Shown: positions 1 through 64,000 of the stretch, in pieces
Layout of the letters: every line of letters begins with the position of its first letter
Numbering within the stretch: position 1 is the first letter of the stretch
DNA from: Candidatus Bathyarchaeia archaeon
GTDB lineage: Bacteria; Patescibacteriota; Microgenomatia; PFEM01; JAFGMK01
DNA: 64,000 nucleotides
Direction: 5' to 3'
NCBI GenBank assembly: GCA_035529595.1
Contig: DATKWK010000023.1
Coordinates: forward strand, 206,961 to 270,960
Program-made: the position numbers and the translations under genes
The notes under the pieces: generated by a model
The model's database searches: none
Told to the model about the DNA's origin: nothing
What the model saw: the letters and a program-made list of their open reading frames with translations, nothing else

Positions 1-399
1 AAACGAGATCGGGGTTTTACTCTGGTCGAACTGTTAATCGTTTTGTCAATAATTGCGATTCTTTTTAGCATTGCTTTAGTGTCATTGAGGGGAACTCGAG
101 CAGTCGCCCGTGATACCCAAAGAAAAACCGAACTTGAAGAAATCCGAAGCGCTCTTGAGGTATATCGGGCTGATCATGGCAGTTATCCGACTACCCTGCA
201 AGGATTAAATGAACTGACCAGCTTGGGATATATGGAAACGATTACCGATCCCCTTTCCCCGACTTACGACTATCGTTATGAAAGTGACGGAATTACTTAT
301 AATCTTTGTGCTTACTTGGAAGCCGAGGACCCCAGTACGTCAAACTGTATCGCTGATTGCGGTGATAACTCATGCAATTACGGCGTCACTAATCCTTAG
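1..399 (+). CDS. Type IV pilin/pseudopilin-like protein, 5'-truncated by the window edge (frame 1 continues upstream of the listed ORF)
   Basis: Frame-1 translation from nt 1 gives KRDRG|[24 protein letters not shown]: a prepilin peptidase motif with G-1, F+1, E+5 and a hydrophobic helix. The Cys-rich C-terminus is typical of a pilin D-region. Confidence 0.7.
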
Positions 400-407
400 A
401 TGAATGT

Positions 408-2399
408 TTGCCTGGTATGAATAACCGACGATTGAAGTTCAAATCCCCTAATGCGTTTTTTGGTTTTACCCTAATTGAGCTTCTGGTTACTATATCAATT
501 ACCGGTTTGATGCTAAGTATCGGTTTGGCTAATTATAATCGAATCAATCGAAATCAAATTTTCCAGCAGGCGACTGATGTTGTCTTAGAGGATCTTCGAT
601 TAGCCCAGGATAAGGCTATTTCAGGAGAAAAACCTGCCAGTTGCCTAAGTTCAGAAATAACCCTTGACGGTTATCGTTTTATTTTTGACTCTCCGGCGAC
701 TTACGCGATTCGGGCTGTTTGTAACGGAGTAAACCAGGATCCTCCGGTTAAGACAGCCAGCTTAAGAGGCGAAACAAGAAAAGAATCAGGACCAGACGAG
801 ATTTTTTTTAGAGTTTTATCTCTGGGGGTTGATTTGGGTGGGTTTGAATCCCGGATAGTTTCGCTTGGTGGATACGGCCAGAGCCTGCAAATTGTAGTCA
901 CGGATTCGGGTGAGATTTACCCGGCTTCGGTTCCCACCGAAACGCCGGTATCAGAGCTAACGGCAACTCCCGTACTGACGGAAACACCACTGCCAACCTC
1001 TACTCCTATTGCTACTCCAACGCCGGTGCCCACTCTCACACCGTCTCCTAGCCCTAGTCCGTCCCCTACTCCAGTTCCGACATCAACGCCGAACCCAACT
1101 CCGACGCCGACTCCTAATGTTGGCCAATTGTTATATACTACCCTGGATAATCTCAGTGCCGTGACTTCTCCGGAGGTCGGGACAGGCGGGAATATTAGTG
1201 GCGGAAGTTTCGTTTCCGGTAAAGTAGGCAATGGCTATCAAGCGGATGCGACCGGCGAATACGGCTATTTCCCGCTGACCGGTAACGTTAATGCCCAAAG
1301 AGGTACGATTGATTTTTGGTATAAAAGGACGTCTGCCCCTTCTAGTTTAGGACGATTCTTTGCCGACTCAAAAGTAAACGACCCCGCTGATGTATATTTC
1401 GGCTTATGGCGCGGCGGTTCGGATACGGTAATAAGATTTCTTACCGACGGCAGCGGTAACCGTATTGATTGGACCGGTGTGATTAATGTTTTTGACGGTA
1501 ACTGGCATCATCTCAGGTTGACCTATGATACGGTTAGCCACCTTTTTAATCTTTATATTGACGGGATTAGCCAAGGTGAAAAAACTTCCCCTATGGGTGC
1601 CATTGATACTAGTGTCAATCTGTGTCTTGGTAATAACAGTTTGGGTCAAAGATATGTCGGAGGGGTTTTGGATGAGTTCAATATTTATAGTGAGATCTCT
1701 ATTCCTTGGCCCGAACTGACACCAACTCCTACTCCGACTCCGATTGGGCAAAGTCTATTTGCTAACTCGCCATCGCTTCTTGATTTCGAGGAATGTACCC
1801 TGGTTGATTATGACACAACTGGTACCAGATATCATGGCTATAATCAAGCGTCTAATACTCAGGCAAAATCAGGCAGTTGCTCCCATCATTCCTGGACAAC
1901 TGACGGGACTGATGGAGATGAAGCTTATGGACAGAAAACGATTACTTGGCCTGCTGGTAACCACGCTTACTTAAGATTCTCCGTTTATATCGATGATACC
2001 GGCCCAAACAGTTTTTCCCAGGGTGCGATTTTGGGTGGACTATATAAGAGTAACGGTTCTCCTTGGACATTTGTTGCCGCTGTTCATCAACGATGCAGCG
2101 ATAATCTTTTGCGCCTCATGGCCTATGATGGAGGCGCCTATCGGGATACCGGTATTACTTTTGATGCCGCAAAAGATACCTGGTATGATATCGAGATTAT
2201 GTATGATCTTTCCGGTACCAATGCCCGAGCGGAGATGTGGATCAATAATATCTCGCGGGGAGCATGGGAAGGTAGTGGCAAACCTAATTCGCCTAATGTA
2301 ATTCGGGCCGGCGCCTTAAACTATAACTGGGCAGTGGACGTTTGGCAAAATCTTTATCTTGATGACATCAATTGCCGCGACCAAAAAATTGGTATATGA
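408..2399 (+). CDS. Giant pilin-like protein (663 aa): prepilin N-terminus, two Pro/Thr-rich linkers, a LamG/ConA-like lectin domain and a C-terminal Cys-containing beta-rich domain
   Basis: N-terminus FFG|[21 protein letters not shown]-rich runs around aa 175-235 and 420-440. Between them the motifs [21 protein letters not shown] and LGNN...DEFNIY fit a Laminin_G_3/ConA-like fold. Confidence 0.65.
940..1130 (+). repeat. Low-complexity Pro/Thr/Ser-codon run (linker) inside the giant pilin gene
   Basis: Repetitive cc(g/a)ac(g/t)cc(g/a) codon units encode TPTPTPS. The shadow ORFs at 917..1231 and 701..901 on the opposite strand are artefacts of this run. Confidence 0.6.
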
Positions 2400-2438
2400 A
2401 GTTGGCGAAAAATCTATCACTTAATATTATTTGAAGTC

Positions 2439-2879
2439 ATGCATCAGAAAGGCCAAACATTATTTGAAATCGTTACGGTAATTGCCGTAATCGCTCTGGT
2501 GATTACTGTTCTAGTTAAAGGATTAACTCTTTCTTTGAAAAACTCTCGATTCGTCAGAGAAAAAAGTATGGCCAGGAATTACAGCAATCAGGTAATGGAA
2601 TGGCTGATTCTTCAGAGAGACCATAGTTGGAATACTTTTACTGGCCACCTCGGCATTTACTGTCTAAATGATTTATCATGGGATGATTTAACCTGGCCAG
2701 ACCTTGGTGCTTGCCAAGATGATGAGTTTATTAGTGGTACCAATTATCAGAGAGAGGCAACTTTGACTGCTGTTGGCGAAAGCAACCAAGAAGTCGAAGT
2801 GAGAGTTGAAGTAATCTGGCAGTCACCAAGGGGGCAAGAAAGTTATCCGCTGGTCCAAAATTTGACTGATTGGCGATAA
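2439..2879 (+). CDS. Pilin/pseudopilin-like protein
   Basis: N-terminus KG|QTLFEIVTVIAVIALVITVLV with E at +5 and a hydrophobic helix, in the pilin operon. Confidence 0.55.
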   Translation: MHQKGQTLFEIVTVIAVIALVITVLVKGLTLSLKNSRFVREKSMARNYSNQVMEWLILQRDHSWNTFTGHLGIYCLNDLSWDDLTWPDLGACQDDEFISGTNYQREATLTAVGESNQEVEVRVEVIWQSPRGQESYPLVQNLTDWR

Positions 2880-2894
2880 AAAAAGAATTCTTTT

Positions 2895-3428
2895 ATGAAA
2901 AAAAATAATTGTTTCGGTTTTACGCTAATTGAAACTTTGGTTACTTTAACTACTTTAGGCATGATGCTGATAATGGTTATTTCAACATTTATGACGGTTT
3001 TAACTAAGTCGGTAAAGGTAAGGGTGGTAGAAGCTGTCGATAATGATGGTAAGTACGCTCTTAGAGTGATGGAACAAATAATCAGGAATTCGTTACGGAT
3101 TATCTCGAATAGCGAAGGGGAAACATGCCAATCAGGCATGAACTATCTTCGGGTCCAGGACAGTCATGGTAATTGGGCTGAATTTGCTTGTCTAAACGAG
3201 GGATTAGCAGACGGTTTTATCGCTTCTTCATCAGCCAGCAGCGACAAAAGATTGACGTCTCCGAAAGTAAAACTGGATAACTGTTATTTTAACTGTATTT
3301 CCGGTGACCTCAGCCAGCCGGATCGGGTAGAAATTTACTTTACCCTGAGTCAAATTGAATCAACATCCCGAGTCGAAGAACGGTCGTCAAACGAATTTCA
3401 TACCTCGGTAATTTTAAGAAATTTTTAA
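2895..3428 (+). CDS. Pilin/pseudopilin-like protein
   Basis: N-terminus MKKNNCFG|FTLIETLVTLTTLGMMLIMV, a canonical class III signal peptide. Confidence 0.65.
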   Translation: MKKNNCFGFTLIETLVTLTTLGMMLIMVISTFMTVLTKSVKVRVVEAVDNDGKYALRVMEQIIRNSLRIISNSEGETCQSGMNYLRVQDSHGNWAEFACLNEGLADGFIASSSASSDKRLTSPKVKLDNCYFNCISGDLSQPDRVEIYFTLSQIESTSRVEERSSNEFHTSVILRNF

Positions 3429-3482
3429 AGAGGTTTTTCTCAGTTGACTTTATTCTTTCTTTGTATCTAAAATGGCAACAGA

Positions 3483-4358
3483 ATGAAAAAAACTTGCCCT
3501 CAAGGCATATCGACCGTCTTGATTTTGGGAATAATCGCTGTCTTGGTAACGATCGTTGTTCCCTTAGTGTCACGATCTGTAGTTGATATCCGCATTACTC
3601 AGCAGCAGGAGGAGCAATCGCGCGCCTTTTCCGCCGCCGAAACCGGATTGGACAAGGCGTTGATTGGTGAACCTCTCGAAGGTGAAGTTGGTGAAGATAT
3701 TAGTTACCAGGTAACCGCTACCGGTAAGGGAGGCAGCGACCTTTTTATCTACCCGAAAGTGCTTGAAAAGGATTTTCCGATTACGGTTTGGTTGATGGAA
3801 CATGAAGGCACGGAATTTGATGCCGGATTACCTCTAGATTTTACGGGCGATCATTATCAAGGAGGAACTTTAGGTCTTTTTTGGGGAGCGGTTGGGACAG
3901 TTGATAATTCTGATCAAACTCCGGCAATTGAGACTGTCTTATTCTATCAAGATAATCTTGGTAATTATAAGACGGAAAGATACTTGTTTGACCCGTTTGT
4001 AACCAGAAGAGCGATCAATAACTTTCAGGCCCCGGATACTGGTGGTCCGTACCTGGTCGGATCTCAACAGCTCCAATTTACGAAGTCAAACATCTCCTTA
4101 CCCTGCGATGACGGACCTAATGTTTATTGTTACGCATTAAGATTGAGGCTTTTATACAGCGATAATCCTCATCCTGTAGCTTTGGAAGGAAACAGCGAAA
4201 TCATCCCCCGCCAAGGACAATGCTATGAATCCGTGGCTACCGTCCAAACGTCAGGAATAACGAGTCGGGTTCAAAGGTGTTTATTTTATAAAGATTTCCC
4301 GGCGGTCTTTGACTTTGTCTTATTTTCCAATTATAGTTTAGAGAAGGAATCTCTTTAA
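3483..4358 (+). CDS. PilX-N-like / minor-pilin-like pilus assembly protein
   Basis: N-terminal QG-ISTVLILGIIAVLVTIVV transmembrane segment resembles the PilX N-terminal domain. It sits between the pilins and pilM. Confidence 0.35.
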   Translation: MKKTCPQGISTVLILGIIAVLVTIVVPLVSRSVVDIRITQQQEEQSRAFSAAETGLDKALIGEPLEGEVGEDISYQVTATGKGGSDLFIYPKVLEKDFPITVWLMEHEGTEFDAGLPLDFTGDHYQGGTLGLFWGAVGTVDNSDQTPAIETVLFYQDNLGNYKTERYLFDPFVTRRAINNFQAPDTGGPYLVGSQQLQFTKSNISLPCDDGPNVYCYALRLRLLYSDNPHPVALEGNSEIIPRQGQCYESVATVQTSGITSRVQRCLFYKDFPAVFDFVLFSNYSLEKESL

Positions 4359-4378
4359 GTAATTAGAAAGTTTTAATA

Positions 4379-5401
4379 ATGGAATTTATCGGACTTGATA
4401 TCGGCTCTCAGAATATAAAACTTGTCCAACTTAAAAGGATCGGCGAACAATACAGTATTGTCGCCTTGGGTCTTTCTCCTTCTCCTAAAAATATGGAGTC
4501 AGAAGCCGAAGCTGATTTATTAGCACAGGCTGAGGCAATAAAAAAACTGGTCAACGTTACTAAAGTATCAACGCCTTACGTCGTTTCGGCTTTACCGGAG
4601 GATAAAGTTTTCACCCAGATCGTCGAGTTTCCACCAATGGAGGAGAAGGAGATGGAGTCGGCAATCAAATGGGAGGCAGAACAATATATTCCGATTCCTC
4701 TTTCGGAGGCAGTCATTGACTATCAAATAATTAGATCGCCGCAAAAAATTGTTATCGGCGGGAAAACGGAGGTTTTTCTAGTAGCGGCACCGAAAAGTAT
4801 GATTGAAAAATACAGTAAAGTATTACAAATGGCCGAACTGAAAACAATTGCCTTGGAAACGGAGATGGTCGCTCTTTCAAGAAGCTTAGTTTTACCTGGG
4901 TCAGGGCCGACGATGATTGTCGATTTAGGAGCCCGAGCTACCGATATTTCTCTTGTTGAAAACAATCAAATCGTCTTAACCCGTTCATTACCCAGTGCTG
5001 GCGAGGCGATCACTCGTTCTTTAGTTGCTGCTTTGGGTTTAAAACAGACGCAAGCCGAAGAATATAAGAAGGCTTATGGAGTTGATGAAAGTAAACTCGA
5101 GGGTAAAATTAGAGAAGCAGTTGGGCCGGTTCTTGACATTGTTATCAGAGAAATAAATAAAGTAATTTCCTTTTATCAAAATAAAAATAAGTCTGCTAAG
5201 GTAGAGAGAGTCGTTCTCGCCGGAGGTACGGCTGATTTACCGCAGATAGTGTCTCTTTTTGCTGAGAAGTTAGGCATTGAGGTCGAAATCGGGGCTCCTT
5301 TTGAAAGAGTCCAGCGGGGTGAAGAAATTCTGGCTAAATTAGAAAAGGGAACCGCACCTTTATATTCAGTTGCCTTCGGACTAGCAATGAAAACTCTATG
5401 A
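4379..5401 (+). CDS. pilM: Type IV pilus assembly protein PilM (actin-like ATPase fold)
   Basis: Starts MEFIGLDIGSQNIKLVQL, has the ASKHA fold pattern, and is followed by pilN with a 4-nt overlap. Confidence 0.8.
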   Translation: MEFIGLDIGSQNIKLVQLKRIGEQYSIVALGLSPSPKNMESEAEADLLAQAEAIKKLVNVTKVSTPYVVSALPEDKVFTQIVEFPPMEEKEMESAIKWEAEQYIPIPLSEAVIDYQIIRSPQKIVIGGKTEVFLVAAPKSMIEKYSKVLQMAELKTIALETEMVALSRSLVLPGSGPTMIVDLGARATDISLVENNQIVLTRSLPSAGEAITRSLVAALGLKQTQAEEYKKAYGVDESKLEGKIREAVGPVLDIVIREINKVISFYQNKNKSAKVERVVLAGGTADLPQIVSLFAEKLGIEVEIGAPFERVQRGEEILAKLEKGTAPLYSVAFGLAMKTL

Positions 5402-5940
5402 AAAGAGATATTAATTTATTTATCGCTGCCAAACAACCAGAAAACCAGGTTGGGCTCAATCCCCTTCTGCGGAAGGGACTAGTTTTTCTGATGGTGTTTT
5501 ATATTTTGTTTTTAACCGGGGTATTTTCTCTTTCTTTCTTCTTTTCCCGAAAGGAAGAAATACTTTCGGCAGAGATTGAGAAAAAGGAAAGACAAATTGA
5601 AAAACAAGCCAGGATTGAAACGTTGCAGCTGACTGTTAAAAGCAGACTTTCAGTGATAAAAGATATTTTTGATAGAGAGAAAGGTAAGATTAGTGTTTCC
5701 CAGTCTCTGGAAAGAATTAAAAATTTGACCGGAGACAAGATTATTATCACCGGCATCGAACTGTCGGATTTTGGATCTCAGGCTAATCTGAGAGCGTCTG
5801 TTTCACAGGTTGGCGATCTGATTGATTTTTTCCAGGGTTTAAAAACTGCAAAAGAGGGTCTTGAGAATTTTTCACTCACCCAACTTAACAAAGATGAAAA
5901 AGGCTATAATTTCGTTTTAGTTTTCAAATTTAAGGGATAA
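5398..5940 (+). CDS. pilN: Type IV pilus assembly protein PilN
   Basis: N-terminal DINLF motif, a single TM and a coiled coil, translationally coupled to pilM. Confidence 0.65.
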   Translation: MKRDINLFIAAKQPENQVGLNPLLRKGLVFLMVFYILFLTGVFSLSFFFSRKEEILSAEIEKKERQIEKQARIETLQLTVKSRLSVIKDIFDREKGKISVSQSLERIKNLTGDKIIITGIELSDFGSQANLRASVSQVGDLIDFFQGLKTAKEGLENFSLTQLNKDEKGYNFVLVFKFKG

Positions 5941-5954
5941 AGGGAATTAAAACT

Positions 5955-6674
5955 ATGCGTGAGAAAAATAACTCATCTAGGTTGCGACCTTATTTTGTTC
6001 CGTTTTTGGCCTTAGTCTTTATTTTGTTCTCTTTTTTTACGCTAATTTCTCCGAGGATTAGTCGAATCGTTAGCTTTTCCCGGGTAATCAAAGAGAATCA
6101 AGTAAAACTGGCAAAGTTGTCAGAAAAGTTGGCCCTTCTTAATAGCTTAAATGAGCCGGAGTTGGCAGATCGAATTGCTTTAATTTTTGATGCTTTACCT
6201 CAGGAGAAGCAACCAGTTTATGTTATGAGTCTTCTTAAGCAGATAGCTCATGAATCTGGAGTGGAAATTGTCGATTTAAGCGTTAAACCAGGAGAAATAG
6301 CAACAATGTCGACTGATAAACAAAAACAAAAAAATCAGACCCCATCACTTACTTACCCAATAAAGATTTCTGGTAGCTATATGCAAATTGAACAATTTGC
6401 CAAGAAGATGGAAACGAGTCTACCGCTGATGAGAGTAGAAGAAATGAGTTTCGGGAGGACAGGACAGTCAGATTTATGGGGCGCTTCAAGTAAAATAGCT
6501 GCCTTTTATCTTTTTTTACCGGTGACAATCGGAAAGATTGATGCTTCTGTTCAGGTGATCAGCGAAGAGGAAGCGAAAGTCTATGATCTTTTGAGACAGT
6601 TTACTCCTGCTTATTCTTCGGCTGATATGTTACAGCCGTCCGTCGAGTCGGGAAGAAGCAATCCCTTTATTTAG
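5955..6674 (+). CDS. PilO-like pilus assembly protein
   Basis: N-terminal TM plus coiled coil, in the position after pilN in the operon. Called by synteny and architecture only. Confidence 0.4.
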   Translation: MREKNNSSRLRPYFVPFLALVFILFSFFTLISPRISRIVSFSRVIKENQVKLAKLSEKLALLNSLNEPELADRIALIFDALPQEKQPVYVMSLLKQIAHESGVEIVDLSVKPGEIATMSTDKQKQKNQTPSLTYPIKISGSYMQIEQFAKKMETSLPLMRVEEMSFGRTGQSDLWGASSKIAAFYLFLPVTIGKIDASVQVISEEEAKVYDLLRQFTPAYSSADMLQPSVESGRSNPFI

Positions 6675-6936
6675 CCTCTTTCGCCTCAGTCTGATAGCCT
6701 AATTGATCTGATTTAAGATAAAGGCGGGTTCTTCTCTTTTTCAGGTAACCTTTAAGATTTACCAATGTTCTTATCGCTTTGATTGTTTTTCCTTTCCGTC
6801 CGATGATTTGACCTACGTCTTCCGGGTGGGTCTCCAGGTATAGATCGGTCATTAGTCCTGCCTCTTTTTCCTCAATCGTAACCTTATCCGGATGTTTAAC
6901 GATATTTTTAGTTAGATATTGGAGTAGTTTTTTCAC
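6667..6936 (-). CDS. KH-domain RNA-binding protein (YlqC/KhpA-like)
   Basis: GRKGKTIKAIRTLVNLKG KH motif, about 89 aa, immediately downstream of rpsP as in many bacteria. Confidence 0.65.
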   Translation of the reverse strand: MKKLLQYLTKNIVKHPDKVTIEEKEAGLMTDLYLETHPEDVGQIIGRKGKTIKAIRTLVNLKGYLKKRRTRLYLKSDQLGYQTEAKEAK

Positions 6937-6963
6937 TATTTGTGAAAGAAAAAGAATTGCTAA

Positions 6964-7203
6964 CTAAAGTTTGGTAATTATTTTTGCTAGGTTAGCTACG
7001 GTTCTTGTGCTTTGTGCGCCTTTTCCCCGCCAATAACGATAGCGCTCTTGGTCGATCTTGATCGTCGGTGGATTTTGACCAGGGTCATAGAAACCGATTA
7101 CTTCAACGTTTTTTCCGTTTCTTTTACTTCTTGCTTCAGTTACCACAATGCGGTAGCTTGCTTGGTCTTTTTTTCCGAAACGTGCAAGTCTTATTTTTAA
7201 CAT
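6964..7203 (-). CDS. rpsP: 30S ribosomal protein S16
   Basis: MLKIRLARFGKK...YRIVV...IGFYDP is a near-canonical S16 sequence. Confidence 0.9.
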   Translation of the reverse strand: MLKIRLARFGKKDQASYRIVVTEARSKRNGKNVEVIGFYDPGQNPPTIKIDQERYRYWRGKGAQSTRTVANLAKIITKL

Positions 7204-7214
7204 AATTGCCTATT

Positions 7215-7910
7215 TTAAATTTTCTCTTCTATTTTTGCAAGAGCCCTTTCAGCTGCTTTTTCCTCGGCTTCCTGTTTACTTTTGCCTTTTCCTTTGGCCC
7301 ATAATTTTTTTCCTACCAGTAGTCCGACTGTAAAAGTCTTGTCGTGGTCAGGTCCGGCTTCGTCAACGACACGATACTGAGGAGTAACTTTTTCTCTTGC
7401 TTGGGTAATTTCCTGAAATAAACTTTTACTATCTTTAAATTTCTGTTGCTTGATTATTTCATCAAGTTTAGGACAAATCATTTTAAGAACGAATTTCCTT
7501 ACTGCTCGAAGCCCTTGATCCAGGTAAACGGCACCGATAAGAGCTTCAAAGCAGTTTGCTAAAAGAGTAGGATTTTTCCGACCCCCTAATTCTTCTTCTC
7601 CTTTGCTCAGTAAAAGAAAGTGTCCTAGTCTTAGTTCGAAGGCAATTTGCGAAAGAGTTGAAGTTCTTACCAGATAAGATCTGATATTAGTCAGGGTTCC
7701 TTCCGGATAGTCGGGTAACTTTTGGTAAAGCAGGAAGGAGGTAATGAATTCCAATACCGCGTCACCGAGAAACTCAAGTCTCTCGTTTGAGCCTAGCCGA
7801 AATTGCGGATGTTCATTTAAGTAAGACCGGTGAACCAAGAATTGACACAAAAGATCTTCGCTTTTAAATTTTATACCGATTCTTTTTTCCAATTTGTTAC
7901 TTTTGGTCAT
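7215..7910 (-). CDS. rnc: Ribonuclease III
   Basis: ERLEFLGDAVLEF RNase III signature with a C-terminal dsRBD. Confidence 0.9.
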   Translation of the reverse strand: MTKSNKLEKRIGIKFKSEDLLCQFLVHRSYLNEHPQFRLGSNERLEFLGDAVLEFITSFLLYQKLPDYPEGTLTNIRSYLVRTSTLSQIAFELRLGHFLLLSKGEEELGGRKNPTLLANCFEALIGAVYLDQGLRAVRKFVLKMICPKLDEIIKQQKFKDSKSLFQEITQAREKVTPQYRVVDEAGPDHDKTFTVGLLVGKKLWAKGKGKSKQEAEEKAAERALAKIEEKI

Positions 7911-8277
7911 GGTTTTCTTTATTCATCTGATTAAGTATTGTGCCTAAGACTCCGTTTACAAATCCGGCAGTACTCTGGCTGCCGTATTTTTTCCCCAGTT
8001 CGACCGCTTCGTCGATAATGACTTTTGCTGGTTCCTTGCGAGCGACAAGCAATTCGTATATTGCAAGTCTGAGAATAGCTAAATCCACCTTATTGATTTG
8101 TCCAATTGGCCATTCGGAAGCTATTTTTGACGTAATTTCGTCGATTTTTTTAGCTGATCCTAGAACCTGATTAGCGATCTTATTTTTAGTTTTTGCTTCT
8201 TGGTGGAAACTTGAAGCAAACAAAGCTTTTATCGCTTTTTCTCTTCTGATATGTCTCGGATCTAGAGACGTTTTCAT
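7897..8277 (-). CDS. nusB: Transcription antitermination factor NusB
   Basis: RREKAIKALF...GFVNGVL pattern and about 126 aa length. Confidence 0.7.
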   Translation of the reverse strand: MKTSLDPRHIRREKAIKALFASSFHQEAKTKNKIANQVLGSAKKIDEITSKIASEWPIGQINKVDLAILRLAIYELLVARKEPAKVIIDEAVELGKKYGSQSTAGFVNGVLGTILNQMNKENHDQK

Positions 8278-8483
8278 TATTAGTCACAAAATGTCAAGCT
8301 TAATTTTTAGCCTGCTTATATGAACCGCAACTTGGACAGACATGATGCGGTCTTTTTAACTTTTGGCAATCAGGACATGGAGTTAGTGCAGGAACAGCTA
8401 ATTTTATTGACGATCTCCGTTTGCCTTTTCTTGCCGTTGAATTTTTCCTTTTTGGTAGCGGTGCCATATTCCCCTTTGATACA

Positions 8484-10511
8484 TTAATTAGGTTCTATCT
8501 GCTTAATTGTATATTCTTTGAGTTTTTCTTGCAAGAGGGGGTGGTGAGAAAGCTCAGTAATTGTTTTTTTGGCCTCTTCCCGGGTAACCTCGACCAGTTT
8601 CAGATCGGAAAAAGAAGCCAGTTTTAATTTAACAAATCCATGCTGTTTGGCACCATACAGCTCGCCCGGCCCTCGCATTTTAAAATCGATTTCGGCAAGT
8701 TCGGGACCGTTAAAGATTTTTTCCATCGACTTGAGACGAAATAAAGGCTTGTTATCCGATTTTTCGCTGAAGAGGAGACAATAAGATTGTTTCCTGCCCC
8801 GTCCTACTCTTCCTCGCAATTGGTGTAACTGAGCCAAACCGAACCTGTCTGCGGCTTCAATCAGCATAATTGTAGCGTTAGGGATGTCAATTCCGACTTC
8901 AACTACCGGTGTAGAAACAAGAATATTTATTTTGCCCGTTCTAAAAGAGGTTAAGACTTTATCTTTTTCCTTTGCTTTCATTCGTCCGTGAAGCAGGCCA
9001 AGTTTTAAGTCGGGGAAAATTCCGGTCTGCAGATTCTTAAATTCGCTTGACACCGCTTTAACCGAAGAAAGGGTTTCCGCTTGTGACTCCTCAATTAAGG
9101 GACAGATAATAAAAGCTTGGTCGCCTTCTTTAATTTTCTGTCTAATCCAGCTGTAAGCGGCGGTTCTTTTTTGATTTGAAACTACCCAGGTTTTAATTCT
9201 TATCCTGCCCGGTGGCAACTGGTCGATAATTGAAAGATCGAGGTCCCCGTAAAGAGTTAGGGCAATAGTTCTCGGAATTGGGGTTGCGGTCATGGTCAAC
9301 AGATGAGCCGTTAAATTATTAGCTGATTTCCGGATCAGAATTGATCTTTGTTCCACCCCGAAACGATGCTGTTCGTCAATGATTGCCAGGCCTAGCTTTT
9401 TAAACTCAGCGCGCTTGTGAATGAGAGCATGAGTACCGATAATTAAATCAAAATCAGTCTCTTTTTTTCCAGTTGAACCCGTCAAAAGAAAAGTCTTTAC
9501 ACCAAGGGGATCAAGCAGCGTTTTTAGGGTTTTATAATGCTGGTTAGCTAAAATCTCCGTTGGGGCCATGAAAGCTGCTTGGCAGCGATTGAGAATTGCG
9601 GTATAGATAGCAATTGCGGCTACTGCCGTCTTGCCGCTACCGACATCTCCTTCAAGGAGTCGGTTCATTGGTTTTTTCTTTTCCAAGTCAGCCAAGATCT
9701 CTTTGGCGACCTTCCTTTGAGCAGCCGTTAATTCAAAAGGCAGCAATTTGATAAATTTAGAAATTTTTTCCTGGTCAACCCGGAATTGATAAGCTAATTT
9801 CTTTCTGAGCCAAGCCTGTTTTCTTTTTTGTGTATTTAGATGCATCAAATACAATTCTTCGAAAGCAAGTCTTTCTCTGGCCCTAGTTGCTTCTTTTAAT
9901 GTTGCCGGAAAATGGATTTCCGTCAAAGCCTCTTTTAAAGCCATCAAGCGGTATTTCTCAATCAAGTTCGAAGGCAGATACTCAGCGAGTTCCGGTACGA
10001 CCTTATAGATCAAAGGGAAAATTCTTGACCTGAGCCATTTTGAGCTGATGCCGTAAGTTTCCGGATAAACTGGCACTATGCGGCCGCTATGGATGGGAGC
10101 TGAGTTTTTGATTGCTTCGTAATCGGGAGAAACAAGAACTAATTTTGAACCGAACCAACCAACTTTTCCTGATAAACTAACTGCCGTTCCGGGCTGGAGG
10201 CTTTTGATTAAAAAAGGTTGGTTGAACCAGGTAATTTCAATCTGCCCAGAATCATCCGTAACAATCCCCTTCTGAATTCTTTTGCCATATTTAGTGTATT
10301 CTTCTTTAAGAGCAATAATTTTACCTTGAATCGTGGACTTTTCGCCAGCCTGAAGCTTGGCAATAGGAGAAATAAGAGTAAAGTCTTCATAGCGGTGAGG
10401 AAAATGGTAGAGAAGATCTTCTACTGTCTTAATGTTTAAGTTTCGTAAACGGCGGGCATAAGTCGGACCAACCATGAAAAGTTTTGAGATAGGGGTTTTC
10501 AAATTCAACAT
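8484..10511 (-). CDS. recG: ATP-dependent DNA helicase RecG
   Basis: N-terminal LYHFPHRYEDF wedge region, Walker A GDVGSGKT, DEQHRFG box and QLRGRVGRG motif VI. Confidence 0.9.
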   Translation of the reverse strand: MLNLKTPISKLFMVGPTYARRLRNLNIKTVEDLLYHFPHRYEDFTLISPIAKLQAGEKSTIQGKIIALKEEYTKYGKRIQKGIVTDDSGQIEITWFNQPFLIKSLQPGTAVSLSGKVGWFGSKLVLVSPDYEAIKNSAPIHSGRIVPVYPETYGISSKWLRSRIFPLIYKVVPELAEYLPSNLIEKYRLMALKEALTEIHFPATLKEATRARERLAFEELYLMHLNTQKRKQAWLRKKLAYQFRVDQEKISKFIKLLPFELTAAQRKVAKEILADLEKKKPMNRLLEGDVGSGKTAVAAIAIYTAILNRCQAAFMAPTEILANQHYKTLKTLLDPLGVKTFLLTGSTGKKETDFDLIIGTHALIHKRAEFKKLGLAIIDEQHRFGVEQRSILIRKSANNLTAHLLTMTATPIPRTIALTLYGDLDLSIIDQLPPGRIRIKTWVVSNQKRTAAYSWIRQKIKEGDQAFIICPLIEESQAETLSSVKAVSSEFKNLQTGIFPDLKLGLLHGRMKAKEKDKVLTSFRTGKINILVSTPVVEVGIDIPNATIMLIEAADRFGLAQLHQLRGRVGRGRKQSYCLLFSEKSDNKPLFRLKSMEKIFNGPELAEIDFKMRGPGELYGAKQHGFVKLKLASFSDLKLVEVTREEAKKTITELSHHPLLQEKLKEYTIKQIEPN

Positions 10512-10665
10512 AAAGATCCAACTTTGTTTTTATATTATATCTTATCTGAGGATCGAATAGAGGGCGGGAAGGAGAGAAGTGAGCAATAAAGCCGTACCGG
10601 CGATAACGCTAATAAAAACCCATAATTTTTGTTTCTTTTTGGAAATCATCATGTTTCAAAAAAAC

Positions 10666-11922
10666 CTAGCTGATGCGCAATTTTAGAAATCTCCTTTTTC
10701 CTATTCTAATTACCGTCCCGTCGTTTTGAGCGCCTACCTTAAATTCCCGATTGGTCACTGGTAAATCGCTGATTCTTACCGACCCTTGCTGAATTAATCT
10801 TTTGGCTTCACTTCTTGAATTAGCTAATTCGCTTTCGGTTAAGATATCAACCAAAAGCTGTCCTCTCTTTACTTCATAAGTGGAGATTTCTGCCGGCAGT
10901 TCCTTTTTTTGGAATATTTTTTCAAATTTTGTCTGAGCTTCCTCGGCTTCTTTTTTTGAGTACAGCATTTTGACAATTTCTAAAGCCAGCTCCTTCTTTA
11001 TTTTCATTGGATTAGTAGTGCCTTTTTTCAAGGTTTCGCTTATCTTTCTCACTTTTGATAACGGAATATCAGTCAGCAGCTCAAATCCAAGGACAATTAC
11101 TTCATCGGGAAAGGACATGATGCCGCCGTACATGTCGGCAGGCGCGGCGTTTAAAAAAAGGGCATTACCGGTGGTTTTGCCAACTTTTTGTCCTTTCGAG
11201 TCAACCAGCAGTTTGGTAGTGAGGATAAGTTTTTCCTTACCTTTAGTAGCCTTCATCAAAGTTCTTCCGCAAAGCATATTAAAAGTTTGGTCATTCCCTC
11301 CTATTTCAAGATCAACAGCCATCTTGACTGAGTCAATCGCTTGGGCTAACGGATAAAGGAATTCATGCAAAAAGATTGGCTTACCTTCCCTTAAGCGCGT
11401 CTGAAAGAAATCGCGCTCGATCATCTGTTGAACCGTAAAATTGGCTGAAATTTCAATTAAATCTTTAAAAGTTATTTTATCGCTCCAATGACTATTAAAC
11501 ATCATTTTAGCGGCATTAGGGCCGCTGAAATTAAGGATTTTTCCTACCTGCCTTTTCCAGGTTTTTGAATTATCTAAAACCTGCTTTCTGGTCAGTCTGG
11601 GGCGAACGGCTGATTTTTCCGTCGGGTCACCAATCATGCCGGTAAAATCACCAATCAGAAAAATTACCTCATGACCTAGATCTTGGAATTCCTTCAGCTT
11701 AAGAATGCCGACTAGATTACCCAAGTGAAGATTAGGCATTGACGGATCAAACCCTTGGTATAAACGGAGCTTTTTGTCTGATCTTAGTACTTTTTCCAGA
11801 GCCTTTTTTGAGGGGTAAATTTTCTCTACTCCCCTAGTTAAGATTTCTTCAATTTTATCCATAAATTCCTCTTTTAATTGTAAAACAAAAGACGGGCTTT
11901 GTCTATTTGGATTATATTGCAA
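10666..11922 (-). CDS. tyrS: Tyrosine--tRNA ligase
   Basis: Class I HLGN (HIGH-like) motif, KVGKT (KMSKS-like) motif and a C-terminal S4 domain. Confidence 0.8.
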   Translation of the reverse strand: MQYNPNRQSPSFVLQLKEEFMDKIEEILTRGVEKIYPSKKALEKVLRSDKKLRLYQGFDPSMPNLHLGNLVGILKLKEFQDLGHEVIFLIGDFTGMIGDPTEKSAVRPRLTRKQVLDNSKTWKRQVGKILNFSGPNAAKMMFNSHWSDKITFKDLIEISANFTVQQMIERDFFQTRLREGKPIFLHEFLYPLAQAIDSVKMAVDLEIGGNDQTFNMLCGRTLMKATKGKEKLILTTKLLVDSKGQKVGKTTGNALFLNAAPADMYGGIMSFPDEVIVLGFELLTDIPLSKVRKISETLKKGTTNPMKIKKELALEIVKMLYSKKEAEEAQTKFEKIFQKKELPAEISTYEVKRGQLLVDILTESELANSRSEAKRLIQQGSVRISDLPVTNREFKVGAQNDGTVIRIGKRRFLKLRIS

Positions 11923-12808
11923 AGACAGTGCCTTCTTCCGTAATCTGAAAACCAGTTTTTATTACCTGTTTATAAGCTTTGCTTTTTTTATTCAGAACAG
12001 GATTAGTATGGTTGAAATGAATGAAATAAATTTTTCTCCTTTCCAAAAGTGGTAGTTTGGAAAATATCTTGATACTTTCTGAAATTAGAGGATGAGGAAT
12101 TTCCTTGATATTTCTATAAGACAGTTCGCTTTGATCAAAAAAAGTTCCGTCAAGAAAAGCCAAGTCAACCTTTCTAACCATCTCTTTAATATCATTTTTT
12201 AGAAACTCCCATTTGTCGATATCAGGAATAAAGAGCACTTTTTTATTTGGGCCTTCAATAACAAAACCTACGGTTTCTGTGTATTCATCTCGATGGTTTA
12301 CTAAAAAAGGCAAGATTGAAATATGCTTATTCAATTTTGTTTTTTGATTTTTTTGTAATTGTTTAATTTTAATATTTTTTTTCTGAATTAAATCTTTCCA
12401 GGGGCTGTTTGCCAATAAGAATATTTTCATTTTAGGCATGACAAAAACCGGAATTTTCTGAGCATTTAAGATTGCTTTTTCTAAGCATAATAAGCCAGTA
12501 TAGTGACCAATGTGGCCATGAGTTAAAAAGATTCCTTCAAGACCTGGCGGTTTTTTTATGGTTGGGAAAACTTTATTTAGTAAAGCTAACTGAAATTTAA
12601 AATCCGGCGTCGTTTCAATAAGCCATCTTTTTTTAAGTTGGGGATCGATAATAGCCAGACTAGTAGTATTTTTCCTTACAGATAAATCTCCCCAAGCTTT
12701 CCGGCAGCATAAGTTATTACAACCACAATGAGGTACACCGCCGTCCTGAGCAATACCCAGGATAATGATAAACGGGTTAGTTTTGTTTTTGGCAAAGGCT
12801 TGTTTCAT
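11912..12808 (-). CDS. MBL-fold metallo-hydrolase, PqqB-like
   Basis: N-terminal LGIAQDGGVPHCGCNNLCC resembles the PqqB GSAAGGGxPQWNCNC region, and THGHIGHYTG is the beta-lactamase-fold HxHxDH-type motif. It overlaps the tyrS start by 11 nt. Confidence 0.5.
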   Translation of the reverse strand: MKQAFAKNKTNPFIIILGIAQDGGVPHCGCNNLCCRKAWGDLSVRKNTTSLAIIDPQLKKRWLIETTPDFKFQLALLNKVFPTIKKPPGLEGIFLTHGHIGHYTGLLCLEKAILNAQKIPVFVMPKMKIFLLANSPWKDLIQKKNIKIKQLQKNQKTKLNKHISILPFLVNHRDEYTETVGFVIEGPNKKVLFIPDIDKWEFLKNDIKEMVRKVDLAFLDGTFFDQSELSYRNIKEIPHPLISESIKIFSKLPLLERRKIYFIHFNHTNPVLNKKSKAYKQVIKTGFQITEEGTVFAI

Positions 12809-12930
12809 TATCTGATAGTCTGATTATATAATAAAAATACTTTCTCGGGGCTCCCTTTGATATTGGTCTTGCTAGACTTTTATCGCGGGGAGCCCGAGAA
12901 GGCGCTTGGGATGCATTTGCTCAGATTTTT

Positions 12931-13884
12931 TTACAGAACGCCCATCCAGAGTGGGACTGACATGCATTCCTTGGTTGGATGCATGTGGCCATAGAGATCG
13001 TCCTCGCCAAAATTCTCTCCGTGGTCACCGGTTACGAAGACGAATATCTCTCGGCTCGTAATTGATCTTAGACCATCGAAAAGTTGGCCAAACTTGGGAT
13101 CTAGTGCCTCAAGCCCGTTAATCTGCATCTGGTGCAGGTTTTTGGCCTGAGCCGCCAAAACCAGCTTGGTTGTAGCCGAGAGTTTTTGTGATCGGAGATT
13201 TAAGCCTTGGCTTAGTGTTGAGAAGACGGCGTGAACTTCTTCTGGAATTCCCTCGCCCCAGTCGTATGGATAGTGAGGTTCGGGACAATTAATGAAGAGA
13301 AACCATTGGCCATGCCGACCAACATATTTCCCAAGGTGGCTGACAATCTCTTCGACGTGATTGAGGGGAAACGTTTCCGGCTTTCTTTCCGTCAATGGCT
13401 CTTCGTCCATGTCCGGGCCGAAGTAAAAGAACTTCGACCAAGGGAAAGCAGTTCGGAGGAAACTTCCAGTTGAGAACTGGGAAACGCCTCCTACACCAAG
13501 GACATGGAACCCTAGCTGACGGAATCCTTCGATAACATTGTTACCGTCAAAAAGGATACCGCAGCCCTTGCCGGCATCGCGAGCCGGTCCAGTAGTGATC
13601 CTGAATGGCTGCCGAGCTACTTCGTTGTAGTAAGGCTCAAGCGCAGAAGCTATCGACGGAAGATGGCCCAAAAACATGGCCGTGTGGGCGGCTGGGGTGT
13701 AAGGCGAGAGTGTGACCGCTTTCATCATTAGCCCCAGACTGTCTAGGACTGGGGTTCGGGCCGACCCAGCCGTGTCATACCGACAACTGTCTAGGGTGAT
13801 CAGAACTCCATTCAGCCCCTCTAGACTTTCTAGATCAGTTATTTGAGTTTTCATTTTGACCCTCCTCAGGTCTAGTTCTGTCAA
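12931..13884 (-). CDS. Alkaline-phosphatase-superfamily (sulfatase/metalloenzyme-like) protein; visibly GC-richer than its surroundings
   Basis: VTGDHGENFGEDDLYGHMHP metal-site motif. A GAGGAGG RBS lies 7 nt upstream of the ATG. Composition and codon use differ from neighbouring genes. Confidence 0.4.
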   Translation of the reverse strand: MTELDLRRVKMKTQITDLESLEGLNGVLITLDSCRYDTAGSARTPVLDSLGLMMKAVTLSPYTPAAHTAMFLGHLPSIASALEPYYNEVARQPFRITTGPARDAGKGCGILFDGNNVIEGFRQLGFHVLGVGGVSQFSTGSFLRTAFPWSKFFYFGPDMDEEPLTERKPETFPLNHVEEIVSHLGKYVGRHGQWFLFINCPEPHYPYDWGEGIPEEVHAVFSTLSQGLNLRSQKLSATTKLVLAAQAKNLHQMQINGLEALDPKFGQLFDGLRSITSREIFVFVTGDHGENFGEDDLYGHMHPTKECMSVPLWMGVL

Positions 13885-14429
13885 AGAGCAAATGCATCCT
13901 ATATTGTCGGTTCGCGCTTTTTGACGCTGTGTCTGGGCGCAAAAAGACAGTGCACGGGGTAGGATTTACACCTACGAAACCGATTAAGGTGGCGGTTTTA
14001 CAGACCGCTGCATTTGCTACTCTGCCACCCGTGCCTTTCGGGCAATTAAAAAACCGTCCTTAATATAAGGACGGTTTTAACCGTGGTACCACCTTATTTG
14101 TCAGGGTTTGTTGGAATTAACCAAAAAAAACCGCCCAGAGGCGATTTACCCTAACCTCTCCGGCACTCCGGATGAACCGACATGCCTTAGCGCTGTAACG
14201 GGCGCGCCCGGAAGAACTTATTCCCGATCTGAAATTGAGGATTGATTCTTCAGCTCCAAGTGGGTAATTCGATCCGGGGATACGGTAAGCTTTCACCCGC
14301 CGCCTACTCTCTTTTGTCACTCCCCTTCTCTACTTCACCACTCATCAATGCCTTTTTCTAAATTGTTGCGGAATTTATATCATAAATCTTTTGCTCTTGT
14401 CAAGTTAATGTGTTAGAATTTTTACTGAA

Positions 14430-17114
14430 ATGAGTTGGAAACGGGTTTGGAAGAAAAGATTAAGACAAATTAAATCCCGGAAATATCTTAATTTAAGTCA
14501 ATTAGGCAGTCTGAAACGCGCCAAGATTCTTTCTTACTTAGCGATTTTTTGCTTTGTATCTGTTTTATCAGGGATTCTAATAGTCGGTTTACTGTTTGCC
14601 TGGTACGCTAAAGACTTACCTCATCCCGACAAAATTGTTCGCAGTGAAGGTTTTTCAACGAAAATATTCGATCGGCAGGAAAAACTCCTTTATGATGTTT
14701 TTGCGGATCAGCGCCGGATACCGGTCAAGATAGAGCAAGTGCCAACGGCTCTCCGTCAGGCAACAGTTGCGATTGAGGATAAGAATTTTTATAAACATCA
14801 TGGATTTGATCCTTTTGGTATCGTGCGTGCCTTATACAACATTGTTGTGCATCATCGTCTTCAGGGCGGTTCGACACTAACTCAACAGCTGGTGAAGAAT
14901 GTGCTTTTGACTCAAAAGCGGGTTCTTTCCCGGAAGATAAAAGAATTTATTCTGGCAGTTCAAATCGAGAATCGTTACAACAAGGACCAGATTCTTCAGA
15001 TGTATTTAAATGAGGCGCCCTATGGCGGAACGGCCTGGGGAGTTGAAGCGGCAGCCGAAATATATTTCGGCAAGAAGGTAGATGATTTAACGACGATAGA
15101 GTGCGCGATTCTTGCCGGCTTACCGCAACGGCCAAGTGAATACTCTCCTTTTGGAGAAGATCCCAAGGCTTATCTCGGGCGAACAAAAGTTGTCTTACGG
15201 CGAATGAGAGAAGACGGATATTTAACGAATGAAGGAGAATTGCAAGCTTACGCAGATTTAGAGAAAGTCCAATTTGCCCAAGAAGCAACTAAGTTTCGGG
15301 CTCCCCATTTCGTTATGTATGTTAAGAAGCAACTTGAAGACCGGTATGGTCAGCGGATGGTTGAACAAGGGGGGCTTAGGGTTTATACGACGCTTGATTT
15401 GGATTTACAGGAAAAAGCTCAATCTATTGTTGCAGAGGAAATTGCCAAAGTTAAAAGTTTGAATATCGGAAACGGTGCCGGGACTGTGATCGATCCGCAA
15501 ACCGGTGAAATATTAGCGATGATTGGGTCTAAAGACTATTTTGATCCCGATTATGACGGTAAAGTCAATGTTACCTTATCTCTGCGACAGCCGGGATCGG
15601 CCATCAAGCCGCTGACTTACGTGACGGCTTTTAAAAAAGGCTATACTGCCGCGACGTTGTTAATGGATACTCCGACATCTTTCTACATCGGCTCCGGGCA
15701 ACCTGGTTATAAACCGGTTAACTATGATGGTTTGTATCACGGCCCGCTCCAAGTTAGATATGCTCTTGGCAGCTCGATTAATATAACTGCTGTCAAAATG
15801 CTTGCCAGAGTGGGGATTAAATCAATGTTGGATACCGCTTATGATCTGGGTCTTTCCAGCCTTGAACCTTCGGCAGAGAATTTAAAGCGGCTAGGATTAT
15901 CAGTCACTCTTGGTGGTGCCGAAGTCCGTCTTTTAGAACTGGCCGGCGCTTATTCGTCTTTTGCCAACGGCGGTTTACGGGTTGAGCCGATCGCAATTTT
16001 AAAAGTTACCGACCAGGAGGGTAAGATTCTTGAAGAGACACATTCCCGGCCGCTAGCCCGCGTCCTAAGCGAGGGAGAAGCTTTTTTGATCAATCACATC
16101 TTAATGGACAATAATGCCCGTCTTTTGACTTTTGGCACACGCAGTAATCTGTATATGGCGGATCGCCAAGTTGCCGTCAAAACCGGAACTACCAATGATA
16201 AACGTGATAATTGGACCATCGGCTGGACACCGCAGGTTTTAGTCGGTATCTGGGTCGGTAATAACGATAATTCGCCGATGAAGGAAGTTGCCTCCGGTGT
16301 TTCCGGGGCGGCCCCAATCTGGCGGCGGATTATCCTTGAATTCTTAAAAGACAAGCCAAGCCTCAGTTTTTCCGTTCCTAATGAAATCGTTACCGCCGAA
16401 GTCGATCTTATTTCCGGCTATCGGGCTCATGAAGGTTATCCGTCCCGGCTGGAATATTTTATTAAGGGAACTGAGCCGGCCGGACCGGATTCGGTCCATA
16501 CGAAACTTAAACTCTGCCGCGGACAAGATAAATTAGCAACCGAAGTTGATATTGCCCGCGGGAACTACGAAGAAAAAGAATATTTTGTTTTCGTTGAAAT
16601 AGATCCGTTATCGATAGACAGCCATAATCGCTGGCAGGAAGGGATTGATACCTGGTCGGAAAATTTACAAGATTTGCGTTATCATCCGCCCCGGGAGTAT
16701 TGCAGCACTGAAAGCGAAATTGAAATTAATTTCGTCAAACCGGCCGATAGAATCGAAGTTGATAGTAATGAAATCGAAGTAAAGGCAGAAGCAATCTCAA
16801 TGAATAAAATTACTAAGATCGAGCTTTACATAGACGGTTCTTTAAGAGAATCTTTTGCGGATAAATCATTTGATAGAATTTATACTTTAACTGACGGAAC
16901 TCATTATTTAAAAATCGAGGCTGAAGATGAAAAAGGAAATCGGGGTTCAAAAGATGTCCGGATCGGCGTCAAAGTTCCTTGGGATTTAGCGCCATCACCG
17001 ACACCAGAACCAACATCAGTCGCCACCGTAACGCCGAATCCAACGATAACTGTAATGCCGACACCAATGGCAACACCAACGGTTAACATTATAACTATCC
17101 CGACAGGAAGTTAA
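14430..17114 (+). CDS. Class A penicillin-binding protein (PBP1A-type transglycosylase/transpeptidase) with a C-terminal beta-rich extension and PT-rich tail
   Basis: GT51 motifs EDKNFYKHHGFD and RKIKEF, transpeptidase S-x-x-K and KTGTT. A PT/PS linker sits at the C-terminus (nt ~16980-17100). Confidence 0.9.
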   Translation: MSWKRVWKKRLRQIKSRKYLNLSQLGSLKRAKILSYLAIFCFVSVLSGILIVGLLFAWYAKDLPHPDKIVRSEGFSTKIFDRQEKLLYDVFADQRRIPVKIEQVPTALRQATVAIEDKNFYKHHGFDPFGIVRALYNIVVHHRLQGGSTLTQQLVKNVLLTQKRVLSRKIKEFILAVQIENRYNKDQILQMYLNEAPYGGTAWGVEAAAEIYFGKKVDDLTTIECAILAGLPQRPSEYSPFGEDPKAYLGRTKVVLRRMREDGYLTNEGELQAYADLEKVQFAQEATKFRAPHFVMYVKKQLEDRYGQRMVEQGGLRVYTTLDLDLQEKAQSIVAEEIAKVKSLNIGNGAGTVIDPQTGEILAMIGSKDYFDPDYDGKVNVTLSLRQPGSAIKPLTYVTAFKKGYTAATLLMDTPTSFYIGSGQPGYKPVNYDGLYHGPLQVRYALGSSINITAVKMLARVGIKSMLDTAYDLGLSSLEPSAENLKRLGLSVTLGGAEVRLLELAGAYSSFANGGLRVEPIAILKVTDQEGKILEETHSRPLARVLSEGEAFLINHILMDNNARLLTFGTRSNLYMADRQVAVKTGTTNDKRDNWTIGWTPQVLVGIWVGNNDNSPMKEVASGVSGAAPIWRRIILEFLKDKPSLSFSVPNEIVTAEVDLISGYRAHEGYPSRLEYFIKGTEPAGPDSVHTKLKLCRGQDKLATEVDIARGNYEEKEYFVFVEIDPLSIDSHNRWQEGIDTWSENLQDLRYHPPREYCSTESEIEINFVKPADRIEVDSNEIEVKAEAISMNKITKIELYIDGSLRESFADKSFDRIYTLTDGTHYLKIEAEDEKGNRGSKDVRIGVKVPWDLAPSPTPEPTSVATVTPNPTITVMPTPMATPTVNIITIPTGS

Positions 17115-17191
17115 AAAATAATTAATTGTTGCAATATTCTTAACATTTGATACTATGATATTAACAAAATATTTATTTAACTATAACTGTC

Positions 17192-17686
17192 ATGAATGAA
17201 TTCCCTAGCGAACTTGCTGTTGCTGTAGCAACAAGAATGCTCGGTCCCTACACAGGAGTGGATAGCGAATTGTTAGAATTACTCAGTAAAGATTCTAGTC
17301 TCACTGATTTTGAACCTATAATAGGAGATGCAATAAGCCGACTTGAAAAAACGTTTCCTGAGTCTTCGGATAATGGAAGAATTCCTGATGAATATAAACC
17401 ATATTTACTTGTAACAGCGATTGTTAAAGTCAATGCGATTAGACGCTCTATAGCTAATAAAGCACTAATTGGTGAGGTTGTTAAAGGAAAGGTAGTAGGA
17501 GCTGTACATGGTTCAGAAAGACAGGTAATTATTAGAGAAATGGAAGTATTAAATTCACTAGATCGAATTGTCGGTAGATTATCGGATCAACGAGCTAGTT
17601 ATTTTGAAAAGGAGCAAGACTCAGGGTCAGGGATTGACCACTCGGGATTATGGAAATTAAATAGACAAATTGGTTCGTGGACCTGA
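17192..17686 (+). CDS. Hypothetical protein
   Basis: Clean 164-aa ORF with an upstream TTGCAA-16-TACTAT promoter-like sequence; no recognisable motif. Confidence 0.4.
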   Translation: MNEFPSELAVAVATRMLGPYTGVDSELLELLSKDSSLTDFEPIIGDAISRLEKTFPESSDNGRIPDEYKPYLLVTAIVKVNAIRRSIANKALIGEVVKGKVVGAVHGSERQVIIREMEVLNSLDRIVGRLSDQRASYFEKEQDSGSGIDHSGLWKLNRQIGSWT

Positions 17687-17711
17687 GTAATCTGGAAGAA
17701 ATTAATCGTTA

Positions 17712-19745
17712 TTAATTGAGTGACTTGATTTCCGCTTTAAATACCTCTTTAGATTTTCTGATAATGATATTTCTTATATGCCCGATTTCTTTATCAGTTA
17801 AAGTTTTCCTAAGACTTTGGTAAGTGATCCGGAAAGTCCGCGTATCTTGATAGATATCAACTAATTCCACATTTTGAATAATCGCACTCATTGCTTTAAT
17901 TGACTGGATTAGATCCCCGATCGGGGTATTTGGGGGCAAAACAAAACTTAAATCCTCAATTATTGGAGGGTATTGAGAGACCGGAGCATAGGTTTTATTA
18001 AATGAAGCATATCTTGCCAGGAGATCGACATTTAAGTCAAAAACAAAGAAAGGAATTTCAATACCGAAATTCTGCCTAATTTGAGGCTTAATTTCTCCGA
18101 AAACACCCACAGGCTGTTTTTTAACAGAAACAGACGCTGATCGATTAGGGTTCCAGAAAGCAATGTTCTTTGAGTCAGCTTTGATAAAACCATATTCTTT
18201 TATGCCCAAGTTTTCTAAAATGGCTATTACTATTCCTTTAGCTTGCCGAAATGATTCTTGTCCATAACTTTGGCCGACAATACCGGTTAGCCAGACCCTT
18301 TCTTCGGGAAGGTTATTTGACTGCCGATCATAGATTTTCGCCATTTCAAAAATTTTGATATCAGGCAAGTTTTTCTGATTTAAAGCGACGGTGCTCAATA
18401 AAGAAGGAATCAGGCTTTTTCGCATGTATATCCATTCTTCACTGATCGGGTTGGTGATTTTTAAATGTTTATTCTCCAATGGTAATAATTGGCTTTTTTC
18501 CAGCAATTCCTTACTGATCATCGAATAGTTGTAAATTTCAGTAAACCCCCAGTATTTTAGACTGTCCTTGATTTGCTCTTCTATTTTAAACTGCATATTT
18601 CTTGGTCTTGAAGGGATTTTGGTTTCGGGGATAATGCTTGGTAAATTGTAATAGCCGTAGATCCGCGCGACTTCTTCAACTATATCTTCAGGAATATTAA
18701 TATCATCAGCACGCCACGAAGGAATAACAGAAGAAACTGAATTGTACATAATCGAAGTTTCCAATCCCAATGAATCAAGTATTTTTTTTATTTGCGCAGA
18801 TTTTAATTCAATCCCCATCCGGTTATTAATAAATTGGATGTTAGTTTTAATTGTTTTTTTGATATAAGGCTTGGGATAAATATCAATGATTTTGTCACAA
18901 ACCCGGGTGTGAGCGTATTTTTGGTAAAGTTCAATTCCCCGCAATAGAGCAGTTTTTGACAATTCCGGGTCCGGGCCTTTTTCATTAAAAGAGGCAGCCA
19001 TCGTTCTGATACCTAGTGTCATGGCTGTTTTCCTGATGTGGTAAGGGTCGTTGTTTTCAATGAAGAACAGCAGGCGTTTAGTTTGCGGAGTGACGACACT
19101 GTTTTGGCTGCCGATAATACCCGGGAGATCGATGATTAAACCAGTGCCATCTTCAATAATACTGTCATCGCCGGGCAAGGCAAAAGTTTTGTTATCAAGA
19201 GTGGTAAATTTTTCCCCTTTGATTGAGGGCCGAATAATCAGTTTATGAGTTTTTATGCGATCGTAGTCAAAGGCATGGGTTGGATGGCCGGTTTCCAACA
19301 TTACATAATTGGTGATGTCAATGATATTTATTAAAGAACGAACGCCGGCTGATTCCAAGCGCCTACGTATAAAAAGAGGCGAAGTTTTAACTTCAATATC
19401 ATCTAAAACCACGCAGATGACTCGTCGGCATAATTGCGGACTGCTTTTGACTTGTAAAGGTAGATTTCGAGAAATAATCTGCGGCGTAAGTATTTTTGAA
19501 GGCATAAAGTCAGCTTTAAAACCGAAATTGGGTAAGATCGCGGCTGCTTCACGGGCTAACCCTGTAACACTCAGGCAATCAGGCCGGTTCGAGGTGATTT
19601 CAATATCATAAAGATAATCGCCATCTTTCTTCGTTATTCTTTCTACCGAAGGGCCACATAGAGACAGGCAACGGGCAATATCTGTCGGTTTTGCCGTAGT
19701 TTTTAAGAATTCTCTTAACCAGGAATCTAAAATTTGAATATTCAT
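17712..19745 (-). CDS. pheT: Phenylalanine--tRNA ligase beta subunit (short form)
   Basis: B3/B4 and B5 region similarity and a C-terminal FDX-ACB-like end. It lies directly downstream of pheS with a 2-nt gap. Confidence 0.8.
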   Translation of the reverse strand: MNIQILDSWLREFLKTTAKPTDIARCLSLCGPSVERITKKDGDYLYDIEITSNRPDCLSVTGLAREAAAILPNFGFKADFMPSKILTPQIISRNLPLQVKSSPQLCRRVICVVLDDIEVKTSPLFIRRRLESAGVRSLINIIDITNYVMLETGHPTHAFDYDRIKTHKLIIRPSIKGEKFTTLDNKTFALPGDDSIIEDGTGLIIDLPGIIGSQNSVVTPQTKRLLFFIENNDPYHIRKTAMTLGIRTMAASFNEKGPDPELSKTALLRGIELYQKYAHTRVCDKIIDIYPKPYIKKTIKTNIQFINNRMGIELKSAQIKKILDSLGLETSIMYNSVSSVIPSWRADDINIPEDIVEEVARIYGYYNLPSIIPETKIPSRPRNMQFKIEEQIKDSLKYWGFTEIYNYSMISKELLEKSQLLPLENKHLKITNPISEEWIYMRKSLIPSLLSTVALNQKNLPDIKIFEMAKIYDRQSNNLPEERVWLTGIVGQSYGQESFRQAKGIVIAILENLGIKEYGFIKADSKNIAFWNPNRSASVSVKKQPVGVFGEIKPQIRQNFGIEIPFFVFDLNVDLLARYASFNKTYAPVSQYPPIIEDLSFVLPPNTPIGDLIQSIKAMSAIIQNVELVDIYQDTRTFRITYQSLRKTLTDKEIGHIRNIIIRKSKEVFKAEIKSLN

Positions 19746-19747
19746 AT

Positions 19748-20797
19748 TTAGAATTGGTTTAAAATTCTTAGATCAGTGGAATAAAATAAGCGTAAGTCAG
19801 GTAGTTTTAGTCCTGATTTCATCATCATTACCCGTTCGACTCCCCAACCGAAAGCATAACCGGAATATATATCAGGATCAAGGCCACCATTTTTTAGCAC
19901 TACCGGATGGACCATACCTGAGCCTCCCAATTCCAGCCAGCCTTCCTTACAGAGACGACAACCTTTTCCCTGGCAAACGCCGCAAGTAATATCAACCTCA
20001 AAAGAAGGTTCAGTAAATCGGAAGTGAAAAGGCCGGAGACGAGTTTTTCTTTCTGGACCAAAAAACTCTCGGGCAAAATAGTCAAAAGTTCCTTTAAGGT
20101 GGGCAATATTTATTTCCCGATCAATTAATAATCCTTCGAATTGGTGAAACATTGGTGTATGAGAGATATCGTAGTTCGGACGGTAGACTTTACCAATATT
20201 AATCATACGAATCGGTGGGCTCAAGTGTTTTTCTTGGTAATATTCCATTTCGCGGATCTGGCCAGAGGAAGTATGGGGGGTTAAAAGCATTTTTCCCCAA
20301 TCTTCGGAAGGAGGAGGATCGAGATAAAAAGTTTCAAAGTCATCTCTGGCTGGGTGAATTTCCGGCATGTTTAAGTGTTCAAAGGCGTACCGGTCCCATT
20401 CGACCTCCGGATATCTGACGCGGATAAATCCGGTTCGCTCGAAAATTTCTGTAATTTCTCTGATTGCCTGAGTGACTAAATGCAGGTGACCAAGGGTTGG
20501 ATTTATGCCGGGTAAGGTAATATCAAACCATTCCTTTGTATCCGTTTGTTTTTTTTCCAAGATTGTTTCCGATTCGATCAGAAGACTTTCTATCTCTTTT
20601 TTAAGCTGGTTGATTTGATTACCCGTCGCTGACCGTTTCGGTATTGGTAATTCTGAAAGCGTTTTAATCGCCCGGTTAATTTTTCCCTTACGACCCAGAT
20701 AGGTAATCCGAAGTTGTTCCAGTTCACCTTTATTATTGGCTTTCTCGATTAACGAAAATGCTTCTTTTCTTAATTCTCGAATCTTTATATCGGGCAT
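19748..20797 (-). CDS. pheS: Phenylalanine--tRNA ligase alpha subunit
   Basis: Class II motifs FRxE/FTEPS..., GxGxGxER-like GWGVERV and the Cys cluster CGVCQGKGCRLC. Confidence 0.9.
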   Translation of the reverse strand: MPDIKIRELRKEAFSLIEKANNKGELEQLRITYLGRKGKINRAIKTLSELPIPKRSATGNQINQLKKEIESLLIESETILEKKQTDTKEWFDITLPGINPTLGHLHLVTQAIREITEIFERTGFIRVRYPEVEWDRYAFEHLNMPEIHPARDDFETFYLDPPPSEDWGKMLLTPHTSSGQIREMEYYQEKHLSPPIRMINIGKVYRPNYDISHTPMFHQFEGLLIDREINIAHLKGTFDYFAREFFGPERKTRLRPFHFRFTEPSFEVDITCGVCQGKGCRLCKEGWLELGGSGMVHPVVLKNGGLDPDIYSGYAFGWGVERVMMMKSGLKLPDLRLFYSTDLRILNQF

Positions 20798-20860
20798 ATT
20801 TACATTTTAGAATAGCATAAAAACTTATTTATCAGCAACATGACTCTGATGCTAAATCAT

Positions 20861-21019
20861 AAAAAAACCTCCCGTTTGGGAGGTGATTTTCCCTTAAAAA
20901 ATGCAAAACCAACCTCCTTTAGGCAGTGTTAGCTAAAAACCTTTTTTCTACATACTGCTAGAGTTATGGTTGGAGCTTGCATTGGCAGGATTATAAAAAG
21001 ACTTTTTTTCCTTGTCAAG
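20861..21019 (-). promoter_or_regulatory. pheST promoter plus attenuator-like leader
   Basis: On the - strand: TTGACA (21018-21013), 17-nt spacer, TATAAT (20995-20990); then a leader with GGAGGUUGG followed by the hairpin CCUCCC-AAAC-GGGAGG plus U7 (20883-20861), all upstream of the pheS ATG at 20797. Confidence 0.5.
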
Positions 21020-21052
21020 GGGGAATTAAGTAGCATATTCCGATACAAGCAA

Positions 21053-21412
21053 TCAGGCTAATGGCGATTGGTTTTTTACCTGATTGATAATCGAATTAAA
21101 GGTCTTGGAGTCAGTCATTGCCAATTCGGCCAGAATCTTTCGATTTAGTTCAATATTTGACTTCTTAAGGCAGGCGATCAGTTGGGAGTAATTTAGGTCA
21201 TAGTTTTTTAAGGCCGCATTAATTCTGGTTATCCAAAGCCGCCGGATATTTCTTTTTCTGCGCTTTCGACCGACAAAAGCATATTGACCGGCATGCAGAT
21301 CTGCCTCTTTTGATACCTTATAAAGCCGGCCTTTAGTCATCCTAAAGCCTTTAGTTCTGTTAAGTACTTTGTGATGCCTTTTTCTCTTAGTTATCCCAGA
21401 TTTGATACGCAC
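21053..21412 (-). CDS. rplT: 50S ribosomal protein L20
   Basis: RKRRKRNIRRLWITRINAA... is canonical L20. Confidence 0.9.
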   Translation of the reverse strand: MRIKSGITKRKRHHKVLNRTKGFRMTKGRLYKVSKEADLHAGQYAFVGRKRRKRNIRRLWITRINAALKNYDLNYSQLIACLKKSNIELNRKILAELAMTDSKTFNSIINQVKNQSPLA

Positions 21413-21448
21413 TTTTCAGTCCTCGTCGATCATCCTGTAAATAAAATT

Positions 21449-21661
21449 TTATTTCCCTAGAGCTTTTTTGACGCCTCTTTTCAAACGTCCTTTAATCTCC
21501 TTGTCTTTTTTCTGCAAACGTAATTGCCCTTTAGTTTTTTTACGACACAGGTGTCGGACATGAGAGCCTCGCCGGAGAACTTTTCCGGTCTTGGTAATCT
21601 TAAACCTTCTCGATATCGATTTTTTAGTTTTGAATTTCTTTTTTTTGTTGGTCTTTTTCAT
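21449..21661 (-). CDS. rpmI: 50S ribosomal protein L35
   Basis: KTKKSISRRFKITKTGKVLRRG aligns with the L35 core. The start is placed at the internal Met (MKKTNKKKKF) rather than the ORF-track start; this gives a 38-nt overlap with infC. Confidence 0.6.
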   Translation of the reverse strand: MKKTNKKKKFKTKKSISRRFKITKTGKVLRRGSHVRHLCRKKTKGQLRLQKKDKEIKGRLKRGVKKALGK

Positions 21662-22172
21662 TTGGATAGATAATAAAAACCAATTGACGGCCGACAATCT
21701 TAGGTTCCTGCCCGATTTGACTGTTATCGGCCAGTGATTCAATCACCGTCTTTGCCAAACGGTAACCAAATTCTTTCTTAGCAATTTCCCGGCCCCGAAA
21801 GACAATAGTTATTTTAACTTGATCCTTTTCCTTTAAAAACTTACGGATTTTCTCAATCCGATTTTTCAAGTCGTTTTCGGCAATAAACGGACTCAGTCTT
21901 ACCTCTTTAATATTGCTTTTCTTGCCTTTTTTACCAGTATTTTTCTTAGCTTCCAGATAGCGAAATTTTTTAAAATCAATAATTTTGCAGACCGGTGGTT
22001 CCGCGTTAGGTGCGATTTCTACCAGGTCAAGCCCTTCTTTTTGCGATTCAAGTAAGGCCTGATCGCGACTTAGAATACCGATTTGTTTGCCTGTTTCGTC
22101 AACTACACGCAGTTTGCTGGCCTGAATATATTGATTAATCCGATAAAACTTTTTTTGGTGATACTTTCCCAA
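21624..22172 (-). CDS. infC: Translation initiation factor IF-3
   Basis: RINQYI...VRLV-like N-domain and LDLVEIAPNAEPPVCKIIDFKKF C-domain. Exact start codon uncertain. Confidence 0.85.
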   Translation of the reverse strand: MGKYHQKKFYRINQYIQASKLRVVDETGKQIGILSRDQALLESQKEGLDLVEIAPNAEPPVCKIIDFKKFRYLEAKKNTGKKGKKSNIKEVRLSPFIAENDLKNRIEKIRKFLKEKDQVKITIVFRGREIAKKEFGYRLAKTVIESLADNSQIGQEPKIVGRQLVFIIYPNEKDQQKKEIQN

Positions 22173-22226
22173 TATTAAAAAAACCGAATATTAAATTAGA
22201 AACTAGTTATTATTATCTTATCAAAC

Positions 22227-23993
22227 TTACCTTTTTTTATCAATATCAGTTTGAATTAACTCAATTGCTTTTTTAACTGAAATCAGGCCAAGATTCTTTT
22301 CTCCTCTGGCCCGGGCATTGACGCCTTTGGCTTTAATCTCTTTGTCGCCAACGACCAACATATAGGGAATCTTTTTAAGCTCTGCATCCCGGATTTTAGC
22401 CGAGGTAGTTTGATTATGGTTGTCAACTTCAACCCTAATTTTTCCTTTCTTTAGAGATTCTTCAACCTCACGGGCATAGTTAAGATGGTTATCAGTGATA
22501 GGAATGATGATTGCTTGGGTTGGCGTCAGCCATACCGGAAAAGCGCCGCCGCAGTGTTCGATAAAGACACCGATGAATCGCTCAAGTGATCCAAGCAAGG
22601 CTCGGTGGATCATAAAAGGTACTTTTTTCTTTCCGTCTTTATCAATATAACTCATCTTAAATCTTGACGGTAAATTAAAATCAACTTGAATTGTCGATAA
22701 TTGCCATTTTCTTTCCAGGGCATCGGTTACTTTAACATCAATTTTAGGTCCATAAAAAACTGCTCCGCCAATATCAAGTACAAAATCTTGATAACCGGTA
22801 TCGATAAGCGCCCTTTTAAGATAAGTCTCTGCCGTTTGCCAACCTTGATCGTCGCCGATAAATTTTTCTTTGTCTTCAGGGTCGCGAAGACTGAGATTCA
22901 TTTCAAATTTCTTAAAGCCAAAAGAGTTTAAAATGTAAGTCGTTAACTTTAGGGCTTCCGTTAATTCTCGGTGCAACTGCTCAGCGGTGCAAATAATGTG
23001 GGCATCATCTTGGGTGAAGCCTCTGACTCTTGTTAGCCCGTGAAGGACTCCTGATTTTTCGTATCGGTAAACGGTTCCCATTTCCGCCAAGCGCAAGGGC
23101 AAATCCCGGTAACTTCTCATGGAGCTGTTATAAATCTTGACATGGAAAGGACAATTCATCGGCTTTAAACGATACATTTGGTCTTCAATTCCAAAAGGGG
23201 AATACATGTTTTCCGAATAAAACTTCAAGTGTCCTGAATGCGACCATAAGATTTCCCGAGCGATATGAGGAGTGCTGACCGGCTGGTAGCCTCTGTCTAG
23301 GTAAGTATTAAAGGCAAATTCCATAATCTTGTGTCTTAAAAAAGCCCCTTTTGGTTTCCAGAGTGGTAAGCCGTGGCCAACCTCTTCATCAAACATAAAA
23401 AGATCCAGTTCTTCACCCAAGTGCCGATGGTCTCTTTTCAGTGCCTCTTGCCGATGAATCAGATATGTTTCCAAAGCCGATTTAGTCGGAAAACAGGTGC
23501 CGTAGATGCGGGTAAGCATTTTGTTTTTCTCGTCTCCTCGCCAATAAGCACCGGCCAAGGTAAGCATCTTAAAGGGTCCAATTTGGCTGGTACTTCTTAC
23601 ATGTGGTCCGCTGCAGAGGTCAATAAAATCTCCCAAGGTATAAAACGTAACCGTTTTTTGGCCCTCTTTTTGTAAATCTTTTATCAACTCGACTTTATAG
23701 GTTTGTCCCAGTTCAGCCGCAATTTCCAACGCTTTTTTAATGGAAACATCTTTTTTATCAAATGAAATATTTTTCTTCTGCAACTTTCGCATTAGGGCTT
23801 CAATCTTGAGAAGATCTTTTTCCGAAATCTCGATCGGAATATCAACGTCATAATAAAAGCCATCTTCAATCGCCGGACCAATTGCAAAACGTGTTTTCGA
23901 ATAAAGCAGACTGATGGCATAGGCCATCAGATGGGCACAACTATGGCGCATTGTTTCTAATTTAACCGGCACCTCTTTTGTTTTTTTTGCCAT
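22227..23993 (-). CDS. thrS: Threonine--tRNA ligase
   Basis: Editing-domain HxxxH/CxxxH region (RHSCAHLMA), class II catalytic core and a C-terminal anticodon-binding domain. Confidence 0.9.
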   Translation of the reverse strand: MAKKTKEVPVKLETMRHSCAHLMAYAISLLYSKTRFAIGPAIEDGFYYDVDIPIEISEKDLLKIEALMRKLQKKNISFDKKDVSIKKALEIAAELGQTYKVELIKDLQKEGQKTVTFYTLGDFIDLCSGPHVRSTSQIGPFKMLTLAGAYWRGDEKNKMLTRIYGTCFPTKSALETYLIHRQEALKRDHRHLGEELDLFMFDEEVGHGLPLWKPKGAFLRHKIMEFAFNTYLDRGYQPVSTPHIAREILWSHSGHLKFYSENMYSPFGIEDQMYRLKPMNCPFHVKIYNSSMRSYRDLPLRLAEMGTVYRYEKSGVLHGLTRVRGFTQDDAHIICTAEQLHRELTEALKLTTYILNSFGFKKFEMNLSLRDPEDKEKFIGDDQGWQTAETYLKRALIDTGYQDFVLDIGGAVFYGPKIDVKVTDALERKWQLSTIQVDFNLPSRFKMSYIDKDGKKKVPFMIHRALLGSLERFIGVFIEHCGGAFPVWLTPTQAIIIPITDNHLNYAREVEESLKKGKIRVEVDNHNQTTSAKIRDAELKKIPYMLVVGDKEIKAKGVNARARGEKNLGLISVKKAIELIQTDIDKKR

Positions 23994-24011
23994 TTTTTAC
24001 TATTTGCTAAA

Positions 24012-24275
24012 TTATTTTATAGATTGGAGAGCGTTTTCGGTGGCTTTAACCAGATCAGCCAGGATCTCTCCGACAAAAGGTAAACCGCCAAAGGCCGAAA
24101 TCAGCCGGCTTAAATAGGACAGAACCAAAGCAAAAATAAGTGTTAACCCCAAAGCCTGGCCTAAACCATAGGCCATTCCCAGGAAAAAATATTCCATTGC
24201 TCTTCGTGTTAAACTTTTTTCAGAATAATTGCGCTTGGATAATTTTCCTTGCGTCTTTTCAGGCATGATCTCCAC
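24012..24275 (-). CDS. Small hypothetical membrane protein
   Basis: 87 aa with two hydrophobic helices. Confidence 0.35.
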   Translation of the reverse strand: MEIMPEKTQGKLSKRNYSEKSLTRRAMEYFFLGMAYGLGQALGLTLIFALVLSYLSRLISAFGGLPFVGEILADLVKATENALQSIK

Positions 24276-24393
24276 TGGCTGAATTTTACCCTGATGATAC
24301 CTTAAAACAAAAAAACCTGCAACTATTGCAGGAGTCCCGAAAGTTGGTGACGTTTACGGCCTACTTCCCTGCTCCTAATTAATCCTTTTCTAG

Positions 24394-24467
24394 TGGGCTC
24401 GACAGGACTCGAACCTGTGACCTTTTCGATGTCAACGAAACGCTCTAGCCAACTGAGCTACGAGCCC
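24394..24467 (-). tRNA. tRNA-Val(GAC)
   Basis: 74-nt cloverleaf GGGCTCG.../...CGAGCCC, anticodon loop TTGACAT, T-loop GGTTCGAGTCC; CCA not encoded. Confidence 0.85.
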
Positions 24468-24487
24468 ATAACAATTCATATGAGAAA

Positions 24488-24787
24488 TTAAGTATATTTT
24501 TGATCTTCCAGAAGTTTAATCTTTCTTTGGCAGATTCCGATTCTTCGGTCGTGGTCAACGCTCTTTTCAAGGGAAATATCCAATTTTCGTTCGACCCGAA
24601 TCATATCCTCTTTCAGTCCGGAAACATCCTCTTTCAGTCCGGAAACATCCTCTTTGAGATCAAAAATTGGTTCTAAAACTTTTTCCTCTAAAAATTTACT
24701 GATTTCACCGGTATACTTTCTCAATTGCTGGATCAAATAAGTTTTTGTAATCGGTTGATCATTGTTTACCTTTTTCTTCATAGTCAC
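24488..24787 (-). CDS. Small coiled-coil protein with an internal heptapeptide tandem repeat (LKEDVSG x ~2.5)
   Basis: Clean 99-aa ORF. The repeat is encoded by a 21-bp tandem DNA repeat. Confidence 0.45.
   Translation of the reverse strand: MTMKKKVNNDQPITKTYLIQQLRKYTGEISKFLEEKVLEPIFDLKEDVSGLKEDVSGLKEDMIRVERKLDISLEKSVDHDRRIGICQRKIKLLEDQKYT
24600..24660 (-). repeat. 21-bp tandem repeat (~2.5 copies) inside the CDS
   Basis: atcctctttcagtccggaaac repeated head-to-tail at 24605-24625 and 24626-24646, with a partial third copy. Confidence 0.7.
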
Positions 24788-24852
24788 ACTTTAACACCTA
24801 GCCTTTACTCTGTCAATTGAAGCAGGAATTTCTATTTCGGTCAGGATTATTG

Positions 24853-26154
24853 CTATTTTATTCTCACATCGGTAAGCACGGCATCTGAAGCACCTCTCAC
24901 TTTCCAATGAGGTCTGAAGTTAGCTGTTATGCCAATAAAGCATATTTTTCCCGTCTGTGGGTTCCTTGAATAAATAGGCATGAATCTAGCATGCATATTT
25001 TCCTCTACTAGACTCTCTTGTTCTTGGTCAAAATAACGAACCGGGAATTTTGGGGAATAATACGGTTGAATAATCCAGGGCTGGCCGCTTAAGGCTAAAT
25101 CATCATAACATCTATGAATGGTTGTCCACCGACTATTCGAAAAAGGATCCAATCTCCATACCTGTCTTGAGCCGAAGCTTAATTTCATCAGCGAACCGGC
25201 ATATTTATAAACAATTTCATCATCAGCCCACCGAGGTAAATCTAGTAAATGATCTAAAATATGTGTCGGTGCAAAAAGAGCTCGATCATGGTCATTGAAT
25301 AAAGTTTTTAGTTTTGGGTGAAAAGGAAATGCCATTGCCAACTTCTGATCAAAGATCACATTTAATGGCGGTTCAATTGCCACTTCTCCCCGCAGATTTC
25401 TTTCTATCAGTTTTCTGCCAGTCGGAGATTCAGCAAGCATAGGCAGATTTAGTTCTCTTCGGTAAATAAAATCAGCATCTCGTATTTCCTCCTCCCAATC
25501 ATTTATTAGAACCACCTCACAATTTAAACCCTGTCTTTGTTTTAGCAATGAGGCGAAGTAAGCTGATTCGCCAAGGTAATTTGTTGGGCAGAGAAGAACT
25601 ACTCGATGCGGTTCTCTACCTAATTTTGCTCTTACAGCCATGGCAAAACCTGAATCCAGTGCAATGTCAACCACATTTTTTCCTAATGAAGGTTCGGGGT
25701 TAACTGCTTGCATAACTTCTGATATGGCACTCATATAACCCCATCCGCCGATTCTGAATTGGACTTCGACAGCCGACCAAAAGTCAGTCAGATCGGCTCT
25801 GGCAAAAAGCGGCAGTTCGCCTCTTTGTGCAAGCATTCTCTGGTATTTGATTGCTTGAGGAGAAAGATTGCTTTCAAAAAGAGAGGCTATCCAATGATAA
25901 CGATAATTGGTAGTTCCTGCCAGATAAAGCTGGTTTGTCATTTCTAGCCAATGGTAAATCCATACTCCTTGAGATAAGACTGAAGCTGCTTCCTGGTTAC
26001 AGACATTAAAACTGTCCGGTGTAACCAGCATAGAATACGATTGTTGGTCACCGTACCCCAATCTTCGTTGGTCAAGTGCAGATTTTATTTGGCAGACTCT
26101 TTCCAAATCGAGATTTTCGCTATGAATTGTTGCAGGTGGTTTTTCAACCGACAC
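24853..26154 (-). CDS. Glutathionylspermidine-synthetase-family (YgiC/YjfC-like) ATP-grasp amidoligase
   Basis: Motif spacing matches the E. coli YgiC pattern as recalled from memory: FPFHPKLKTL vs FPNHPNLLPA, and WIIQPYYSPKFP vs MIVQQFHPLPKF. It overlaps the upstream gene by 11 nt, so the two are co-transcribed. Confidence 0.5.
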   Translation of the reverse strand: MSVEKPPATIHSENLDLERVCQIKSALDQRRLGYGDQQSYSMLVTPDSFNVCNQEAASVLSQGVWIYHWLEMTNQLYLAGTTNYRYHWIASLFESNLSPQAIKYQRMLAQRGELPLFARADLTDFWSAVEVQFRIGGWGYMSAISEVMQAVNPEPSLGKNVVDIALDSGFAMAVRAKLGREPHRVVLLCPTNYLGESAYFASLLKQRQGLNCEVVLINDWEEEIRDADFIYRRELNLPMLAESPTGRKLIERNLRGEVAIEPPLNVIFDQKLAMAFPFHPKLKTLFNDHDRALFAPTHILDHLLDLPRWADDEIVYKYAGSLMKLSFGSRQVWRLDPFSNSRWTTIHRCYDDLALSGQPWIIQPYYSPKFPVRYFDQEQESLVEENMHARFMPIYSRNPQTGKICFIGITANFRPHWKVRGASDAVLTDVRIK

Positions 26155-27100
26155 CTTTTTTTTCCTTTCCAGCTGTTTGCCCCAGAGCTAAAATTTTGTC
26201 ACCAGTTTTGACAATATTTGGCTCTGAAATCATAATTATTTGCCCTGCTATCGGAGTTTTTACTTTTTCCGAATCTAGAGTTTCCAATGACACGATTTTT
26301 CCAAAAGGGATATTTACTTGAATGTTTTCACCCGTTTTTTTAAGAGGGATAAATAAACCAGAGATCGGAGAGGTTACTATCTTGCGATTAATGATCGGGA
26401 CTTTGTTTACAGTTCGGTAAAACTTATCAGTAATTGTGTTTCTGACAACAACCGATATGCCTCTTAAAATCTTTTTAATTTGATCTGAACTAATTTTATC
26501 AATAAGAGGGAGTTCTAATGCAAAAGCGATATTGTTTCTAATTAGAAGTAATTCTATCAAAGACCCTTTTTTATCGATGTCCTCTCCCTGGGTATCTAAT
26601 TTCCAAATAAAATCGGGATTAAAAAGATATAGAAACTTTTGAGTTTTAGTCATTAATTTATCCTTCTTGTCAATTGGAACGAGAATTCCGGTAATCAGGA
26701 GGTCCATTTTAGGAAATGTATGAAAATCTATTAATAGATTACTATCCTTAACTGCCTGAAAAAGATAATATGCAATTCGCTCAGAAAGGGTTCCTTTTTT
26801 GTTTCCAGGAAAAAGTCGATTAAGATCCTTGTTATCGGTTGGTAACTCACGGGAATTATTTATGAGACAGAGCGGATTAGCAAAAGGTATAATTTTGATG
26901 GTTCCGTTTATTTGCGGCCAATTCTTGATCTTTTGAAACAATCTTTCTAAGATTAACGTGCCTGTATCTTCGTTTCCGTGAAGGCCGGAGATTAATGAAA
27001 TAACTGGTTTTCCTTGGCCAATTTTAATAATTGGAATTTGGATATCGATTGGTCCCACACTGCCGATTTTGATCCTTGAAGTTTTAATTTGCTGATTCAT
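26144..27100 (-). CDS. Succinylglutamate desuccinylase/aspartoacylase (AstE/AspA) family Zn-dependent deacylase
   Basis: The GLHGNE metal/catalytic motif near the N-terminus is characteristic of the family; about 318 aa. Confidence 0.6.
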   Translation of the reverse strand: MNQQIKTSRIKIGSVGPIDIQIPIIKIGQGKPVISLISGLHGNEDTGTLILERLFQKIKNWPQINGTIKIIPFANPLCLINNSRELPTDNKDLNRLFPGNKKGTLSERIAYYLFQAVKDSNLLIDFHTFPKMDLLITGILVPIDKKDKLMTKTQKFLYLFNPDFIWKLDTQGEDIDKKGSLIELLLIRNNIAFALELPLIDKISSDQIKKILRGISVVVRNTITDKFYRTVNKVPIINRKIVTSPISGLFIPLKKTGENIQVNIPFGKIVSLETLDSEKVKTPIAGQIIMISEPNIVKTGDKILALGQTAGKEKKGVG

Positions 27101-27106
27101 AGAACT

Positions 27107-27275
27107 AAAAAACCTCCCGTTTGGGAGGTTGTCTTTATGCTTAAATTACTAATAATTATTTTTTAACGCAAATACCAACCTCCCCTTTCTCGAGGTTAAA
27201 AAAGAAAAAACTAAAGATTTGGTTGATATTTCGTAACATTAAAGCAACATTGTAACAGATTTTTTCAGTTTGTCA
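27107..27275 (-). promoter_or_regulatory. Promoter plus attenuator-like leader upstream of the deacylase/amidoligase operon
   Basis: On the - strand: TTGACA (27275-27270), 16-nt spacer, TACAAT (27253-27248); then a leader containing GGGGAGGUUGG and the hairpin CCUCCC-AAAC-GGGAGG plus U6 ending 8 nt before the ATG at 27100. Confidence 0.5.
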
Positions 27276-27313
27276 AATTTTTTGTATAGGTCAAGCAAGC
27301 TTTTCTCGCATAC

Positions 27314-28396
27314 TTAAGATGAAATAATAAATTTTTTAAGAATTCGATAGTAGGTTTCTAGACTTTTAATATTTACCCATTCATTATTAATATGCCCTTT
27401 GCTTTGAACTGGAGCGAACATAATGACTGGGATTCCTTTCGCCGAGAAAAAACGACCATCAGAAGCAGGATAATCTTTTATAATTCTTAGGGGAATATTT
27501 TTTTGCTTGGCAAGCTTTAGTATTTTTTTAATATATTCGTTATCCGGCGATATATCCATGGGATCGCCTTCAATTAAGATTTGAAAGCCAGATTTTTTTT
27601 GTTTTTCTACACTATTGCTTACAATTTTAATTATTTTTTCTCTCATCTCAGTCTCAGGGTAGCGAAAATCAAGATACATTTCTGCCTGTGCTGGAACAAC
27701 ATTAGTTGCACTCCCGCCGCTGATTTTTCCCAAATTAACGGTTGGTTGCCAGCGATCAAACTTGCTTGTTTCCGGTATACGTTTTCTTATTGCCTGAGAA
27801 ATTTCAAGTAATTTCTCAATTGCGTTTACACCTGTCCAAGGCCGACTGGCATGGGCGGATTTTCCTCTTGCAGTGATTTTGATATGAATGATTCCTTTTT
27901 CTTTCAAAACCAGGCGGAAATTTTCTCCCCCATCAGGAATAATTGCGCAATCGCAAGTAAAATTTTCCTTATTAAGTAAATAATTGACCCCATCAAAACC
28001 GCCAACTTCTTCATCTGAAGTAAGCATAAGAGCAAAGTCAATATCTTTTAACTGCATGTCTTGAGCTAATTGGATCATGACGGAAACTGTTCCTTTCATA
28101 TCGGCTGCACCCCTTCCGTAAAGACGATTCTCTTTTATGATTGGGCGAAAGGCATTAGGATAATCTGCAGGGACTACATCTAGATGGCCGTTTAAGATAT
28201 AGCGATAATGCTTTTTAAGCTTTCGAGCTACTATCAAAGATATTTTATTGTTTGAAAAACAAGTTTTGAATCTCAAGCCGTTTTTTTTCAGATAATTCTT
28301 GAGAAACTCAAAACATCTTTGAATTTCATGAGGATGATCTTTGTCAGATTGAAATCTGATTAATTTTGACAGTAGCGGCTGAATTGATTTATTCAT
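27314..28396 (-). CDS. M20-family metallopeptidase (ArgE/DapE/CPG2-like amidohydrolase)
   Basis: NGHLDVVP and GRGAADMKG metal-binding motifs and a dimerisation-domain region. Confidence 0.75.
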   Translation of the reverse strand: MNKSIQPLLSKLIRFQSDKDHPHEIQRCFEFLKNYLKKNGLRFKTCFSNNKISLIVARKLKKHYRYILNGHLDVVPADYPNAFRPIIKENRLYGRGAADMKGTVSVMIQLAQDMQLKDIDFALMLTSDEEVGGFDGVNYLLNKENFTCDCAIIPDGGENFRLVLKEKGIIHIKITARGKSAHASRPWTGVNAIEKLLEISQAIRKRIPETSKFDRWQPTVNLGKISGGSATNVVPAQAEMYLDFRYPETEMREKIIKIVSNSVEKQKKSGFQILIEGDPMDISPDNEYIKKILKLAKQKNIPLRIIKDYPASDGRFFSAKGIPVIMFAPVQSKGHINNEWVNIKSLETYYRILKKFIISS

Positions 28397-28405
28397 TTAT
28401 TCAAT

Positions 28406-30415
28406 CTAGTATAGTCTCTGGGATCTTGCATACGCAAGAATCTTTCCGGCCATTCGTCTGCTAATTGGCACTCCCAGTCCCCCATAGCCGCCCGTAATGT
28501 TAGTTTTACTAGAGCCGGGTGGACTAATCCTGATAACAGGATAGGTATAAACAGTACCGATTGACTGAGGATCTAAATCAAATCTTACTTCTACTGTCTG
28601 TAATTCATGCCTACCGTCTGGTTTCTCTACAAACATAACCGTGGTTGTGCTGTTGTCCAGCTCAATGACCTCTTGGATTAGGCAGTTTTGCCGATTAAGT
28701 GAATTTTCGATTAAAATCGACCAAACACGATCATAGAGTGATTCTAGTTGATCGGTTTCTATTCTGGCTGATCGTTCCGCTATGCCTTGCCTGATGACTA
28801 ATTGGGCTATCTCTGCAGGCGATTTTCCGCTTTCGCCTGGTGTTAAAGCACGCCCAGTGATTAAATCTTGCCTGAAAACACCATTATGCCAGGCGTCAGT
28901 AAACTCTGCCCTGCTCATTCCTGTAATAGTCGTAAGATCATCGTTTTCCATAGCGATATAATCTTCGTAATCAAGCTCATCCAAATTAATTGATCTGCCG
29001 ACATGGACACTGGTTCCGGAATGTCCCGCTAAAGAATCTCTTTTAAGAACCCAAGCTTGTCTATTATTTTCGATAGTATCGATCTCAGTATCGTTTAGAC
29101 AAAGGCTTCGGTAGCTCTCATCGCCGGGATAGAGACCGTCGTTTTGCCTCCGGAGCATGTTAGCTTGGGGAATGCATCTTTCAAGAATATTTTTTATTCC
29201 TTCAACGCCCATGTCCTTGACCGCCCGGGATAGCGAGAGATCGTGGCTAAGTTGATCATGGGCTAGAATTCTAGAGACTGTTTCCCAGACCCCAAAACGG
29301 TCTAAGTAATCTTGATTCCCAAGCATTACGTCCATTTTCTTGTCGGTTGAATAAGAATTAAAAGGATTTACTACTTGTTGTGTTGCTAGTTTTAAGAATC
29401 TCTGCCAGATAGTCTCTTTGCCATCGCTACATAATTTTTGATCGGTATCATCTTTGAAATTCTGCCATAAATCCAGATTTTCCATTGCTTCTCCGTGTAA
29501 TCGTCTGATTATGCTGACTTCTATTATTTCATCCGATTCTGTGGATTGACAAATAACTAAATAGTAGGGTTCTCTTTGAGGTAAGCTAATTTCTTTAATA
29601 TCCACGATGTCTCTTGGGTCAAAGGCAAGAGCCTGCTGATGATATCTGCCCTGATATCTTTGAGCTGTTTGATTAGCTTCAAGACCGGATAAAGAGCTTC
29701 TTTCTCTCCAGGCCAGATAACCAACTATCGGGTAATCCTTTCTACTCGTCGCCAAACGATATCGGGTGATCATTATTCTCATTATCTGCTCGTCGCTATG
29801 GGGAGCGATTTTTATTCTTTGATCTTCGGATAACTGAAGGCAGAGACCTAATATCTCTTCAACTGTTCGAAGAGCATCGGACACTATTATGTCACCCTGT
29901 GGTTCGCCGCCATTGTTTTCCATCCAGTAAGAAGCACCGCTATTTAAATCAGTATATGTATCTCCTCTCCATCGATGCTGACTTTTTGTCGGAAAAAAAG
30001 GTTGCGAGCGCATAATCTCCCGCGTCAATTGATCAACACCAGCCTCAAAGAAATTTCTTAAGTCTTCATCTTTACTCATTTTCATTAAAATAGCAGCTCG
30101 AACAAGATTGGTTGCTTGAGTATTAAGACCAAGCCCTCTTTCACTTTCTTCAGGAATGATAGTAGGTACAAGGGGGACATTAATTCGTCTGGTAACTTGG
30201 TGTGTTGTTGGATTTTCGAGGAATAGGCTTCTCTCTTGGTAATCCTGCAGAATCCGAAGCGCACCCTCTCGTCTTTTTTGGTCGGAAAGACAATGGGCAA
30301 TAAAGCGGCACATCTCTGACTGTAATTCTTGGAGAGTTAAGGATTCCAGTCTTTCCCGTTCTTGTTCAAAGACGGGGCTTTGAATTTCTAGTTCTTTTCC
30401 AGAATGCAAGACCAT
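28406..30415 (-). CDS. Large hypothetical protein (669 aa) with no recognisable motif, in an operon with the M20 peptidase
   Basis: Uninterrupted 669-codon ORF with normal local composition. It has its own promoter and leader, and stops 10 nt before the M20 start. Confidence 0.5.
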   Translation of the reverse strand: MVLHSGKELEIQSPVFEQERERLESLTLQELQSEMCRFIAHCLSDQKRREGALRILQDYQERSLFLENPTTHQVTRRINVPLVPTIIPEESERGLGLNTQATNLVRAAILMKMSKDEDLRNFFEAGVDQLTREIMRSQPFFPTKSQHRWRGDTYTDLNSGASYWMENNGGEPQGDIIVSDALRTVEEILGLCLQLSEDQRIKIAPHSDEQIMRIMITRYRLATSRKDYPIVGYLAWRERSSLSGLEANQTAQRYQGRYHQQALAFDPRDIVDIKEISLPQREPYYLVICQSTESDEIIEVSIIRRLHGEAMENLDLWQNFKDDTDQKLCSDGKETIWQRFLKLATQQVVNPFNSYSTDKKMDVMLGNQDYLDRFGVWETVSRILAHDQLSHDLSLSRAVKDMGVEGIKNILERCIPQANMLRRQNDGLYPGDESYRSLCLNDTEIDTIENNRQAWVLKRDSLAGHSGTSVHVGRSINLDELDYEDYIAMENDDLTTITGMSRAEFTDAWHNGVFRQDLITGRALTPGESGKSPAEIAQLVIRQGIAERSARIETDQLESLYDRVWSILIENSLNRQNCLIQEVIELDNSTTTVMFVEKPDGRHELQTVEVRFDLDPQSIGTVYTYPVIRISPPGSSKTNITGGYGGLGVPISRRMAGKILAYARSQRLY

Positions 30416-30426
30416 TTTTTTGAAAT

Positions 30427-30630
30427 AAAAAAACCTCCCTGATTTGGGAGGTTCCCTGTTAATACTTTTTACTTTTTAGATTTTACTTTTTATTTTCCAT
30501 TTTCCTCCCAAACCAGCGATTACCTTGCAATAAGGCTAATAATAATGCTGTTAAGGAGGGTTCTGTGCATAATAATTCCTCTTTCTATTGTTGAGCCCAT
30601 ATTATGGAAACATCACTAATAATATGTCAA
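30427..30630 (-). promoter_or_regulatory. Promoter plus attenuator-like leader upstream of the 669-aa gene
   Basis: On the - strand: TTGACA (30630-30625), 18-nt spacer, CATAAT (30606-30601); upstream UUUGGGAGG element; hairpin CCUCCC-AAAUCA-GGGAGG plus U7 (30451-30427) just before the ATG at 30415. Confidence 0.5.
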
Positions 30631-30660
30631 GAGTCAGTTTAACTGACTTTGATCCTGAAC

Positions 30661-31266
30661 TTATCCTGTTTGGGTAGACATATAGCGTTCTTGGGAAAGC
30701 ATAAACTGGGTGCCGGATTTTCGGACCTGGCCCCAATAATAGTTGCGTTTTTTGCTTTTCTGGTTACATAGTGCCAACCAATGACGCGATTCGCTAATAT
30801 TCTTGCGCATAAAAATGATAAACTCGCGTAGTTTTTCAAGAAATGTCAGGTGATAGACGCCAGGTTCCAGCGGCGCCTGCATAGCGGCAATTTTTACTTC
30901 CTTAGCCAGCTCCTGCGTCCCTTGAACTAGTTTGATTAATTCACTTCGAATGGCTTGAATTTGAAGTTTAACTTCCTCCTCCGCCTTCTTAAAAATGACT
31001 CTTTCCTGGGTGCGGATATTGGTAAAGTCCTGGCCTGACCATTTAAATTTTTCTTTTCTTTCAAAATCGGAGGCGAATTTTTCAGATGAAGATTCACTAC
31101 CGGAAAAAGAGCTTTGAGGGGAACGGCCGAACATTTGGTCAAATGAATTCTTGGTTACACCACCTAAGACGTCTTTTTTCACTGACTGACCAAATCCGGA
31201 ACCGATGTCCTTTAAAGATTCCAAAAAATTGCGTTTAATAATTTTCTTTTTCTTTATGTCGTCCAT
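30661..31266 (-). CDS. Hypothetical protein
   Basis: 201-aa ORF with a Lys-rich N-terminus; no motif recognised. Confidence 0.4.
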   Translation of the reverse strand: MDDIKKKKIIKRNFLESLKDIGSGFGQSVKKDVLGGVTKNSFDQMFGRSPQSSFSGSESSSEKFASDFERKEKFKWSGQDFTNIRTQERVIFKKAEEEVKLQIQAIRSELIKLVQGTQELAKEVKIAAMQAPLEPGVYHLTFLEKLREFIIFMRKNISESRHWLALCNQKSKKRNYYWGQVRKSGTQFMLSQERYMSTQTG

Positions 31267-31308
31267 TTTTGAAGCCTTAAGTCAGCTTTAAATTTGTGAC
31301 CTATAATA

Positions 31309-32223
31309 CTATATTTTGGACAGGATGTCAATAGCTTTTCTCTTCCGTAAAATCTGTCTGATGTAAGCTTTTTCGGTGGCAGTTTGGAAATTTTTTTGGA
31401 TCTTTTCGTTACCGGTAGCCTTAATCATCTCATCAACTTCCTGATCACTGACTTGGATATTTTCTCGATTGGCAATTTCGGAGAGAATCAATTCCAGCTT
31501 AAGTGATTCTTCCGCCTGCGTACGATATTCTCCTTTTAATTGTTCCAGAGTTTTGCCGATCGAAGCTAAATACTGTTCAACGGTAATTCCTAAGCGCGCC
31601 GTTTGATCAATCAGTCGCGAAAGCATTCGGGTAATTTCCTGCTCGAGTAAGATTTCCGGTAAGCTGATATTCACCGTTTTTATTAAAATAGAAAAAATCC
31701 GGGAAAGCTTTTTATCATCAGGCTGACCTTCTTTTTTGTCAACATTCGGATCTTTTCCCGGAACCCAGATCTTCTCAGGCGCTAAGGTCTTTCTGATTTC
31801 TTCTTTATAATCTTTCAGTTCAACCGGGGGTAATTCGGCTACAATCGCCTTCAAGGTCCAGTCTTGTCCTTCTTTGGAGTCAATCAGATTAAACTTGGGG
31901 TTAACCACCGGACTCAGTTTGTGAGTTTTAATTGCTTCCAGATAGACATCAGTCAATAAGTTCTTGATCATTTCCTGATAGATCTTACTCTTGCCGATTG
32001 TCTTTTCAACCAGTTTTTCCGGTGCTTTCCCCGGTCGAAAACCTTTAATTTTGGCGTCTTTAGTAAATTGTCCAAGAGTGATGTTGTAGCTTTCAGCAAC
32101 AGCATCCCAGGGGATAGTAATGGTGATTTCAACATTGCCGTTTTTAAGGCGTTCGACTTTGCTCTGGGAAAGGGATTTAGTCGCTGTTTTCTGCGGTTTT
32201 TCTCCCTGGTTGTCTTTTTTCAT
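31309..32223 (-). CDS. tig: Trigger-factor-like chaperone (short form)
   Basis: N-terminal ribosome-binding signature GFRPGKAP and a TF-like C-terminal arm; shorter than canonical TF, and the PPIase domain is not obvious. Confidence 0.5.
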   Translation of the reverse strand: MKKDNQGEKPQKTATKSLSQSKVERLKNGNVEITITIPWDAVAESYNITLGQFTKDAKIKGFRPGKAPEKLVEKTIGKSKIYQEMIKNLLTDVYLEAIKTHKLSPVVNPKFNLIDSKEGQDWTLKAIVAELPPVELKDYKEEIRKTLAPEKIWVPGKDPNVDKKEGQPDDKKLSRIFSILIKTVNISLPEILLEQEITRMLSRLIDQTARLGITVEQYLASIGKTLEQLKGEYRTQAEESLKLELILSEIANRENIQVSDQEVDEMIKATGNEKIQKNFQTATEKAYIRQILRKRKAIDILSKI

Positions 32224-32256
32224 TGGCGGAAGTATAACACTTTGAAGACAAAAATA

Positions 32257-33408
32257 TCAAATTGAAACTTCCGAAATTTCTATTTTCTCAATTATTGATT
32301 TAAGTAGTTTTTCGACGTTGAATTTTTGCTCCTCTCGTCTGATATCTTCGATTTTTGTTTTTGTAGCCGGATGCTTGGGAATAAAAAGAGAACAGCAATC
32401 TTGCTGGGGTTGAATCGAGATGGGATAGGTACCGATTTTTTCGCCGAGATTGATTATCTCCTGCTTATCATGGCCAATAAGAGGTCGGTATATCGGTAGG
32501 TTAATACCAGCGCTAATAGTAGCCATGTTTTCCAGTGTTTGACTGGCAACCTGCCCGAGGCTTTCCCCGGTAACCAGACCCAAATATTTTTCTTTACCAG
32601 CAATTGCTTGGGCAACCTTAAGCATTGCTCGTCGATAAACAACGACCAAAAAACGGTGGTCAATCTTTTTAAAAGCTTCCTCTTGGAAGTTTAAAAAGGG
32701 CGCTAAGTAAAGTTTTGACCTGAATTGGAAATTATTCAGATGCTTGATAATTTGCCTGGTTTTTTCAATTGAGACTTGATTGGTCCTTGGATAACTATGA
32801 AAGTGAATAAAGTGAACTAAAGCGCCTCTTTTAATCATCTGGTAAGCAGCTACCGGTGAATCAATTCCTCCGGAGATCAAACACAAAAGTAAACCGGCTG
32901 TCCCAACGGGTAATCCTCCGGGGCCTTGATTTTTAGCAAAATAAACAAAGGCCTTTTTAGAACCAATCTCGATATTGATATCCAATTCAGGTTGATTTAA
33001 GTTAACCTTAACGCCCATGTTATCAACTATCAATTGACCGATTATTTGATTAATTAAGGGACTGGTCAACTTAAAATTTTTATCAGACCGGCGGGCGCTA
33101 ATCTTGAAGGAAGCAAATTTTTTCTTTTTAATTAACCGAAGGACATCTTTTTTAATCCTTGCCATATCTTTGCTAATCTGCCAAGCAAGCGAAAAATTGG
33201 CGATGCCTAAAACTTGATTAAGTATCGGCTTCAGCCTGGTGAATTCGTTTTCATTATCAAGGATAATAACCAGGCGGCCAAAATCGCAGGTTACTTTATT
33301 CTCCTTGGTAAATTTCCTGATGTTTTCGGTCAGTACTTTTTCAAAAAAAGGCCGGTTTTTACCCTTAAGGGAAATTTCGTGATAATGAATAATAACAACC
33401 GGGGTCAT
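32257..33408 (-). CDS. thiI: tRNA 4-thiouridine synthase ThiI-like (THUMP plus PP-loop ATPase)
   Basis: N-terminal YHEISLKGKNR and PP-loop SGGIDSPVAAY. Confidence 0.7.
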   Translation of the reverse strand: MTPVVIIHYHEISLKGKNRPFFEKVLTENIRKFTKENKVTCDFGRLVIILDNENEFTRLKPILNQVLGIANFSLAWQISKDMARIKKDVLRLIKKKKFASFKISARRSDKNFKLTSPLINQIIGQLIVDNMGVKVNLNQPELDINIEIGSKKAFVYFAKNQGPGGLPVGTAGLLLCLISGGIDSPVAAYQMIKRGALVHFIHFHSYPRTNQVSIEKTRQIIKHLNNFQFRSKLYLAPFLNFQEEAFKKIDHRFLVVVYRRAMLKVAQAIAGKEKYLGLVTGESLGQVASQTLENMATISAGINLPIYRPLIGHDKQEIINLGEKIGTYPISIQPQQDCCSLFIPKHPATKTKIEDIRREEQKFNVEKLLKSIIEKIEISEVSI

Positions 33409-33658
33409 GCGTCGGGTTAATAATTGATAGCTGGATGGTTTTTAAGCGCGGTGTTGGGTAACCGGAATTTTTCTTCTTTGGTCAATTGCCGGATTTCTGC
33501 GTTGGAGGTTACGTCTAAATGCATTCGGATTTTGATACTTAGTCGGACCTTTCTTTGACGCACTCTTTTTTTCAGTCATGACGATAATATTTTAACACAA
33601 TCTGAAACGGGTTTGTCAACTTGGATTGATATATTCCGGGTGGATGAGGGCCCACTTC

Positions 33659-34108
33659 TCAAGTTTCGCCTTCGGATTTATAAGATTCCCCGGCGTTGAA
33701 AAGACTGATTAAGTCCGGCTCCTCAAAAATATTACCGATTTTTTTTACTGAAGAAAGTCTTAATGCCGTTAAGGGAGTTTTTGTCACTTCTTCGATAAAT
33801 TGACCTCTCTCTTTGTCCCAGCGTATCAAGCCAAGCCATTTCCGGCCGGTAAAAAAATCATATTCTTCAATTATATCTCCATCATAAAGCGGGTCATTTT
33901 GCCGATCATACCTTTCGGCAAAGCGAATTGTTTTCAAATCCTCGTCCATTTCTGCTTTGATTCTTTTTTTCGTTACACCGTAAGGATAGGTAGAGACGGT
34001 CTTATCGAGGTATTCTAAAATTACATATCTTTTTTCGTTGTCACGGACGATCACGTCGCAAATCTGTCTGAGTTGTCGATGATAAACTTTGTAACGTATC
34101 ATATGCAT
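33659..34108 (-). CDS. Hypothetical protein
   Basis: 149-aa ORF; no motif recognised. Confidence 0.35.
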   Translation of the reverse strand: MHMIRYKVYHRQLRQICDVIVRDNEKRYVILEYLDKTVSTYPYGVTKKRIKAEMDEDLKTIRFAERYDRQNDPLYDGDIIEEYDFFTGRKWLGLIRWDKERGQFIEEVTKTPLTALRLSSVKKIGNIFEEPDLISLFNAGESYKSEGET

Positions 34109-34261
34109 TGTTTTACTCCCACAACATGTCCTGAAAATAATTATTCGTCTGGAATTAAAAGAACATTAATATACCAAATGTAAATTAACTTTTCAAGAGG
34201 TAAATTAAAGAAGTTCATTATAACGGGTATCGATTACAACGGAAAAAATTCTGATTATTCT

Positions 34262-35155
34262 TCAGAGGTAACCTTTTAAAAAAGATACCCAAAGATCGGC
34301 AATATTACGACTATACCCGCCGGCGAACATGATTGCTAATTTGGAAAAATTTTTAAATCTGGCGCCGATCTTCCTAAAAGAGTCAATTTCCAGCTTAATG
34401 TGAGCCAAAGGGTCTTTCTTATAGGTATCGACACCGAGAACGAGCACAATTAAATTAGGATAGTATTTACTAGCCAGAGGAATAACCAGGTCAAGAGCCT
34501 TCAAATACTTTTTTTCTCCGGTCCCGGGCGATAAAATAGCATTGAGGTTATAGCCTTCACCTACTCCGACGCCTTTTTCTTCAGCATAGCCAATTCCCGG
34601 ATAGGTGGTTGACGGATCTTGATGAAGGGAAATAGTAAAAACCGTCGCTTCATTGTAAAAAATTTCCTGAGTGCCTTGTCCTGCATGAACATCCAAATCA
34701 TAAATCATTGCCTTTTTAATTTTACCTTCTTTTTGGAGCTTGCGCACAGCAATAGCGTGATCGTTAAAAATACAGAAACCGGAACTACTGTAAATTCCGG
34801 CATGATGAAAACCGCCCATCAGATTAATCACTTTTTCTCCATCGAGGGCAAGCTCTGTGGTTTTAATCGAGCCGCCGACTGAGAAATAAGCCGCTTCGAG
34901 AATTTCGTTGTTAAGAGGAGTATCCGCTGATAAGAAACTACTCGCCGCAGCTAGTTTTTTGACTTTTTGCAAGTAATGGATATCATGAACAAGAAGAATG
35001 TCCTTGTCCCTTGCCTTTGGCGGTACGATAACTTCGTATTTGATACCTAATCTTTTTAACTTATCAAAAAAAACCAGGCTTCTTTCTGATTTCCAAGGAT
35101 GGTTTGGGCCAAAATCATATTTTAAATATTTTTCATGAAAGACTAATTTAAGCAT
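34262..35155 (-). CDS. Histone-deacetylase-family (arginase/deacetylase fold; AcuC/acetylpolyamine-amidohydrolase-like) protein
   Basis: GGFHHAG...GFCIFNDHAIA catalytic signature. The start is moved to the internal Met (MLKLVFHEKY) so it does not overlap the upstream PRTase gene. Confidence 0.65.
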   Translation of the reverse strand: MLKLVFHEKYLKYDFGPNHPWKSERSLVFFDKLKRLGIKYEVIVPPKARDKDILLVHDIHYLQKVKKLAAASSFLSADTPLNNEILEAAYFSVGGSIKTTELALDGEKVINLMGGFHHAGIYSSSGFCIFNDHAIAVRKLQKEGKIKKAMIYDLDVHAGQGTQEIFYNEATVFTISLHQDPSTTYPGIGYAEEKGVGVGEGYNLNAILSPGTGEKKYLKALDLVIPLASKYYPNLIVLVLGVDTYKKDPLAHIKLEIDSFRKIGARFKNFSKLAIMFAGGYSRNIADLWVSFLKGYL

Positions 35156-35166
35156 CTTGGCGTTTT

Positions 35167-35817
35167 TTAAAAGCGGGCTATTAAAAGCGGATTGACTTCC
35201 TTGTCTTCGATAGTATGCCATTTTTGGTACGAAGCAGCGATTTTGAACGGATAGTGTTCGGGGTGGGTATAAAGGCAAACCGCTTCTTCAATCTCATTTT
35301 TAACCAAATTGAGACCGCGGTGGGAAGCAGCAGGAATAGCCACAATGATTTTTTTCGGACCTCTTTTTTTGATCGCTCTAATAGCCACCAGCATGGTGTA
35401 ACCGGTAGCCAAACCATCATCAACAATGAGCGCGGTTTTAAAAAATAAATTTACGGGTAGCCGGTTTTGGATAATCGCCTCTTTTCTTTTTTTTAGAAGG
35501 GAAAATGCCTCTTTGATAATTAATTCTGTTTCTTTGGAATTTAAGCTAAGATTTTTGATTGCCTCTTGATTTAATAGGATAGTGCCGTCAAAACTTACCG
35601 CGCCAAAGCCGAACTCGGGTTTACCCGGATAATGGAGCTTATGCACCAGCAGAATATCAAGTGGGCAACTGTATTTCTTGACGATTTCGGCGGCTATCGG
35701 GACTCCGCCATTAAGAATAGGAAGAACTACCAAGCGCTCTTGGCTTAAAAAAGTTAGTTTTTCCGCTAGCCTATTTCCCGCGTCGGTTCGGTCAATGAAA
35801 AAAGGATACTGGTCCAT
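35167..35817 (-). CDS. Phosphoribosyltransferase-domain protein (type I PRTase fold)
   Basis: ALIVDDGLATGYTM PRPP-binding motif. Confidence 0.65.
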   Translation of the reverse strand: MDQYPFFIDRTDAGNRLAEKLTFLSQERLVVLPILNGGVPIAAEIVKKYSCPLDILLVHKLHYPGKPEFGFGAVSFDGTILLNQEAIKNLSLNSKETELIIKEAFSLLKKRKEAIIQNRLPVNLFFKTALIVDDGLATGYTMLVAIRAIKKRGPKKIIVAIPAASHRGLNLVKNEIEEAVCLYTHPEHYPFKIAASYQKWHTIEDKEVNPLLIARF

Positions 35818-35825
35818 TTGTTAAA

Positions 35826-36221
35826 TTAAGGCAGCTTTAGCTCTTGGCTGATTTCTTCCGATTCCAGGTCAAGTTGAGACAGATCCGTTTCCTTCAGATC
35901 ATTTTCGATAACTGATATTTCGTCAGATTCCGCTTCGGGTTGTTGCTGGTCATTAACCTGAATTATAGTCGGAGTTGGAGTATTCACCGGGGGTACCGGC
36001 CGGTAGAAATCTTGGCTCGTTTTATGTCTTAATTTTTGATTAGAGGACCAGAGAAAAAGCGTTATTATCAGCGAGATTAATCCGACTAAAAAGAAAAGGT
36101 ACCAAAAGTTATCAAAAGAGCTACCTTTTTTTTGTTCTATCGCCGGATTTGAAGTCTTGATGGCGCTTGATTTTTCTTGATAATCTTCGATTACGCTTTC
36201 TACTTTGATCTGCGGTTCCAT
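35826..36221 (-). CDS. Hypothetical single-pass membrane protein
   Basis: 131 aa with a central TM; no motif recognised. Confidence 0.35.
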   Translation of the reverse strand: MEPQIKVESVIEDYQEKSSAIKTSNPAIEQKKGSSFDNFWYLFFLVGLISLIITLFLWSSNQKLRHKTSQDFYRPVPPVNTPTPTIIQVNDQQQPEAESDEISVIENDLKETDLSQLDLESEEISQELKLP

Positions 36222-36224
36222 AGT

Positions 36225-36947
36225 TTATTCACTTTCTGTGCTTGGATTGACTGTTTCCAACAAACTTTTTAGGTCTTGAACAATTTCCATTAATAACTGC
36301 CTGATTTCAATCAGATTATTTTTTACTTCCTTCAGCAAGTCAACGACTAAAGCAAAATCTTCTTCAGGTTTTTCACTTTTTAGAATTATATCCAAACTGG
36401 CCTTTGTTTTCTGAATGGCGTTCTCAAGTTCAATAATTTTTTCCCGGGCTAGGTTAATTCTTTCTCTAATCTCTCCGGTATTGGCATTTGGATTGTTGTC
36501 TTCGATTTTAACCAGCCTTGACTCAATTTTTAAAAGTATGTTTCTGATTTTAAGAGTGGCGTGCTCGAACCTGTCGATCATTTTGTTAAACAGTTTCTCG
36601 ATTTTGATTCTGGTTTTTTCAGCAATCTTCTTCTGGAAGGCTTCTCTTGATTGAATCTTTTTTTCGAGCGAAGTCACTCTTGTTTCCAGTCTATGTCTGA
36701 ATTCGTTCATCGAATCCAGGTTTACCGAAGTGCTGACGGCAGTGTCTTTCGACTGGAAGACAGAAGGAGTCGCAGTAAAAGTAATTTCATCTTGAAATGT
36801 TTTTTTTGAGATAGTAGAAAGAGTTGCTTCCTGCTTATCTTTTGCTTGGCAGGAACAGTCGGTTAACAAAGAAAATTTAAAGCCGGTCAGCTTGCTTAAT
36901 ACCAAAGACAGACATAAGACTATAAATAAATATTTCCGTTTTTTCAT
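36225..36947 (-). CDS. Hypothetical secreted/lipoprotein-like coiled-coil protein
   Basis: Signal peptide with a Cys after the hydrophobic core; heptad-rich. Confidence 0.4.
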   Translation of the reverse strand: MKKRKYLFIVLCLSLVLSKLTGFKFSLLTDCSCQAKDKQEATLSTISKKTFQDEITFTATPSVFQSKDTAVSTSVNLDSMNEFRHRLETRVTSLEKKIQSREAFQKKIAEKTRIKIEKLFNKMIDRFEHATLKIRNILLKIESRLVKIEDNNPNANTGEIRERINLAREKIIELENAIQKTKASLDIILKSEKPEEDFALVVDLLKEVKNNLIEIRQLLMEIVQDLKSLLETVNPSTESE

Positions 36948-36992
36948 TAGAAAATAATCTATTTTTCTAATTCTAACCGAATGATCAATGTT

Positions 36993-37664
36993 TTATAACT
37001 TAATGTAAGTTTCAATAGCCGCTTTTTTTCTCAAGTCTGAAAAAAGACTACTGTAAATTTCATTCATCTTTTGACTTGTTAACATTTGGCGGGCTTCTAA
37101 AGCCAGATCTGCCTCGGTTGTCGCCTCCATCTGGAGGCTGTTTTGTTGAATATAGGCTGCTACTTCCTGGTCGGTGATGGCAACTTTTTTCTTCAAGATC
37201 TTCTCGATTATTAACTGAAGTTTTACACGATAGATAAATTGGTCGTATGAAAGAAATTGTTTTTCTAATTCCTCCATAAGTTTAGTGCGCCCGTCAAACT
37301 CCGTTTCTACGCGTTCGATTTCTGAATCGACCTCTTCCTGACTTACCGATATCTCAAGACTTGAAGCTTCATCTTCGATCAGTTTTTCATTAACAATCTC
37401 GTCAAGAGACCGGGCCAGGTAATTTTGGTAAATACGTATGGCCAAGTCCCAGCTGTAAATCGGATTTCCATTTACGGTAGAAACGACAACTAGCCCCTTG
37501 AATTTAAGCCCTAAAGTAAAAGCGATTAAAATTAACAAAATAAGAAGAATCAAACCTAATGATCTGAAGTGTCTCTTTTTGCTGACGGATTTTTCAAGAC
37601 TAACTTCTAAATTGTTATCTTTCTTAACTGACTTAAGCCGGGTTGTTTTTTTTGTTTCGGGCAT
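36993..37664 (-). CDS. Hypothetical membrane-anchored protein (SurA-N-like chaperone fold possible)
   Basis: N-terminal TM then a region reminiscent of the SurA/PpiD N-domain. Weak call. Confidence 0.3.
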   Translation of the reverse strand: MPETKKTTRLKSVKKDNNLEVSLEKSVSKKRHFRSLGLILLILLILIAFTLGLKFKGLVVVSTVNGNPIYSWDLAIRIYQNYLARSLDEIVNEKLIEDEASSLEISVSQEEVDSEIERVETEFDGRTKLMEELEKQFLSYDQFIYRVKLQLIIEKILKKKVAITDQEVAAYIQQNSLQMEATTEADLALEARQMLTSQKMNEIYSSLFSDLRKKAAIETYIKL

Positions 37665-37891
37665 GGTTATGTTTATTTAATAATAATTGGTCTTCACTAT
37701 AACAAGAGCTTTAATGAAAAGAAATAGGTAAATATAAAGTGTAATTTAACAGCAGTTAATTAGATTGCCCTTTTTGATTTATTTATATTCTTCTATTTAA
37801 ATTGATCCGGCTGAGACCGGTAACGGTTTTAATTGAAAAACTAAGCACGGGCTAGATTTTCTTTTTTCAGCCAGCGATCAAATAAAGCAAA

Positions 37892-38221
37892 CTAGAAAAA
37901 ATGGCTTTGTAATTCTAGGAGTTTTTCACACTTATAGAGCTGACACTGTTTACAGCTTTTAATGTTTTTAGCAAATCCGCATTTTCTAATTTTGCATTGG
38001 TGACAATATAAATATATTGGACCATTAGATAAGCAGCCTTTACAGTTGATGTCTTTAGGATTAACCGGTGGACGGTTCCTATTGTCGGTACGATATCTTT
38101 TCGTCCAATCTTCAGCGGTTTTTTTTCTCAACTTGTCATCATCAGTTTGGGTGGCGATGAAGGCAGCGCAAGCACTGCAATCCAAGCCGCACATAGCGAT
38201 GTATTTTTGGTTTTTTTTCAT
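37892..38221 (-). CDS. Cys-rich small protein (DUF3795-like zinc-ribbon)
   Basis: CGLDCSAC...CKGC...CHQC...C...CKQC cysteine spacing. Confidence 0.45.
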   Translation of the reverse strand: MKKNQKYIAMCGLDCSACAAFIATQTDDDKLRKKTAEDWTKRYRTDNRNRPPVNPKDINCKGCLSNGPIYLYCHQCKIRKCGFAKNIKSCKQCQLYKCEKLLELQSHFF

Positions 38222-38225
38222 TTTT

Positions 38226-38648
38226 TCAGTTTAAAGGGGCTTTAAAAATTCGTTTTCCTCTTTTTAGTTCTTCGCGTACTCTAACTTTTAACATTTCTTC
38301 AGTCTCATCCCAACCAACAATGAATAAACTCTCTGGGCCTCTGATGGGAAATAGTCTTTGTTGGTGCGGAGTATTTGCTCCTATTGCTCCCTCTTGTCCT
38401 AGTAAAGGACTAGAAAAATAAAGTCCGCCAGATAAAAAATGATGGGCTAACAGCTCTGTCTGGTGCTGAAGTCGGTTCAAATCTTCAGTTACTGCTTTCT
38501 CATTGGAATAAACAATAGAACCATCAGTTAAACACAGCACCGACTCGCCTGCTGCAAGATGGATTTCTTTAAATCCTTCATCTCGAAAGTTCCTTACGAC
38601 TATAGCATGGCCTACAGATGGTTCTCCTTCGCGGTTTTCCATAGCCAT
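38226..38648 (-). CDS. Hypothetical protein
   Basis: 140-aa ORF, 4 nt from the next gene; no motif recognised. Confidence 0.35.
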   Translation of the reverse strand: MAMENREGEPSVGHAIVVRNFRDEGFKEIHLAAGESVLCLTDGSIVYSNEKAVTEDLNRLQHQTELLAHHFLSGGLYFSSPLLGQEGAIGANTPHQQRLFPIRGPESLFIVGWDETEEMLKVRVREELKRGKRIFKAPLN

Positions 38649-38658
38649 ATCGATGTAA

Positions 38659-38838
38659 TTATATTAAAATATGGCAACTTTTGCCTTTGAGCTTTTCAGG
38701 CAACAAGTTTTTGTTTCTATCAGGATATTTTTCGTAACCCTTCCCATATCCTAATTCTTTCATCAATTTGGTAGGTGCGTTTCGTAAATGAAGCGGAATT
38801 GGCAGGTTTCCGTATTTCTTTACATCACTTAAAGCTCT
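38659..38838 (-). pseudogene. Displaced 3'-terminal fragment of a rarA gene (encodes the last ~60 aa; no start codon)
   Basis: Translates to [40 protein letters not shown]..., which is 39/39 identical to the C-terminus of the intact rarA at 40568..41764, while the DNA is only about 80 % identical with mostly synonymous changes. Confidence 0.7.
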
Positions 38839-39284
38839 ATCATATCAAGGTCAGGTCTATCAAATACCCTAGCGCCTTTAACTTTTTTGCCTTTAAGCAT
38901 TTCTTCTTTTAGCTTTTTATAATTTTCAGGCTCTAAGTAAAAATCCACATCGCCTACGTGGTATCTATAGGGGTCGGGTCTACGAATATAAAGATAGGTG
39001 TAAGTAGTTTCTGGAACCTCACCCTTTTTAGGAATGACAATCGGTTTGCGGAGTCGGTAGTATTTCTGATTTACAATCTCCGATTTCTCAGTTAGTCTTT
39101 CTCGTATTTTTATAAGTTTTTTGTATTCGCCTTCGTAGTGGCAAGATACTCCCATATTTCCTGCATTGGGCAAATATTTTCTAAATGACTGCTTACAAAG
39201 TTTGTAGCACTCAAAATGTATATGCTTTATAGCTTCTAAAAGTTGGGTCTCATTTTTAATCGGACTAAATCGGTAAAGCTTCAT
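38829..39284 (-). CDS. Hypothetical protein (islet cargo)
   Basis: 151-aa ORF whose stop overlaps the start of the rarA fragment; no motif recognised. Confidence 0.4.
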
Positions 39285-39333
39285 AAGTTTTCTGCTAAGA
39301 TAAGTTAATATAAATCAAAAGCAACTTCATCAA

Positions 39334-39768
39334 TTATTTTCTATTTTTCTTATATTCAATAAATTTTTGAATAGTGTCAGAGTAGCTTTCTGCCAAATTC
39401 AAACTAAGAGCTTCTTTTGGCGTTAGCCATTTATATGCCTTGATTTCTACACCATCAAGCTTTACTTTTTCGCCTGCTAACCTATAATACACATCAAAGT
39501 AAATAAAATGTGCTGGACGATGGAAATCTTTTGAATCAATTAGTTCGCCCCAAACAATTACATCAATAAATTTGACTTTCAGACCGACTTCTTCTTCTAC
39601 CTCTCTTGTAATACCTTCAGAAACCTTCTCTCCAGGGTCAATATGACCTCCAGGCATTGTCCACTTATTGCTCCATTTTGGGGATTGGGTCAGTAAGATT
39701 TGGCCTTCTTCGTTTTCAATAATCGCTGAACCAACTACCTCTACGCTCCTCGGGAATTTATTTTTCAT
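39334..39768 (-). CDS. NUDIX hydrolase
   Basis: Nudix box GGHIDPGEKVSEGITREVEEEVGL. Confidence 0.85.
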   Translation of the reverse strand: MKNKFPRSVEVVGSAIIENEEGQILLTQSPKWSNKWTMPGGHIDPGEKVSEGITREVEEEVGLKVKFIDVIVWGELIDSKDFHRPAHFIYFDVYYRLAGEKVKLDGVEIKAYKWLTPKEALSLNLAESYSDTIQKFIEYKKNRK

Positions 39769-39959
39769 TGCCTATATTCTATATCACGGATTCACTGTAG
39801 GCAATTGCAGATTGAGGGTTAGAAGCGAATGAATTTCACTAATGCAAAATATGATCATCTTAATAATGGCTGGTCAACAAGCTCGTTAATTTTTTCAGAT
39901 TTTATACAAAATTTGTAGCCTGTTTTTGGAACTTTTCTTACGAGTCGCACTTGAGGATT

Positions 39960-40220
39960 TTATTTGTATAACTGACTATGAGTGCCCAGTGTCTCGAAAA
40001 TAACAATTGAAGGTTTGTGTTCTGAGTATATTGCTCGCCAGTCGCCAGTGATATTAATACTTTTGTAGCCTTTAAGACTTCCAGTCAACGAATGGTTGTT
40101 CAGAAGAGAGTGATAAGGATTTTCGAGAAAAAACCCAAGTCTTTTGTCAAAAGCAGAACGGATTTTTTTAGGTGCCTGGGTGTATTGCTTGACAAATTTT
40201 CTGCTAAAGCTGGTTCGCAT
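39960..40220 (-). CDS. Type II toxin, RelE/ParE (YafQ-like) family
   Basis: 86 aa; the KFVKQY...LTGSLKGYKSINITGDWRAIY pattern is typical of the RelE/ParE fold. It overlaps the antitoxin gene by 17 nt. Confidence 0.75.
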   Translation of the reverse strand: MRTSFSRKFVKQYTQAPKKIRSAFDKRLGFFLENPYHSLLNNHSLTGSLKGYKSINITGDWRAIYSEHKPSIVIFETLGTHSQLYK

Positions 40221-40506
40221 ACTTTCTATTAGGGTTATTCAACCATTTTATGGCTTCATCTGCTTTGTCAAGAGCAGGAGAAATAAAACCCACTTTAATA
40301 TCTTTTTTAGAGTTTTTTAGAGTTTGTAAAAGATAATCAGTAGGCTCTTCGTTTAGGTTGAAAGAAACACTTTTCGTGCGAATCAATTGCCTTAAGTAGG
40401 CGTTAATGATGGCACTTAAACTCAGGCCTAATTTTTCAGCTACTGCTCGAGCCTGGTTTTTAATTTCGGTATCAGTTCTGATATTAATTAGTGTAGTGTT
40501 ATTCAT
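40204..40506 (-). CDS. Type II antitoxin, RelB/DinJ family (ribbon-helix-helix)
   Basis: INIRTDTEIKNQARAVAEKLGLSLSAIINAYLRQL RHH motif, upstream of and overlapping the toxin. Confidence 0.7.
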   Translation of the reverse strand: MNNTTLINIRTDTEIKNQARAVAEKLGLSLSAIINAYLRQLIRTKSVSFNLNEEPTDYLLQTLKNSKKDIKVGFISPALDKADEAIKWLNNPNRKYANQL

Positions 40507-40567
40507 AGTAAAGTCATTATATACACAATGTGGGTATATGTCAAGAAGCAGAAATTCAAAACCGAAC

Positions 40568-41764
40568 CTAAGATTTATAATACTTTTTACCTTTTATTTT
40601 ATCAGGTAAAAGACTTTTATCCTTATCAGGATATTTTTCATAGCCTTTTCCGTAACCTAATTCTTTCATCAGTTTCGTGGGAGCGTTTCTTAGATGGAGC
40701 GGAATGGGAAGGTTGCCGTACTTTTTTACATCACTTAAAGCCTCCATATAGGCGTCGTAGGCGGAGCGGTCTTTTCTGGCCAATGCCAGGTAGACTGTAC
40801 CGTGAGCCAGGTTTTCTTGGCATTCCGGGTAGCCAATGGTCTCACAAGCCCGGAAAACATCGTTGGCGACCACCAGGGCGGTTGGTTGGGCCATGCCGAT
40901 ATCCTCAGAGGCAAAGATAACCATCCGGCGGGCGATGAACAATGGATCCTCCCCTACCTCGACCATTCGGGCCAGATAATAAAGGGCGGCATCGACGTCC
41001 GAAGCTCGCATGCTTTTTATAAATGAACTGATGGTGTTGTAATGCTCCTCGCCTGCCCGGTCATAGAAGAGATTTTCTTTCTGCGCGGCTGTTTCTATTT
41101 GTGAGACAGTTATCTTTTTAGTCTTAGGAAATAACTTACTCGCGATTTCAATAATATTTAATACCTGACGGGCATCGTGGTTTGCAATCTGCAGTAAGAA
41201 TTTACTCGCATTATTTTCCAAGCTAATTTTAAGATACTTCTCTCCTCTTTTGGCAATTTCTAAGAGATCGGTTTCCGCAAGTTCGCTTAAAGTCAAAACT
41301 CGGCAGCGGGAAAGCAGCGGTCCGATAACCTTAAACGAAGGATTTTCAGTAGTCGCACCGATCAAGATAATCGTTCCGTCTTCCACGTAAGGTAAGAAAG
41401 CATCCTGTTGGGCCTTATTGAAACGGTGAATTTCGTCAATAAAAAGAATTGTTTTACGGCTAAAACCAACTAGATTTTTTTTAGCACCTTCGACTACCTT
41501 ATTGATATCTGCTTTTTTAGCACTGACCGCTGAATATTCAATGAAATCTGATTTTGTGGTCTGAGCAATAATTCGTGCCAGGGTTGTTTTTCCGGATCCG
41601 GGCGGTCCCCAGAGTATCAGTGAGAAAAGATCGCCTTTTTGGATAAATTTTCTGATAATTCCACCCTGGCCGACCAAGTGCTCCTGACCGACGAATTGGT
41701 CAAGATTAACCGGCCGGATTCTTTCGGCGAGCGGCTTGTAAAAGTCAAGTTGAGGCAAATTCAT
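40568..41764 (-). CDS. rarA: Replication-associated recombination protein A (AAA+ ATPase RarA/MgsA)
   Basis: Walker A GPPGSGKTTLA, Walker B LFIDEIHRFNK, and the MgsA C-terminal domain. Confidence 0.9.
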   Translation of the reverse strand: MNLPQLDFYKPLAERIRPVNLDQFVGQEHLVGQGGIIRKFIQKGDLFSLILWGPPGSGKTTLARIIAQTTKSDFIEYSAVSAKKADINKVVEGAKKNLVGFSRKTILFIDEIHRFNKAQQDAFLPYVEDGTIILIGATTENPSFKVIGPLLSRCRVLTLSELAETDLLEIAKRGEKYLKISLENNASKFLLQIANHDARQVLNIIEIASKLFPKTKKITVSQIETAAQKENLFYDRAGEEHYNTISSFIKSMRASDVDAALYYLARMVEVGEDPLFIARRMVIFASEDIGMAQPTALVVANDVFRACETIGYPECQENLAHGTVYLALARKDRSAYDAYMEALSDVKKYGNLPIPLHLRNAPTKLMKELGYGKGYEKYPDKDKSLLPDKIKGKKYYKS

Positions 41765-41957
41765 GCCTCTATCATAACCCGAAGAAAAACCAAAATCAAT
41801 TCTCAGTCGGTGACATTGTTGAATAATTCAATGTCATTCTGAACGAAGTGAAGAATCTAGGTCCGATTAAATCGGACCGTATTTTACGCTATCGCTAGAT
41901 GCTTCGGTCGAAACTTCGATCTCAGGATGACGGTGCGAAAAAAAATATTCAACAGTC

Positions 41958-42383
41958 TCAGTCGGTGACTTCAAATTTGACATCTAAGTCGATATTGGGT
42001 GGCAGCAAAGAAGATTCCCGGAAATTGGCTTTTTTTAATTCCAAATCTAAGTCTTCAAGATCCTTTTCGATTTTAAGAATGGCTGAACTGCTGGCATAAG
42101 CCGAAGCCGAGGCAATGGTTGGTTCTCTGGTCGGTATCTCGGTCGGTACGAGAGGAAGAGGTTTTGGTTTTTCTATTTTGGAAAATTTAGTTAAAATTAC
42201 CAATATGATTACTACAAAAATTAAAACAGAAGCCAAAATTAGTGGTATTTTTTTATCAGGTGAGATTTTTTTAAAAAAGGAGCCAATTCTTGAGAAATCA
42301 GGCAGACGGAAACTTTTTTTTCCGCTTGAATCCCCTTCTATTACCGGGCTGGGAATTACATCGCTGGTATTTTCAATCGCCAC
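41958..42383 (-). CDS. Hypothetical membrane-anchored protein
   Basis: 141 aa with a central TM. Confidence 0.35.
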   Translation of the reverse strand: MAIENTSDVIPSPVIEGDSSGKKSFRLPDFSRIGSFFKKISPDKKIPLILASVLIFVVIILVILTKFSKIEKPKPLPLVPTEIPTREPTIASASAYASSSAILKIEKDLEDLDLELKKANFRESSLLPPNIDLDVKFEVTD

Positions 42384-43251
42384 GTTTTATCTCCTTGACA
42401 ATTTCGATTAATGCACCAAGCGTTTCCTTCAAGTACTGGTGTCCTTGTTCAATAACATAGACTGACCCGTTGAAACTATGGTTTTTTTCTGATGATTTTA
42501 ATTTCTCAGTTATGGTATATGATTTTAACTCGCTAAATTTCTCTTCACTTCTGGATTTGCGGTTTTTGGCTTCGAGCAACCAGCGTTCAATAGTTGAGGT
42601 ATCTTTATCGGCTCGATTGCGAATCTCGATTATTTTATCATCAATAACTTCGATTTGACGCGCTACTAGGTCTTGAAATATATCTTCTTTATAGAGAAAC
42701 ATTTCTAAGAGAGATTGATAAATATATGATTCAGTTCTATTGTACCGGCTTTGGGCAAGATTAGAGATTTTGATTAGATCGGGAATTGTCCCGGCGCTGG
42801 TTAATGTTTCCCGATGCTGGCGGTACCAGGTAATTTCTTCGTCGAGTAGTAAATACAAGACATTAAGTTTGCTTGAGGCAATATTAGTTTCCTCTGCCAA
42901 TTTAGCTCTAAGAGTGATTAAAAAAGCGGCGATTACCTCATCCCGTGATTGAAGCATTCTAATGGTTTGCTCAAGAGCAATCGTTTTTGCCGTTAAAGTT
43001 TTATAGGCTTCATACTGATTTTTTGCCAGCAAATATTCTTTATGAGCTTGAACGTAGGAATTATATACCTGAACATAGTCCCGATAAGCCTTTTCAAAAT
43101 CAAATTCATTCGGGCTGGCAATCAGGTTTATAGAAGGAATAGCGGTCGGCGATTCTTGTTGCGCAAAAATTACAGGCCGGTAACAGAGAAAGAAAACGTA
43201 AACGAAAAACAAACAGAGAACCAATCGGGCAGCAATTAAACGACTTCTCAT
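42373..43251 (-). CDS. Hypothetical secreted coiled-coil protein
   Basis: Signal peptide; 292 aa. Confidence 0.4.
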   Translation of the reverse strand: MRSRLIAARLVLCLFFVYVFFLCYRPVIFAQQESPTAIPSINLIASPNEFDFEKAYRDYVQVYNSYVQAHKEYLLAKNQYEAYKTLTAKTIALEQTIRMLQSRDEVIAAFLITLRAKLAEETNIASSKLNVLYLLLDEEITWYRQHRETLTSAGTIPDLIKISNLAQSRYNRTESYIYQSLLEMFLYKEDIFQDLVARQIEVIDDKIIEIRNRADKDTSTIERWLLEAKNRKSRSEEKFSELKSYTITEKLKSSEKNHSFNGSVYVIEQGHQYLKETLGALIEIVKEIKRGD

Positions 43252-43400
43252 TAGCTCTAGTTTAGACTTTTTTTAACTGGCTTGTCAATTACGTCGAGTT
43301 GACTGTAGTTTTCCTTCAAAATTAACCAAATAAGATCTTTACAAGATTATTAAGTTATACAGTATAAAGTCAAAATACCAGAAGGGTAAGAATCTGAAAC

Positions 43401-43760
43401 TCAATGCTTATTATACAGATAAGAAAATAAGATAAATAAGGGGTCGTTAGTAACTTTACTTTTTGTTATAAAAAAAATCGAAAAAACAAAGATAAAAAGT
43501 CCTGCTAAAATGTGGACAGTTTTAATTTGATCAGTCGGTTTTACCAGTAAAGCGATTCCGTAAAAACCATCAATTACGGTTGAAACATAGATAATGATAG
43601 CTTTTTCAACTAATCCTTCTTGGATCTGGAAAGAGTGGTATTCATTTGTATGGAATATTATTGGATAGATGAAAAAAATTGATACTGCCGAAAGTATTAT
43701 GTGATAAAAACCAAAGATAATAAGAAGGTAAGATACAATTTTTGACAGGATGTTTTTCAT
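43401..43760 (-). CDS. Small polytopic membrane protein
   Basis: Start trimmed to an internal Met (MKNILSK) to avoid a 95-nt overlap with the permease gene; three or four TM helices. Confidence 0.35.
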   Translation of the reverse strand: MKNILSKIVSYLLIIFGFYHIILSAVSIFFIYPIIFHTNEYHSFQIQEGLVEKAIIIYVSTVIDGFYGIALLVKPTDQIKTVHILAGLFIFVFSIFFITKSKVTNDPLFILFSYLYNKH

Positions 43761-43761
43761 T

Positions 43762-44976
43762 CTACTCATAGCGTAGGGCGGTAATCGGATCAAGACGGGC
43801 AGCTTTTGCTGCCGGTGCGACGCCAAAAATAATGCCGACCAGTGAGGAAACTCCAAATGATAGAATTATCGCCCAAGGAGCGATCGTTGTTTGAATAAAA
43901 TAATTAATTGCCAAAGAACCGAGAACGCCGATTATGATACCGATTAAGCCGCCACAAACAGAAAAAATAACCGCTTCGGCGATAAACTGGATAAGAATCG
44001 CTCTGGGGGGAGCGCCAACTGCCTTTCTTAAGCCAATTTCCCTGGTTCTTTCAGTGACGGAAACGAGCATGATATTCATTATGCCGATTCCGCCTACCAA
44101 AAGTGATATGGCAGCGATGCCACCGAGGGCGGCAGTTAAAACACTCAGTATTGAAGAGATGGTATCTAAGAGACTCTTAGTGTCTAAAACCGAAAAATCT
44201 TCTTTTTCAAAGTCTTCCAGTAAGATATCTTCGATTTCTTGTTTTGTTTCGCTGACAGTTTCCGCACTTTCAGAGACGATCCAAAAGGATTGTATATATT
44301 CCAATTCATTTAAATCCATCACCGTAGTCCAGGGGGCAAATGCCAGATCGTCATAGCTGACACCGGCAAAGCCACCCTTTTCTTCGAGTACGCCAATCAC
44401 GGTATATCGCTGATCGGAGATGGTGATTTTTTTACCGATAGGGTCTTGATTTCCAAAAAGCTCTTCAGCCGCTTTTGTGCCCAGAATAACTACTCTTTTG
44501 CTGCTTCTTTCTTGAGAAGGAGTGAAAAAACTGCCCTCGATTACATTCTGATTTCTGATCTCCGGGTATTCACTGCCGACTCCGGATAATTGGGTGATAT
44601 GAGTTTTGCTCTGGTATTTAAGACTGGCGTTGGATTCGATGTAAGGCATGATATATTTTATCGTTTTAGCCTTGCTTTTCAGTTTAGACAAATGGCGCTC
44701 GGTAAATTTGGGTAAGGCAGCGCCCGCTCCCGGGGTACTGCCGGTGTTACCACCATCCGAACCGAGACCAATGTTTCCCGGCATTACAAAAACTGTGTTT
44801 GAGCCCAGCTCTGATAATTGTTTAGTGATGTAGTTTTTAAGTCCAGTGCCAATTGAAAGCAGTAGAATTACCGAGCTAACTCCAATAACAATACCCAGCA
44901 TGGTTAAAAAAGACCGCGTCTTATTTGCCTTAAGAGCGCTAAAGGCAATTTTTATTGTTTCACTCAATTCAATCAT
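43762..44976 (-). CDS. ABC transporter permease, MacB/FtsX-like
   Basis: N-terminal TM, large periplasmic domain, C-terminal FtsX-type 3-TM bundle. Confidence 0.8.
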   Translation of the reverse strand: MIELSETIKIAFSALKANKTRSFLTMLGIVIGVSSVILLLSIGTGLKNYITKQLSELGSNTVFVMPGNIGLGSDGGNTGSTPGAGAALPKFTERHLSKLKSKAKTIKYIMPYIESNASLKYQSKTHITQLSGVGSEYPEIRNQNVIEGSFFTPSQERSSKRVVILGTKAAEELFGNQDPIGKKITISDQRYTVIGVLEEKGGFAGVSYDDLAFAPWTTVMDLNELEYIQSFWIVSESAETVSETKQEIEDILLEDFEKEDFSVLDTKSLLDTISSILSVLTAALGGIAAISLLVGGIGIMNIMLVSVTERTREIGLRKAVGAPPRAILIQFIAEAVIFSVCGGLIGIIIGVLGSLAINYFIQTTIAPWAIILSFGVSSLVGIIFGVAPAAKAARLDPITALRYE

Positions 44977-45656
44977 GTTGTCGGGCTGTCGGAGATAATT
45001 TTGCCGTCCCGGACACGGACGATTCTTTTAGCAAAGGCGGCAATTTCTCCTTCATGAGTAACCATAACGATAGTTATCCCCTTTTGATTTAAAGAAGTAA
45101 AAATAGCCATGATTTCTTGACCTGACTTTGTATCCAAATTACCGGTGGGTTCGTCGGCCATAATCACTCTCGGATTATTTACCAATGCCCTGGCAATAGC
45201 CACTCTTTGCTGCTCGCCGCCGGAAAGTTGATTGGGAAAGTGATTTATTCGGTCTTTTAAACCGACTCTTTCCAGAGCAGCCAGAGCTTTTTCTTTTCTG
45301 ATTTTCATTTTCATGCCGACATAGATTAAGGGCAAGGAAACATTATCTACCGCAGTCATACGAGGGATCAAATTGAAGCTCTGAAAGACAAAACCGATTT
45401 CCCGACTGCGAATGTTTGCCAGTTCGGTTTCATTTAAATTGGATACGTTCCGGTTGTTAAAGATAATTTTTCCTGAGCTGGGAGTATCCAAACAGCCAGC
45501 CAGATGCATGAGAGTTGATTTACCGCTACCCGAGGGACCCATAATAGCGACAAACTCTCCGCTCTCGACTTCAAAGTCATCCCGGTCAAGTGCCGTGACC
45601 GATACTCCATCCATTTGATAGACTTTGGAGACATTGACTAACTTAAGAAGAGGCAT
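44973..45656 (-). CDS. ABC transporter ATP-binding protein (MacB/LolD-type)
   Basis: Walker A GPSGSGKST, signature LSGGEQQRVAIARAL, Walker B IMADEPTGNLD. Confidence 0.9.
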   Translation of the reverse strand: MPLLKLVNVSKVYQMDGVSVTALDRDDFEVESGEFVAIMGPSGSGKSTLMHLAGCLDTPSSGKIIFNNRNVSNLNETELANIRSREIGFVFQSFNLIPRMTAVDNVSLPLIYVGMKMKIRKEKALAALERVGLKDRINHFPNQLSGGEQQRVAIARALVNNPRVIMADEPTGNLDTKSGQEIMAIFTSLNQKGITIVMVTHEGEIAAFAKRIVRVRDGKIISDSPTT

Positions 45657-45665
45657 ATTATTTAT

Positions 45666-46754
45666 TTATTTTTTTGCCGGCTTTTTCTTTTCACCGATAA
45701 TTACTTTTTCATCACCAGCCAAACCGGAAATTATCTCGATCCGGCTGTCGTTGAAGATTCCGGTTTTAATTTCCAGCGTCTGAATTTTTTTATCGGTAAT
45801 AATTTTTACCAGAGTTTTTCCGTCTTTTTCTTCAATCGCGTCAAGCGGTAAGCTGAGAATATTTTCTCTTTCAGCGATAATGATTTCGGCATCACCGTTC
45901 ATGCCAATTTTAAATCTGTAATCATTGTTTTCGGGAAGCAGGGCTTCAATAGAAAAAGCAGTTCCGCCGCCTCTAGTAGTGGTAGAGGTAAAGTCGATTT
46001 TACTGATTTCGCCAGTTAACTCCTGATCGGAGTAAGCGCTCAGATTGATAATGAGCTTTTGGCCGACTCTTACCTGAGCGATGTCCGCCTCATCAACGTT
46101 GGCTTCAAAGATCATGGTTTCCGGATTAGCAACGGTAAAGGTAGCGGTTGCCGGTGTAATATTGATCCCGGCGATAACAGTGTCCATGTTAGTGACCAGA
46201 CCGTCGATCGGTGAATAAATAGTCGCCAGATTATAGGCTTCTTGAGCTATTTCAACATCCAAAACAGTCTTATTCAAATCAAATTGAGCTTTTTCCAGTA
46301 TTCTTTTGGCAGCTTCGGTGAGTAAGGATTTTTCCAAGGGTAAACCGGAAGTCTTGTTATCGGCATGGCTCTGCTCGAAATCCCATCTTTCGTTCAGGTA
46401 ATCATAAACTTCTTTTTCCAGACTTCTCTTAAGGTCTTTTTTATCTAAAGAAGCGATTGCCTGCCATTTTTTTACGTGATCGCCTTTCTTTACCCCGATC
46501 CAGGCAAGTTCACCCGAAGTTTGAAATTTTAAGGTTACCTGTTCTTTTGCCTTGACAGTTCCGGAAACATCAACCGATTGGATTAAATCTGAACTTCGGG
46601 GATTAACAGTTTCATACTCGGATTCGGGGCCGGCAAGGATTGCCTTTACTTTCCGGGGTAGATAAATTGTTGCCACAAGAACTAGAAGTATAATCACACC
46701 TACTTTAACCGGATGTGATTTTATCCACTGATAGAGGCGGAATAATATCTTCAT
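45666..46754 (-). CDS. Periplasmic adaptor / membrane-fusion protein (HlyD/MacA family)
   Basis: N-terminal TM, coiled-coil hairpin and beta-barrel/lipoyl regions; sits upstream of the ABC pair. Confidence 0.7.
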   Translation of the reverse strand: MKILFRLYQWIKSHPVKVGVIILLVLVATIYLPRKVKAILAGPESEYETVNPRSSDLIQSVDVSGTVKAKEQVTLKFQTSGELAWIGVKKGDHVKKWQAIASLDKKDLKRSLEKEVYDYLNERWDFEQSHADNKTSGLPLEKSLLTEAAKRILEKAQFDLNKTVLDVEIAQEAYNLATIYSPIDGLVTNMDTVIAGINITPATATFTVANPETMIFEANVDEADIAQVRVGQKLIINLSAYSDQELTGEISKIDFTSTTTRGGGTAFSIEALLPENNDYRFKIGMNGDAEIIIAERENILSLPLDAIEEKDGKTLVKIITDKKIQTLEIKTGIFNDSRIEIISGLAGDEKVIIGEKKKPAKK

Positions 46755-46936
46755 TGATTGCTATTTTATCTTTCTTTAGGCCAAAAAAACAAGTATCTGT
46801 TCATAATAAACCCCAGACTGGGAGCAAATATTATTCCAAAGCAAGGTAAAAACTTAAGGCAGGAGAAAAAATCAGCTCAGAAAGGTGCGGATTTAGACCG
46901 GGAAATTCAATTGAATTATGTTAGCAATAATAACAA

Positions 46937-47533
46937 TCAACCGATTAGCGATTTCATACGGTCTTGGAACGCATCAAAGCTAGAATAAAATTCAGAATGA
47001 AACCCGAAACTTTTTGCTGACTTTACATTTTCCGTATCGTCGTCCCACACCAAAACTTCGGATTTATTTGGTTTGCCAAGATGTTTGTGAATCGCTGACC
47101 AAAATTCTGGTTGTGGTTTCAGGAAACCAAGTTCAGCGGAAGAAAAAACTGCGTCAAAAAAGTTTTTCAAACCAAGATTATCAAATAGATATTGAACGCG
47201 ATATTTTTCGTTATTAGTGTCCAAGTAACAGCGCATGCCACGATTTCTTAAATTTTTTACGCATTCGAGCAATTTCTTATCCAGATTGCTTTCGTGTTCA
47301 AACCAAAACGAAAGCAGATCTTCAACCGATCTTTGCCAATTCCATTGATCAAGATATTTAGCCAGTTCTTGTTTTAAGTCAGCCTCGTTGACTAAACAAA
47401 GCTGAAATTCATTTTTGAAAAACGGGAGTACCTTTTTTATCGGTACTCCGAATTTTTCGGAGAAGCGCTGGCTAAAATACATTTCCCGATGGATAACCAT
47501 ACCATCGGTATCGAATATAACTGTCTTTATCAT
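46937..47533 (-). CDS. HAD-superfamily hydrolase
   Basis: Motif I VIFDTDGM at the N-terminus; about 198 aa. Confidence 0.6.
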   Translation of the reverse strand: MIKTVIFDTDGMVIHREMYFSQRFSEKFGVPIKKVLPFFKNEFQLCLVNEADLKQELAKYLDQWNWQRSVEDLLSFWFEHESNLDKKLLECVKNLRNRGMRCYLDTNNEKYRVQYLFDNLGLKNFFDAVFSSAELGFLKPQPEFWSAIHKHLGKPNKSEVLVWDDDTENVKSAKSFGFHSEFYSSFDAFQDRMKSLIG

Positions 47534-47654
47534 AAAAATTAGTAATTTTCTTTACCCCATACAAATTACTAGTTCGTTTATGCCCCCAAATTAAATATGA
47601 ATTAGTGACAAGCGACACGAGGCGAATCAAGACCGCCTGCAATTTCCTACGTAG

Positions 47655-47738
47655 TGCCGAGGGTGGGATTTGAACCCACACAAGGTTTCCCCCACAGGAT
47701 CCTAAATCCTGCGCGTCTGCCAATTCCGCCACCCCGGC
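47655..47738 (-). tRNA. tRNA-Leu(TAG), type II with a long variable arm
   Basis: GCCGGGGTGGCGGAATTGGCAGACGC..., anticodon loop TTTAGGA, T-loop GGTTCAAATCC; 84 nt; CCA not encoded. Confidence 0.85.
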
Positions 47739-47745
47739 ATTTTCA

Positions 47746-47988
47746 TTAAAGTGTCCGTTTTAAATATGATCTTCCAAAGCCAGATTTAAGTTGCTTTTCT
47801 CTAAGAATCGCTTTTTCCTTTGAAAGACAAGCTTCAAAGTAGACAAGATTAAAGGGTAGTCTATTTTTTGTTACCCTAATTTTCCCCAGGTTATGTTTTT
47901 TATATCTCTTTCTAAGGTTATGAGTCCATCCAATATAATATTTATCATCTAAGCTACTTTTTAATACGTATGTATAATAAAATCTCAT
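47746..47988 (-). CDS. GIY-YIG nuclease-family small protein (UPF0213/YhbQ-like)
   Basis: MRFYYTYVLKSSLDDKYYIGWTHNLRKRYKKHNLG carries the GIY...YIG plus R and HN core. The start is placed at the Met just after the tRNA-like fragment. Confidence 0.7.
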   Translation of the reverse strand: MRFYYTYVLKSSLDDKYYIGWTHNLRKRYKKHNLGKIRVTKNRLPFNLVYFEACLSKEKAILREKQLKSGFGRSYLKRTL

Positions 47989-47990
47989 TT

Positions 47991-48055
47991 CGCGTCTGCC
48001 TGCCCGCAATCGCTACGCTCAAGCGTTGCAGGCGGGCCGATTCCGCCACCCCGGC
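47991..48055 (-). other. 5' fragment of a tRNA-Leu gene (nt 1-19 and the D-stem 3' strand) interrupted by a 38-41-nt GC-rich hairpin insertion after G18G19; no anticodon or T arms
   Basis: The - strand reads GCCGGGGTGGCGGAAT-[cggcccgcctgcaacgcttgagcgtagcgattgcgggcagg]-CAGACGCG, then aa and the ATG of the GIY-YIG ORF. Confidence 0.6.
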
Positions 48056-48103
48056 TTCCGAAAACGTATTTACTTCAGTTTGATTAATTATAGCAAAGGA
48101 AAG

Positions 48104-48652
48104 TTATAAACTTAAGATAGGGTCGGCTGGAGATGACTTGATCTCGTGTACAAAATAGTTGACTTTTTGCGGCCAAGTCAGTGATTCTGCGTATATGCGG
48201 CCGATCTTGGGAATTGTATCGGCGCCTTTGGCGATATAATTTCTTTTCAATGACCGGGTAATATGTTCGATTGATTGTTCCCAGGAAGAAAAATAATATC
48301 TGCCGCTGGCCCAGCCGTAAGCATTGTAGGTTCCCCGAATATAAAAATGACCAAAGCTTGATTCAACTCCGGTGATTGCCGGTAACAGGAAGTCGAGATC
48401 AAGTTGGCTTAATCCATATTTATCGGCAATCCGGATAAAAATAGGCGCATACTCGGCAAGAGGAGAGTGATGTTTTTCCAAGTAGTATTTTAATTTACTA
48501 ATTCTCAGATCTGACTTTTTTACGACTTGCCGGTTTTTGGGAAACGCTGACGCTCCGGCGATAAGAATTTCATCAGCATAAACGGTTTTAGTATCAGTCT
48601 TTAAAAGTAAGCCGATTAAAATAAAGGATAAAAGACAAATCTTTTTTGCCAT
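48104..48652 (-). CDS. Secreted protein with an SLT/glucosaminidase-like domain (putative peptidoglycan hydrolase)
   Basis: Signal peptide, then AITGVESSFG...NAYGWASG...SWEQSIEHI; paralogous to the 48837..49457 gene. Confidence 0.4.
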   Translation of the reverse strand: MAKKICLLSFILIGLLLKTDTKTVYADEILIAGASAFPKNRQVVKKSDLRISKLKYYLEKHHSPLAEYAPIFIRIADKYGLSQLDLDFLLPAITGVESSFGHFYIRGTYNAYGWASGRYYFSSWEQSIEHITRSLKRNYIAKGADTIPKIGRIYAESLTWPQKVNYFVHEIKSSPADPILSL

Positions 48653-48836
48653 AAATAAAAATTAGCCGCTAAATAGCAGCTAATTTTTTATTGTATAAAA
48701 AAATCCTAAAGTAAACCGATTAAGCGTACTTTAGGATCTAGAATTATACTAGCACAGAAAATTAAAAATGTCAAGTATTATTGGGAAAATTTGCTTCTAT
48801 GGACTGTTCTTTAAGAGAGTTGCCGCAGACATTTTG

Positions 48837-49457
48837 TTATTCGACATCACCAAGACGGAGATCTTCCAGAAATTGATTAACTCCCGAAGCCCAAGAACCG
48901 GAAGAGAGAGGAGTATATTTTGCCATAATTTCCTCCGGTGTGTCCAGTCCTTTTTCAACGTATTTTTTCTTGATGCCTCGAGCAACTTTTTCGATGCCTT
49001 CTTCCCAGCTTTCAAAACACAAAGTACCACGGCTATGAATACCATAACCCCAAGCATTATTACAGTCAGGAGGCATTTTCTTACCTAAATTTGATTCCTG
49101 CTGGGCAATGGCGACTAAAAGCCGCCAGTCTAAACCTAATTCATCCGAAACATCAACAATTTTCTTGGCAATTTGTCCGTAAGGTTTCATAGTCGAACCG
49201 TATTTTTTCAAGTATTTTTCGATGATTACCGGTCGGGCATCACCAGTTTCTAGGGAAACAAGGATTTCACCGATTGTTTCAGGGAGTGCGGCATAGACCT
49301 GCGCCGGAACTTTTTTTTCGGATAATTCTTGAAATTGGGCATTTACCAACTGAGGTAAATTTTTAACAAGTGTAGTACGCCGCAAACCGAAGAAACAAAC
49401 ACTTAAATCAACCGTTATTAGGAGAAAGAAGATAAATAAGTAAATCAGTCTTTTCAT
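48837..49457 (-). CDS. Secreted protein with an SLT/glucosaminidase-like domain (putative peptidoglycan hydrolase)
   Basis: Signal peptide, then LLVAIAQQESNLG...NAWGYGI...SWEEGIEKV, a lytic-transglycosylase-like E-S motif. Confidence 0.45.
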   Translation of the reverse strand: MKRLIYLFIFFLLITVDLSVCFFGLRRTTLVKNLPQLVNAQFQELSEKKVPAQVYAALPETIGEILVSLETGDARPVIIEKYLKKYGSTMKPYGQIAKKIVDVSDELGLDWRLLVAIAQQESNLGKKMPPDCNNAWGYGIHSRGTLCFESWEEGIEKVARGIKKKYVEKGLDTPEEIMAKYTPLSSGSWASGVNQFLEDLRLGDVE

Positions 49458-49615
49458 GGGCAGAAACCCTTGAAGAACATATAACCTACCCTGAATATAG
49501 ATACTGGCACAATTTGTTGCGGTTTGTCAAGATGTTTTTTATAAAATTTGATATTTTTCAGTGTTTTAAAAGTAACTTATTTATATTATATTCTTTAACA
49601 GAAGGGAGGTGATAA

Positions 49616-50143
49616 TTGATGAAAAAATCTATACCGTTTATCATAATAATTGTTTTTTTAGGATTTGGCCTGCTGATAGGTAGAAATTTTATCGCTAACA
49701 AGAAACCGAAAGTCACCACGGATATAGCTTCAAAAAGTCAGCCAAGTGAGAATAAAGAGGAATCTTACCCGGGTAAATTGAAAGACATTTTATCCTTAGG
49801 GAAATCAGTGAAATGTACCTGGAAAACGAGCGAGAATAATCAGGGGACAGCTTTTGTCAGGGATAATAAGATCTTTACAGAGGCTCGTCTAGGAGAAAAA
49901 AAAGTATATTCCTTATTACTTGAAGATTGTGTTTATTCTTGGGAGGAAGGCCAAGCCAGCGGAGTGAAATTTTGTAGTGATACAAAACAGAATAATAACC
50001 AAGATATCGTTCCGGATACTTTTTCCTGGGAAGATTCTAATACATCTTATCAGTGCGATTCGGAAATAGTTCCTGAGACAAAATTTAATCCGCCTGAAAA
50101 CATAAATTTCATTAGCCCCCAGGATTTGCTTAAGGGAAATTAA
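49616..50143 (+). CDS. Hypothetical membrane-anchored protein
   Basis: N-terminal TM; 175 aa. Confidence 0.35.
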   Translation: MMKKSIPFIIIIVFLGFGLLIGRNFIANKKPKVTTDIASKSQPSENKEESYPGKLKDILSLGKSVKCTWKTSENNQGTAFVRDNKIFTEARLGEKKVYSLLLEDCVYSWEEGQASGVKFCSDTKQNNNQDIVPDTFSWEDSNTSYQCDSEIVPETKFNPPENINFISPQDLLKGN

Positions 50144-50356
50144 AGATTTAGGTTGAATTATTATCCGTCTTCTTTATCTATTGAAGAAATTAAAGCTTTG
50201 AAAAGAAAAACAAAGCAGAGTTAATTCTTGACGGAGATTCATTTATTCTGGCTTTTGATTATAGAATCAGGTTAAATAATTTAACTATCTCGAATTTTGA
50301 GTTTTTACGGAGCGTCAGAAACTAAAAAAGGCTTGAGGAGCTGGTTATTAACCGAT

Positions 50357-51253
50357 TTAGGAATCTTGGATTCGACTTAAGTTAGTCAGAATTTTCCTAT
50401 ATATCAGCCTGTCGGGAAAATTATCATCATCAGTGAGGTGATAATCAATCGCTCTCTGGATTACAGAGAGAGGTACGGAGAAAAAACGGCCATTTTGACA
50501 AAAAGAATATTGATTAACGCCGATTTTTTTTAACATACCGGTAAAATCAATCATCTGGCCAATTCTATATGAGGCTTTTCCAATCTGATACTGAGGATGC
50601 TCTTCCAGCTTGTAAAAAGAGACATTTTTCCCCGGGAGACGGGAACCGAAAACCATCGTGGCTGCCAAAATACCAAAAGCTTCAACAGAAAAACCGCTAT
50701 CAGTTTGAAGATTTTTAATTAAAATATCGCCTTGTCTTTTTTCAGGCGTTTTCTGCCAACGTCGATATTTTTTCCCCAAACAATGTCTTTGCGACTTGCC
50801 GATTATCAAGTCTCCGTGATGATCAACGGAAAATCCGATTTGAAGTATTCTTGCCGGTTCAGGCAGATACCAACCGATTTCCAGGCATAAAAGTCCTTCG
50901 TCTCCAATCAAGTAAGACGGCTCGGAGTTAATCCGGGTCCAAACAGGCAGGCAGGGACCCGTTCTTGTCCGACTTGCCAGGGTAGCGGTGTTAATAACTG
51001 TTTGAAACTCGTCGATACCACAGCTTTCGAATGGTGAATCCCAGTATAGAGTTCTGCCTAAGGCTTTTCTGGCTTTTCTTGCGAGTGAAAGTAGCTGGCG
51101 CAAATCTTCCTGAGAATAAGGATAACAAGATAAAATATCCCTGTCGTTGTAACTAAATTGTTGCTCTATAGCTGACAGAAAAGACTCATCGTCAGGGTAA
51201 ATTTGATCAGGAACAAAATGGCTACCAGAACGTAATTCAACTGAAGTCATCAT
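50357..51253 (-). CDS. Hypothetical protein
   Basis: 298-aa ORF; no motif recognised. Confidence 0.35.
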   Translation of the reverse strand: MMTSVELRSGSHFVPDQIYPDDESFLSAIEQQFSYNDRDILSCYPYSQEDLRQLLSLARKARKALGRTLYWDSPFESCGIDEFQTVINTATLASRTRTGPCLPVWTRINSEPSYLIGDEGLLCLEIGWYLPEPARILQIGFSVDHHGDLIIGKSQRHCLGKKYRRWQKTPEKRQGDILIKNLQTDSGFSVEAFGILAATMVFGSRLPGKNVSFYKLEEHPQYQIGKASYRIGQMIDFTGMLKKIGVNQYSFCQNGRFFSVPLSVIQRAIDYHLTDDDNFPDRLIYRKILTNLSRIQDS

Positions 51254-51519
51254 CTCCTAAAATAGCAAAAATATAGCTAAATGTCAAACATTATAGGACT
51301 CATTCGTAAATAGTTACGCAGTAATTGAAAATATCAAATCTTTGCTTTAAGTAAATCCTTTATATCGAAGATAAGAAAATGATTTCAGGAGAATGATATA
51401 AGTAATCCATATTTATCTCGTTAGCTTTCAATCATGATTTGATTTACTTGAACTTTAACAATATATGTATGAGATTAACTTTTTTAGGATTAATTTATCA
51501 GAAGAACTCGGAATTACAA

Positions 51520-51594
51520 TGGTGAGCCCGGGAGGACTCGAACCTCCGACCAATTGCTTAAGAGGCAACTGCTCTGCCACTGAGCTACGGGCCC
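51520..51594 (-). tRNA. tRNA-Lys(CTT)
   Basis: GGGCCCGTAGCTCAGTGGCAGAGC..., anticodon loop CTCTTAA, T-loop GGTTCGAGTCC; CCA encoded. Confidence 0.85.
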
Positions 51595-51600
51595 TCTTAG

Positions 51601-51673
51601 TGCGCCCAGAGGGAGTCGAACCCCCAACCTACTGTTCCGAAGACAGCCGCTCTATCCATTGAGCTATGGGCGC
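51601..51673 (-). tRNA. tRNA-Arg(TCG)
   Basis: GCGCCCATAGCTCAATGGATAGAGC..., anticodon loop CTTCGGA, T-loop GGTTCGACTCC. Confidence 0.85.
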
Positions 51674-51748
51674 TTGATAGTCGATGAAATTATAGCATGG
51701 TTGGTTGACTTTGTTCCAGAAAAGCTGATACTGCCTTGAGCGGGCGGA

Positions 51749-54286
51749 TTAACTCTCCGTTTTGAAGCTTCGGTAATAAAGTAATTTCGTAATTTCGGTA
51801 ACGACAAAATAAACCGCCACGACAGCAAAAATTGAGAGCAGGTGACCGGTACGGAGTCTGACAAAATGGAAGATTTCTTGACCGAAAGCTGTAAAAGGCA
51901 AGGATACGGCGATCACAACACTGATGACGGTAATTAGCGTCAGTGCAAAAGAAGCCGGCTTTGCCCGCCAGAAGGCAAGTTTCGTTCGAATCGAATAGAT
52001 AAATACCAGTTCGGTTAACACACTGCCGACAAACCAACCGGTCTGGAAAATAGTCGTTGATATCCGGTACAACAAACTGAAAAGCAGGAAATCAAATACC
52101 GTACTTACCAGGCCTAAAATCGTAGTTATCAGAGCGATTTCTTTAATATAATAGCGAGTCGGTTTTTTCAATTCTTCAGGATCGGCATTATCAGTGGCGA
52201 TAGCGATCATCGGAAAATCGGACAAGAAGTTCAAGAGTAAAATCTGTAACGGCAACATCGGTAAAGTTTTGATTAAGAGGGAAACGACAGCCATGGCGTA
52301 AAAATTACCAAAATTGGAGGCGAGGGTAGCTTTAATATATTTGGTAGTATTGGTAAAAATAGATCTGCCCTCTTGGATACCGTCAATAATTACTTTCAGG
52401 CTTTTTTTAAGCAGTAAAATATCGGCGGCTTCCCGGGAAACATCAACGGCATCATTAACTACCAAAGCGACATTGGCAATCTTTAAGGCCGGTGCGTCAT
52501 TAATCCCCTCACCCAGAAAGCCCACAATATACTTTCTTTGAAGGCGATTAATAATGTCATATTTTTGTTCGGGTGTAACGCGGGAAAAAACCTGGTATTC
52601 TTCGATGATCTCATTCTTTTTCTCGTCGGTAAGTTTTTGATATTCCTCACCGCTGATGACCTCTGCGACCGATTTTACTAAGCCGATCTGCCGGGCAATT
52701 GATCCGGCAACTTCCCTCCGGTCGCCGGTTAAGATTTTGACCTGAATTCCTAATAATTTTGCCTGCTTGACCGCCGCTAAAGTACTTTTCTTAAGCGGAT
52801 CGACAAAAGAAATCAGTCCCAAAAGTGTTAAATCCTTTTCCAGTAGCTCGATTTTGGTATTTTTCAGACTTCGGATTGTTCTTTTGGCAATTGCCAGCAC
52901 CCGGAGGCTCCGGGTGCCTTCATCGATCAGCCATTTATATAAATCGTTCTTTCGTTTAACGGTTAATCCCGGACAGAGCCCAATTATCGTTTCCGGAGCG
53001 CCCCGAACGATTAATTCTCTTTGGTTACCTTTCTTGATCAGGATGCTGTCACGTCGGCGTTTGGCATTGAAGATAATCTCCTTGAGTTTCTTATACTCTT
53101 TATATTGCTCTTGTTCTTCCGGAGATATTTTTTTCCACAAGGCCCGGTCAAAGGTATTCGTCGGAGCTTTCAGTTTTTGGCAGAACTTGGTGGCGGCTAA
53201 ACCGGCGTAAAAAAATAAGTTTTTTTTATCTTGCGTGTAAAAATTGGCCACTTCCATTCGGTTTTCAGTAATCGTGCCGGTTTTGTCGGTGCAAAGGATT
53301 TCGATACTGCCCAGATCCTCAATTGCGGAAAGGCGTTTAACAGCCACTTTATTCCGGGCAAGTCTTAATGCTCCCCGAGATAACGAAAAAGTGATCACTA
53401 CCGGCAATGCTTCAGGAATCACACTGACGGCCAAAGCAATGGAAAATATCACCAGTTGAGGGAAATTGACTGCGCTTCCCTTAATAACGATATTGGCTAA
53501 AAAAACAAACGACAGAGTAACCAGAATTAAGCGAAGGATAAATTTGCTGAAAACGGCAATTTCCTTTTCAAAAGCGCTGATGCGGATCGTCTCACCGGTA
53601 AGACGGCTGATTTTCCCTAAGACGCTCCATTTTCCGGTAGCAATCACCAAGCCGAGAGCCCGGCCGCCATCAACCGTGGTATTGGAAAAACCTAAATTTA
53701 AAGCCTCAAAAGGCTGTTTGGCTATCTTTTCCAGCGGTTGGCTTGTTTTTACAACCGGTGTTGACTCGCCGGTTAAAGTCGATTCATCAACCAGCAGATC
53801 ATCTGCCTTGAGGAAACGAACATCCGCAGTAATGGCATCACCGGCCGTCAGCGGAACCAAATCACCGGGAACCAGGTTATTGGTAGGGACGGCCTGGATC
53901 AATCCTTCACGAAGCACTTTAACTTGGGGAACGATGTACTGTTTAAGTAATTGGAGAGTTTTTTCTGAGTGATATTCCTGAATAAAACCCAGGAAGGTAT
54001 TGATGAAAACAAACATCAAAATCATGAGGCCGTCCAAATATTGGCCCAGTAATAAAGCCAGGATGGCGGCGAAAACAAGCAGAGAGATAAAAGGAGATTT
54101 AACTTGACGCCAAAGAATATGGGTCCAAACAACTACTGACGAGGCGATTTCATTGGGACCGTATTTTTTTTGACGGGCTTGGGCTTCAGTCGAAGACAGG
54201 CCGTTTTCTTCTGAAACTTGAAGTTTCTTTAAAAGTTGCTCCTTGGTTTTAATCGTAGATTCGTAAAGATCAATCATTTTAGTCAT
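51749..54286 (-). CDS. Cation-transporting P-type ATPase (P2/P3-type, Mg2+/Ca2+-like)
   Basis: CTDKTGTITENRM phosphorylation site, TGES actuator motif, GDRREVAGSIA, GEGINDAPALK hinge and 10 predicted TM helices. Confidence 0.9.
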   Translation of the reverse strand: MTKMIDLYESTIKTKEQLLKKLQVSEENGLSSTEAQARQKKYGPNEIASSVVVWTHILWRQVKSPFISLLVFAAILALLLGQYLDGLMILMFVFINTFLGFIQEYHSEKTLQLLKQYIVPQVKVLREGLIQAVPTNNLVPGDLVPLTAGDAITADVRFLKADDLLVDESTLTGESTPVVKTSQPLEKIAKQPFEALNLGFSNTTVDGGRALGLVIATGKWSVLGKISRLTGETIRISAFEKEIAVFSKFILRLILVTLSFVFLANIVIKGSAVNFPQLVIFSIALAVSVIPEALPVVITFSLSRGALRLARNKVAVKRLSAIEDLGSIEILCTDKTGTITENRMEVANFYTQDKKNLFFYAGLAATKFCQKLKAPTNTFDRALWKKISPEEQEQYKEYKKLKEIIFNAKRRRDSILIKKGNQRELIVRGAPETIIGLCPGLTVKRKNDLYKWLIDEGTRSLRVLAIAKRTIRSLKNTKIELLEKDLTLLGLISFVDPLKKSTLAAVKQAKLLGIQVKILTGDRREVAGSIARQIGLVKSVAEVISGEEYQKLTDEKKNEIIEEYQVFSRVTPEQKYDIINRLQRKYIVGFLGEGINDAPALKIANVALVVNDAVDVSREAADILLLKKSLKVIIDGIQEGRSIFTNTTKYIKATLASNFGNFYAMAVVSLLIKTLPMLPLQILLLNFLSDFPMIAIATDNADPEELKKPTRYYIKEIALITTILGLVSTVFDFLLFSLLYRISTTIFQTGWFVGSVLTELVFIYSIRTKLAFWRAKPASFALTLITVISVVIAVSLPFTAFGQEIFHFVRLRTGHLLSIFAVVAVYFVVTEITKLLYYRSFKTES

Positions 54287-54438
54287 ATTTTATGACCGCG
54301 GATTAAAAATTCTATCTTTTAGCCATTTATATAAGATTTTAACATATATAGTTACCTGTTCAATGCCTGTCTTTTAGCAGCTACAAAACTAAAATTAGCT
54401 AAATAATTATTTTTTAATGTGTGATTAATAAGTATAAA

Positions 54439-55647
54439 TTAGTTTGACCTGGCATGAGTTAATTTTTCAATCATAGTAAGAGACTTTTTCCGGTAAGAAA
54501 AGCCGAAGAGAATCATCAGCATAATAAAAAAAATATTAACCAAAAATACCGTGCGGAGAGAAGCTAAATCAGCGATCAAACCGAAAAAAACTGGCGAAAA
54601 GGCGTCGGCAATCGCATCAGTAGTTTCACTAAGTCCGAAAATAATATTATATGAAGTAGATGATACAGATTCTCCGAGCATAGTCTTAATTACCGGTGAA
54701 GTACCTTTAGAAAATATCCCTAAAAGGAAAGAAATAATATATAAGATTAAAGATATTTTGCTGAAACCAATAAGAAACGAAAAAATAATCATTCCGATTT
54801 CAGCGGTTAATAAAGAAGAGAAACTGCCTCTTTTATCAGCCAGGATCCCCAGTAAATTTTTTCCAAGCAGACTGCCGGCAAAATAAGCAGATAAGGCGAT
54901 ACCAATTGCTTCTTGTTTTCCCGTGATCGAGAGGGCTAAGAAGGGTAAGAAAATATTAATCGGCTCTTGAGTGAAGCAATCAAGTGCACTTAAGATTACG
55001 GCATAGACAAAAGCCGCTTTTCTTTTAATTAAGGCAAGGTTAACTTTTCTGATAAAATCTCTCATTGATTCTACTTTAGTTTCAATAAAGGAAGCTTTTT
55101 TCTTGGATCCGGCGCCATAACTGGTAAACAAGGCTAAGATTCCCAGTCCCCCCAGAATGCAGGTAGTCGGTTGCCAGCCAATTTTGGTCAACAAAAAAGT
55201 TGCCAGAGCCGGAATTACAATTTTGCCTAAATCTCCAGCAGAAGTCATTAACCCTAAGTTTTTCCCGAGTTGATTACGGGGTGAACTTTTGGCTACAAAA
55301 GCTGATCCAATCGGATGGAAGGCGGAAAACCCGACACCTGCCAGAGAATAAATAATTATGGCGATCGGGTACCAAAGTGATGTTCGTAAAGCAAGAATCG
55401 CAATAGAATAACAGATTAAGCCCGCCCGAAGCACAATTAAGTCACCTTTTTTTCGGGCTACCATCGAAGCAGGCAAAGTAGTCAAGGCTTGAATACCAAC
55501 TAAACAACTGCCTAAAAATCCGGCCTGGGTGTAAGTTAAATTTAAAGTTTTAGCAAGATACGGGATTAGAGCAATGATGGCAATTCGAAAGCCGTCATTT
55601 AAGACATGAAAAAAACTGATAATGAAAATTGGGGAATGAAGGAACAT
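54439..55647 (-). CDS. MFS transporter
   Basis: 12-TM pattern with the conserved G-x-x-x-D/R-x-G-R-K/R-like loop MVARKKGD between TM2 and TM3. Confidence 0.7.
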   Translation of the reverse strand: MFLHSPIFIISFFHVLNDGFRIAIIALIPYLAKTLNLTYTQAGFLGSCLVGIQALTTLPASMVARKKGDLIVLRAGLICYSIAILALRTSLWYPIAIIIYSLAGVGFSAFHPIGSAFVAKSSPRNQLGKNLGLMTSAGDLGKIVIPALATFLLTKIGWQPTTCILGGLGILALFTSYGAGSKKKASFIETKVESMRDFIRKVNLALIKRKAAFVYAVILSALDCFTQEPINIFLPFLALSITGKQEAIGIALSAYFAGSLLGKNLLGILADKRGSFSSLLTAEIGMIIFSFLIGFSKISLILYIISFLLGIFSKGTSPVIKTMLGESVSSTSYNIIFGLSETTDAIADAFSPVFFGLIADLASLRTVFLVNIFFIMLMILFGFSYRKKSLTMIEKLTHARSN

Positions 55648-55670
55648 TTTTAGCTAAAATTAATCTTGAT

Positions 55671-55868
55671 TTATTGCTCTTCCTCTTGGCTCTTTTGCTC
55701 CTCCAGTTTGGCTTCCTCAAGCAGGGCGTAATAAGCGTCCCAGAGTTCCTTGGCCACCCGGTGATAGCCCTTCCTCTCGGCTTGATTGGCTTGCCATTTT
55801 ATATCTTCGGCCAGTTTACGGTCGTAATAGGCATCGGTTGCCGGATCATCATAATTTGCCATCTTCAC
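55671..55868 (-). CDS. Small acidic hypothetical protein
   Basis: 65-aa ORF; no motif recognised. Confidence 0.3.
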   Translation of the reverse strand: MKMANYDDPATDAYYDRKLAEDIKWQANQAERKGYHRVAKELWDAYYALLEEAKLEEQKSQEEEQ

Positions 55869-55951
55869 CTCCTCTAAAGCTCATTTTATCAGAAATTTAG
55901 ACGTTTGGGGATATCTCCGAAGCTACAGCTTATAAAAGCATAAATTCTCTT

Positions 55952-56112
55952 GGGGTGAGCGACGGGAATCGAACCCGCAACATCTCCGGTAGGGAGGGGT
56001 GAGTGAGGGGAATCGCACCCCCGACCTCCTGTTCCACAGACAGGCGCTCTAACTACTGAGCTACACCCACCCCACCTCATCGGAGTGTTCTACCATTAAA
56101 CTACGCTCACCA
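55952..56112 (-). other. Outer tRNA-like gene (G-1, acceptor GTGAGCG/CGCTCAC, Gly-like D arm, canonical T arm, C73 and encoded CCA) whose anticodon region contains the tRNA-His gene
   Basis: 5' half g-GTGAGCG TA GTTT AATGGTA GAAC A CTCCG ATGAGGTGGG[tRNA-His]; 3' half CCTCCCTAC CGGAG ATGTT GCGGG TTCGATT CCCGT CGCTCAC C CCA. Confidence 0.45.
55998..56071 (-). tRNA. tRNA-His(GTG) with an encoded G-1 and an atypical T-loop (TGCGATT)
   Basis: g-GTGGGTG TA GCTC AGTAGTTA GAGC G CCTGT CTGTGGA ACAGG AGGTC GGGGG TGCGATT CCCCT CACTCAC C. Nested inside a second tRNA-like gene. Confidence 0.7.
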
Positions 56113-56144
56113 AATCTTGGATTTGTAAATTGTTAAGCAATTAG

Positions 56145-56217
56145 TGCGCCCAGGAGGAATCGAACCTCCAGTCTACTGCTTAGAAGGCAGTTGCTTTGTC
56201 CGTTAAGCTATGGGCGC
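56145..56217 (-). tRNA. tRNA-Arg(TCT)
   Basis: GCGCCCATAGCTTAACGGACAAAGC..., anticodon loop CTTCTAA, T-loop GGTTCGATTCC. Confidence 0.85.
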
Positions 56218-56222
56218 AACTT

Positions 56223-56296
56223 TGGAGCGGGATACGGGAGTTGAACCCGTCTTTCCACCTTGGAAGGGTAGCGTTGGGCCGCTCAACTAATCCCGC
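56223..56296 (-). tRNA. tRNA-Gly(TCC)
   Basis: GCGGGATTAGTTGAGCGGCCCAAC..., anticodon loop CTTCCAA, T-loop GGGTTCAACTCCCGT; CCA encoded. Confidence 0.85.
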
Positions 56297-56376
56297 ACTA
56301 TAGACATTAAAAATATTATTGTCTGGTTAATTTTACAAAAAACGAAGCGTAAAAACAATTGGCACGGCTACGTGGC

Positions 56377-58170
56377 CTAATGGATTTCTGATTTTTTTTC
56401 CTTTAAAAAGGAGCTCCAACTCTCAATAAAGCCAATAAACGTTGAGAACGGCATATCAACCAAAGCAATAAAAAAGACGCTGACAATATTATATTCTTTC
56501 CATTTATTGGATAGCCATTGGCCGATCTTACCCATTGGCACGGATAAAATGTCTATTGAAAATTCCCAAAAGCTGGTTCTTTCCTCAATGGTTAATTCTT
56601 TCGCTCTTTGCTTAATTACCAAGGCTGCCGAGACAATCATGGCGACATTTAAAGTGTCGATATAAAGGGAGGTGACAGGAATTTTTGCCAAGCGAAAAAC
56701 CCAAAAGACCAGCGCCAGAGAGGCAATCGTCCCGGCCGCGTAAAAGAGACTGACTACAAACCAGAGCAGGGATTTTGTTTTCTTTCGCATTCTTATCTCG
56801 TAAATATCTTTTTCATCCGATCGATATACAATTTTTAATATCTCTATTACTACCCGGTTTAGATTTTCCGGACGAGGCGGTCTGACCAGAAGCACCAAAA
56901 TTGCCATTAGAGCAGTTGGTAACAAAATATCAATGGTCATTGCCAGCGGTTTCCATTCGCCATAGATTAATTTAGCCAGAGGAACCTCGAAAATAAATAG
57001 GGATAAGGCGCCGGCGATAAAAATTGACAGGGTCGAATAGACAGCTGACCGGTAGAGACGTCCCTTCAAAGTTGACAGCCGTTTAGTGTAAGCATCTCGA
57101 ATTAGTTGAGTCAGTTCTTTGGGTTTACCCAGAGTAGGAATAACATCACTTGGCTTTTTCTCATACTGATCGAGAATATCGCCTAAAATAATATAAAGCG
57201 TGTCGTATTTTTCACAAATACGAAAAAAAGTACTGGAGAGAGAATGAGATAAATTTTTTTCAATTTGATTTTTGATAGTGATGATATTTTGAGTTATTTG
57301 GTCAAGTAAATTGTTTGGTAAATCGTCCCATTCGGGCCAGCGATTTTTTAGAAGATGGTAAGAAATTATCGGATCATCAAGATGGAAAAGAGTTCGCCTG
57401 ACGGCAATAAACAACTGTGTTGCTTTCTCCTCTTGACTAAGTGCACCTTCTGGTATAATTTTAATTCTTTCATCCATCAATTGAAACATACACTCCATTA
57501 GCGCTTTTTGCCTAATAGGTGAAGCTAATAGCTCCTCGACTTCACAGGCGGCGATTTCCAACATCCAAGTATAAAGATTGATCTTTTGTTTAATTTTGGG
57601 GACAGCTTCCTGTTTAGCTAGAGGGTTTTTTTCGAGGATGTAGGTGTATTTTTCTAATAACTTTTGTACCTTAGCGACTTGAGATCTTGGTATTTTGCCA
57701 TTGGGAAAATGACCGCCTCTGATTAATTCGAGTATCAGCGGTTCGGCAATCTTTTGCGGTTCAAAGCCACTTACTAGGCTAATACCGGAAATTTCGGAAA
57801 TCATTTTTCGCTTTAGAATTCTTTCGATTGCCGCACGTCGAACCAGATGTTCTTCTTTCCAATCAACAATTTTTCTGATCTTCTCATAGAAAAGAGCTAC
57901 CCGGGAGGCAATTTCATCAACATAAAGAGTAGCAATCTCCGTTTTCTTTGACCGTTCGCGGTAATAATCCCGATAGTTTAAGAAGAGCCTGTAAATCGGC
58001 TCGGAAAAAGGTGTTTCTTCGAAGGACTCTGCTTTCTTTTCCTGCTTACGCGTCGTTGCCTGTGCCGGATTTTGAGTTAGCGTTTCCACTACTCTTTCGG
58101 CTTCAAGCAGCAATTCTTCTTCCTTTTCTTGGGCCTGTTGGATTTTTCGAGCACTGAAAATTGTGATCAT
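56377..58170 (-). CDS. Hypothetical polytopic membrane protein (597 aa)
   Basis: Soluble N-terminal half, then 6-8 TM helices; no motif recognised. Confidence 0.4.
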   Translation of the reverse strand: MITIFSARKIQQAQEKEEELLLEAERVVETLTQNPAQATTRKQEKKAESFEETPFSEPIYRLFLNYRDYYRERSKKTEIATLYVDEIASRVALFYEKIRKIVDWKEEHLVRRAAIERILKRKMISEISGISLVSGFEPQKIAEPLILELIRGGHFPNGKIPRSQVAKVQKLLEKYTYILEKNPLAKQEAVPKIKQKINLYTWMLEIAACEVEELLASPIRQKALMECMFQLMDERIKIIPEGALSQEEKATQLFIAVRRTLFHLDDPIISYHLLKNRWPEWDDLPNNLLDQITQNIITIKNQIEKNLSHSLSSTFFRICEKYDTLYIILGDILDQYEKKPSDVIPTLGKPKELTQLIRDAYTKRLSTLKGRLYRSAVYSTLSIFIAGALSLFIFEVPLAKLIYGEWKPLAMTIDILLPTALMAILVLLVRPPRPENLNRVVIEILKIVYRSDEKDIYEIRMRKKTKSLLWFVVSLFYAAGTIASLALVFWVFRLAKIPVTSLYIDTLNVAMIVSAALVIKQRAKELTIEERTSFWEFSIDILSVPMGKIGQWLSNKWKEYNIVSVFFIALVDMPFSTFIGFIESWSSFLKEKKSEIH

Positions 58171-58236
58171 ACGATTTAATTAATAATCAATTACCGGCCG
58201 TACGCGTATTTTACCAAAAGTACCGGCAAATAAATA

Positions 58237-58710
58237 CTATTTAAGGATCTTGCTTAGTTTCTGGGCAAAGGCGGCTGCTTTTCCAAAATCTTTTTTGTTT
58301 GGTCGGGATCTATTGATGCCGCCGATAAAACGCAACAGGCCGTAGGTATCCCAACCGAGGCAGGAGAATTCAGCCACTATCTTATATCCTCTCAAGCGGA
58401 GTAACCTCCTTAAAGGTTTATGGAAGTCATTAAGGAGATAGATTCGGGGCAAGCCGCTGGTAGAAAAAATAAACGCCCGCTTATCCTGGTCGCGAGGAAT
58501 TTTTCGCACCAGATCGAAAATTTTTTGGTGATGTTTCTTAAAATAAATGCCGGAACCGAAACCGATTAAGTTATAAAAACGCGCCATTCGCGGTCTAAAC
58601 TCATGAGTGCTGATAATTTTCGCTCCAAGTTCTTTACCGATAACGCCGGCAATTTTTTCCGTATTTTTATGATGAAAAGAGGCACAAATGATCAGTGATT
58701 TACAACCCAT
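58237..58710 (-). CDS. Flavodoxin-fold protein (flavodoxin/NAD(P)H-dependent FMN reductase-like)
   Basis: SLIICASFHHKNTEKIA N-terminus and a Gly-rich loop typical of the fold. Weak call. Confidence 0.4.
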   Translation of the reverse strand: MGCKSLIICASFHHKNTEKIAGVIGKELGAKIISTHEFRPRMARFYNLIGFGSGIYFKKHHQKIFDLVRKIPRDQDKRAFIFSTSGLPRIYLLNDFHKPLRRLLRLRGYKIVAEFSCLGWDTYGLLRFIGGINRSRPNKKDFGKAAAFAQKLSKILK

Positions 58711-58774
58711 AAATTTGAAATTAATTTATTAATCGTCATTAGAAGCCCTCATGGTTACCAAAGTGAAATAATAG

Positions 58775-58848
58775 TCGGAGAGCCGGGATTCGAACCCGGG
58801 ACCTCACGGTCCCAAACCGTGCGCGCTAGCCAACTGCGCCACTCTCCG
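58775..58848 (-). tRNA. tRNA-Pro(TGG)
   Basis: CGGAGAGTGGCGCAGTTGGCTAGCGC..., C1:G72 pair, anticodon loop TTTGGGA, T-loop GGGTTCGAATCCCGG. Confidence 0.85.
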
Positions 58849-58862
58849 AAAAAAAACTTAGT

Positions 58863-59819
58863 TTACATCCTCGCCCGCCAGTAATCGAGAGTATCTCTGA
58901 GCGTCTTTTCAAATGGAATTTGCGGTATCCAGCCGGTTGCCTTCCTAAACTTAGTGCTGTCACCTTGAAGAACGGGAACGTCAGACGGCCTCATTCTTTC
59001 GGGATCCTGTTCTATTTTTACTTTAATATTAGACATCCCAAGCAGCATTTCCAGAACTTTCTTAATCTGCCAGGTTTTACCGCTGGCAATCACATAAGCT
59101 TCACCGGGTCTAGCCTTCTGGACAGCAAGCAGATAAGCACGGACTACATCGCGGACGTCGGTAAAGTCTCTTTTTGCTTCCAGATTACCTACTTTCAATA
59201 CTGGTTTCCTGAGACCCTTTTCGATCTCGGCAATTTGCCTGGCAAAATTTGAGGAGACAAAGCTTTCTGTCCGGCGCGGTCCGGTGTGGTTGAATGCCCT
59301 GGTCCGGATGATCTTCATCCCGTAACTTTTGAAGTATTGATAACCTAAAAGATCCATTGCCACTTTAGACACCGCATAAGGAGAAAGCGGCCGAAATGGA
59401 TTATCTTCATTTACCGGCAGTTCACTTTTCTTAACCAGACCGTACTCCTCGGAGGAACAGGCAATTTGAATTACCGGGTCGAAATCCGATTTCCTGATGG
59501 CTTCGAATAAATTGACACTACCCAGGACATTAGCTTCCATCGTTGTTGCCGGCGACGTCCAGGAGGCAGGAACAAAAGATTGAGCGGCTAAGTGAAAAAT
59601 ATAGTCAGGCTGCACTTTTTTGATTAGAGTATAAATGGAATGGGAATCAAGAATATCGGCTGAAAATATCTTAATTTTATCAAGAAGATGGCTGATATTT
59701 TCCGTATTACTGCGAGGCCGGGCAGTACCGAAAACCTGATAATCGTTCTTTGATAATAAGAGTTCGGCCAGATGGGAACCGACAAAGCCAGTAATACCGG
59801 TGATTAAAACTTTTTTCAT
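58863..59819 (-). CDS. NAD-dependent epimerase/dehydratase (extended SDR; GDP-mannose-4,6-dehydratase-like)
   Basis: GITGFVGSHLAELLL Rossmann motif, S...YAVSK catalytic triad region; about 318 aa. Confidence 0.7.
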   Translation of the reverse strand: MKKVLITGITGFVGSHLAELLLSKNDYQVFGTARPRSNTENISHLLDKIKIFSADILDSHSIYTLIKKVQPDYIFHLAAQSFVPASWTSPATTMEANVLGSVNLFEAIRKSDFDPVIQIACSSEEYGLVKKSELPVNEDNPFRPLSPYAVSKVAMDLLGYQYFKSYGMKIIRTRAFNHTGPRRTESFVSSNFARQIAEIEKGLRKPVLKVGNLEAKRDFTDVRDVVRAYLLAVQKARPGEAYVIASGKTWQIKKVLEMLLGMSNIKVKIEQDPERMRPSDVPVLQGDSTKFRKATGWIPQIPFEKTLRDTLDYWRARM

Positions 59820-59851
59820 AAACCTCCCGTAAAAATATTAATTGTTTTCCT

Positions 59852-59938
59852 TGGTGCCGAGGGCGGGACTTGAACCCGCACGGAGTTGCCCCCACAGGAT
59901 TTTAAGTCCTGCGCGTCTACCAATTCCGCCACCCCGGC
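59852..59938 (-). tRNA. tRNA-Leu(TAA), type II
   Basis: GCCGGGGTGGCGGAATTGGTAGACGC..., anticodon loop CTTAAAA, long variable arm, T-loop GGGTTCAAGTCCCGC; CCA encoded. Confidence 0.85.
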
Positions 59939-60002
59939 TTGCGAAAAATTCTGAAGTTATTATAACAAATTTTATCCGTAGTTTTGCTATACTAAAAATA
60001 AG

Positions 60003-61004
60003 ATGAGCAAAACAGTCTGTCTAGCTAAAGGCACGGATCATTATCAAAATATCACTAATTGCTTAAATTTAATTCGTGGCGATATAGAAAAAGCATTAAT
60101 CGGTAGAGAAAAAGTTGTTATTAAAGTTAACTTTGTCTCCCCCGAAAATGAACTCGCGGCCACTCCGATTGAATCAGTTACAGCTTTACTGGATTTTCTT
60201 CGCCCGATATATAAAAAGCGGATTCAGATTATGGAAACAGGTAAGAATGCTGCTCTAGGTTTTAAGAATTTTAATTACCCGAAATTAACGGAAAAATATA
60301 ACGTTAAATTAACGGCTCTTGATAATGGAAATCTGGTACCGGTATTTGTTTATGACGTTAACCTTAAAAAGAGAATTAAAGTCGAGATATACCAGGAAGC
60401 ATTGAGTGCCGATTTCCTGATCTCAATAACCCGGGCGAAAACTCATAATTACGGTATTGTTACTTTGGGTCTAAAAAATATCGCCGCCGGGTTTTTAAAA
60501 GATACGTCGCTGATACATCAAGGTTATCAAGCTTTTAATAAAAACCTTTTTCTGCTAATTAAGAAAATACAGCCCGACCTGTCGATAATCGACGCCACTG
60601 TCGGAATGGAAGGTAACGGTCCAATCTCCGGCCAACCAATCAAAGTCGGTTGGGCATTAGCCTCGCCTGATGCTCTTCGGGCTGATATTATCGCTGCCCG
60701 ATTGATGGGCTTTAACCCGAAACAAATCGGTTATCTTCATTTTTGTCTTGAAGCGAAGGGCTTTATCAATTGCTTACCCAAGGTTAATATTTTAGGGAAT
60801 ACGCCTGAGGAATGCCGGACGAAATTTAAACCGCCTGATGATATCGCCCGACAACTGAAATGGGATCATTCAACTAAAGGTAAAGAAAAAGCGAAAATTG
60901 TTTTTACGGAGAAATACTACTCCCCTTTTAAGAAAAGCCGTCTGGGACAACGTTTGAATGTCGAACCGCTTGCACAAAATCTTAAACGGTTATTAGGTTT
61001 TTAA
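60003..61004 (+). CDS. DUF362-like protein
   Basis: Overall pattern VVIKVNFVS...ISITRAKTH...IIDATVGMEGNGP resembles the DUF362 family. Confidence 0.45.
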   Translation: MSKTVCLAKGTDHYQNITNCLNLIRGDIEKALIGREKVVIKVNFVSPENELAATPIESVTALLDFLRPIYKKRIQIMETGKNAALGFKNFNYPKLTEKYNVKLTALDNGNLVPVFVYDVNLKKRIKVEIYQEALSADFLISITRAKTHNYGIVTLGLKNIAAGFLKDTSLIHQGYQAFNKNLFLLIKKIQPDLSIIDATVGMEGNGPISGQPIKVGWALASPDALRADIIAARLMGFNPKQIGYLHFCLEAKGFINCLPKVNILGNTPEECRTKFKPPDDIARQLKWDHSTKGKEKAKIVFTEKYYSPFKKSRLGQRLNVEPLAQNLKRLLGF

Positions 61005-61024
61005 TTATATTATAATCACTGCCG

Positions 61025-61798
61025 ATGATCATCAAAGAAAGAGAATATTTTTGTAACGGAGCGAAAACTAACTATTATCAATTAGGGAAAGGCCAACCGC
61101 TTATTTTTTTACATGGAGCAGCCCTAGGCCCTTTGGTTTATCGTCAGGCTTTAGAGAAATTGGCTGTTTATTTCGAAGTTATCGCTCCCGACATACCGCC
61201 ATTTGGTAAATTCAATCTGCCTCCGGAAGACTGGGAATTTGATGACTACGGAACGTATTTTGCGTCATTGATTGAATCTCTTAATCTGGAAAAGGTAATC
61301 TTAGTTGGCCATTCTCTCGGCGGCGGAATCGCAGCCAGTACGGCTATTAGTAGCAAAAGAGTAAAAAAGCTTATACTTATTAATCCTGCAGCAATACCGA
61401 TAAAAAAATCATTTTTACAATTATCCGCTTATTTTTTTAAAACATCATTTAACTATCTTAGAAAGTCAAAAAAAAGAAAAGTAGGATTTTCCAGATTTCG
61501 TCATGTAGTTTACTATTCTATAAATAATATTCACCACGTTAATCGAATTTTTAAGTATATGGCTAGAGTAGTTAAAACAGGCAATCAAGAAACTTTAGAA
61601 AAGATAGAAATGCCGACGCTTATTCTTTGGGGAAAACCAGATCTGATTCTTCCTGATAGCCAGGCAATCGAGATTCATACAAGAATCAAGAATTCAAACT
61701 TGAAACTGTTAGCAGGCGGTCACGAATGGTGTCTTTTTCAGCCCGAAAAATTAGTGGAACTGATCAACAAATTTACTAAAATAGAGGCTATAAAATAA
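61025..61798 (+). CDS. Alpha/beta-fold hydrolase
   Basis: HGAALGP oxyanion region and the GHSLGGG nucleophile elbow. Confidence 0.7.
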   Translation: MIIKEREYFCNGAKTNYYQLGKGQPLIFLHGAALGPLVYRQALEKLAVYFEVIAPDIPPFGKFNLPPEDWEFDDYGTYFASLIESLNLEKVILVGHSLGGGIAASTAISSKRVKKLILINPAAIPIKKSFLQLSAYFFKTSFNYLRKSKKRKVGFSRFRHVVYYSINNIHHVNRIFKYMARVVKTGNQETLEKIEMPTLILWGKPDLILPDSQAIEIHTRIKNSNLKLLAGGHEWCLFQPEKLVELINKFTKIEAIK

Positions 61799-61852
61799 AT
61801 GTATGACTTTCCAAATTCAATCCGGATTGGTAAAATTAACCGATAGCTTAAT

Positions 61853-61938
61853 TGCCGGGTCGTCTAATGGTCCGCCTCGCCTCCGGCGAGCGAGACTTCG
61901 CCAAATCTGCCGAAGGCAAGATGAAGGCGAGCAGGACA
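61853..61938 (+). other. 5' fragment of a tRNA-Gln gene (nt 1-18 plus CAGGACA) interrupted by a 61-nt GC-rich hairpin insertion after G18G19; no anticodon or T arms
   Basis: TGCCGGGTCGTCTAATGG-[tccgcctcgcctccggcgagcgagacttcgccaaatctgccgaaggcaagatgaaggcgag]-CAGGACA, then t and the ATG of the GIY-YIG ORF. Confidence 0.6.
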
Positions 61939-61939
61939 T

Positions 61940-62230
61940 ATGTGGTATGTTTATATTCTAAAAAGCAGGTATTTTCCAAAATCCTATGTTGGTTGTACTA
62001 ATAACATTGAAAGGAGGTTAAAGGAACATAATGATGGTAAGAGTATCTTTACAAAACGATATCAACCATGGAATTTAATCAAAACAGAAATATTTAATGA
62101 TTGCAAAACAGCAAAAAAAAGAGAAAAGTTTTACAAGTCAGGAATAGGTAGAAAAAAACTAAAAGAGATTTTTTATAAATTGCCGGGTCGTCTAATGGCA
62201 GGACACATCCCTTTGAAGGATGATATCTAG
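61940..62230 (+). CDS. GIY-YIG nuclease-family small protein (UPF0213/YhbQ-like)
   Basis: MWYVYILKSRYFPKSYVGCTNNIERRLKEHNDG has the GIY-YIG core. The ORF runs 50 nt into the downstream tRNA-Gln gene. Confidence 0.7.
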   Translation: MWYVYILKSRYFPKSYVGCTNNIERRLKEHNDGKSIFTKRYQPWNLIKTEIFNDCKTAKKREKFYKSGIGRKKLKEIFYKLPGRLMAGHIPLKDDI

Positions 62231-62254
62231 GTTCGAATCCTAGCCCGGCAGCCA
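62181..62254 (+). tRNA. tRNA-Gln(TTG)
   Basis: TGCCGGGTCGTCTAATGGCAGGACA CATCC CTTTGAA GGATG ... CTAGGTTCGAATCCTAG CCCGGCA G CCA; U1:A72 pair; CCA encoded. Confidence 0.85.
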
Positions 62255-62339
62255 GAACGGGCACCCAAGGTGACCGGGGTGCCTAAAAAAGCCCTTGTTA
62301 CCTTGCAAAAAGTCACGGGGGGAAACTAAATCTTGATAT

Positions 62340-62666
62340 ATGGTGATTGTAAGAAATAATTCTTTATTAAAAAAAATTTTGCCCCTTTTAAGCCTTTTCG
62401 TCACACTTCTTTGTATTTGTCTAGTTTTTAATGTCTTAAGAGATATAAATCCAAATCTAATTCCTTACAGAATTAATAAGATCTTAAATTTATTTATACT
62501 TCCCATAGCTCTTATTATTGAGTTAACCAAGACAAGAGAGCGTTTATGGAAAAGCTGGAAAAAAATCCCAATTGCCATACATTTTATTGTAACATTATTT
62601 TTTTCAGGTATAATACTTAAGATTTTCCCTCTTGCCTGGGTAAAGATCTGGAATGAAGAAGACTAA
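62340..62666 (+). CDS. Hypothetical membrane protein
   Basis: 108 aa with three TM helices. Confidence 0.35.
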   Translation: MVIVRNNSLLKKILPLLSLFVTLLCICLVFNVLRDINPNLIPYRINKILNLFILPIALIIELTKTRERLWKSWKKIPIAIHFIVTLFFSGIILKIFPLAWVKIWNEED

Positions 62667-63375
62667 AAAAAGAATCATTAGCTTAATAGACAAGATTAAA
62701 GCACATAGCGATCTTCTAATTGTCTATGGACTAATAATTTCAGCTGCTTTAGCAGCTTCAATAGCATCATCTTATATCACTGGTAAAATCAAATCTACCA
62801 ACGAAATTAGTCCTGAACTTCAAACAGAACAACCATCACTCTATCCTGACTATGATGCGATAAAAAGTGATCACCCTGATCCTAAAATTAAAATCTTAAA
62901 CATCACTAAAGATTGTCCAATCGAAGGCTGTATAAACAGCAAACCAGCGACAATAGAGTTTGATGGAATTAAAAAAAATTATAAAGTAGTTGGAGAATTT
63001 GCAAGGGCATATTTATATATTGAAGCCTTAGTGGATCATGAGCGGCCATTAACAAGTTGGGACGACTTTTATTTTACCTTAAACAATCAAGGAGGACATT
63101 TAATAAGTCAAGAAAACTCCTTACCTGTGCCACCAAGTAATTCCTCTCGTTACCTTTATGACTTAAGGTCAATATCATATTATCCTACAATCAGAGACAA
63201 AGAACGGAAAACCAACAAAATGGTCAATGTAGACTTCTTTCACTTTCTGAAAGATGGATATACTCTTAACATTTGGGTTTCAGTTTCTTCAAACCGGCCC
63301 GGAAGAGTAATGAAAGAAGTCAGTATATACTATGAATGTCTGGAAGGTTCAGAATGTAGTATAGAAGAGAAATAA
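62653..63375 (+). CDS. Hypothetical membrane-anchored/secreted protein
   Basis: N-terminal TM then a Cys-containing domain; its start overlaps the previous ORF by 14 nt. Confidence 0.35.
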   Translation: MKKTKKRIISLIDKIKAHSDLLIVYGLIISAALAASIASSYITGKIKSTNEISPELQTEQPSLYPDYDAIKSDHPDPKIKILNITKDCPIEGCINSKPATIEFDGIKKNYKVVGEFARAYLYIEALVDHERPLTSWDDFYFTLNNQGGHLISQENSLPVPPSNSSRYLYDLRSISYYPTIRDKERKTNKMVNVDFFHFLKDGYTLNIWVSVSSNRPGRVMKEVSIYYECLEGSECSIEEK

Positions 63376-63602
63376 TAAGGTGGATTTTCATTTCTTTCCT
63401 TTTAAACTTTTAGTTTTTCTGATTCTTTCAAAAGAATGAAAGTCGAGCTACTTTTTTTAAAGTCCTTTCACTAATGGAAACATTTACCGTGAGGTTATCG
63501 GAGCTGAACTGACTTTCTTGTCATGGATGTAGAGATGCTTAAGGGGTAATTTCTTCTCTTACCTATGACAGCGACGACAAAATATGGATTAAAGAATGAC
63601 AA

Positions 63603-63812
63603 TTGCAATTAAATTACGGATTGCATCCAGCTACGCGAGGCAAACTTAGAAGAGAAGGCCTATTGAAAGGTAGAGATCTTAAAAGAAAAGATGGATCTAT
63701 CTACTGCGCTGTTTATTTAGTTAAAGAAAATAAAGAGTTTTTCAAGAAATACCCGAAGAAGCCCACAATGAAAGTAAAATTTGTTAGCCCCAGTAATAAA
63801 AAGAAAAAATGA
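63603..63812 (+). CDS. Small basic hypothetical protein
   Basis: 69 aa, Lys/Arg-rich. Confidence 0.25.
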   Translation: MQLNYGLHPATRGKLRREGLLKGRDLKRKDGSIYCAVYLVKENKEFFKKYPKKPTMKVKFVSPSNKKKK

Positions 63813-64000
63813 AAAAACAAACATTTTTGGCGCCCATATATGGACTGAGAGAAGGATTAAAGGATCCGATCACTCTCGGAAAGAGCCTTTTGATTAGAAA
63901 TACAGACCTTTTGGCCAAAGAATATAAAGCTTTTGAAGATCATGGCCTAAAGGCAAACTATCATGCGGTTTTAGAAATTGATTACCGATATGATCCTAAT

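Follow-up and report, generated by a model that had tools for sequence, protein, structure and literature searches.

Three minus-strand leaders in the 64-kb stretch of DNA analysed here (the window) are probably classical ribosome-mediated (leader-peptide) transcription attenuators of a Roizmanbacteria-like CPR bacterium. They precede pheST (leader L1), the operon of an AstE-like deacylase (L2) and the operon of a ligase-like protein with an M20 deacylase (L3). In the proposed mechanism, the transcript from each strong promoter would begin with a short ORF, and the ORF region (strand 1) would pair with a purine-rich strand 2, (G)GGAGG(UUGG). Translation as far as the stop codon would leave hairpin 1:2 in place, or strand 2 masked, so that the CCUCCC/GGGAGG terminator (pairing 3:4) would form and transcription would end. 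A ribosome stalled at "hungry" codons within strand 1 would instead free strand 2 for 2:3 pairing, allowing read-through into the operon. We infer from sequence that the leader ORFs are translated, that ribosomes stall in them, and that some starts are leaderless; the ATG codons of L1 and L2, 7-9 nt after the -10 hexamer, would be leaderless or nearly so, while L3 would use a Shine-Dalgarno sequence.

A pattern search of the window for CCTCCC-N3-8-GGGAGG returned three copies, all on the minus strand (20868-20883, 27113-27128 and 30434-30451), against 0.02 expected, and none of 100 shuffles reached three. All take the form CCTCCC-N4/6-GGGAGG, and each makes a hairpin of 7-10 bp followed by a T-run. 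Near-consensus sigma70-type promoters lie 110-170 nt upstream of the hairpins: TTGACA-17-TATAAT for L1 (20990..21018, consensus score 12/12), a TG-extended TTGACA-16-TACAAT for L2 (27249..27276, 11/12) and TTGACA-18-CATAAT for L3 (30601..30630, 11/12). The sequence-only reading had proposed leaders of like design, each an attenuator expression platform with an upstream strand able to pair with the terminator 5' arm, and in these respects it was borne out: such a strand was located in all three, competing with the terminator downstream of the promoter. Folding gave a large 5' hairpin plus the terminator in every case (z-scores -2.0 to -3.5), with the alternative pairings 1:2, 2:3 and 3:4. Intrinsic terminators of the strong kind are few in the window, and none of CCTCCC/GGGAGG type occurs at a gene 3' end within the 64 kb, which answers the objection that the same hairpin might serve equally at genes with no leader. 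The hairpin is common to the leaders because L1 and L2 are paralogues by sequence comparison, and it is of CCUCC/GGAGG type because regulatory codons rich in pyrimidines (UUU/UUC/CUC/CUU) require strand 2 to be purine-rich.

The L2 leader ORF, MLRNINQIFSFFFFNLEKGEVGICVKK* (27156..27239), carries the codons TTT AGT TTT TTC TTT TTT at 27215-27198. An ORF with at least its five Phe codons arose in 24 of 2000 shuffles, although a U-run encodes Phe whichever frame is used, which makes the evidence for Phe in U-rich leaders weaker than such raw counts suggest. Folds and duplexes place strand 2, GGGGAGGTTGG, at 27175..27185, with the antiterminator sequence GGGAGGTTG within it (27185-27175). Its GGGGAGG pairs with the Phe-codon run plus CAACC (strand 1) or, alternatively, with CAACCTCCC (9 bp), which is part of the intrinsic terminator AACCTCCCAAACGGGAGGTT and its T-run (27105..27130); 0 of 300 dinucleotide shuffles equalled this second complementarity. 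When a ribosome was modelled by constrained folding with a 28-nt footprint, L2 passed from terminator to antiterminator with the A site at codons 2-11 (through IFSF); close to the stop codon, both L2 and L3 reverted to the terminator. L2 would accordingly act as a Phe-tRNA sensor (FSFFFF) over an operon at 24853..27100 that encodes an AstE/AspA-family deacylase (27100-26144) and a 433-aa protein of no assigned family (26154-24853). At a related locus, L056, homologues of both proteins and an M20 gene belong to a single fused operon.

In L3, the leader ORF MHRTLLNSIIISLIAR* (30520..30570) is rich in Ile and Leu, with Ile codons at 30546-30538 and a Shine-Dalgarno sequence, AAGAGG, at 30583-30578. 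It has four Ile codons (at least four in 42 of 2000 shuffles), and homologous leader peptides occur in L022 (MQRNLLTIIAKVLFIKG), L026 (MYRNLLTISALVLFIKG) and L004 (MIRNLSLIISINLFIGVSA). Strand 2, TTTGGGAGG (30504..30512, from folds and duplexes), can pair with CCCTCC of strand 1 (30560-30555) or with CCTCCCAAA of the terminator, GGAACCTCCCAAATCAGGGAGGTTTT plus T-run (30424..30455); again 0 of 300 dinucleotide shuffles equalled its complementarity to the terminator 5' arm. The modelled switch to the antiterminator came with the A site at codons 2-12 (through III), consistent with an Ile/Leu sensor (LL..III.LI) that would govern the operon at 27314..30415. The first gene there (30415-28406) encodes a 669-aa protein, predicted to have a glutathione-synthetase-like (ATP-grasp type) ligase fold, and the second (28396-27314) an M20 deacylase of the ArgE/DapE family. 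An earlier "amidoligase" label for the 433-aa protein of the L2 operon was not supported; the predicted ligase-like fold belongs instead to this 669-aa protein, which had been called an orphan. M20 genes follow its orthologues in every case, and the orthologous operons L058, L059 and L060 have Ile/Leu-rich leaders and terminators of their own. The L3-type leaders of L004, L022 and L026 precede small unrelated ORFs rather than the ligase-M20 pair.

The terminator had been placed immediately before the start codon in all three leaders, which holds for L2 (ATG at 27100) and roughly for L3 (ATG at 30415); the pheS ATG, at 20797, lies about 65 nt past the L1 hairpin. This spacing bears on whether control is mainly translational, the GGGAGG 3' arm being a Shine-Dalgarno sequence for the downstream gene, sequestered until strand 2 opens the stem. 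The GGAGG of the L2 terminator, 12 nt before the ATG of a gene with no other Shine-Dalgarno sequence, is a possible one, and a GGAGG in L1 stands 7 nt before an ATG. The latter, directly after the hairpin, opens a 2-codon ORF (ATG ATT TAG) and not pheS, the L3 spacing is 18 nt, orthologous terminators (GGCGGG, GAGAGG) do not resemble Shine-Dalgarno sequences or are distant from the start codon, and all three hairpins end in a canonical U-run. We consider translational control very improbable as the main layer, and at most an additional one for L2.

L1 does not fit the attenuator pattern. Its intrinsic terminator, ACCTCCCAAACGGGAGGT plus T7 (20861..20884), is followed by pheS (20797-19748) and pheT (19745-17712), together 17712..20797 by Pfam and annotation; inspection of the interval before pheS showed a weak promoter-like sequence. 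The leader ORF, MQAPTITLAVCRKKVFS* (20929..20982), is predicted to start leaderless, since its ATG falls 7 nt after the -10 hexamer. It has a single Phe codon (20937-20935), no excess over shuffles (388 of 2000 do as well). The 5' hairpin provides strand 2 as its 3' arm (20901..20928, from folds and duplex energies); this strand contains GGAGGTTGG at 20917-20909, including the GGAGGT complementary to the terminator, and can pair with strand 1 (20982-20954) or the terminator 5' arm; duplex energies are -22.1 (1:2), -16.9 (2:3) and -15.1 kcal/mol (3:4). The complementarity to the terminator arm is not significant (38 of 300 dinucleotide shuffles), and the ribosome model gave the antiterminator at no ribosome position. 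Nevertheless, L1 is homologous to L2 and, in the N-terminus of its ORF and a CCAACC helix, to the Phe-rich pheS leaders L019 (MRKPTNPLRNFFSFF) and L033 (MQVPTKTQTASFRFFNL), whose ATGs likewise fall 7 nt after the -10 hexamer. By homology, then, L1 is classed as the pheST member of a Phe-type family, and the Phe run present in its homologues has been lost. Because of the single Phe codon and the weak antiterminator, responsiveness of L1 to Phe is doubtful; the leader may have decayed in part, or may depend on translation only in a general way.

These properties of L1 also favour an unlikely alternative, perhaps applicable to L1 alone, that the elements are constitutive or decayed: terminators that end short transcripts near the promoter (small RNAs), or 5' stabilising stem-loops, shared through recent paralogy and not switching. 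The paralogy of L1 and L2, the promoter-like sequence before pheS, and another leader in the window (48780-48653), which has a promoter-proximal hairpin and U-run elements but no ORF, are compatible with it. On the other side, conservation between L1 and L2 is confined to the functional strands, their loops and linkers having diverged; 2:3 complementarity is highly non-random in L2 and L3; and a strong terminator always on before the essential pheST would be costly. Orthologous leaders in other genomes, moreover, keep the three-way complementarity with differing sequences, and changes in the antiterminator strand are matched by changes in the terminator (UUUGGGAGG/CCUCCCAAA versus GGUGAGAG/CUCUCACC). 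Across the clade, 2:3 complementarity falls in the lowest ~2.3% of shuffles (no more than 7 of 300) for 15 of 22 leaders; the equilibrium model gave no switch for L019, L060, L059, L012 and L004b.

Further support for attenuation by leader peptides comes from relatives. Leaders with Phe runs precede pheS at five loci (L003 MNQSRNGFFTFFKP, L004 MKTFSFSGFCFRIN, L032 MKFFFFTSFFFTID, and L019 and L033 above), and leaders with Thr runs precede thrS at at least ten (for example L052 MKLVFITTTTNSA, L009 MIIFANNFNTTTTYS and L042 MKIHFNSNCTTTTPF), the Thr codons forming strand 1. This match of codon run to synthetase confirms the codon-to-gene logic, and an aptamer does not predict it. The earlier suggestion of a signal linked to amino acids or tRNA charging is upheld; its single signal for all three operons is not, the codons indicating a different one for each leader: a Phe run in L2, an Ile/Leu-rich peptide in L3 and no Phe run in L1. 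Nor is a separate sensing domain supported, each leader having instead a short ORF on which, in the model, a stalled ribosome frees the antiterminator strand. A riboswitch- or T-box-like domain, binding uncharged tRNA or a small molecule, stabilising the antiterminator and giving one signal to three operons, is highly unlikely. The 5' hairpin is indeed structured and conserved, UGGU within GGAGGUUGGU would be able to base-pair with a 3'-terminal ACCA, and the genome does use a T-box elsewhere (14357-14064, 94.5 bits in Rfam). However, UGGA replaces UGGU in L033, no specifier-type stem is seen, UUC is absent from L1, and the hairpin interior is unconserved except for codon runs. Rfam gave no family at threshold for the three leaders and no T-box match at E<=10, in agreement with the sequence-only reading that they are not T-boxes. 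A covariance model unites L1, L2, L019 and L033 (98-135 bits) through a common ATGC..CCAACC / GGAGGTTGG helix; L3 has no 5' domain in common with L1 and L2.

The closest known design is E. coli pheM-pheST, in which an ORF of 14-17 codons with a Phe run lies between rplT and pheS. There, U-rich codons face a purine-rich strand, and an upstream GGAGGC competes for the arm of a CCUCC/GGAGG-type terminator, GCCUCCCAGUGGAGGC plus U-run. The pheS leaders L003, L004 (with MNATNNILFGFYFTS), L019, L032 and L033 match this design, as does L2, without alignable sequence homology and in a different phylum, CPR; L1, L033 and L019, in contrast, apparently start leaderless, and in the window the Phe run is gone from L1 while a Phe-type copy, L2, stands over a deacylase operon. 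The enterobacterial Phe_leader of pheL-pheA (Rfam RF01859) likewise combines a Phe-codon leader peptide with a GCCUCCC...GGGAGGC terminator, but it regulates pheA, and the window leaders match it weakly and partially, mostly over the terminator, at 21.6-32.6 bits (the highest for L2, E 0.009) against a gathering score of 55, and so are non-members. Branched-chain amino-acid leaders are familiar from Proteobacteria (ilvGMEDA, ilvBN, leu). Like L3 and its relatives (MxRNLL..II.., located after DUF5660 in several relatives), they encode short Ile/Leu/Val-rich peptides followed by antiterminator and terminator, and by analogy the L3 type would represent multivalent attenuation by hydrophobic amino acids. 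The L3-type targets differ in being non-biosynthetic, an ATP-grasp-like ligase and one or more M20 deacylases, with unrelated small ORFs beside tRNA-Val taking their place in some relatives. A Leu-rich attenuator peptide is also known for S. aureus ilv-leu (PMC5794164). Outside Proteobacteria, classical attenuators precede synthetase genes in Streptomyces, trpS and leuS (Seliverstov et al. 2005, PMC1262725); here the phylum is another and the gene is pheS, joined in relatives by thrS with its Thr runs. In the literature searched, we found no description of leader-peptide attenuation in CPR, whether of pheS or of thrS with Thr runs. T-box leaders (RF00230), one of which precedes tRNA-Tyr...tyrS in this same window, serve the same purpose, coupling tRNA charging to synthetase genes through the same terminator/antiterminator output, but the leaders described here, with no Stem I, specifier, T-box sequence or covariance-model match, would sense through a translated ORF. 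The physiological role may be the scavenging of amino acids, in an organism that lacks biosynthesis. The system is of a known kind; what is new is its phylum, CPR, and its targets, an ATP-grasp-like ligase with an M20 deacylase and an AstE-like deacylase with a 433-aa protein of no assigned family.

A pattern search of the window for CCTCCC-N4/6-GGGAGG followed by a T-run returned exactly three copies, where 0.02 were expected, and these are the three that the sequence-only reading had described as shared. All lie on the minus strand: at 20884-20867 in the leader of pheS and pheT (L1), at 27130-27111 in the leader of a gene for an AstE/AspA-family deacylase followed by one for a 433-aa protein without detectable family (L2), and at 30453-30432 in the leader of a 669-aa protein gene followed by one for an M20 ArgE/DapE-family deacylase (L3). 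Each hairpin is separated by 110-170 nt from its upstream promoter, and the promoters, at 21018-20990 (12/12), 27276-27249 (11/12) and 30630-30601 (11/12) of the minus strand, rank among the best sigma70-type promoters of the region. The hairpins (-12.0, -12.9 and -15.1 kcal/mol for L1, L2 and L3, with a U-run after each) form an intrinsic terminator between a leader ORF and the structural genes. The sharing might simply reflect the commonest terminator of the genome, but a terminator scan of the 64-kb window found few strong hairpin-plus-U-run sites and no CCTCCC-type terminators at gene 3' ends, so this objection does not hold within the window. The placement of the terminator immediately before the start codon has to be corrected for pheS, whose true start, 20797, lies about 65 nt past the L1 hairpin; the ATG adjoining that hairpin begins a 2-codon ORF.

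Folding placed the terminator of each leader behind a large 5' hairpin, with a linker between the two. A purine-rich (G)GGAGG(UUGG) element forms the 3' arm of the 5' hairpin and is also able to pair with the terminator 5' arm. With the ORF region as strand 1, this antiterminator as strand 2 and the terminator arms as strands 3 and 4, the duplex energies for pairings 1:2, 2:3 and 3:4 are -22.1, -16.9 and -15.1 kcal/mol in L1, -19.2, -18.8 and -15.2 in L2, and -20.6, -19.9 and -18.1 in L3. Mutually exclusive pairings of this kind, among four strands, are the arrangement known from classical attenuators. The 2:3 complementarity was equalled by none of 300 shuffles for L2, none of 300 for L3 and 38 of 300 for L1; pairing counts on truncated (co-transcriptional) transcripts were too noisy for use.

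Rfam at its gathering threshold gave no match on any of the three leaders; relaxing the cut-off to E<=10 brought up nothing beyond sub-threshold noise from Phe_leader, PyrR and sRNA families. Scores to Phe_leader (RF01859) were 21.6 bits for L1, 32.6 for L2, the best, and 26.9 for L3, against a gathering threshold of 55. The T-box model (RF00230), with its Stem I and specifier loop, T-box sequence and antiterminator bulge, found nothing at E<=10 on 20700-21100 or 27000-30750, a negative made meaningful by the detection of a genuine T-box at 14357-14064 with 94.5 bits. The leaders are therefore not T-boxes, as had been suspected from the missing consensus. A UGGU within GGAGGUUGGU was considered as a T-box-like element and discarded, there being no specifier, and UGGA in its place in L033 (three-digit handles denote loci from related genomes). 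The window's T-box leader itself lies at 14357-14064 (minus strand), with its terminator at 14076-14052 and, in the specifier region, a UAC within GAAUUACC. The next gene is that for tRNA-Tyr(GTA), at 14034-13950, and after it come three further genes and tyrS, so that the T-box operon seems to open with its own cognate tRNA.

The sensor in each leader is a short leader ORF, predicted to be translated: 20982-20929 in L1 (MQAPTITLAVCRKKVFS), 27239-27156 in L2 (MLRNINQIFSFFFFNLEKGEVGICVKK) and 30570-30520 in L3 (MHRTLLNSIIISLIAR), all on the minus strand. The ATG of L3 (30570) has AAGAGG 8 nt upstream, while that of L1 (20982) stands 7 nt and that of L2 (27239) 9 nt past the -10 hexamer; the 7-nt spacing recurs in L033 and L019, and spacing this short suggests leaderless translation of the four ORFs concerned. 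The Phe codons of L2 (FSFFFF, 27215-27198) pair directly with GAGAAAGGGGAGG. The L3 codons ACC CUC CUU supply the CCCUCC partner of GGGAGG, with AUU AUU AUU just downstream. An ORF with at least five Phe codons arose in 24 of 2000 dinucleotide shuffles of L2, and one with at least four Ile codons in 42 of 2000 shuffles of L3, whose peptide carries III plus LL; the single Phe of L1 is unremarkable (388 of 2000).

Each leader was then refolded with a 28-nt ribosome footprint held unpaired at every A-site position, an equilibrium model that is indicative only. In this model L2 adopts the antiterminator with the ribosome at codons 2-11 (IFSF included) and L3 at codons 2-12 (III included), both regaining the terminator near the stop codon, and L1 stays in the terminator state throughout. 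The pattern of antiterminator on stalling and terminator at the stop was reproduced for L2, L3, L033, L032, L004, L058, L009, L042 and L053; the same model failed to reproduce the switch for L1, L019, L059, L060 and L012.

Members of both leader types occur in relatives. Covariance model R1 matches a family made up of L1, L2 and the pheS leaders of L019 and L033 at 98-135 bits and does not pick up L3, which places L3 in a separate sequence family. The R1 family has in common an ATGC..CCAACC pairing with GGAGGTTGG, and the peptides of L019 and L033 are MRKPTNPLRNFFSFF and MQVPTKTQTASFRFFNL. Unrelated leaders precede pheS in L003 (MNQSRNGFFTFFKP), L004 (MKTFSFSGFCFRIN) and L032 (MKFFFFTSFFFTID), each with its own terminator and matching antiterminator; Phe-codon leaders stand before pheS in five loci. 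A scan of 54 loci for terminators and short ORFs, combined with thrS coordinates, showed thrS to be immediately preceded by a Thr-run leader in at least ten distinct loci of related CPR (candidate-phyla-radiation) genomes (L007, L008, L009, L010, L012, L016, L017, L042, L052 and L053; for example L052:6889-6983), with peptides such as MKLVFITTTTNSA, MIIFANNFNTTTTYS, MIILNNNINTTTTHA and MKIHFNSNCTTTTPF. In these leaders strand 1 is made up of the Thr codons, and in many of them the terminator is of the CCCTCC/GGAGGG type. No Thr-run leader precedes thrS in the window itself (23993-22227). Ile/Leu-rich leader ORFs with terminators precede orthologues of the 669-aa gene in L058, L059 and L060, and a conserved leader family (MQRNLLTIIAKVLFIKG, MYRNLLTISALVLFIKG, MIRNLSLIISINLFIGVSA) lies right after DUF5660, the slot of L3, in L022, L026 and L004. 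Across these leaders, antiterminator strand and terminator arm change together, UUUGGGAGG occurring with CCUCCCAAA and GGUGAGAG with CUCUCACC, and for 15 of 22 leaders the 2:3 complementarity falls in the lowest ~2.3% of shuffles (<=7/300). We regard this comparative sequence evidence as decisive for leader-peptide attenuation as the predicted mechanism. Of the sequence-only reading, then, the attenuator platform stands, whereas an unrecognised aptamer and a common signal are not supported. That L2 and L3 are leader-peptide attenuators we consider probable.

The position of L1 is less simple. It is structurally intact and clearly belongs to the Phe-type family, with the N-terminal MQ.PT of the L019 and L033 peptides. 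It has lost the Phe codon run, reading AAAAAAGG where L033 has a U-run, and its antiterminator is the weakest of the three (38/300). Neither alternative frames nor a second, UUG-initiated ORF past the L1 GGAGG restored a Phe run. The L1 ORF holds A_AAA_AAG (20949-20943, minus strand) in the frame of a classic -1 slippery heptamer, and the -1 frame stops after GF*; a -1 shift here gives no Phe run. L1 may retain a response to translation in general. Alternatively, the element may be in decay; pheST would then be transcribed either from a weak promoter-like site before pheS (TTGCTG-18-TATTCT, about 20833-20804) or from the 12/12 promoter, through partial read-through of the terminator. A functional Phe sensor at L1 seems unlikely.

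The window belongs to a metagenomic contig of 275 kb. Relatives of its pheS (53-66% identity) are in Candidatus Roizmanbacteria and other CPR genomes. Homologues of the AstE-like, 433-aa and M20 proteins form a single operon in L056, which indicates that L2 and L3 control two halves of one module. The AstE-like gene, searched for comparison with L2, has only three distant homologues, and the leaders of those in L056 and L057 have terminators yet no clear codon-run ORF. A homologue search with the 433-aa protein recovered only itself. An AlphaFold model built from its sequence alone was too poor to use (pLDDT 35), and comparison with the 669-aa protein revealed no relationship, which leaves the 'amidoligase' label unconfirmed. 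The 669-aa protein (28406-30415, minus strand), modelled from six sequences with pLDDT 79, has its Foldseek matches among glutathione synthetases of the eukaryotic type and related ligases (E 8e-10; TM 0.41-0.46 by query, 0.56-0.62 by target), and resembles also the ligase Cp1B and a putative glutathionylspermidine synthase (3n6x). On this model it is probably an ATP-grasp-type amide ligase. In every locus readable downstream (L058, L059, L060), its orthologues (42-47% identity) have between one and four genes for M20 deacylases after them. Known substrates are N-acyl aromatic amino acids for aminoacylase-3, of the AstE/AspA family, and N-acyl aliphatic amino acids for M20 aminoacylases; the two enzymes may scavenge Phe and Ile/Leu. 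L004 and L022 advise caution in tying leader and cargo too closely by function, since their L3-type leaders precede unrelated small ORFs, which have no homology to the window's 99-aa ORF.

The L2 and L3 operons (24480-30640) lie in a slot of variable content, bounded by DUF5660 and tRNA-Val(GAC). The slot is empty in L033 (L033:1640-2100); in L004 (2590-3400), L022 (2790-3450) and L026 it holds homologous attenuators and then unrelated small, partly Cys-rich ORFs. That of L004 has two tandem attenuators, Ile/Leu-type and then MNATNNILFGFYFTS, mirroring the order L3...L2. In L060:1-3962 the ligase-M20 operon, with its Ile/Leu leader, divergently adjoins genes of aromatic amino-acid biosynthesis (prephenate dehydratase, chorismate mutase and DAHP synthase). 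Elsewhere in the window, 48780-48653 (minus strand) carries a consensus-like promoter and, after it, two hairpin-plus-U-run elements in a row, which stop some 6 nt short of the start codon (ATG, 48652) of a gene for a secreted protein of 182 aa; it contains no leader ORF and so is a different type of leader from L1-L3. The trigger factor at 31309-32223 (minus strand) is short, at 304 aa; it has the N- and C-terminal domains, but Pfam detects no PPIase domain in it. The proteins at 26144-27100, 28406-30415 and 24853-26154 have identical NCBI entries labelled 'Candidatus Bathyarchaeia archaeon' (MAG TPA), while relatives and gene content are all Roizmanbacteria/CPR despite that label; the contig is probably mis-binned or mislabelled.

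Taken jointly, these results slightly favour a clade-wide regulon of codon-specific attenuators, several with apparently leaderless leader ORFs, that controls pheS (Phe), thrS (Thr) and, in this genome, also a rare ATP-grasp-like ligase/deacylase module with a Phe half and an Ile/Leu half. If so, the leader codons would themselves indicate which amino acids these uncharacterised enzymes handle or supply, and tight coupling of transcription and translation would be implied in Patescibacteria. Genes without a family would gain functional hints: an Ile/Leu response for the 669-aa protein and M20, and Phe for the AstE-like and 433-aa proteins. To our knowledge, almost nothing is known of gene regulation in CPR bacteria, and the present lineage is, as far as we know, presumably unable to make its own amino acids. 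Textbook attenuation there implies both transcription-translation coupling and the monitoring of individual tRNA charging, and its signature of promoter, short ORF with a codon run and CCUCC/GGAGG switch is simple enough to scan for when regulation is annotated across the thousands of genomes of uncultured organisms.

The mechanism itself is known; the phylum and the targets are new. A limited literature search, which is no proof of novelty, found no description of attenuators in CPR or of thrS leaders. Classical attenuators before synthetase genes include those of pheST in gamma-proteobacteria and of trpS and leuS in Streptomyces (PMC1262725). The E. coli pheM attenuator, GCCUCCCAGUGGAGGC plus U7 with CCAGGAGGC upstream, has the same CCUCC/GGAGG theme as the window leaders. 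Pyrimidine-rich regulatory codons demand a purine-rich strand 2, so that strand 3 must again be rich in pyrimidines and strand 4 in purines. This constraint accounts for the weak Rfam Phe_leader matches and, together with the paralogy of L1 and L2, for the 'same terminator' in all three leaders, so that the sharing is explained without any new RNA sensor.

Follow-up and report, generated by a model that had tools for sequence, protein, structure and literature searches.

The closest precedent for the ligase–hydrolase modules described here, by analogy, is the hmrA/ldmS operon of Staphylococcus aureus, in which hmrA encodes an M20 (M20D) Met-X dipeptidase and ldmS encodes an ATP-grasp L-Asp-L-Met ligase (PMC9486568). 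Its expression is controlled through CodY/CymR sites or by a terminator riboswitch of the S-box type, and the authors raised the same paradox as arises below, namely, that a ligase is induced while its amino acid is scarce; what the ligase does physiologically is unsettled there too (PMC9486568). The present locus resembles it in the two-gene organization, with an M20 metallopeptidase and an ATP-grasp amide ligase, and in the link between expression and scarcity of the cognate amino acid, a link here suggested by the leaders. The first-pass annotation could name no described pathway of such composition; the S. aureus operon is a described analogue.

Related ligase folds are represented by YgiC/YjfC and GspS of E. 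coli, which are peptide-spermidine and glutathionylspermidine ligases, GspS also bearing an amidase domain, as well as by eukaryote-type glutathione and homoglutathione synthetases and the fungal enzyme Cp1B of the E-64 pathway, which joins L-amino acids to a dicarboxylic acid (PMC12568646). The leaders described here are built like enterobacterial pheA/ilv attenuators (Rfam RF01859 Phe_leader): a promoter is followed by a short ORF containing a run of regulatory codons, the 1:2, 2:3 and 3:4 pairings exclude one another, and an intrinsic terminator precedes the first structural gene.

All four minus-strand genes reported earlier in the window (the whole 64,000-nucleotide stretch analysed) were found at the stated coordinates: the gene of a 669-aa putative ligase (ligase B, 28406..30415), the gene of a 360-aa M20 hydrolase (27314..28396), the gene of a 318-aa AstE-like deacylase (26144..27100) and the gene of a 433-aa putative ligase (ligase A, 24853..26154), starting with GTG. 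The first two are separated by 9 nt, rather than by the 10 nt given by the first-pass annotation; the last two overlap by 11 nt, as was described, and the division into two coupled operons was borne out, each having a sigma-70-like promoter upstream. By sequence, the region is two paralogous two-gene modules, each consisting of a predicted permuted ATP-grasp ligase and a predicted zinc amidohydrolase. Module B comprises the 669-aa ligase and the M20 enzyme, and module A comprises the AstE/AspA-like deacylase and the 433-aa ligase. The earlier idea of making and breaking an amide is judged sound. Since the 669-aa and 433-aa proteins are remote paralogs, the four genes form two parallel modules and not one four-enzyme pathway.

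Ligase A has a YgiC/GspS-type, circularly permuted ATP-grasp fold with the motifs R119-x-D121...E130-x-Q132, K271, K317 and Q363. Ligase B, previously taken for an orphan with no recognisable fold, has a glutathione-synthetase-like, circularly permuted ATP-grasp fold with the motifs R150-x-D152...E166-N-N168, K359, K458 and Q581. Catalytic motifs of both are collinear with those of E. coli YgiC and invariant inside each family, but the metal motif E-x-N has Q in place of N in the 433-aa family, which counts against the reading preferred below. The assignment of the 433-aa protein to the glutathionylspermidine synthetase family did not hold: identity to YgiC/YjfC/GspS is ~12%, the Pfam search gave no match to PF03738 even at E ≤ 1, and the hhalign probability against YgiC is only 0.2%. 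Judged from its sequence, it is a member of an unmodelled family in the permuted ATP-grasp clade. Unlike GspS, which has a CHAP amidase, the modules encode the hydrolase as a separate metallo-deacylase, and no sign of a polyamine substrate was found here. Identity to the glutathione and homoglutathione synthetases and to Cp1B, which is among the fold neighbours of the ligases, is 10–13%; the 669-aa protein is bacterial, shares an operon with a hydrolase and is ~200 residues longer than these enzymes (N-terminal helical region; insert at ~480-575). The Pfam families CP_ATPgrasp_1/2 (PF04174/PF14403; e.g., PDB 3n6x) gave sub-threshold matches from only 2/36 and 1/36 members, and this locus lacks their usual partners (alpha-E, transglutaminase-like). 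Lys is consistently scarcer in both ligases than in the partner hydrolases.

The assignments of both hydrolases were upheld by Pfam. The 318-aa protein contains AstE_AspA_cat (E 3e-21; score 76.2 bits, cutoff 25); it is COG3608-like, with the motif H41-x-x-E44...H127, its best NCBIfam match is DoeB (3e-16, far under the cutoff), and its relatives in PDB are 3cdx and 6twl. The 360-aa protein, of the ArgE/DapE type, contains Peptidase_M20 and M20_dimer (E 4e-24 and 2.5e-23), scores 195.5 bits against the NCBIfam DapE-ArgE cutoff of 217.6, carries the metal-ligand motifs H71, D98, E129/E130 and H335, and has 2rb7, DapE, ArgE and CPG2 as relatives in PDB. Active-site motifs are intact in both, and the nearest characterised relatives, DapE/ArgE/CPG2 and DoeB/AstE, are enzymes that strip N-acyl groups off amino acids.

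Both gene pairs recur in other genomes, which argues that the adjacency is not due to chance. Many of the loci used in the comparison are, however, close relatives and so not independent. Members of the 433-aa family adjoin AstE, with the two genes in either order, in 12 of the 13 loci with sufficient flank (L006–L013, L015–L017 and L021); the ligase of L020 lacks AstE. Downstream of genes of the 669-aa family, M20 is found in L001 (four paralogs), L002–L004, L005 and L023. The homolog in L023 is 30% identical and keeps the M20 partner, with no attenuator, while that in L025 has neither leader nor M20. Next to the 433/AstE pair, L007, L009, L010 and L021 also have an M20 gene; in L016, one lies ~0.8 kb upstream of AstE.

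Attenuator-type leaders, proposed earlier for both operons, were confirmed in their architecture: each has a promoter, a mini-ORF, an antiterminator and a terminator, all on the minus strand. The predicted promoter of module B (30601..30630, TTGACA-18-CATAAT) was identified by its match to the consensus, at 11/12 positions. Mini-ORF B (30520..30570), with GAGG upstream, encodes the Ile/Leu-rich peptide MHRTLLNSIIISLIAR; segment 1 (30560..30553, CCCTCCTT) lies within it, followed by the antiterminator segment 2 (30510..30503, TGGGAGGA) and the terminator ACCTCCCAAATCAGGGAGGT with a T-run (30426..30452), ending ~10 nt upstream of the start codon. Pairing of segment 2 with the 5' arm of this terminator has an energy of -11.4 kcal/mol, whereas shuffles average -5.3 and only 0.3% of them reach this value. 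In module A, the promoter (27249..27276, TTGACA-16-TACAAT with a TG extension) also has 11/12 matches in a consensus scan. Mini-ORF A (27156..27239, MLRNINQIFSFFFFNLEKGEVGICVKK), with 5 Phe in 6 codons, begins ~10 nt past the -10 box and is thus nearly leaderless. Segment 1 (27198..27191, TAACCTCG) is immediately 3' of the Phe codons, segment 2 (27185..27177, GGGGAGGTT) is within the mini-ORF, and terminator A (27105..27130) consists of AACCTCCCAAACGGGAGGTT and a T-run. The energy of the 2:3 pairing is -12.1 kcal/mol, the average of shuffles being -4.6 (z -4.2); again, only 0.3% of shuffles do as well.

In both operons, the GC hairpin with its T-run reaches right up to the start codon, and the only SD-like sequence ahead of the AstE start in module A is the 3' arm of this hairpin, GGGAGG; in these features, in the nearly leaderless mini-ORFs and in governing ligase/hydrolase genes rather than biosynthetic enzymes, the leaders differ from pheA/ilv attenuators. 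Only three ORF starts in the window have such a terminator no more than 60 nt away, and two of the three are those of these operons. The combination of promoter, mini-ORF and terminator was found in 12 leaders across loci, and antiterminator pairing is better than in shuffles in 6/7 scorable leaders, with pairing sequences varying between loci (GGGAGG, GGGCGG, GGUGAGGG, GAGGGAGGG). The Rfam Phe_leader match of leader A is under threshold (32.6 bits vs. GA 55), and terminator hairpins by themselves draw such sub-threshold matches. Leader-peptide attenuation is not known from the lineage of this bacterium, a literature search having turned up no paper.

Mini-ORFs of module A are aromatic-rich, with FSFFFF in the window and QYWFYFYF-type clusters in relatives. 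The share of aromatic residues is 24% in the leaders of module A, compared with 8% in those of module B and 9% in the background proteome (p = 0.0014), and at least 5 of 8 aromatic residues are found in only 1.7% of random mini-ORFs. In the L012 lineage, a second aromatic leader lies immediately ahead of the ligase; in leaders of long-form operons, only 3 of 8 residues are aromatic. Counterparts of mini-ORF B in homologous loci are MNFVNNSILFVLLINP, MKYMSLIIIFVLLITGA and a peptide ending in CLSILSLFIIRQGKRA, and module B mini-ORFs contain Ile/Leu/Val clusters of 5-7 per 8 residues, a modest signal (p = 0.055), weaker than the aromatic signal of A. AT-/T-rich DNA readily yields Phe and Ile runs, and the mini-ORFs of the window alone are weak evidence. 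The aromatic composition of module A mini-ORFs agrees with that of MSQVYFSFYFFTR, the leader, followed by a terminator, of a genuine operon for Phe biosynthesis in L002, where MKYMSLIIIFVLLITGA precedes the divergent 669/M20 operon of the same locus. Leaders A and B have only the terminator hairpin in common, and, since their mini-ORFs differ and the difference is kept in related loci, the common signal suggested earlier is unlikely; the signals of the two modules are probably different. Module A apparently senses shortage of aromatic amino acids, and module B probably that of branched-chain amino acids.

The best reading of these data, with a probability of about 0.5, is that the paired modules constitute an amino-acid-class-specific system of conjugate capture/release or salvage, in which conjugates would be made and broken separately for each class. 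A ribosome stalled at the codon cluster of the mini-ORF would mask segment 1, leaving segment 2 free to pair with the terminator 5' arm, so that polymerase reads into the genes; when charged tRNA is plentiful, the ribosome would reach the stop codon, segment 2 would be covered or bound to segment 1, and the terminator would form. Given the leader compositions, induction is expected when Phe/Tyr/Trp-tRNA is short for module A and when branched-chain aminoacyl-tRNA is short for module B. The ligase most likely joins a carboxylate and an amine via an acyl-phosphate at the expense of ATP, with an N-acyl-amino acid or small peptide of the leader's amino-acid class as the candidate product, and the partner hydrolase would cleave such an amide, freeing the amino acid, which the organism is probably unable to make. 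A small-molecule context is suggested by the EamA and LysE transporters next to the modules of L011, L010 and L021. Co-induction of the ligase is paradoxical for this explanation, as it would use up the scarce amino acid.

The single pathway of the first-pass annotation, in which a ligase of the GSP-synthetase family, two deacylases and an orphan with no fold would share one signal, agrees with the contiguity of the four genes, with the attenuator as the only terminator between the operons, and with the occurrence of AstE and M20 together after one ligase in L007, L009, L010 and L021. It is largely refuted by the paralogy of the 669-aa and 433-aa proteins and by the independent occurrence of the pairs (L001, L002 and L005 lack AstE/433; L008, L011, L012 and L017 lack the 669 gene); the leaders also differ in mini-ORF composition, and this version is highly improbable. 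No more credible is a role of the mini-ORFs as RiPP-like precursor or scaffold peptides for the ligase and hydrolase, with the hairpin as a leaky stoichiometry-setting terminator. RiPP operons typically contain a small ORF, a terminator and enzymes, and the mini-ORFs encode hydrophobic peptides that show partial conservation within lineages; yet their C-termini and cores differ between lineages (FSFFFF, QYWFYFYF, WHYYC), the Asp/Glu/Lys/Ser/Thr cores used by ATP-grasp RiPP enzymes are absent, an antiterminator segment able to pair with the terminator arm is present in every leader, and an ordinary Phe-biosynthesis operon is preceded by the same leader design.

Another unlikely option is that the ligases build an exported amino-acid-derived amide or dipeptide, a signal or Trojan-horse antimetabolite against the host, the hydrolase serving for self-protection or maturation and starvation-sensing leaders triggering production to extract nutrients. 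ATP-grasp ligases make bacilysin- and tabtoxin-type dipeptides, and EamA and LysE-family transporters, typically exporters, directly adjoin the module in L011, L010 and L021. The fold neighbour Cp1B makes a protease-inhibitor precursor (PMC12568646). On the other hand, the modules of the window, L001, L002, L005, L007 and L016 have no transporter next to them, further tailoring or warhead genes are not present, and the tight 1:1 deacylase pairing on one transcript suits a cycle better than one-way synthesis. It is quite improbable that the leaders sense translation stress or a ribosome-targeting antibiotic by erm/cat-type stalling, with the enzymes detoxifying an amide-containing inhibitor. 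The leader peptides ...SIIISLI and ...IIIFVLLI presumably resemble ErmCL IFVI-type arrest peptides, and peptide antibiotics can be inactivated by hydrolases and ligases, but no arrest motif is common to all leaders, and their composition follows module type (aromatic vs. aliphatic) and resembles that of the Phe-biosynthesis operon leader, which fits amino-acid sensing and not a drug-specific arrest motif. Reversible protein or peptide tailing is very unlikely; here the ligases would add amino acids to a C-terminus or side chain like RimK or tubulin-tyrosine ligase, and the M14-like AstE and M20 enzymes would trim them. Neighbourhoods of ATP-grasp and AstE/COG3608-type deacylase genes around RimK were reportedly described by Iyer et al. 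in 2009, and the scarcity of Lys in the ligases relative to their partners might mean avoidance of self-modification.

With amino-acid-class-specific conjugate capture/release or salvage as the preferred reading, the modules of this tiny symbiotic-type bacterium point to a hitherto undescribed means by which amino-acid supply is managed.

Four open reading frames were found on the minus strand, exactly where the first-pass annotation had placed them: the gene of a 669-aa ligase (28406..30415), followed after a gap of 9 nt by the gene of an M20 protein (27314..28396), and then the gene of an AstE-like protein (26144..27100), overlapping by 11 nt the gene of a 433-aa ligase (24853..26154, GTG start). 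The cluster is flanked by housekeeping genes, namely, those of ThrRS, IF3, tRNA-Val, trigger factor and ThiI, as well as by genes for DUF5660 and DUF5665 domains. A 99-aa ORF (24488-24787, minus strand) with its own promoter-like site (24816..24788) encodes a coiled-coil-like protein with the tandem repeat KEDVSGL KEDVSGL KEDM and no family assignment; it is followed by the gene of tRNA-Val(GAC) (24393-24467). Identical proteins are named 'MAG TPA ... [Candidatus Bathyarchaeia archaeon]' in NCBI; the window carries bacterial hallmarks (trigger factor, IF3, sigma-70 promoters, intrinsic terminators, DUF5660/DUF5665), its relatives are Patescibacteria, and the archaeal name probably reflects an error in binning or classification.

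The two hydrolases were assigned as proposed earlier. The AstE-like protein matches AstE_AspA_cat (PF24827, 76.2 bits vs. a cutoff of 25, E 3e-21), and the M20 protein matches PF01546 (86.1 bits, 4e-24) and M20_dimer PF07687 (82.5 bits, 2.5e-23). The Zn-ligand motif H-x-x-E...H of the former (H41, E44, H127) and the metal-ligand motifs of the latter (H71, D98, E129/E130, H335) are intact. In NCBIfam, the AstE-like protein is nearest to DoeB, AstE and aspartoacylase, all three equivalogs scoring below cutoff (DoeB 59.2/402.7, aspartoacylase 21.3/180, AstE 17.7/305.65), and the M20 protein falls among the ArgE/DapE deacylases, being neither DapE nor ArgE proper (best equivalog PRK08651.1-2, 215.6 vs. 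381; subfamily TIGR01910, 195.5 vs. 217.6). The nearest solved relatives are DapE, ArgE and CPG2 for the M20 protein, and DoeB and AstE/AspA for the AstE-like protein; all of these enzymes cleave N-acyl-amino-acid-type amides.

No match to any Pfam, NCBIfam or PDB sequence model was detected for the 433-aa and 669-aa proteins. The former had been taken for a member of the GSP_synth family, but the PF03738 search proposed for this assignment gave no match at E<=1 for either protein, and the assignment was not upheld. PF03738 did not match any of 36 family members even at E<=10, a value of E 0.047 was obtained for one remote 669 relative, and the hhalign comparison of the family with E. coli YgiC was negative (0.2% probability). 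The sole Pfam echoes were CP_ATPgrasp_1/2, below threshold, in 3/36 members. A word-indexed homolog search with the 433-aa protein returned only the query itself, and its profile version one more match. An exhaustive phmmer search with both proteins concatenated yielded 189 proteins in total, including approximately 150 proteins remotely related to the 433-aa protein (25-35% identity), some with an N-terminal extension of about 170 aa, and about 15 relatives of the 669-aa protein; no Pfam domains were found among them. The 433-aa and 669-aa proteins do not match each other in BLASTP, and their relationship is visible only by profile-profile comparison of the two families (93.9% probability, E 1.6e-7, 331 columns), with invariant residues in register. 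Accordingly, they are remote paralogs, and the 669-aa protein, previously described as an orphan, is a second ligase.

In 3D fold, both models match solved circularly permuted ATP-grasp members clearly better than classical ATP-grasp enzymes, which score only 6-9 against either of them. YgiC (R100/D102/E114/N116, K269, K302, Q336), the 433-aa protein (R119/D121/E130/Q132, K271, K317, Q363) and the 669-aa protein (R150/D152/E166/N168, K359, K458, Q581) carry, in the same linear order, the motifs R-x-D...E-x-N/Q, a mid-protein Lys, hhK...G and hhQ. These residues, invariant within each ligase family, with Q in place of the expected N in the 433 family, would form the nucleotide/Mg site, judging from sequence. 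Since fold and motifs fit the circularly permuted ATP-grasp ligase clade (eukaryote-type GS / GspS / YgiC / CP_ATPgrasp), while at the sequence level the proteins are not GSP_synth, both ligases are therefore placed as unmodelled families inside this clade.

The long-form members of the 433 family, having an extra N-terminal part of about 170 aa (MDAVYVAMKDD...) without a Pfam match, were found in L007, L008, L010, L011, L020 and L021, which belong to the neighbourhoods of related genes from other genomes (L001-L025) compared with the window. Both ligase families are consistently poorer in Lys and richer in Arg than the co-operonic hydrolases; the window ligases contain 3.1-3.7% Lys vs. 10.8-11.3% in their partners. 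In the window, L001, L002, L005, L007-L012, L016 and L017, K/(K+R) is 0.28-0.55 for ligases vs. 0.30-0.84 for their partners, with the ligase lower in every locus compared; avoidance of self-acylation and foreign origin are two possibilities.

The relatives come from genomes of Candidatus Doudnabacteria and the 'Patescibacteria group'. Genes of the 433 family adjoin an AstE-like gene in L006-L013, L015-L017 and L021, in one of two orders: AstE precedes the ligase gene, as it does in the window, or a long-form ligase gene comes first; the exception is L020, containing a 433-family ligase without AstE. Because several loci are near-identical, this corresponds to about nine independent positives and one negative. 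An M20 gene is a further direct neighbour in L007, L009, L010 and L021; in L016, it is located about 0.8 kb upstream of AstE. The 669 family is directly followed by M20 in L001, L002-L004, L005 and L023, the L023 ligase being only 30% identical; L025 contains a 669-family gene without M20. This co-conservation rules out chance adjacency. In other genomes, each gene pair is found without the other. The pairs represent modules and not halves of one pathway: module A (AstE-like protein and 433-aa ligase) and module B (669-aa ligase and M20 protein) are two copies of one module. The anatomy of the cluster is solid.

In L001, which shares the trigger factor-DUF5660 synteny with the window and lacks the AstE/433 pair at this locus, the 669 homolog is followed by four tandem M20 paralogs (8925-13346), which may broaden the substrate range. 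In L022 (5052-9722), a distant 669 relative (838 aa, 29% identity) is directly followed by a protein with a Mur-ligase domain, and a VanY D-Ala-D-Ala carboxypeptidase is encoded close by; these partners are different, and the chemistry is again the making and breaking of peptide bonds.

Each operon is preceded by a near-consensus promoter, a mini-ORF and a hairpin with a T-run abutting the start codon; only three sites with a terminator just before an ORF are present in the 64-kb window. The mini-ORF of leader A, upstream of module A (27239..27156, minus strand), encodes MLRNINQIFSFFFFNLEKGEVGICVKK-stop. Segment 1 (TAACCTCG) comes immediately after the Phe codons. Segment 2 (GGGGAGGTT), located inside the mini-ORF, has two complementary partners, segment 1 and the terminator's 5' arm (segment 3), the 2:3 duplex having an energy of -12.1 kcal/mol vs. 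a shuffle mean of -4.6. The mini-ORF of leader B, upstream of module B (30570..30520, minus strand), encodes MHRTLLNSIIISLIAR-stop, with the same pairing logic. Leaders A and B can be aligned only over the terminator hairpin.

The same architecture with other pairing sequences was found before 669 homologs in L001, L002 and L005, before AstE genes in L012, L013, L016 and L017, and before long-form ligases in L008, L010 and L011. The 2:3 duplex was better than shuffles in 6/7 scorable leaders (fraction 0.003-0.043; 0.14 in L001), those of L012 and L016 not being scorable. As read from sequence, the leaders appear to have two features of attenuators: mutually exclusive terminator and antiterminator pairings, whose sequences differ between loci, and clustered codons in a short ORF between promoter and terminator (FSFFFF in window leader A, IIISLI in window leader B). 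The codon clusters recur in the relatives and in the Phe-operon control from L002, and are weaker in module B and long-form leaders.

In the L012/L015/L016/L017 lineage, a second leader copy lies between AstE and the ligase gene (L012 1796-1975, L016 7802-7980, L017 2461-2640, L015 405-585), consisting of an aromatic-rich mini-ORF, MIKKQKLNQF[C/Y]FNAFWAVYFYCYSHREIDFGKQK-stop, whose start overlaps the AstE stop (ATGA), and a terminator. These operons thus contain tandem attenuators, in contrast to the window, where AstE and ligase overlap by 11 nt.

In the long-form operons, the leader terminator and the RBS are separated by another 130-190 nt (L008 7330-7515, L011 7385-7510, L010 7090-7265). 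A long hairpin, GGGGGTAGAAAGGAT...CTTTCTACCCC, is conserved in this extra stretch, and a motif similar to ATCCTAGCA is common to these loci; the stretch has no Rfam match, the long-form leader of L011 giving only sub-threshold, hairpin-driven Rfam matches, and may be a second regulatory element. The 3' arm of terminator A (27105-27130), GGGAGG, lies 12 nt from the AstE start and is the only upstream sequence resembling a Shine-Dalgarno site, so the hairpin could also block translation initiation, providing dual transcriptional and translational control. Elsewhere in the window, the minus strand at 48652-48790 carries a promoter close to consensus (TTGACA...TATAAT) and, after it, two hairpin + T-run elements directly before a 182-aa ORF; this ORF has no Pfam match, and its leader has no obvious mini-ORF and gives only sub-threshold, hairpin-driven Rfam matches.

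The mini-ORFs of module A are aromatic-rich, with FSFFFF in the window, QYWFYFYF, KFWFYSYF, QYWFYFY and QF[C/Y]FNAFWAVYFYCY in relatives, and the weaker WHYYC and WHYCF; those of module B are aliphatic-rich (SIIISLI in the window; SILFVLLI, SLIIIFVLLI and SILSLFII). Aromatic residues account for 24% of A leaders vs. 8% of B leaders, with a proteome background of 9% (Fisher p 0.0014 for sequences that are not independent). Clusters with at least 5/8 aromatic residues occur in 1.7% of 2,220 random mini-ORFs from the same DNA. The aliphatic (ILV) signal of B leaders is weaker, at 5-7/8, with at least 6/8 in 3.4% of random mini-ORFs.

An internal control is provided by a genuine Phe-biosynthesis operon in L002, containing genes of PfkB, DAHP synthase, chorismate mutase, prephenate dehydratase and aminotransferase. 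Its leader (3963-4140, minus strand), comprising a promoter, MSQVYFSFYFFTR-stop, an alternative hairpin and the terminator ACCGCCAAAACCGGCGGTTTTTTT, is by its sequence a classical Phe attenuator in this lineage. The 669/M20 operon of L002, with the mini-ORF MKYMSLIIIFVLLITGA-stop, diverges from the same spacer, back-to-back with the Phe attenuator. This indicates that the lineage uses aromatic-rich leaders for genes of aromatic amino-acid supply, and that the module A leader is of the same kind. The Rfam model Phe_leader RF01859 gave 32.6 (leader A) and 26.9 bits vs. a gathering threshold of 55, and 20.6 bits on unrelated hairpins; being below threshold, and since terminator hairpins alone draw such matches, the leader A match is a hint only. 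The regulation of the modules, as predicted from the leaders, is well supported. The first-pass interpretation was thus retained in part: besides the supposed orphan, the common signal proposed for both operons gave way, probably to two different amino-acid signals.

With ample charged tRNA, the ribosome would reach the mini-ORF stop, segment 2 would be masked or paired with segment 1, and the terminator would form, in module A also burying the only SD-like sequence. When Phe/Tyr/Trp-tRNA (module A) or Ile/Leu/Val-tRNA (module B) is scarce, the ribosome would stall over segment 1, segment 2 would pair with segment 3, and transcription would run on into the enzyme genes. We infer this stalling, the dependence of read-through on charged tRNA, and the enzyme reactions: the ligase is predicted to join a carboxylate and an amine through an ATP-dependent acyl-phosphate, and the deacylase to hydrolyze an N-acyl-amino-acid or peptide amide, releasing the amino acid.

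Co-induction of a ligase with a hydrolase is a paradox, and our best guess is that the pair acts as a capture-and-release buffer for scarce amino acids. Patescibacteria are largely unable to synthesize amino acids. The boldest reading, with a probability of roughly 0.3, is that in Patescibacteria classical leader-peptide attenuators control more than biosynthetic operons and also switch on dedicated ligase/deacylase pairs driven by ATP. Such pairs would serve for capture and release of one amino-acid class, or for its extraction from a host. Rival readings of the modules are a secreted amide product, protein tailing, RiPP-like peptides and, for the leaders, drug sensing. Genes of EamA or LysE transporters adjoin the module in some loci, favouring small-molecule amino-acid chemistry over protein modification. 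Three known routes were set aside: LysX/LysK carrier-protein biosynthesis, no carrier or intermediate enzymes being present; the D-to-L route of N-succinyl-amino-acid racemase, no racemase being present; and cyanophycin-like storage, for which the hydrolase type is wrong.

The closest precedent for the modules is hmrA/ldmS of S. aureus, comprising an M20 Met-X dipeptidase and an ATP-grasp Asp-Met ligase and regulated by CodY/CymR or an S-box (PMC9486568), where an amide ligase and a peptidase are co-induced on amino-acid limitation and this paradox had already been pointed out. Cp1B couples a dicarboxylic acid to L-amino acids (PMC12568646), and the current annotation of YgiC and YjfC is peptide-spermidine ligase (Pederick 2023, as cited in PMC12568646). 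Taken singly, the elements of the modules (ATP-grasp ligases, deacylases of the M20 and AstE families, and leader-peptide attenuators) are all of known kinds. What appears to be undescribed is the two ligase families, modelled in no library, their systematic pairing with two different deacylase families, and the control of such pairs by amino-acid-class-specific leader peptides in Patescibacteria, for which no literature on leader-peptide attenuation was found in the library searched.

Two related ligase families without Pfam, NCBIfam or PDB representatives are thereby defined, together with a putative second, independent case, after hmrA/ldmS, of a ligase and a peptidase co-induced on amino-acid limitation. 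The leader peptides would in effect label each operon with its amino-acid class, narrowing the substrate search for the four enzymes, and the biochemistry and physiology of the modules are now directly testable. If true, the findings would make it possible to read from sequence how Patescibacteria, with their reduced genomes, sense and answer a lack of individual amino acids, which is a central question in the study of these uncultivated symbionts, and the capture-and-release or extraction reading would represent an undescribed strategy of amino-acid acquisition in ultra-small symbionts.

Follow-up and report, generated by a model that had tools for sequence, protein, structure and literature searches.

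A second rarA 3' end beside an intact rarA gene: the scar of horizontal gene transfer in a Patescibacteria genome

How does the 3' end of a conserved gene come to stand a second time in a genome, with other genes in between and the gene itself intact? The question is raised by the rarA locus in a 64-kb stretch of DNA (64,000 nt, hereafter the window) from the genome of a very small, uncultured bacterium of the Patescibacteria. A sequence-only reading of the window had proposed that a foreign element integrated site-specifically into the 3' end of rarA, bringing its own copy of the gene end. The locus is the scar of horizontal gene transfer, of an already known general kind.

The two copies of the rarA 3' end

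The intact rarA (mgsA) gene (40568..41764; coordinates are those of the window, and genes and other features lie on the reverse strand unless stated otherwise) encodes 398 aa with matches to Pfam MgsA_C (181 bits), AAA_assoc_2 and AAA. Its nearest database relatives are RarA proteins of Microgenomates/Patescibacteria with 72-80% identity, and an exact match to the protein was not found in the protein database. A repeat search combined with codon alignment located one repeat copy within the gene (40585..40741, codons about 342-393). Its partner belongs to a start-less rarA 3'-end fragment (38659..38835), a xenologue of the intact tail that runs from codon 342 to the stop. The direct repeats (38679-38835 and 40585-40741) are 157 nt long, 80% identical and spaced 1906 nt apart. 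The fragment matches its partner at 125 of 157 positions against a whole-window background of 41.7 +/- 5.8, about 14 standard deviations above chance, and its next-best ungapped match in the window reaches 68 of 157. The copies agree without interruption over at most 17 nt (GCTTTAAGTGATGTAAA), at the 5' edge of the repeat.

The frame at 38659-38838 comprises 59 residues and has no start codon, with in-frame stops just upstream. Its segment ALSD...YPD is identical to RarA A342-D380 in 39 of 39 residues. Codon alignment of this segment showed 99 of 117 nt to be identical, and all 18 differences (3 at first and 15 at third codon positions) are synonymous. The duplication and the in-frame identity that the sequence-only reading had described were therefore both borne out. 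For codons 342-380, pS was 0.715 and dN was 0, and the probability that all changes would be synonymous under neutrality is about 1e-12; synonymous sites between the two tails are near saturation. Past codon 380 the tails differ, with a dN of about 0.37. Because the differences are only synonymous and the synonymous sites are nearly saturated, the two rarA tails diverged in separate genomes, and, as the analysis supports, the short copy is a displaced or foreign rarA 3' end; its divergence took place in another genome, under purifying selection. While rarA remains intact, the 180-nt frame is a dead remnant. None of 117 database RarA relatives has the 39-mer, the maximum being 89%, so the two source lineages appear to be closer to each other than to any sampled lineage.

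The possibility was considered that a duplication in place, with subsequent divergence, gave rise to the repeat, or that the repeat is an assembly chimera. Nothing beyond the existence of the repeat speaks for either, and the chance that one of them applies is close to negligible. A dead copy would gather non-synonymous changes, which account for none of the 18 differences here. As for a chimera, an independent assembly from a different run (Logan contig L001) is 100% identical to the window over 12 kb (28829-40895), indicating that the repeat is no assembly artefact, and contigs from NCBI, JGI, ENA and Logan likewise carry the truncated protein described below. A GC-rich patch at 40730-41100 (GC3 0.56-0.68) was considered as the mark of a mosaic rarA and rejected; the loci L086, L085 and L002 have the same GC3 profile. 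The hybrid sequence of the rarA body joined to the fragment would read CCTATATGGAGGCTTTAAGTGATGTAAAGAAATACGG.

The islet and its truncated gene

The repeats bracket four genes, which were found as the sequence-only reading had described them, except for the last. Between the rarA stop and relB there is a putative sigma-70 consensus promoter, TTGACA-17-TATAAT (40516..40544), a pattern match only, at 12 of 12 positions. It is followed by a RelB/DinJ antitoxin gene (40204..40506, 100 aa; Pfam RelB 44.7 bits with a cut-off of 22.4, TIGR02384 52.3 bits with a cut-off of 45.65) and a YafQ-like toxin gene of the RelE superfamily (39960..40220, 86 aa; YafQ_toxin 35.1 bits with a cut-off of 30, TIGR02385 RelE_StbE 38.1 with a cut-off of 27.9), whose best match was YafQ. 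The antitoxin gene lies upstream of the toxin gene and overlaps it by 17 nt, and both score above the curated family cut-offs; the pair is thus a predicted type II toxin-antitoxin module. The third gene encodes a NUDIX hydrolase (39334..39768, 144 aa; Pfam NUDIX 81.8 bits, cut-off 21.1) with an intact Nudix box, GHIDPGEKVSEGITREVEEEVGL, read in translation with the pattern GX5EX7REUXEEXGU. It is also a PADLOC defence candidate, PDC-S07 (E 5e-17). The islet proteins are all singletons at 90% identity, and the islet DNA showed no similarity to known phages or plasmids and no high-identity match in any relative locus compared.

The fourth gene (38829..39284) had been called a 151-aa hypothetical. 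The ORF is indeed present, but its identity had been missed: alignment with homologues showed a 3'-truncated copy, 151 of 181 codons, of a conserved accessory gene. More than 1300 homologues, nearly all of 176-183 aa, share 70-85% identity with 100% query coverage in all, and the 151-aa protein is without 30 C-terminal residues of the 181-aa family; the missing 30 codons were not found elsewhere in the window. Pfam and further profile searches gave no sequence-family match for this family. Its AF2 model (pLDDT 94.3), however, had 1k4n as the best PDB match in Foldseek (E 5e-5, TM 0.57), followed by methylmalonyl-CoA epimerases (TM about 0.3), and the predicted fold is probably VOC (glyoxalase/bleomycin-resistance/dioxygenase)/YecM-like. 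The truncated gene is a dead remnant whose stop codon is supplied by rarA-derived sequence.

The truncation was traced by three-way nucleotide comparison to a joint (38830..38835, no strand assigned) with a 6-nt microhomology, GCTTTA. The 181-aa gene reads ..GAGCTTTA and then CGAC.., and rarA reads ..GAGGCTTTA and then AGTG..; blastn alignments to homologues of the 181-aa gene stop at 38830. The joint is an illegitimate junction and no clean att site. The loci of the nearest 181-aa homologues (P0002, P0003, P0007, P0029 and P0034) were considered as an intact parent element and rejected, being unrelated accessory arrays without rarA and without an integrase.

The absence of an integrase from the islet, also claimed earlier, was confirmed, all four ORFs between the repeats being annotated otherwise. 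Furthermore, Phage_integrase and Resolvase had no match in 20 mid-sized ORFs of the window, and tblastn with two integrases found nothing; the scope of the recombinase search was these 64 kb of a genome of roughly 847 kb. Of genes that bear on DNA uptake, only a PilM-type pilus gene was noted in the window.

Site-specific integration of an element like icd/e14 or phage 21, which then decayed, is nevertheless a serious competing origin for the locus, though a less likely one than the import proposed below. A tyrosine or serine recombinase would have inserted an element with its own rarA 3' end at an attB near codon 342, and a later deletion, possibly recombinase-mediated at a pseudo-site, would have taken out the integrase together with all sequence from codon 151 of the 181-aa gene to attR. 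Such an event would account for an intact gene that ends in one tail while the other is displaced with only synonymous differences, for direct repeats made of the target's 3' end with rarA at full length and with all domains, and for the 17-nt identical run at the edge of the repeat. The cargo is also typical of mobile elements and defence, both here (a toxin-antitoxin pair with its own consensus promoter, NUDIX/PDC-S07) and at related loci (Old in L085, PDC-S01 in L120). However, there is neither an integrase nor an integrase remnant in the islet, whose non-coding gaps are 49, 191 and 61 nt, nor an integrase in the 20 window ORFs; no related phage or plasmid was found; and the junction, which cuts 30 codons off a conserved gene at a microhomology, makes an extra deletion a necessary assumption.

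Among the closest known parallels is icd/icdC of E. coli K-12, with its prophage e14 (and phage 21). PMC13626634, citing Hill et al. [quoted passage not shown] The window has likewise an intact rarA, a C-terminal fragment at the other end and mainly synonymous differences. Prophage e14 has its own integrase, defined att sites and precise excision. The window locus, in contrast, is without an integrase, a cargo gene is cut at a microhomology where the distal junction lies, and its synonymous divergence is near saturation. A search of the literature for rarA serving as attB of an integrase turned up no more than the bont/E case and, near rarA, an IS607-like insertion. In the former, the bont/E toxin cluster has inserted into rarA in Clostridium botulinum type E and C. 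butyricum; it splits the resident gene, and the large insert brings along a complete second rarA, whereas the window duplicates only a 59-codon tail around 1.7 kb in a Patescibacteria genome.

Other rarA loci

The backbone MacB...rarA / SurA...ThiI-trigger factor-DUF5660 is conserved, and what follows rarA is not the same among the five relative lineages examined. Across relatives, the cargo at the rarA spot comprises a toxin-antitoxin pair, Mrr-like plus Old, NUDIX and glyoxalase/Ble-like genes. On the far side of the spot, an orphan 140-aa gene (38226..38648) lies 10 nt past the stop of the fragment and is contiguous with it; it had no Pfam, NCBIfam, PHROG or PADLOC match and no homologue in the relatives' loci compared. 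Next is a DUF3795 gene (37892..38221), identified by Pfam (DUF3795, 64 bits) and synteny. DUF3795 is the first gene after rarA in the relatives L086 and L183, and this gene marks the far side of the variable spot. The islet cargo of the window is absent from relatives with the same backbone. The backbone of the locus is common to the relatives and the cargo is not; neither a pre-insertion allele nor a donor genome was found.

In a first scan, 3 rarA loci out of about 165 had a second rarA tail. The remnant in L183 came to light in a re-scan of higher sensitivity, and a scan of viral contigs added an orphan tail in L181, which had no match to E. coli genomes or known phages. Boundaries and cargo vary between the loci, the remnants starting at codon about 318 (L120), 342 (window), about 346 (L085), about 350 (L181) and about 374 (L183). 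In the window, in L085 and in L181, the starts fall within 9 codons of one another, just upstream of a hyper-conserved 16-residue motif. This clustering hints at a preferred site, as an integrative element would have it, but L120 and L183 lie outside the cluster. Moreover, the remnant of L183 follows an intact rarA at a distance of only 36 nt, an arrangement that does not result from a single integration. The segment L183:9221-9740 (tail remnant, spacer and DUF3795) is 88% identical to L086:5889-6408, while backbone genes are 65-73% identical. A tail-bounded segment is therefore common to the two lineages, with the remnant at its edge. The truncating joint, the differing start codons and L183 all oppose a clean site-specific integration; of the earlier proposal, the foreign or displaced tail around accessory cargo stands and the clean att-type insertion is not supported.

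Nucleotide clustering of tails and fragments across genomes was tried and gave no signal, since all pairs are 70-83% identical, which is at saturation. Two IMG/VR prophages next to rarA were rejected as not targeting the gene: for L178 a tRNA-Val lies between rarA and the integrase, and at L175 there is an apparent 3' fragment of another gene.

At L120, a roughly 95% identical internal duplication of 315 nt around a single gene looks like an insertion-duplication. A Campbell-type event of this kind was also considered for the window. A small circle carrying the rarA tail, relBE, NUDIX and the truncated gene, closed at GCTTTA in the donor, would have entered by a single homologous crossover in the 157-nt tail, leaving both copies chimeric. 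Such an event leaves the shared segment directly duplicated and the gene intact, and the GCTTTA joint would be the circle-closing junction. However, an identity of only 80% between the copies, unbroken for at most 17 nt, makes them a poor substrate for homologous crossover, the 1.9-kb circle is itself unexplained and L183 is left unexplained as well. We regard this origin as improbable.

A proposed import of related DNA at the edge of rarA

There is about an even chance, in our estimate, that the locus is the scar left when imported, related DNA recombined into a variable hotspot, one end of the event being homologous and the other illegitimate. DNA from a related Microgenomates lineage would have recombined into the variable spot directly 3' of rarA. 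If the import was the rarA tail with relB-yafQ, NUDIX and the truncated gene, the homologous edge would be rarA itself; if it was the fragment with the 140-aa gene, the downstream backbone would take that role. The other edge would have been sealed illegitimately at the 6-nt microhomology, fusing codon 151 of the 181-aa gene to rarA codon 342. One of the joined segments comes from another lineage.

The block attached to rarA is somewhat the more probable import. At positions 382, 384, 388 and 390 the fragment tail has the state of the nearest RarA relatives, and the attached tail has KSLLPDKIK, found in more distant RarA relatives, in a comparison of 14 residues only with a sequence set selected on total score. 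The tail residues thus weakly favour the earlier suggestion of a foreign origin for the tail attached to rarA. Composition gives no direction of transfer in the window.

The pathway would be homology-facilitated illegitimate recombination of taken-up DNA, without a dedicated integrase. In this process, foreign DNA is anchored in homology at one end and the other end is joined at a microhomology of 3-10 nt, truncating the gene there. It was reportedly defined experimentally in natural transformation of Acinetobacter baylyi and Streptococcus pneumoniae, in work said to be that of de Vries and Wackernagel and of Prudhomme et al., both in 2002. The window joint, truncating a gene at the 6-nt GCTTTA, is similar. 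Unlike in those experiments, we infer the process, as we do the choice of imported block, from the scar that it left. Several observations count against the import: the stretches of unbroken identity, none longer than 17 nt, are short for a RecA-dependent crossover inside the repeat, the 17-nt run lies where an att core would be, the remnants of the window, L085 and L181 cluster in their start codons, and the search for a pre-insertion allele or a donor genome found neither.

More tentatively, and with considerable doubt, the rarA 3' end in this Microgenomates clade may be the edge of a recombination hotspot at which small defence and accessory cassettes (toxin-antitoxin, NUDIX/PDC-S07, Mrr plus Old, DUF3795, Ble-like) are exchanged between lineages at least 30% apart in the backbone, without an integrase, by DNA uptake and homology-facilitated illegitimate joining; the remnants would be the footprints. 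As in defence and accessory hotspots, small cargo that varies from relative to relative lies between core flanks that do not change. The hotspots described for well-studied bacteria are as a rule linked to integrases or satellites, but neither was seen at the window spot. Little is known about gene acquisition in the episymbiotic, reduced-genome CPR/Patescibacteria, where integrases and prophages are rarely seen. If this reading is right, the rarA-tail remnants would testify directly, at the genome level, to transformation-type gene flow in CPR bacteria, and could be used as a marker to find such events. The window junction, together with the cassette found in the distant lineages of L183 and L086, suggests that accessory and defence genes move by recombination at the edges of conserved genes.

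The locus offers a junction resolved to the nucleotide, at which a cargo gene is truncated and meets a xenologous gene tail at a microhomology. For annotation, the 151-aa 'hypothetical' becomes a truncated, putatively VOC-like gene and the 180-nt frame a rarA pseudogene fragment.

The duplicated rarA tail and its setting

In the window, rarA (40568-41764) is followed on the same, minus strand by relB (40204-40506), a yafQ/relE-type toxin gene (39960-40220), a NUDIX gene (39334-39768), a 151-aa ORF (38829-39284), a start-less rarA-like frame (38659-38838), a 140-aa orphan gene (38226-38648) and a DUF3795 gene (37892-38221). The relBE pair has its own perfect consensus promoter, as judged by pattern matching. 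The arrangement is real, since an independent Logan assembly of the same genome (L001) is 100% identical to window 28829-40895 and the truncated 151-aa protein was also found on contigs from several sources. The organism is a Microgenomates-type Patescibacterium, and the NCBI record is labelled Bathyarchaeia.

A repeat search of the window confirmed the direct repeats that the sequence-only reading had placed on either side of four genes (38679-38835 and 40585-40741, 157 nt, 80% identity). The similarity is far above chance: elsewhere in the 64 kb, no ungapped alignment of the fragment exceeds 68/157, and the background level is 41.7 +/- 5.8 matches. As had been noticed, 39 residues encoded by the fragment are the same as RarA A342-D380; a diverged tail follows, 19 residues in the fragment versus KDKSLLPDKIKGKKYYKS in the attached tail. 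The 39 shared codons contain 18 nucleotide differences, every one of them synonymous (pS 0.715, dN 0), in line with the earlier impression. Under neutrality such an outcome has a probability of approximately 1e-12, which excludes divergence in place. Both tails evolved within working rarA genes, in different genomes.

The aberrant codons at the end of the fragment (SCHILI) overlap a small terminator-like hairpin at 38673-38685 (GGCAAAAGTTGCC, with a T-rich run behind it), located 10-25 nt ahead of the start of the 140-aa gene. In the NCBI record the 140-aa gene is tagged 03870 and the 151-aa ORF 03880, which suggests 03875 as the tag of the fragment, perhaps annotated as a pseudogene. Logan alone has the exact YafQ/RelE toxin protein; it is missing from the NCBI, JGI and ENA records, which hold its neighbours, and the gene was probably left uncalled in those three annotations.

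A gene truncated at a GCTTTA joint

The 151-aa ORF, previously described as hypothetical, does exist, but it had been overlooked that it is a truncated member of a conserved family. More than 1300 homologues were found, nearly all of 176-183 aa and 70-85% identical, with alignments spanning the entire query. In the window copy, the 30 conserved C-terminal residues of this 181-aa family (YDPDxDALGYVST..VRVKLS..TKL) are missing. At the joint, the family sequence reads GATATGATAGAGCTTTA followed by CGACCC, the window reads GATATGATAGAGCTTTA followed by AGTGATGTAAAG, and rarA reads TATATGGAGGCTTTA followed by AGTGATGTAAAA. The comparison shows that the 181-aa gene and rarA were joined at the 6-nt microhomology GCTTTA (38830-38835), a type of joint that matches homology-facilitated illegitimate recombination. 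The stop codon of the ORF is supplied by rarA-derived sequence, and no fusion protein is made because the ORF and the rarA fragment are in different frames.

The missing 3' end of the gene is absent from the rest of the 64-kb window. The loci of the nearest homologues were considered as an intact parent element and rejected, the homologues being located in unrelated arrays. A confident AF2 model of the family (m3bb78736d66b; pLDDT 94) had 1k4n as its best structural match (TM 0.57), consistent with a VOC/YecM-like fold; there is no Pfam, NCBIfam or PHROG model for the family. With its last strand and helix lost through the truncation, the window copy is probably dead. In Microgenomates, family members (P0002-P0120) belong to arrays of small accessory genes packed closely on one strand.

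Variable cargo and further rarA tails in other genomes

The rarA locus was compared with those of relatives whose RarA is 72-78% identical. They share a backbone of a MacB ABC system, two to three small genes and rarA, then a variable stretch, then a SurA-like gene, ThiI, trigger factor and DUF5660. What follows rarA differed in each of the five related lineages compared: DUF3795, a deaminase and a Ble-like gene (L086); DUF3795, NUDIX, glyoxalase, an rve remnant and dUTPase (L183); a nitroreductase (L184/L185); a 99-aa gene and then RNase J on the opposite strand (L182); and a 236-aa gene, an Mrr-like nuclease and an Old-family ATPase-nuclease (L085). The window has RelB/YafQ, NUDIX, the truncated gene, the rarA fragment and the 140-aa gene at this position, so rarA borders a variable accessory and defence spot. 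The defence flavour is supported by PADLOC, which assigned the window NUDIX to PDC-S07, the L085 cargo to Old and that of L120, a rarA locus of an unrelated, GC-richer organism, to PDC-S01.

A second rarA tail was found in 3 of approximately 165 rarA loci in a first scan, including the window's own genome (L001). In L085, the Mrr/Old cargo is followed by a remnant that begins near codon 346 and is decayed and frameshifted; the islet and remnant, in which the Old-family protein is an ATPase/TOPRIM nuclease, occupy L085:7998-11034. In L120, a 315-nt repeat, approximately 95% identical and starting near codon 318, flanks a single gene. Gene and repeats occupy L120:10950-13292; the gene encodes an AAA_14/DUF4143 ATPase (PDC-S01, E 5e-163), and the duplicated part is an internal 3' portion of rarA, the repeat ending 12 codons short of the stop codon. 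A scan of viral contigs added an orphan tail with an in-frame stop (L181:1547-1705, residues ~350-398) in an IMG/VR predicted provirus (UViG_2698536526_000002), with no rarA body nearby. Prophages next to rarA in two other viral contigs (L175, L178) were rejected as rarA-targeting, since they use other sites.

A more sensitive re-scan of close relatives added a remnant of 31 codons in L183, starting near codon 374 and lying 36 nt after the intact rarA. The remnant, spacer and DUF3795 gene (L183:9221-9740) are 88% identical to the rarA end, spacer and DUF3795 gene of L086 (5889-6408), whereas the backbone genes of the two are 65-73% identical; none of the other fetched genome pairs had such a high-identity patch. 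In L183, the rarA tail sits at the boundary of a segment that lineages have exchanged. Cassette-sized segments 84-91% identical between the two (remnant plus DUF3795, L183:9186-9740 and L086:5889-6408; Ble-like gene, L183:10274-10400 and L086:7625-7751), set against the 65-73% backbone, indicate that these lineages exchanged hotspot cassettes recently.

Mode and direction of transfer

The window locus has the same architecture as icd/icdC with e14 (PMC13626634). Unlike an e14-type element, it has neither an integrase nor a clean junction, and clean site-specific integration, as initially proposed, is not supported. The evidence favours import by recombination at a conserved flank, one end homologous and the other illegitimate, rather than a dedicated integrase. 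The islet contains no recombinase, as the sequence-only reading had stated, and its non-coding gaps of 49, 191 and 61 nt are too short to hold a remnant of one; among 20 further ORFs of the window, no recombinase was found; at the distal junction, the microhomology joint has destroyed a gene; the rarA-tail boundaries vary across loci; and the islet has no similarity to known phages or plasmids.

The possibility was considered that the islet is a decayed integrative element. Three of the remnant boundaries fall within 9 codons, immediately upstream of a hyper-conserved 16-residue coding stretch, and the longest identical run between the tail copies (17 nt) lies at the 5' edge of the repeat, an att-core-like position. 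For these reasons a decayed element keeps some weight, but the lack of a recombinase, the gene-destroying joint and the inconstant boundaries make it the less likely reading. A Campbell-type single crossover was judged improbable. Insertion at rarA is already known from the bont/E case, in which rarA is the split target and is accompanied by an intact copy (PMC8310154). The window locus is best classed as a hotspot scar of horizontal transfer.

The 39-residue RarA segment was shared by none of 117 database RarA proteins (maximum 89%), so the two source lineages appear to be more closely related to one another than to any of the lineages sampled. Within the variable tail, N382, N384, E388 and L390 of the fragment agree with the nearest relatives, and the attached tail carries KSLLPDKIK, found in more distant RarA relatives. 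Of the eight nearest relatives, seven are a better match to the fragment, a count based on 14 residues and a biased sample. These residues lean slightly towards the earlier proposal that the resident tail was displaced and the attached one is foreign, although L183 shows that the opposite polarity occurs.

A GC3-rich patch at 40730-41100, in the MgsA_C-coding part of rarA (0.56-0.68 vs ~0.3-0.45 in neighbouring genes), was rejected as a transfer signal; relatives have the same profile, so the patch is a property of rarA shared across the gene family. Elsewhere in the window, a T-box leader on the minus strand (13950-14357) scored 94.5 bits, just over the Rfam gathering score of 93. It is directly followed by a tRNA-Tyr gene and then by sulfatase-like, MBL-fold and TyrRS genes on the same strand, and a T-box with a tRNA gene as its first follower is an unusual layout.
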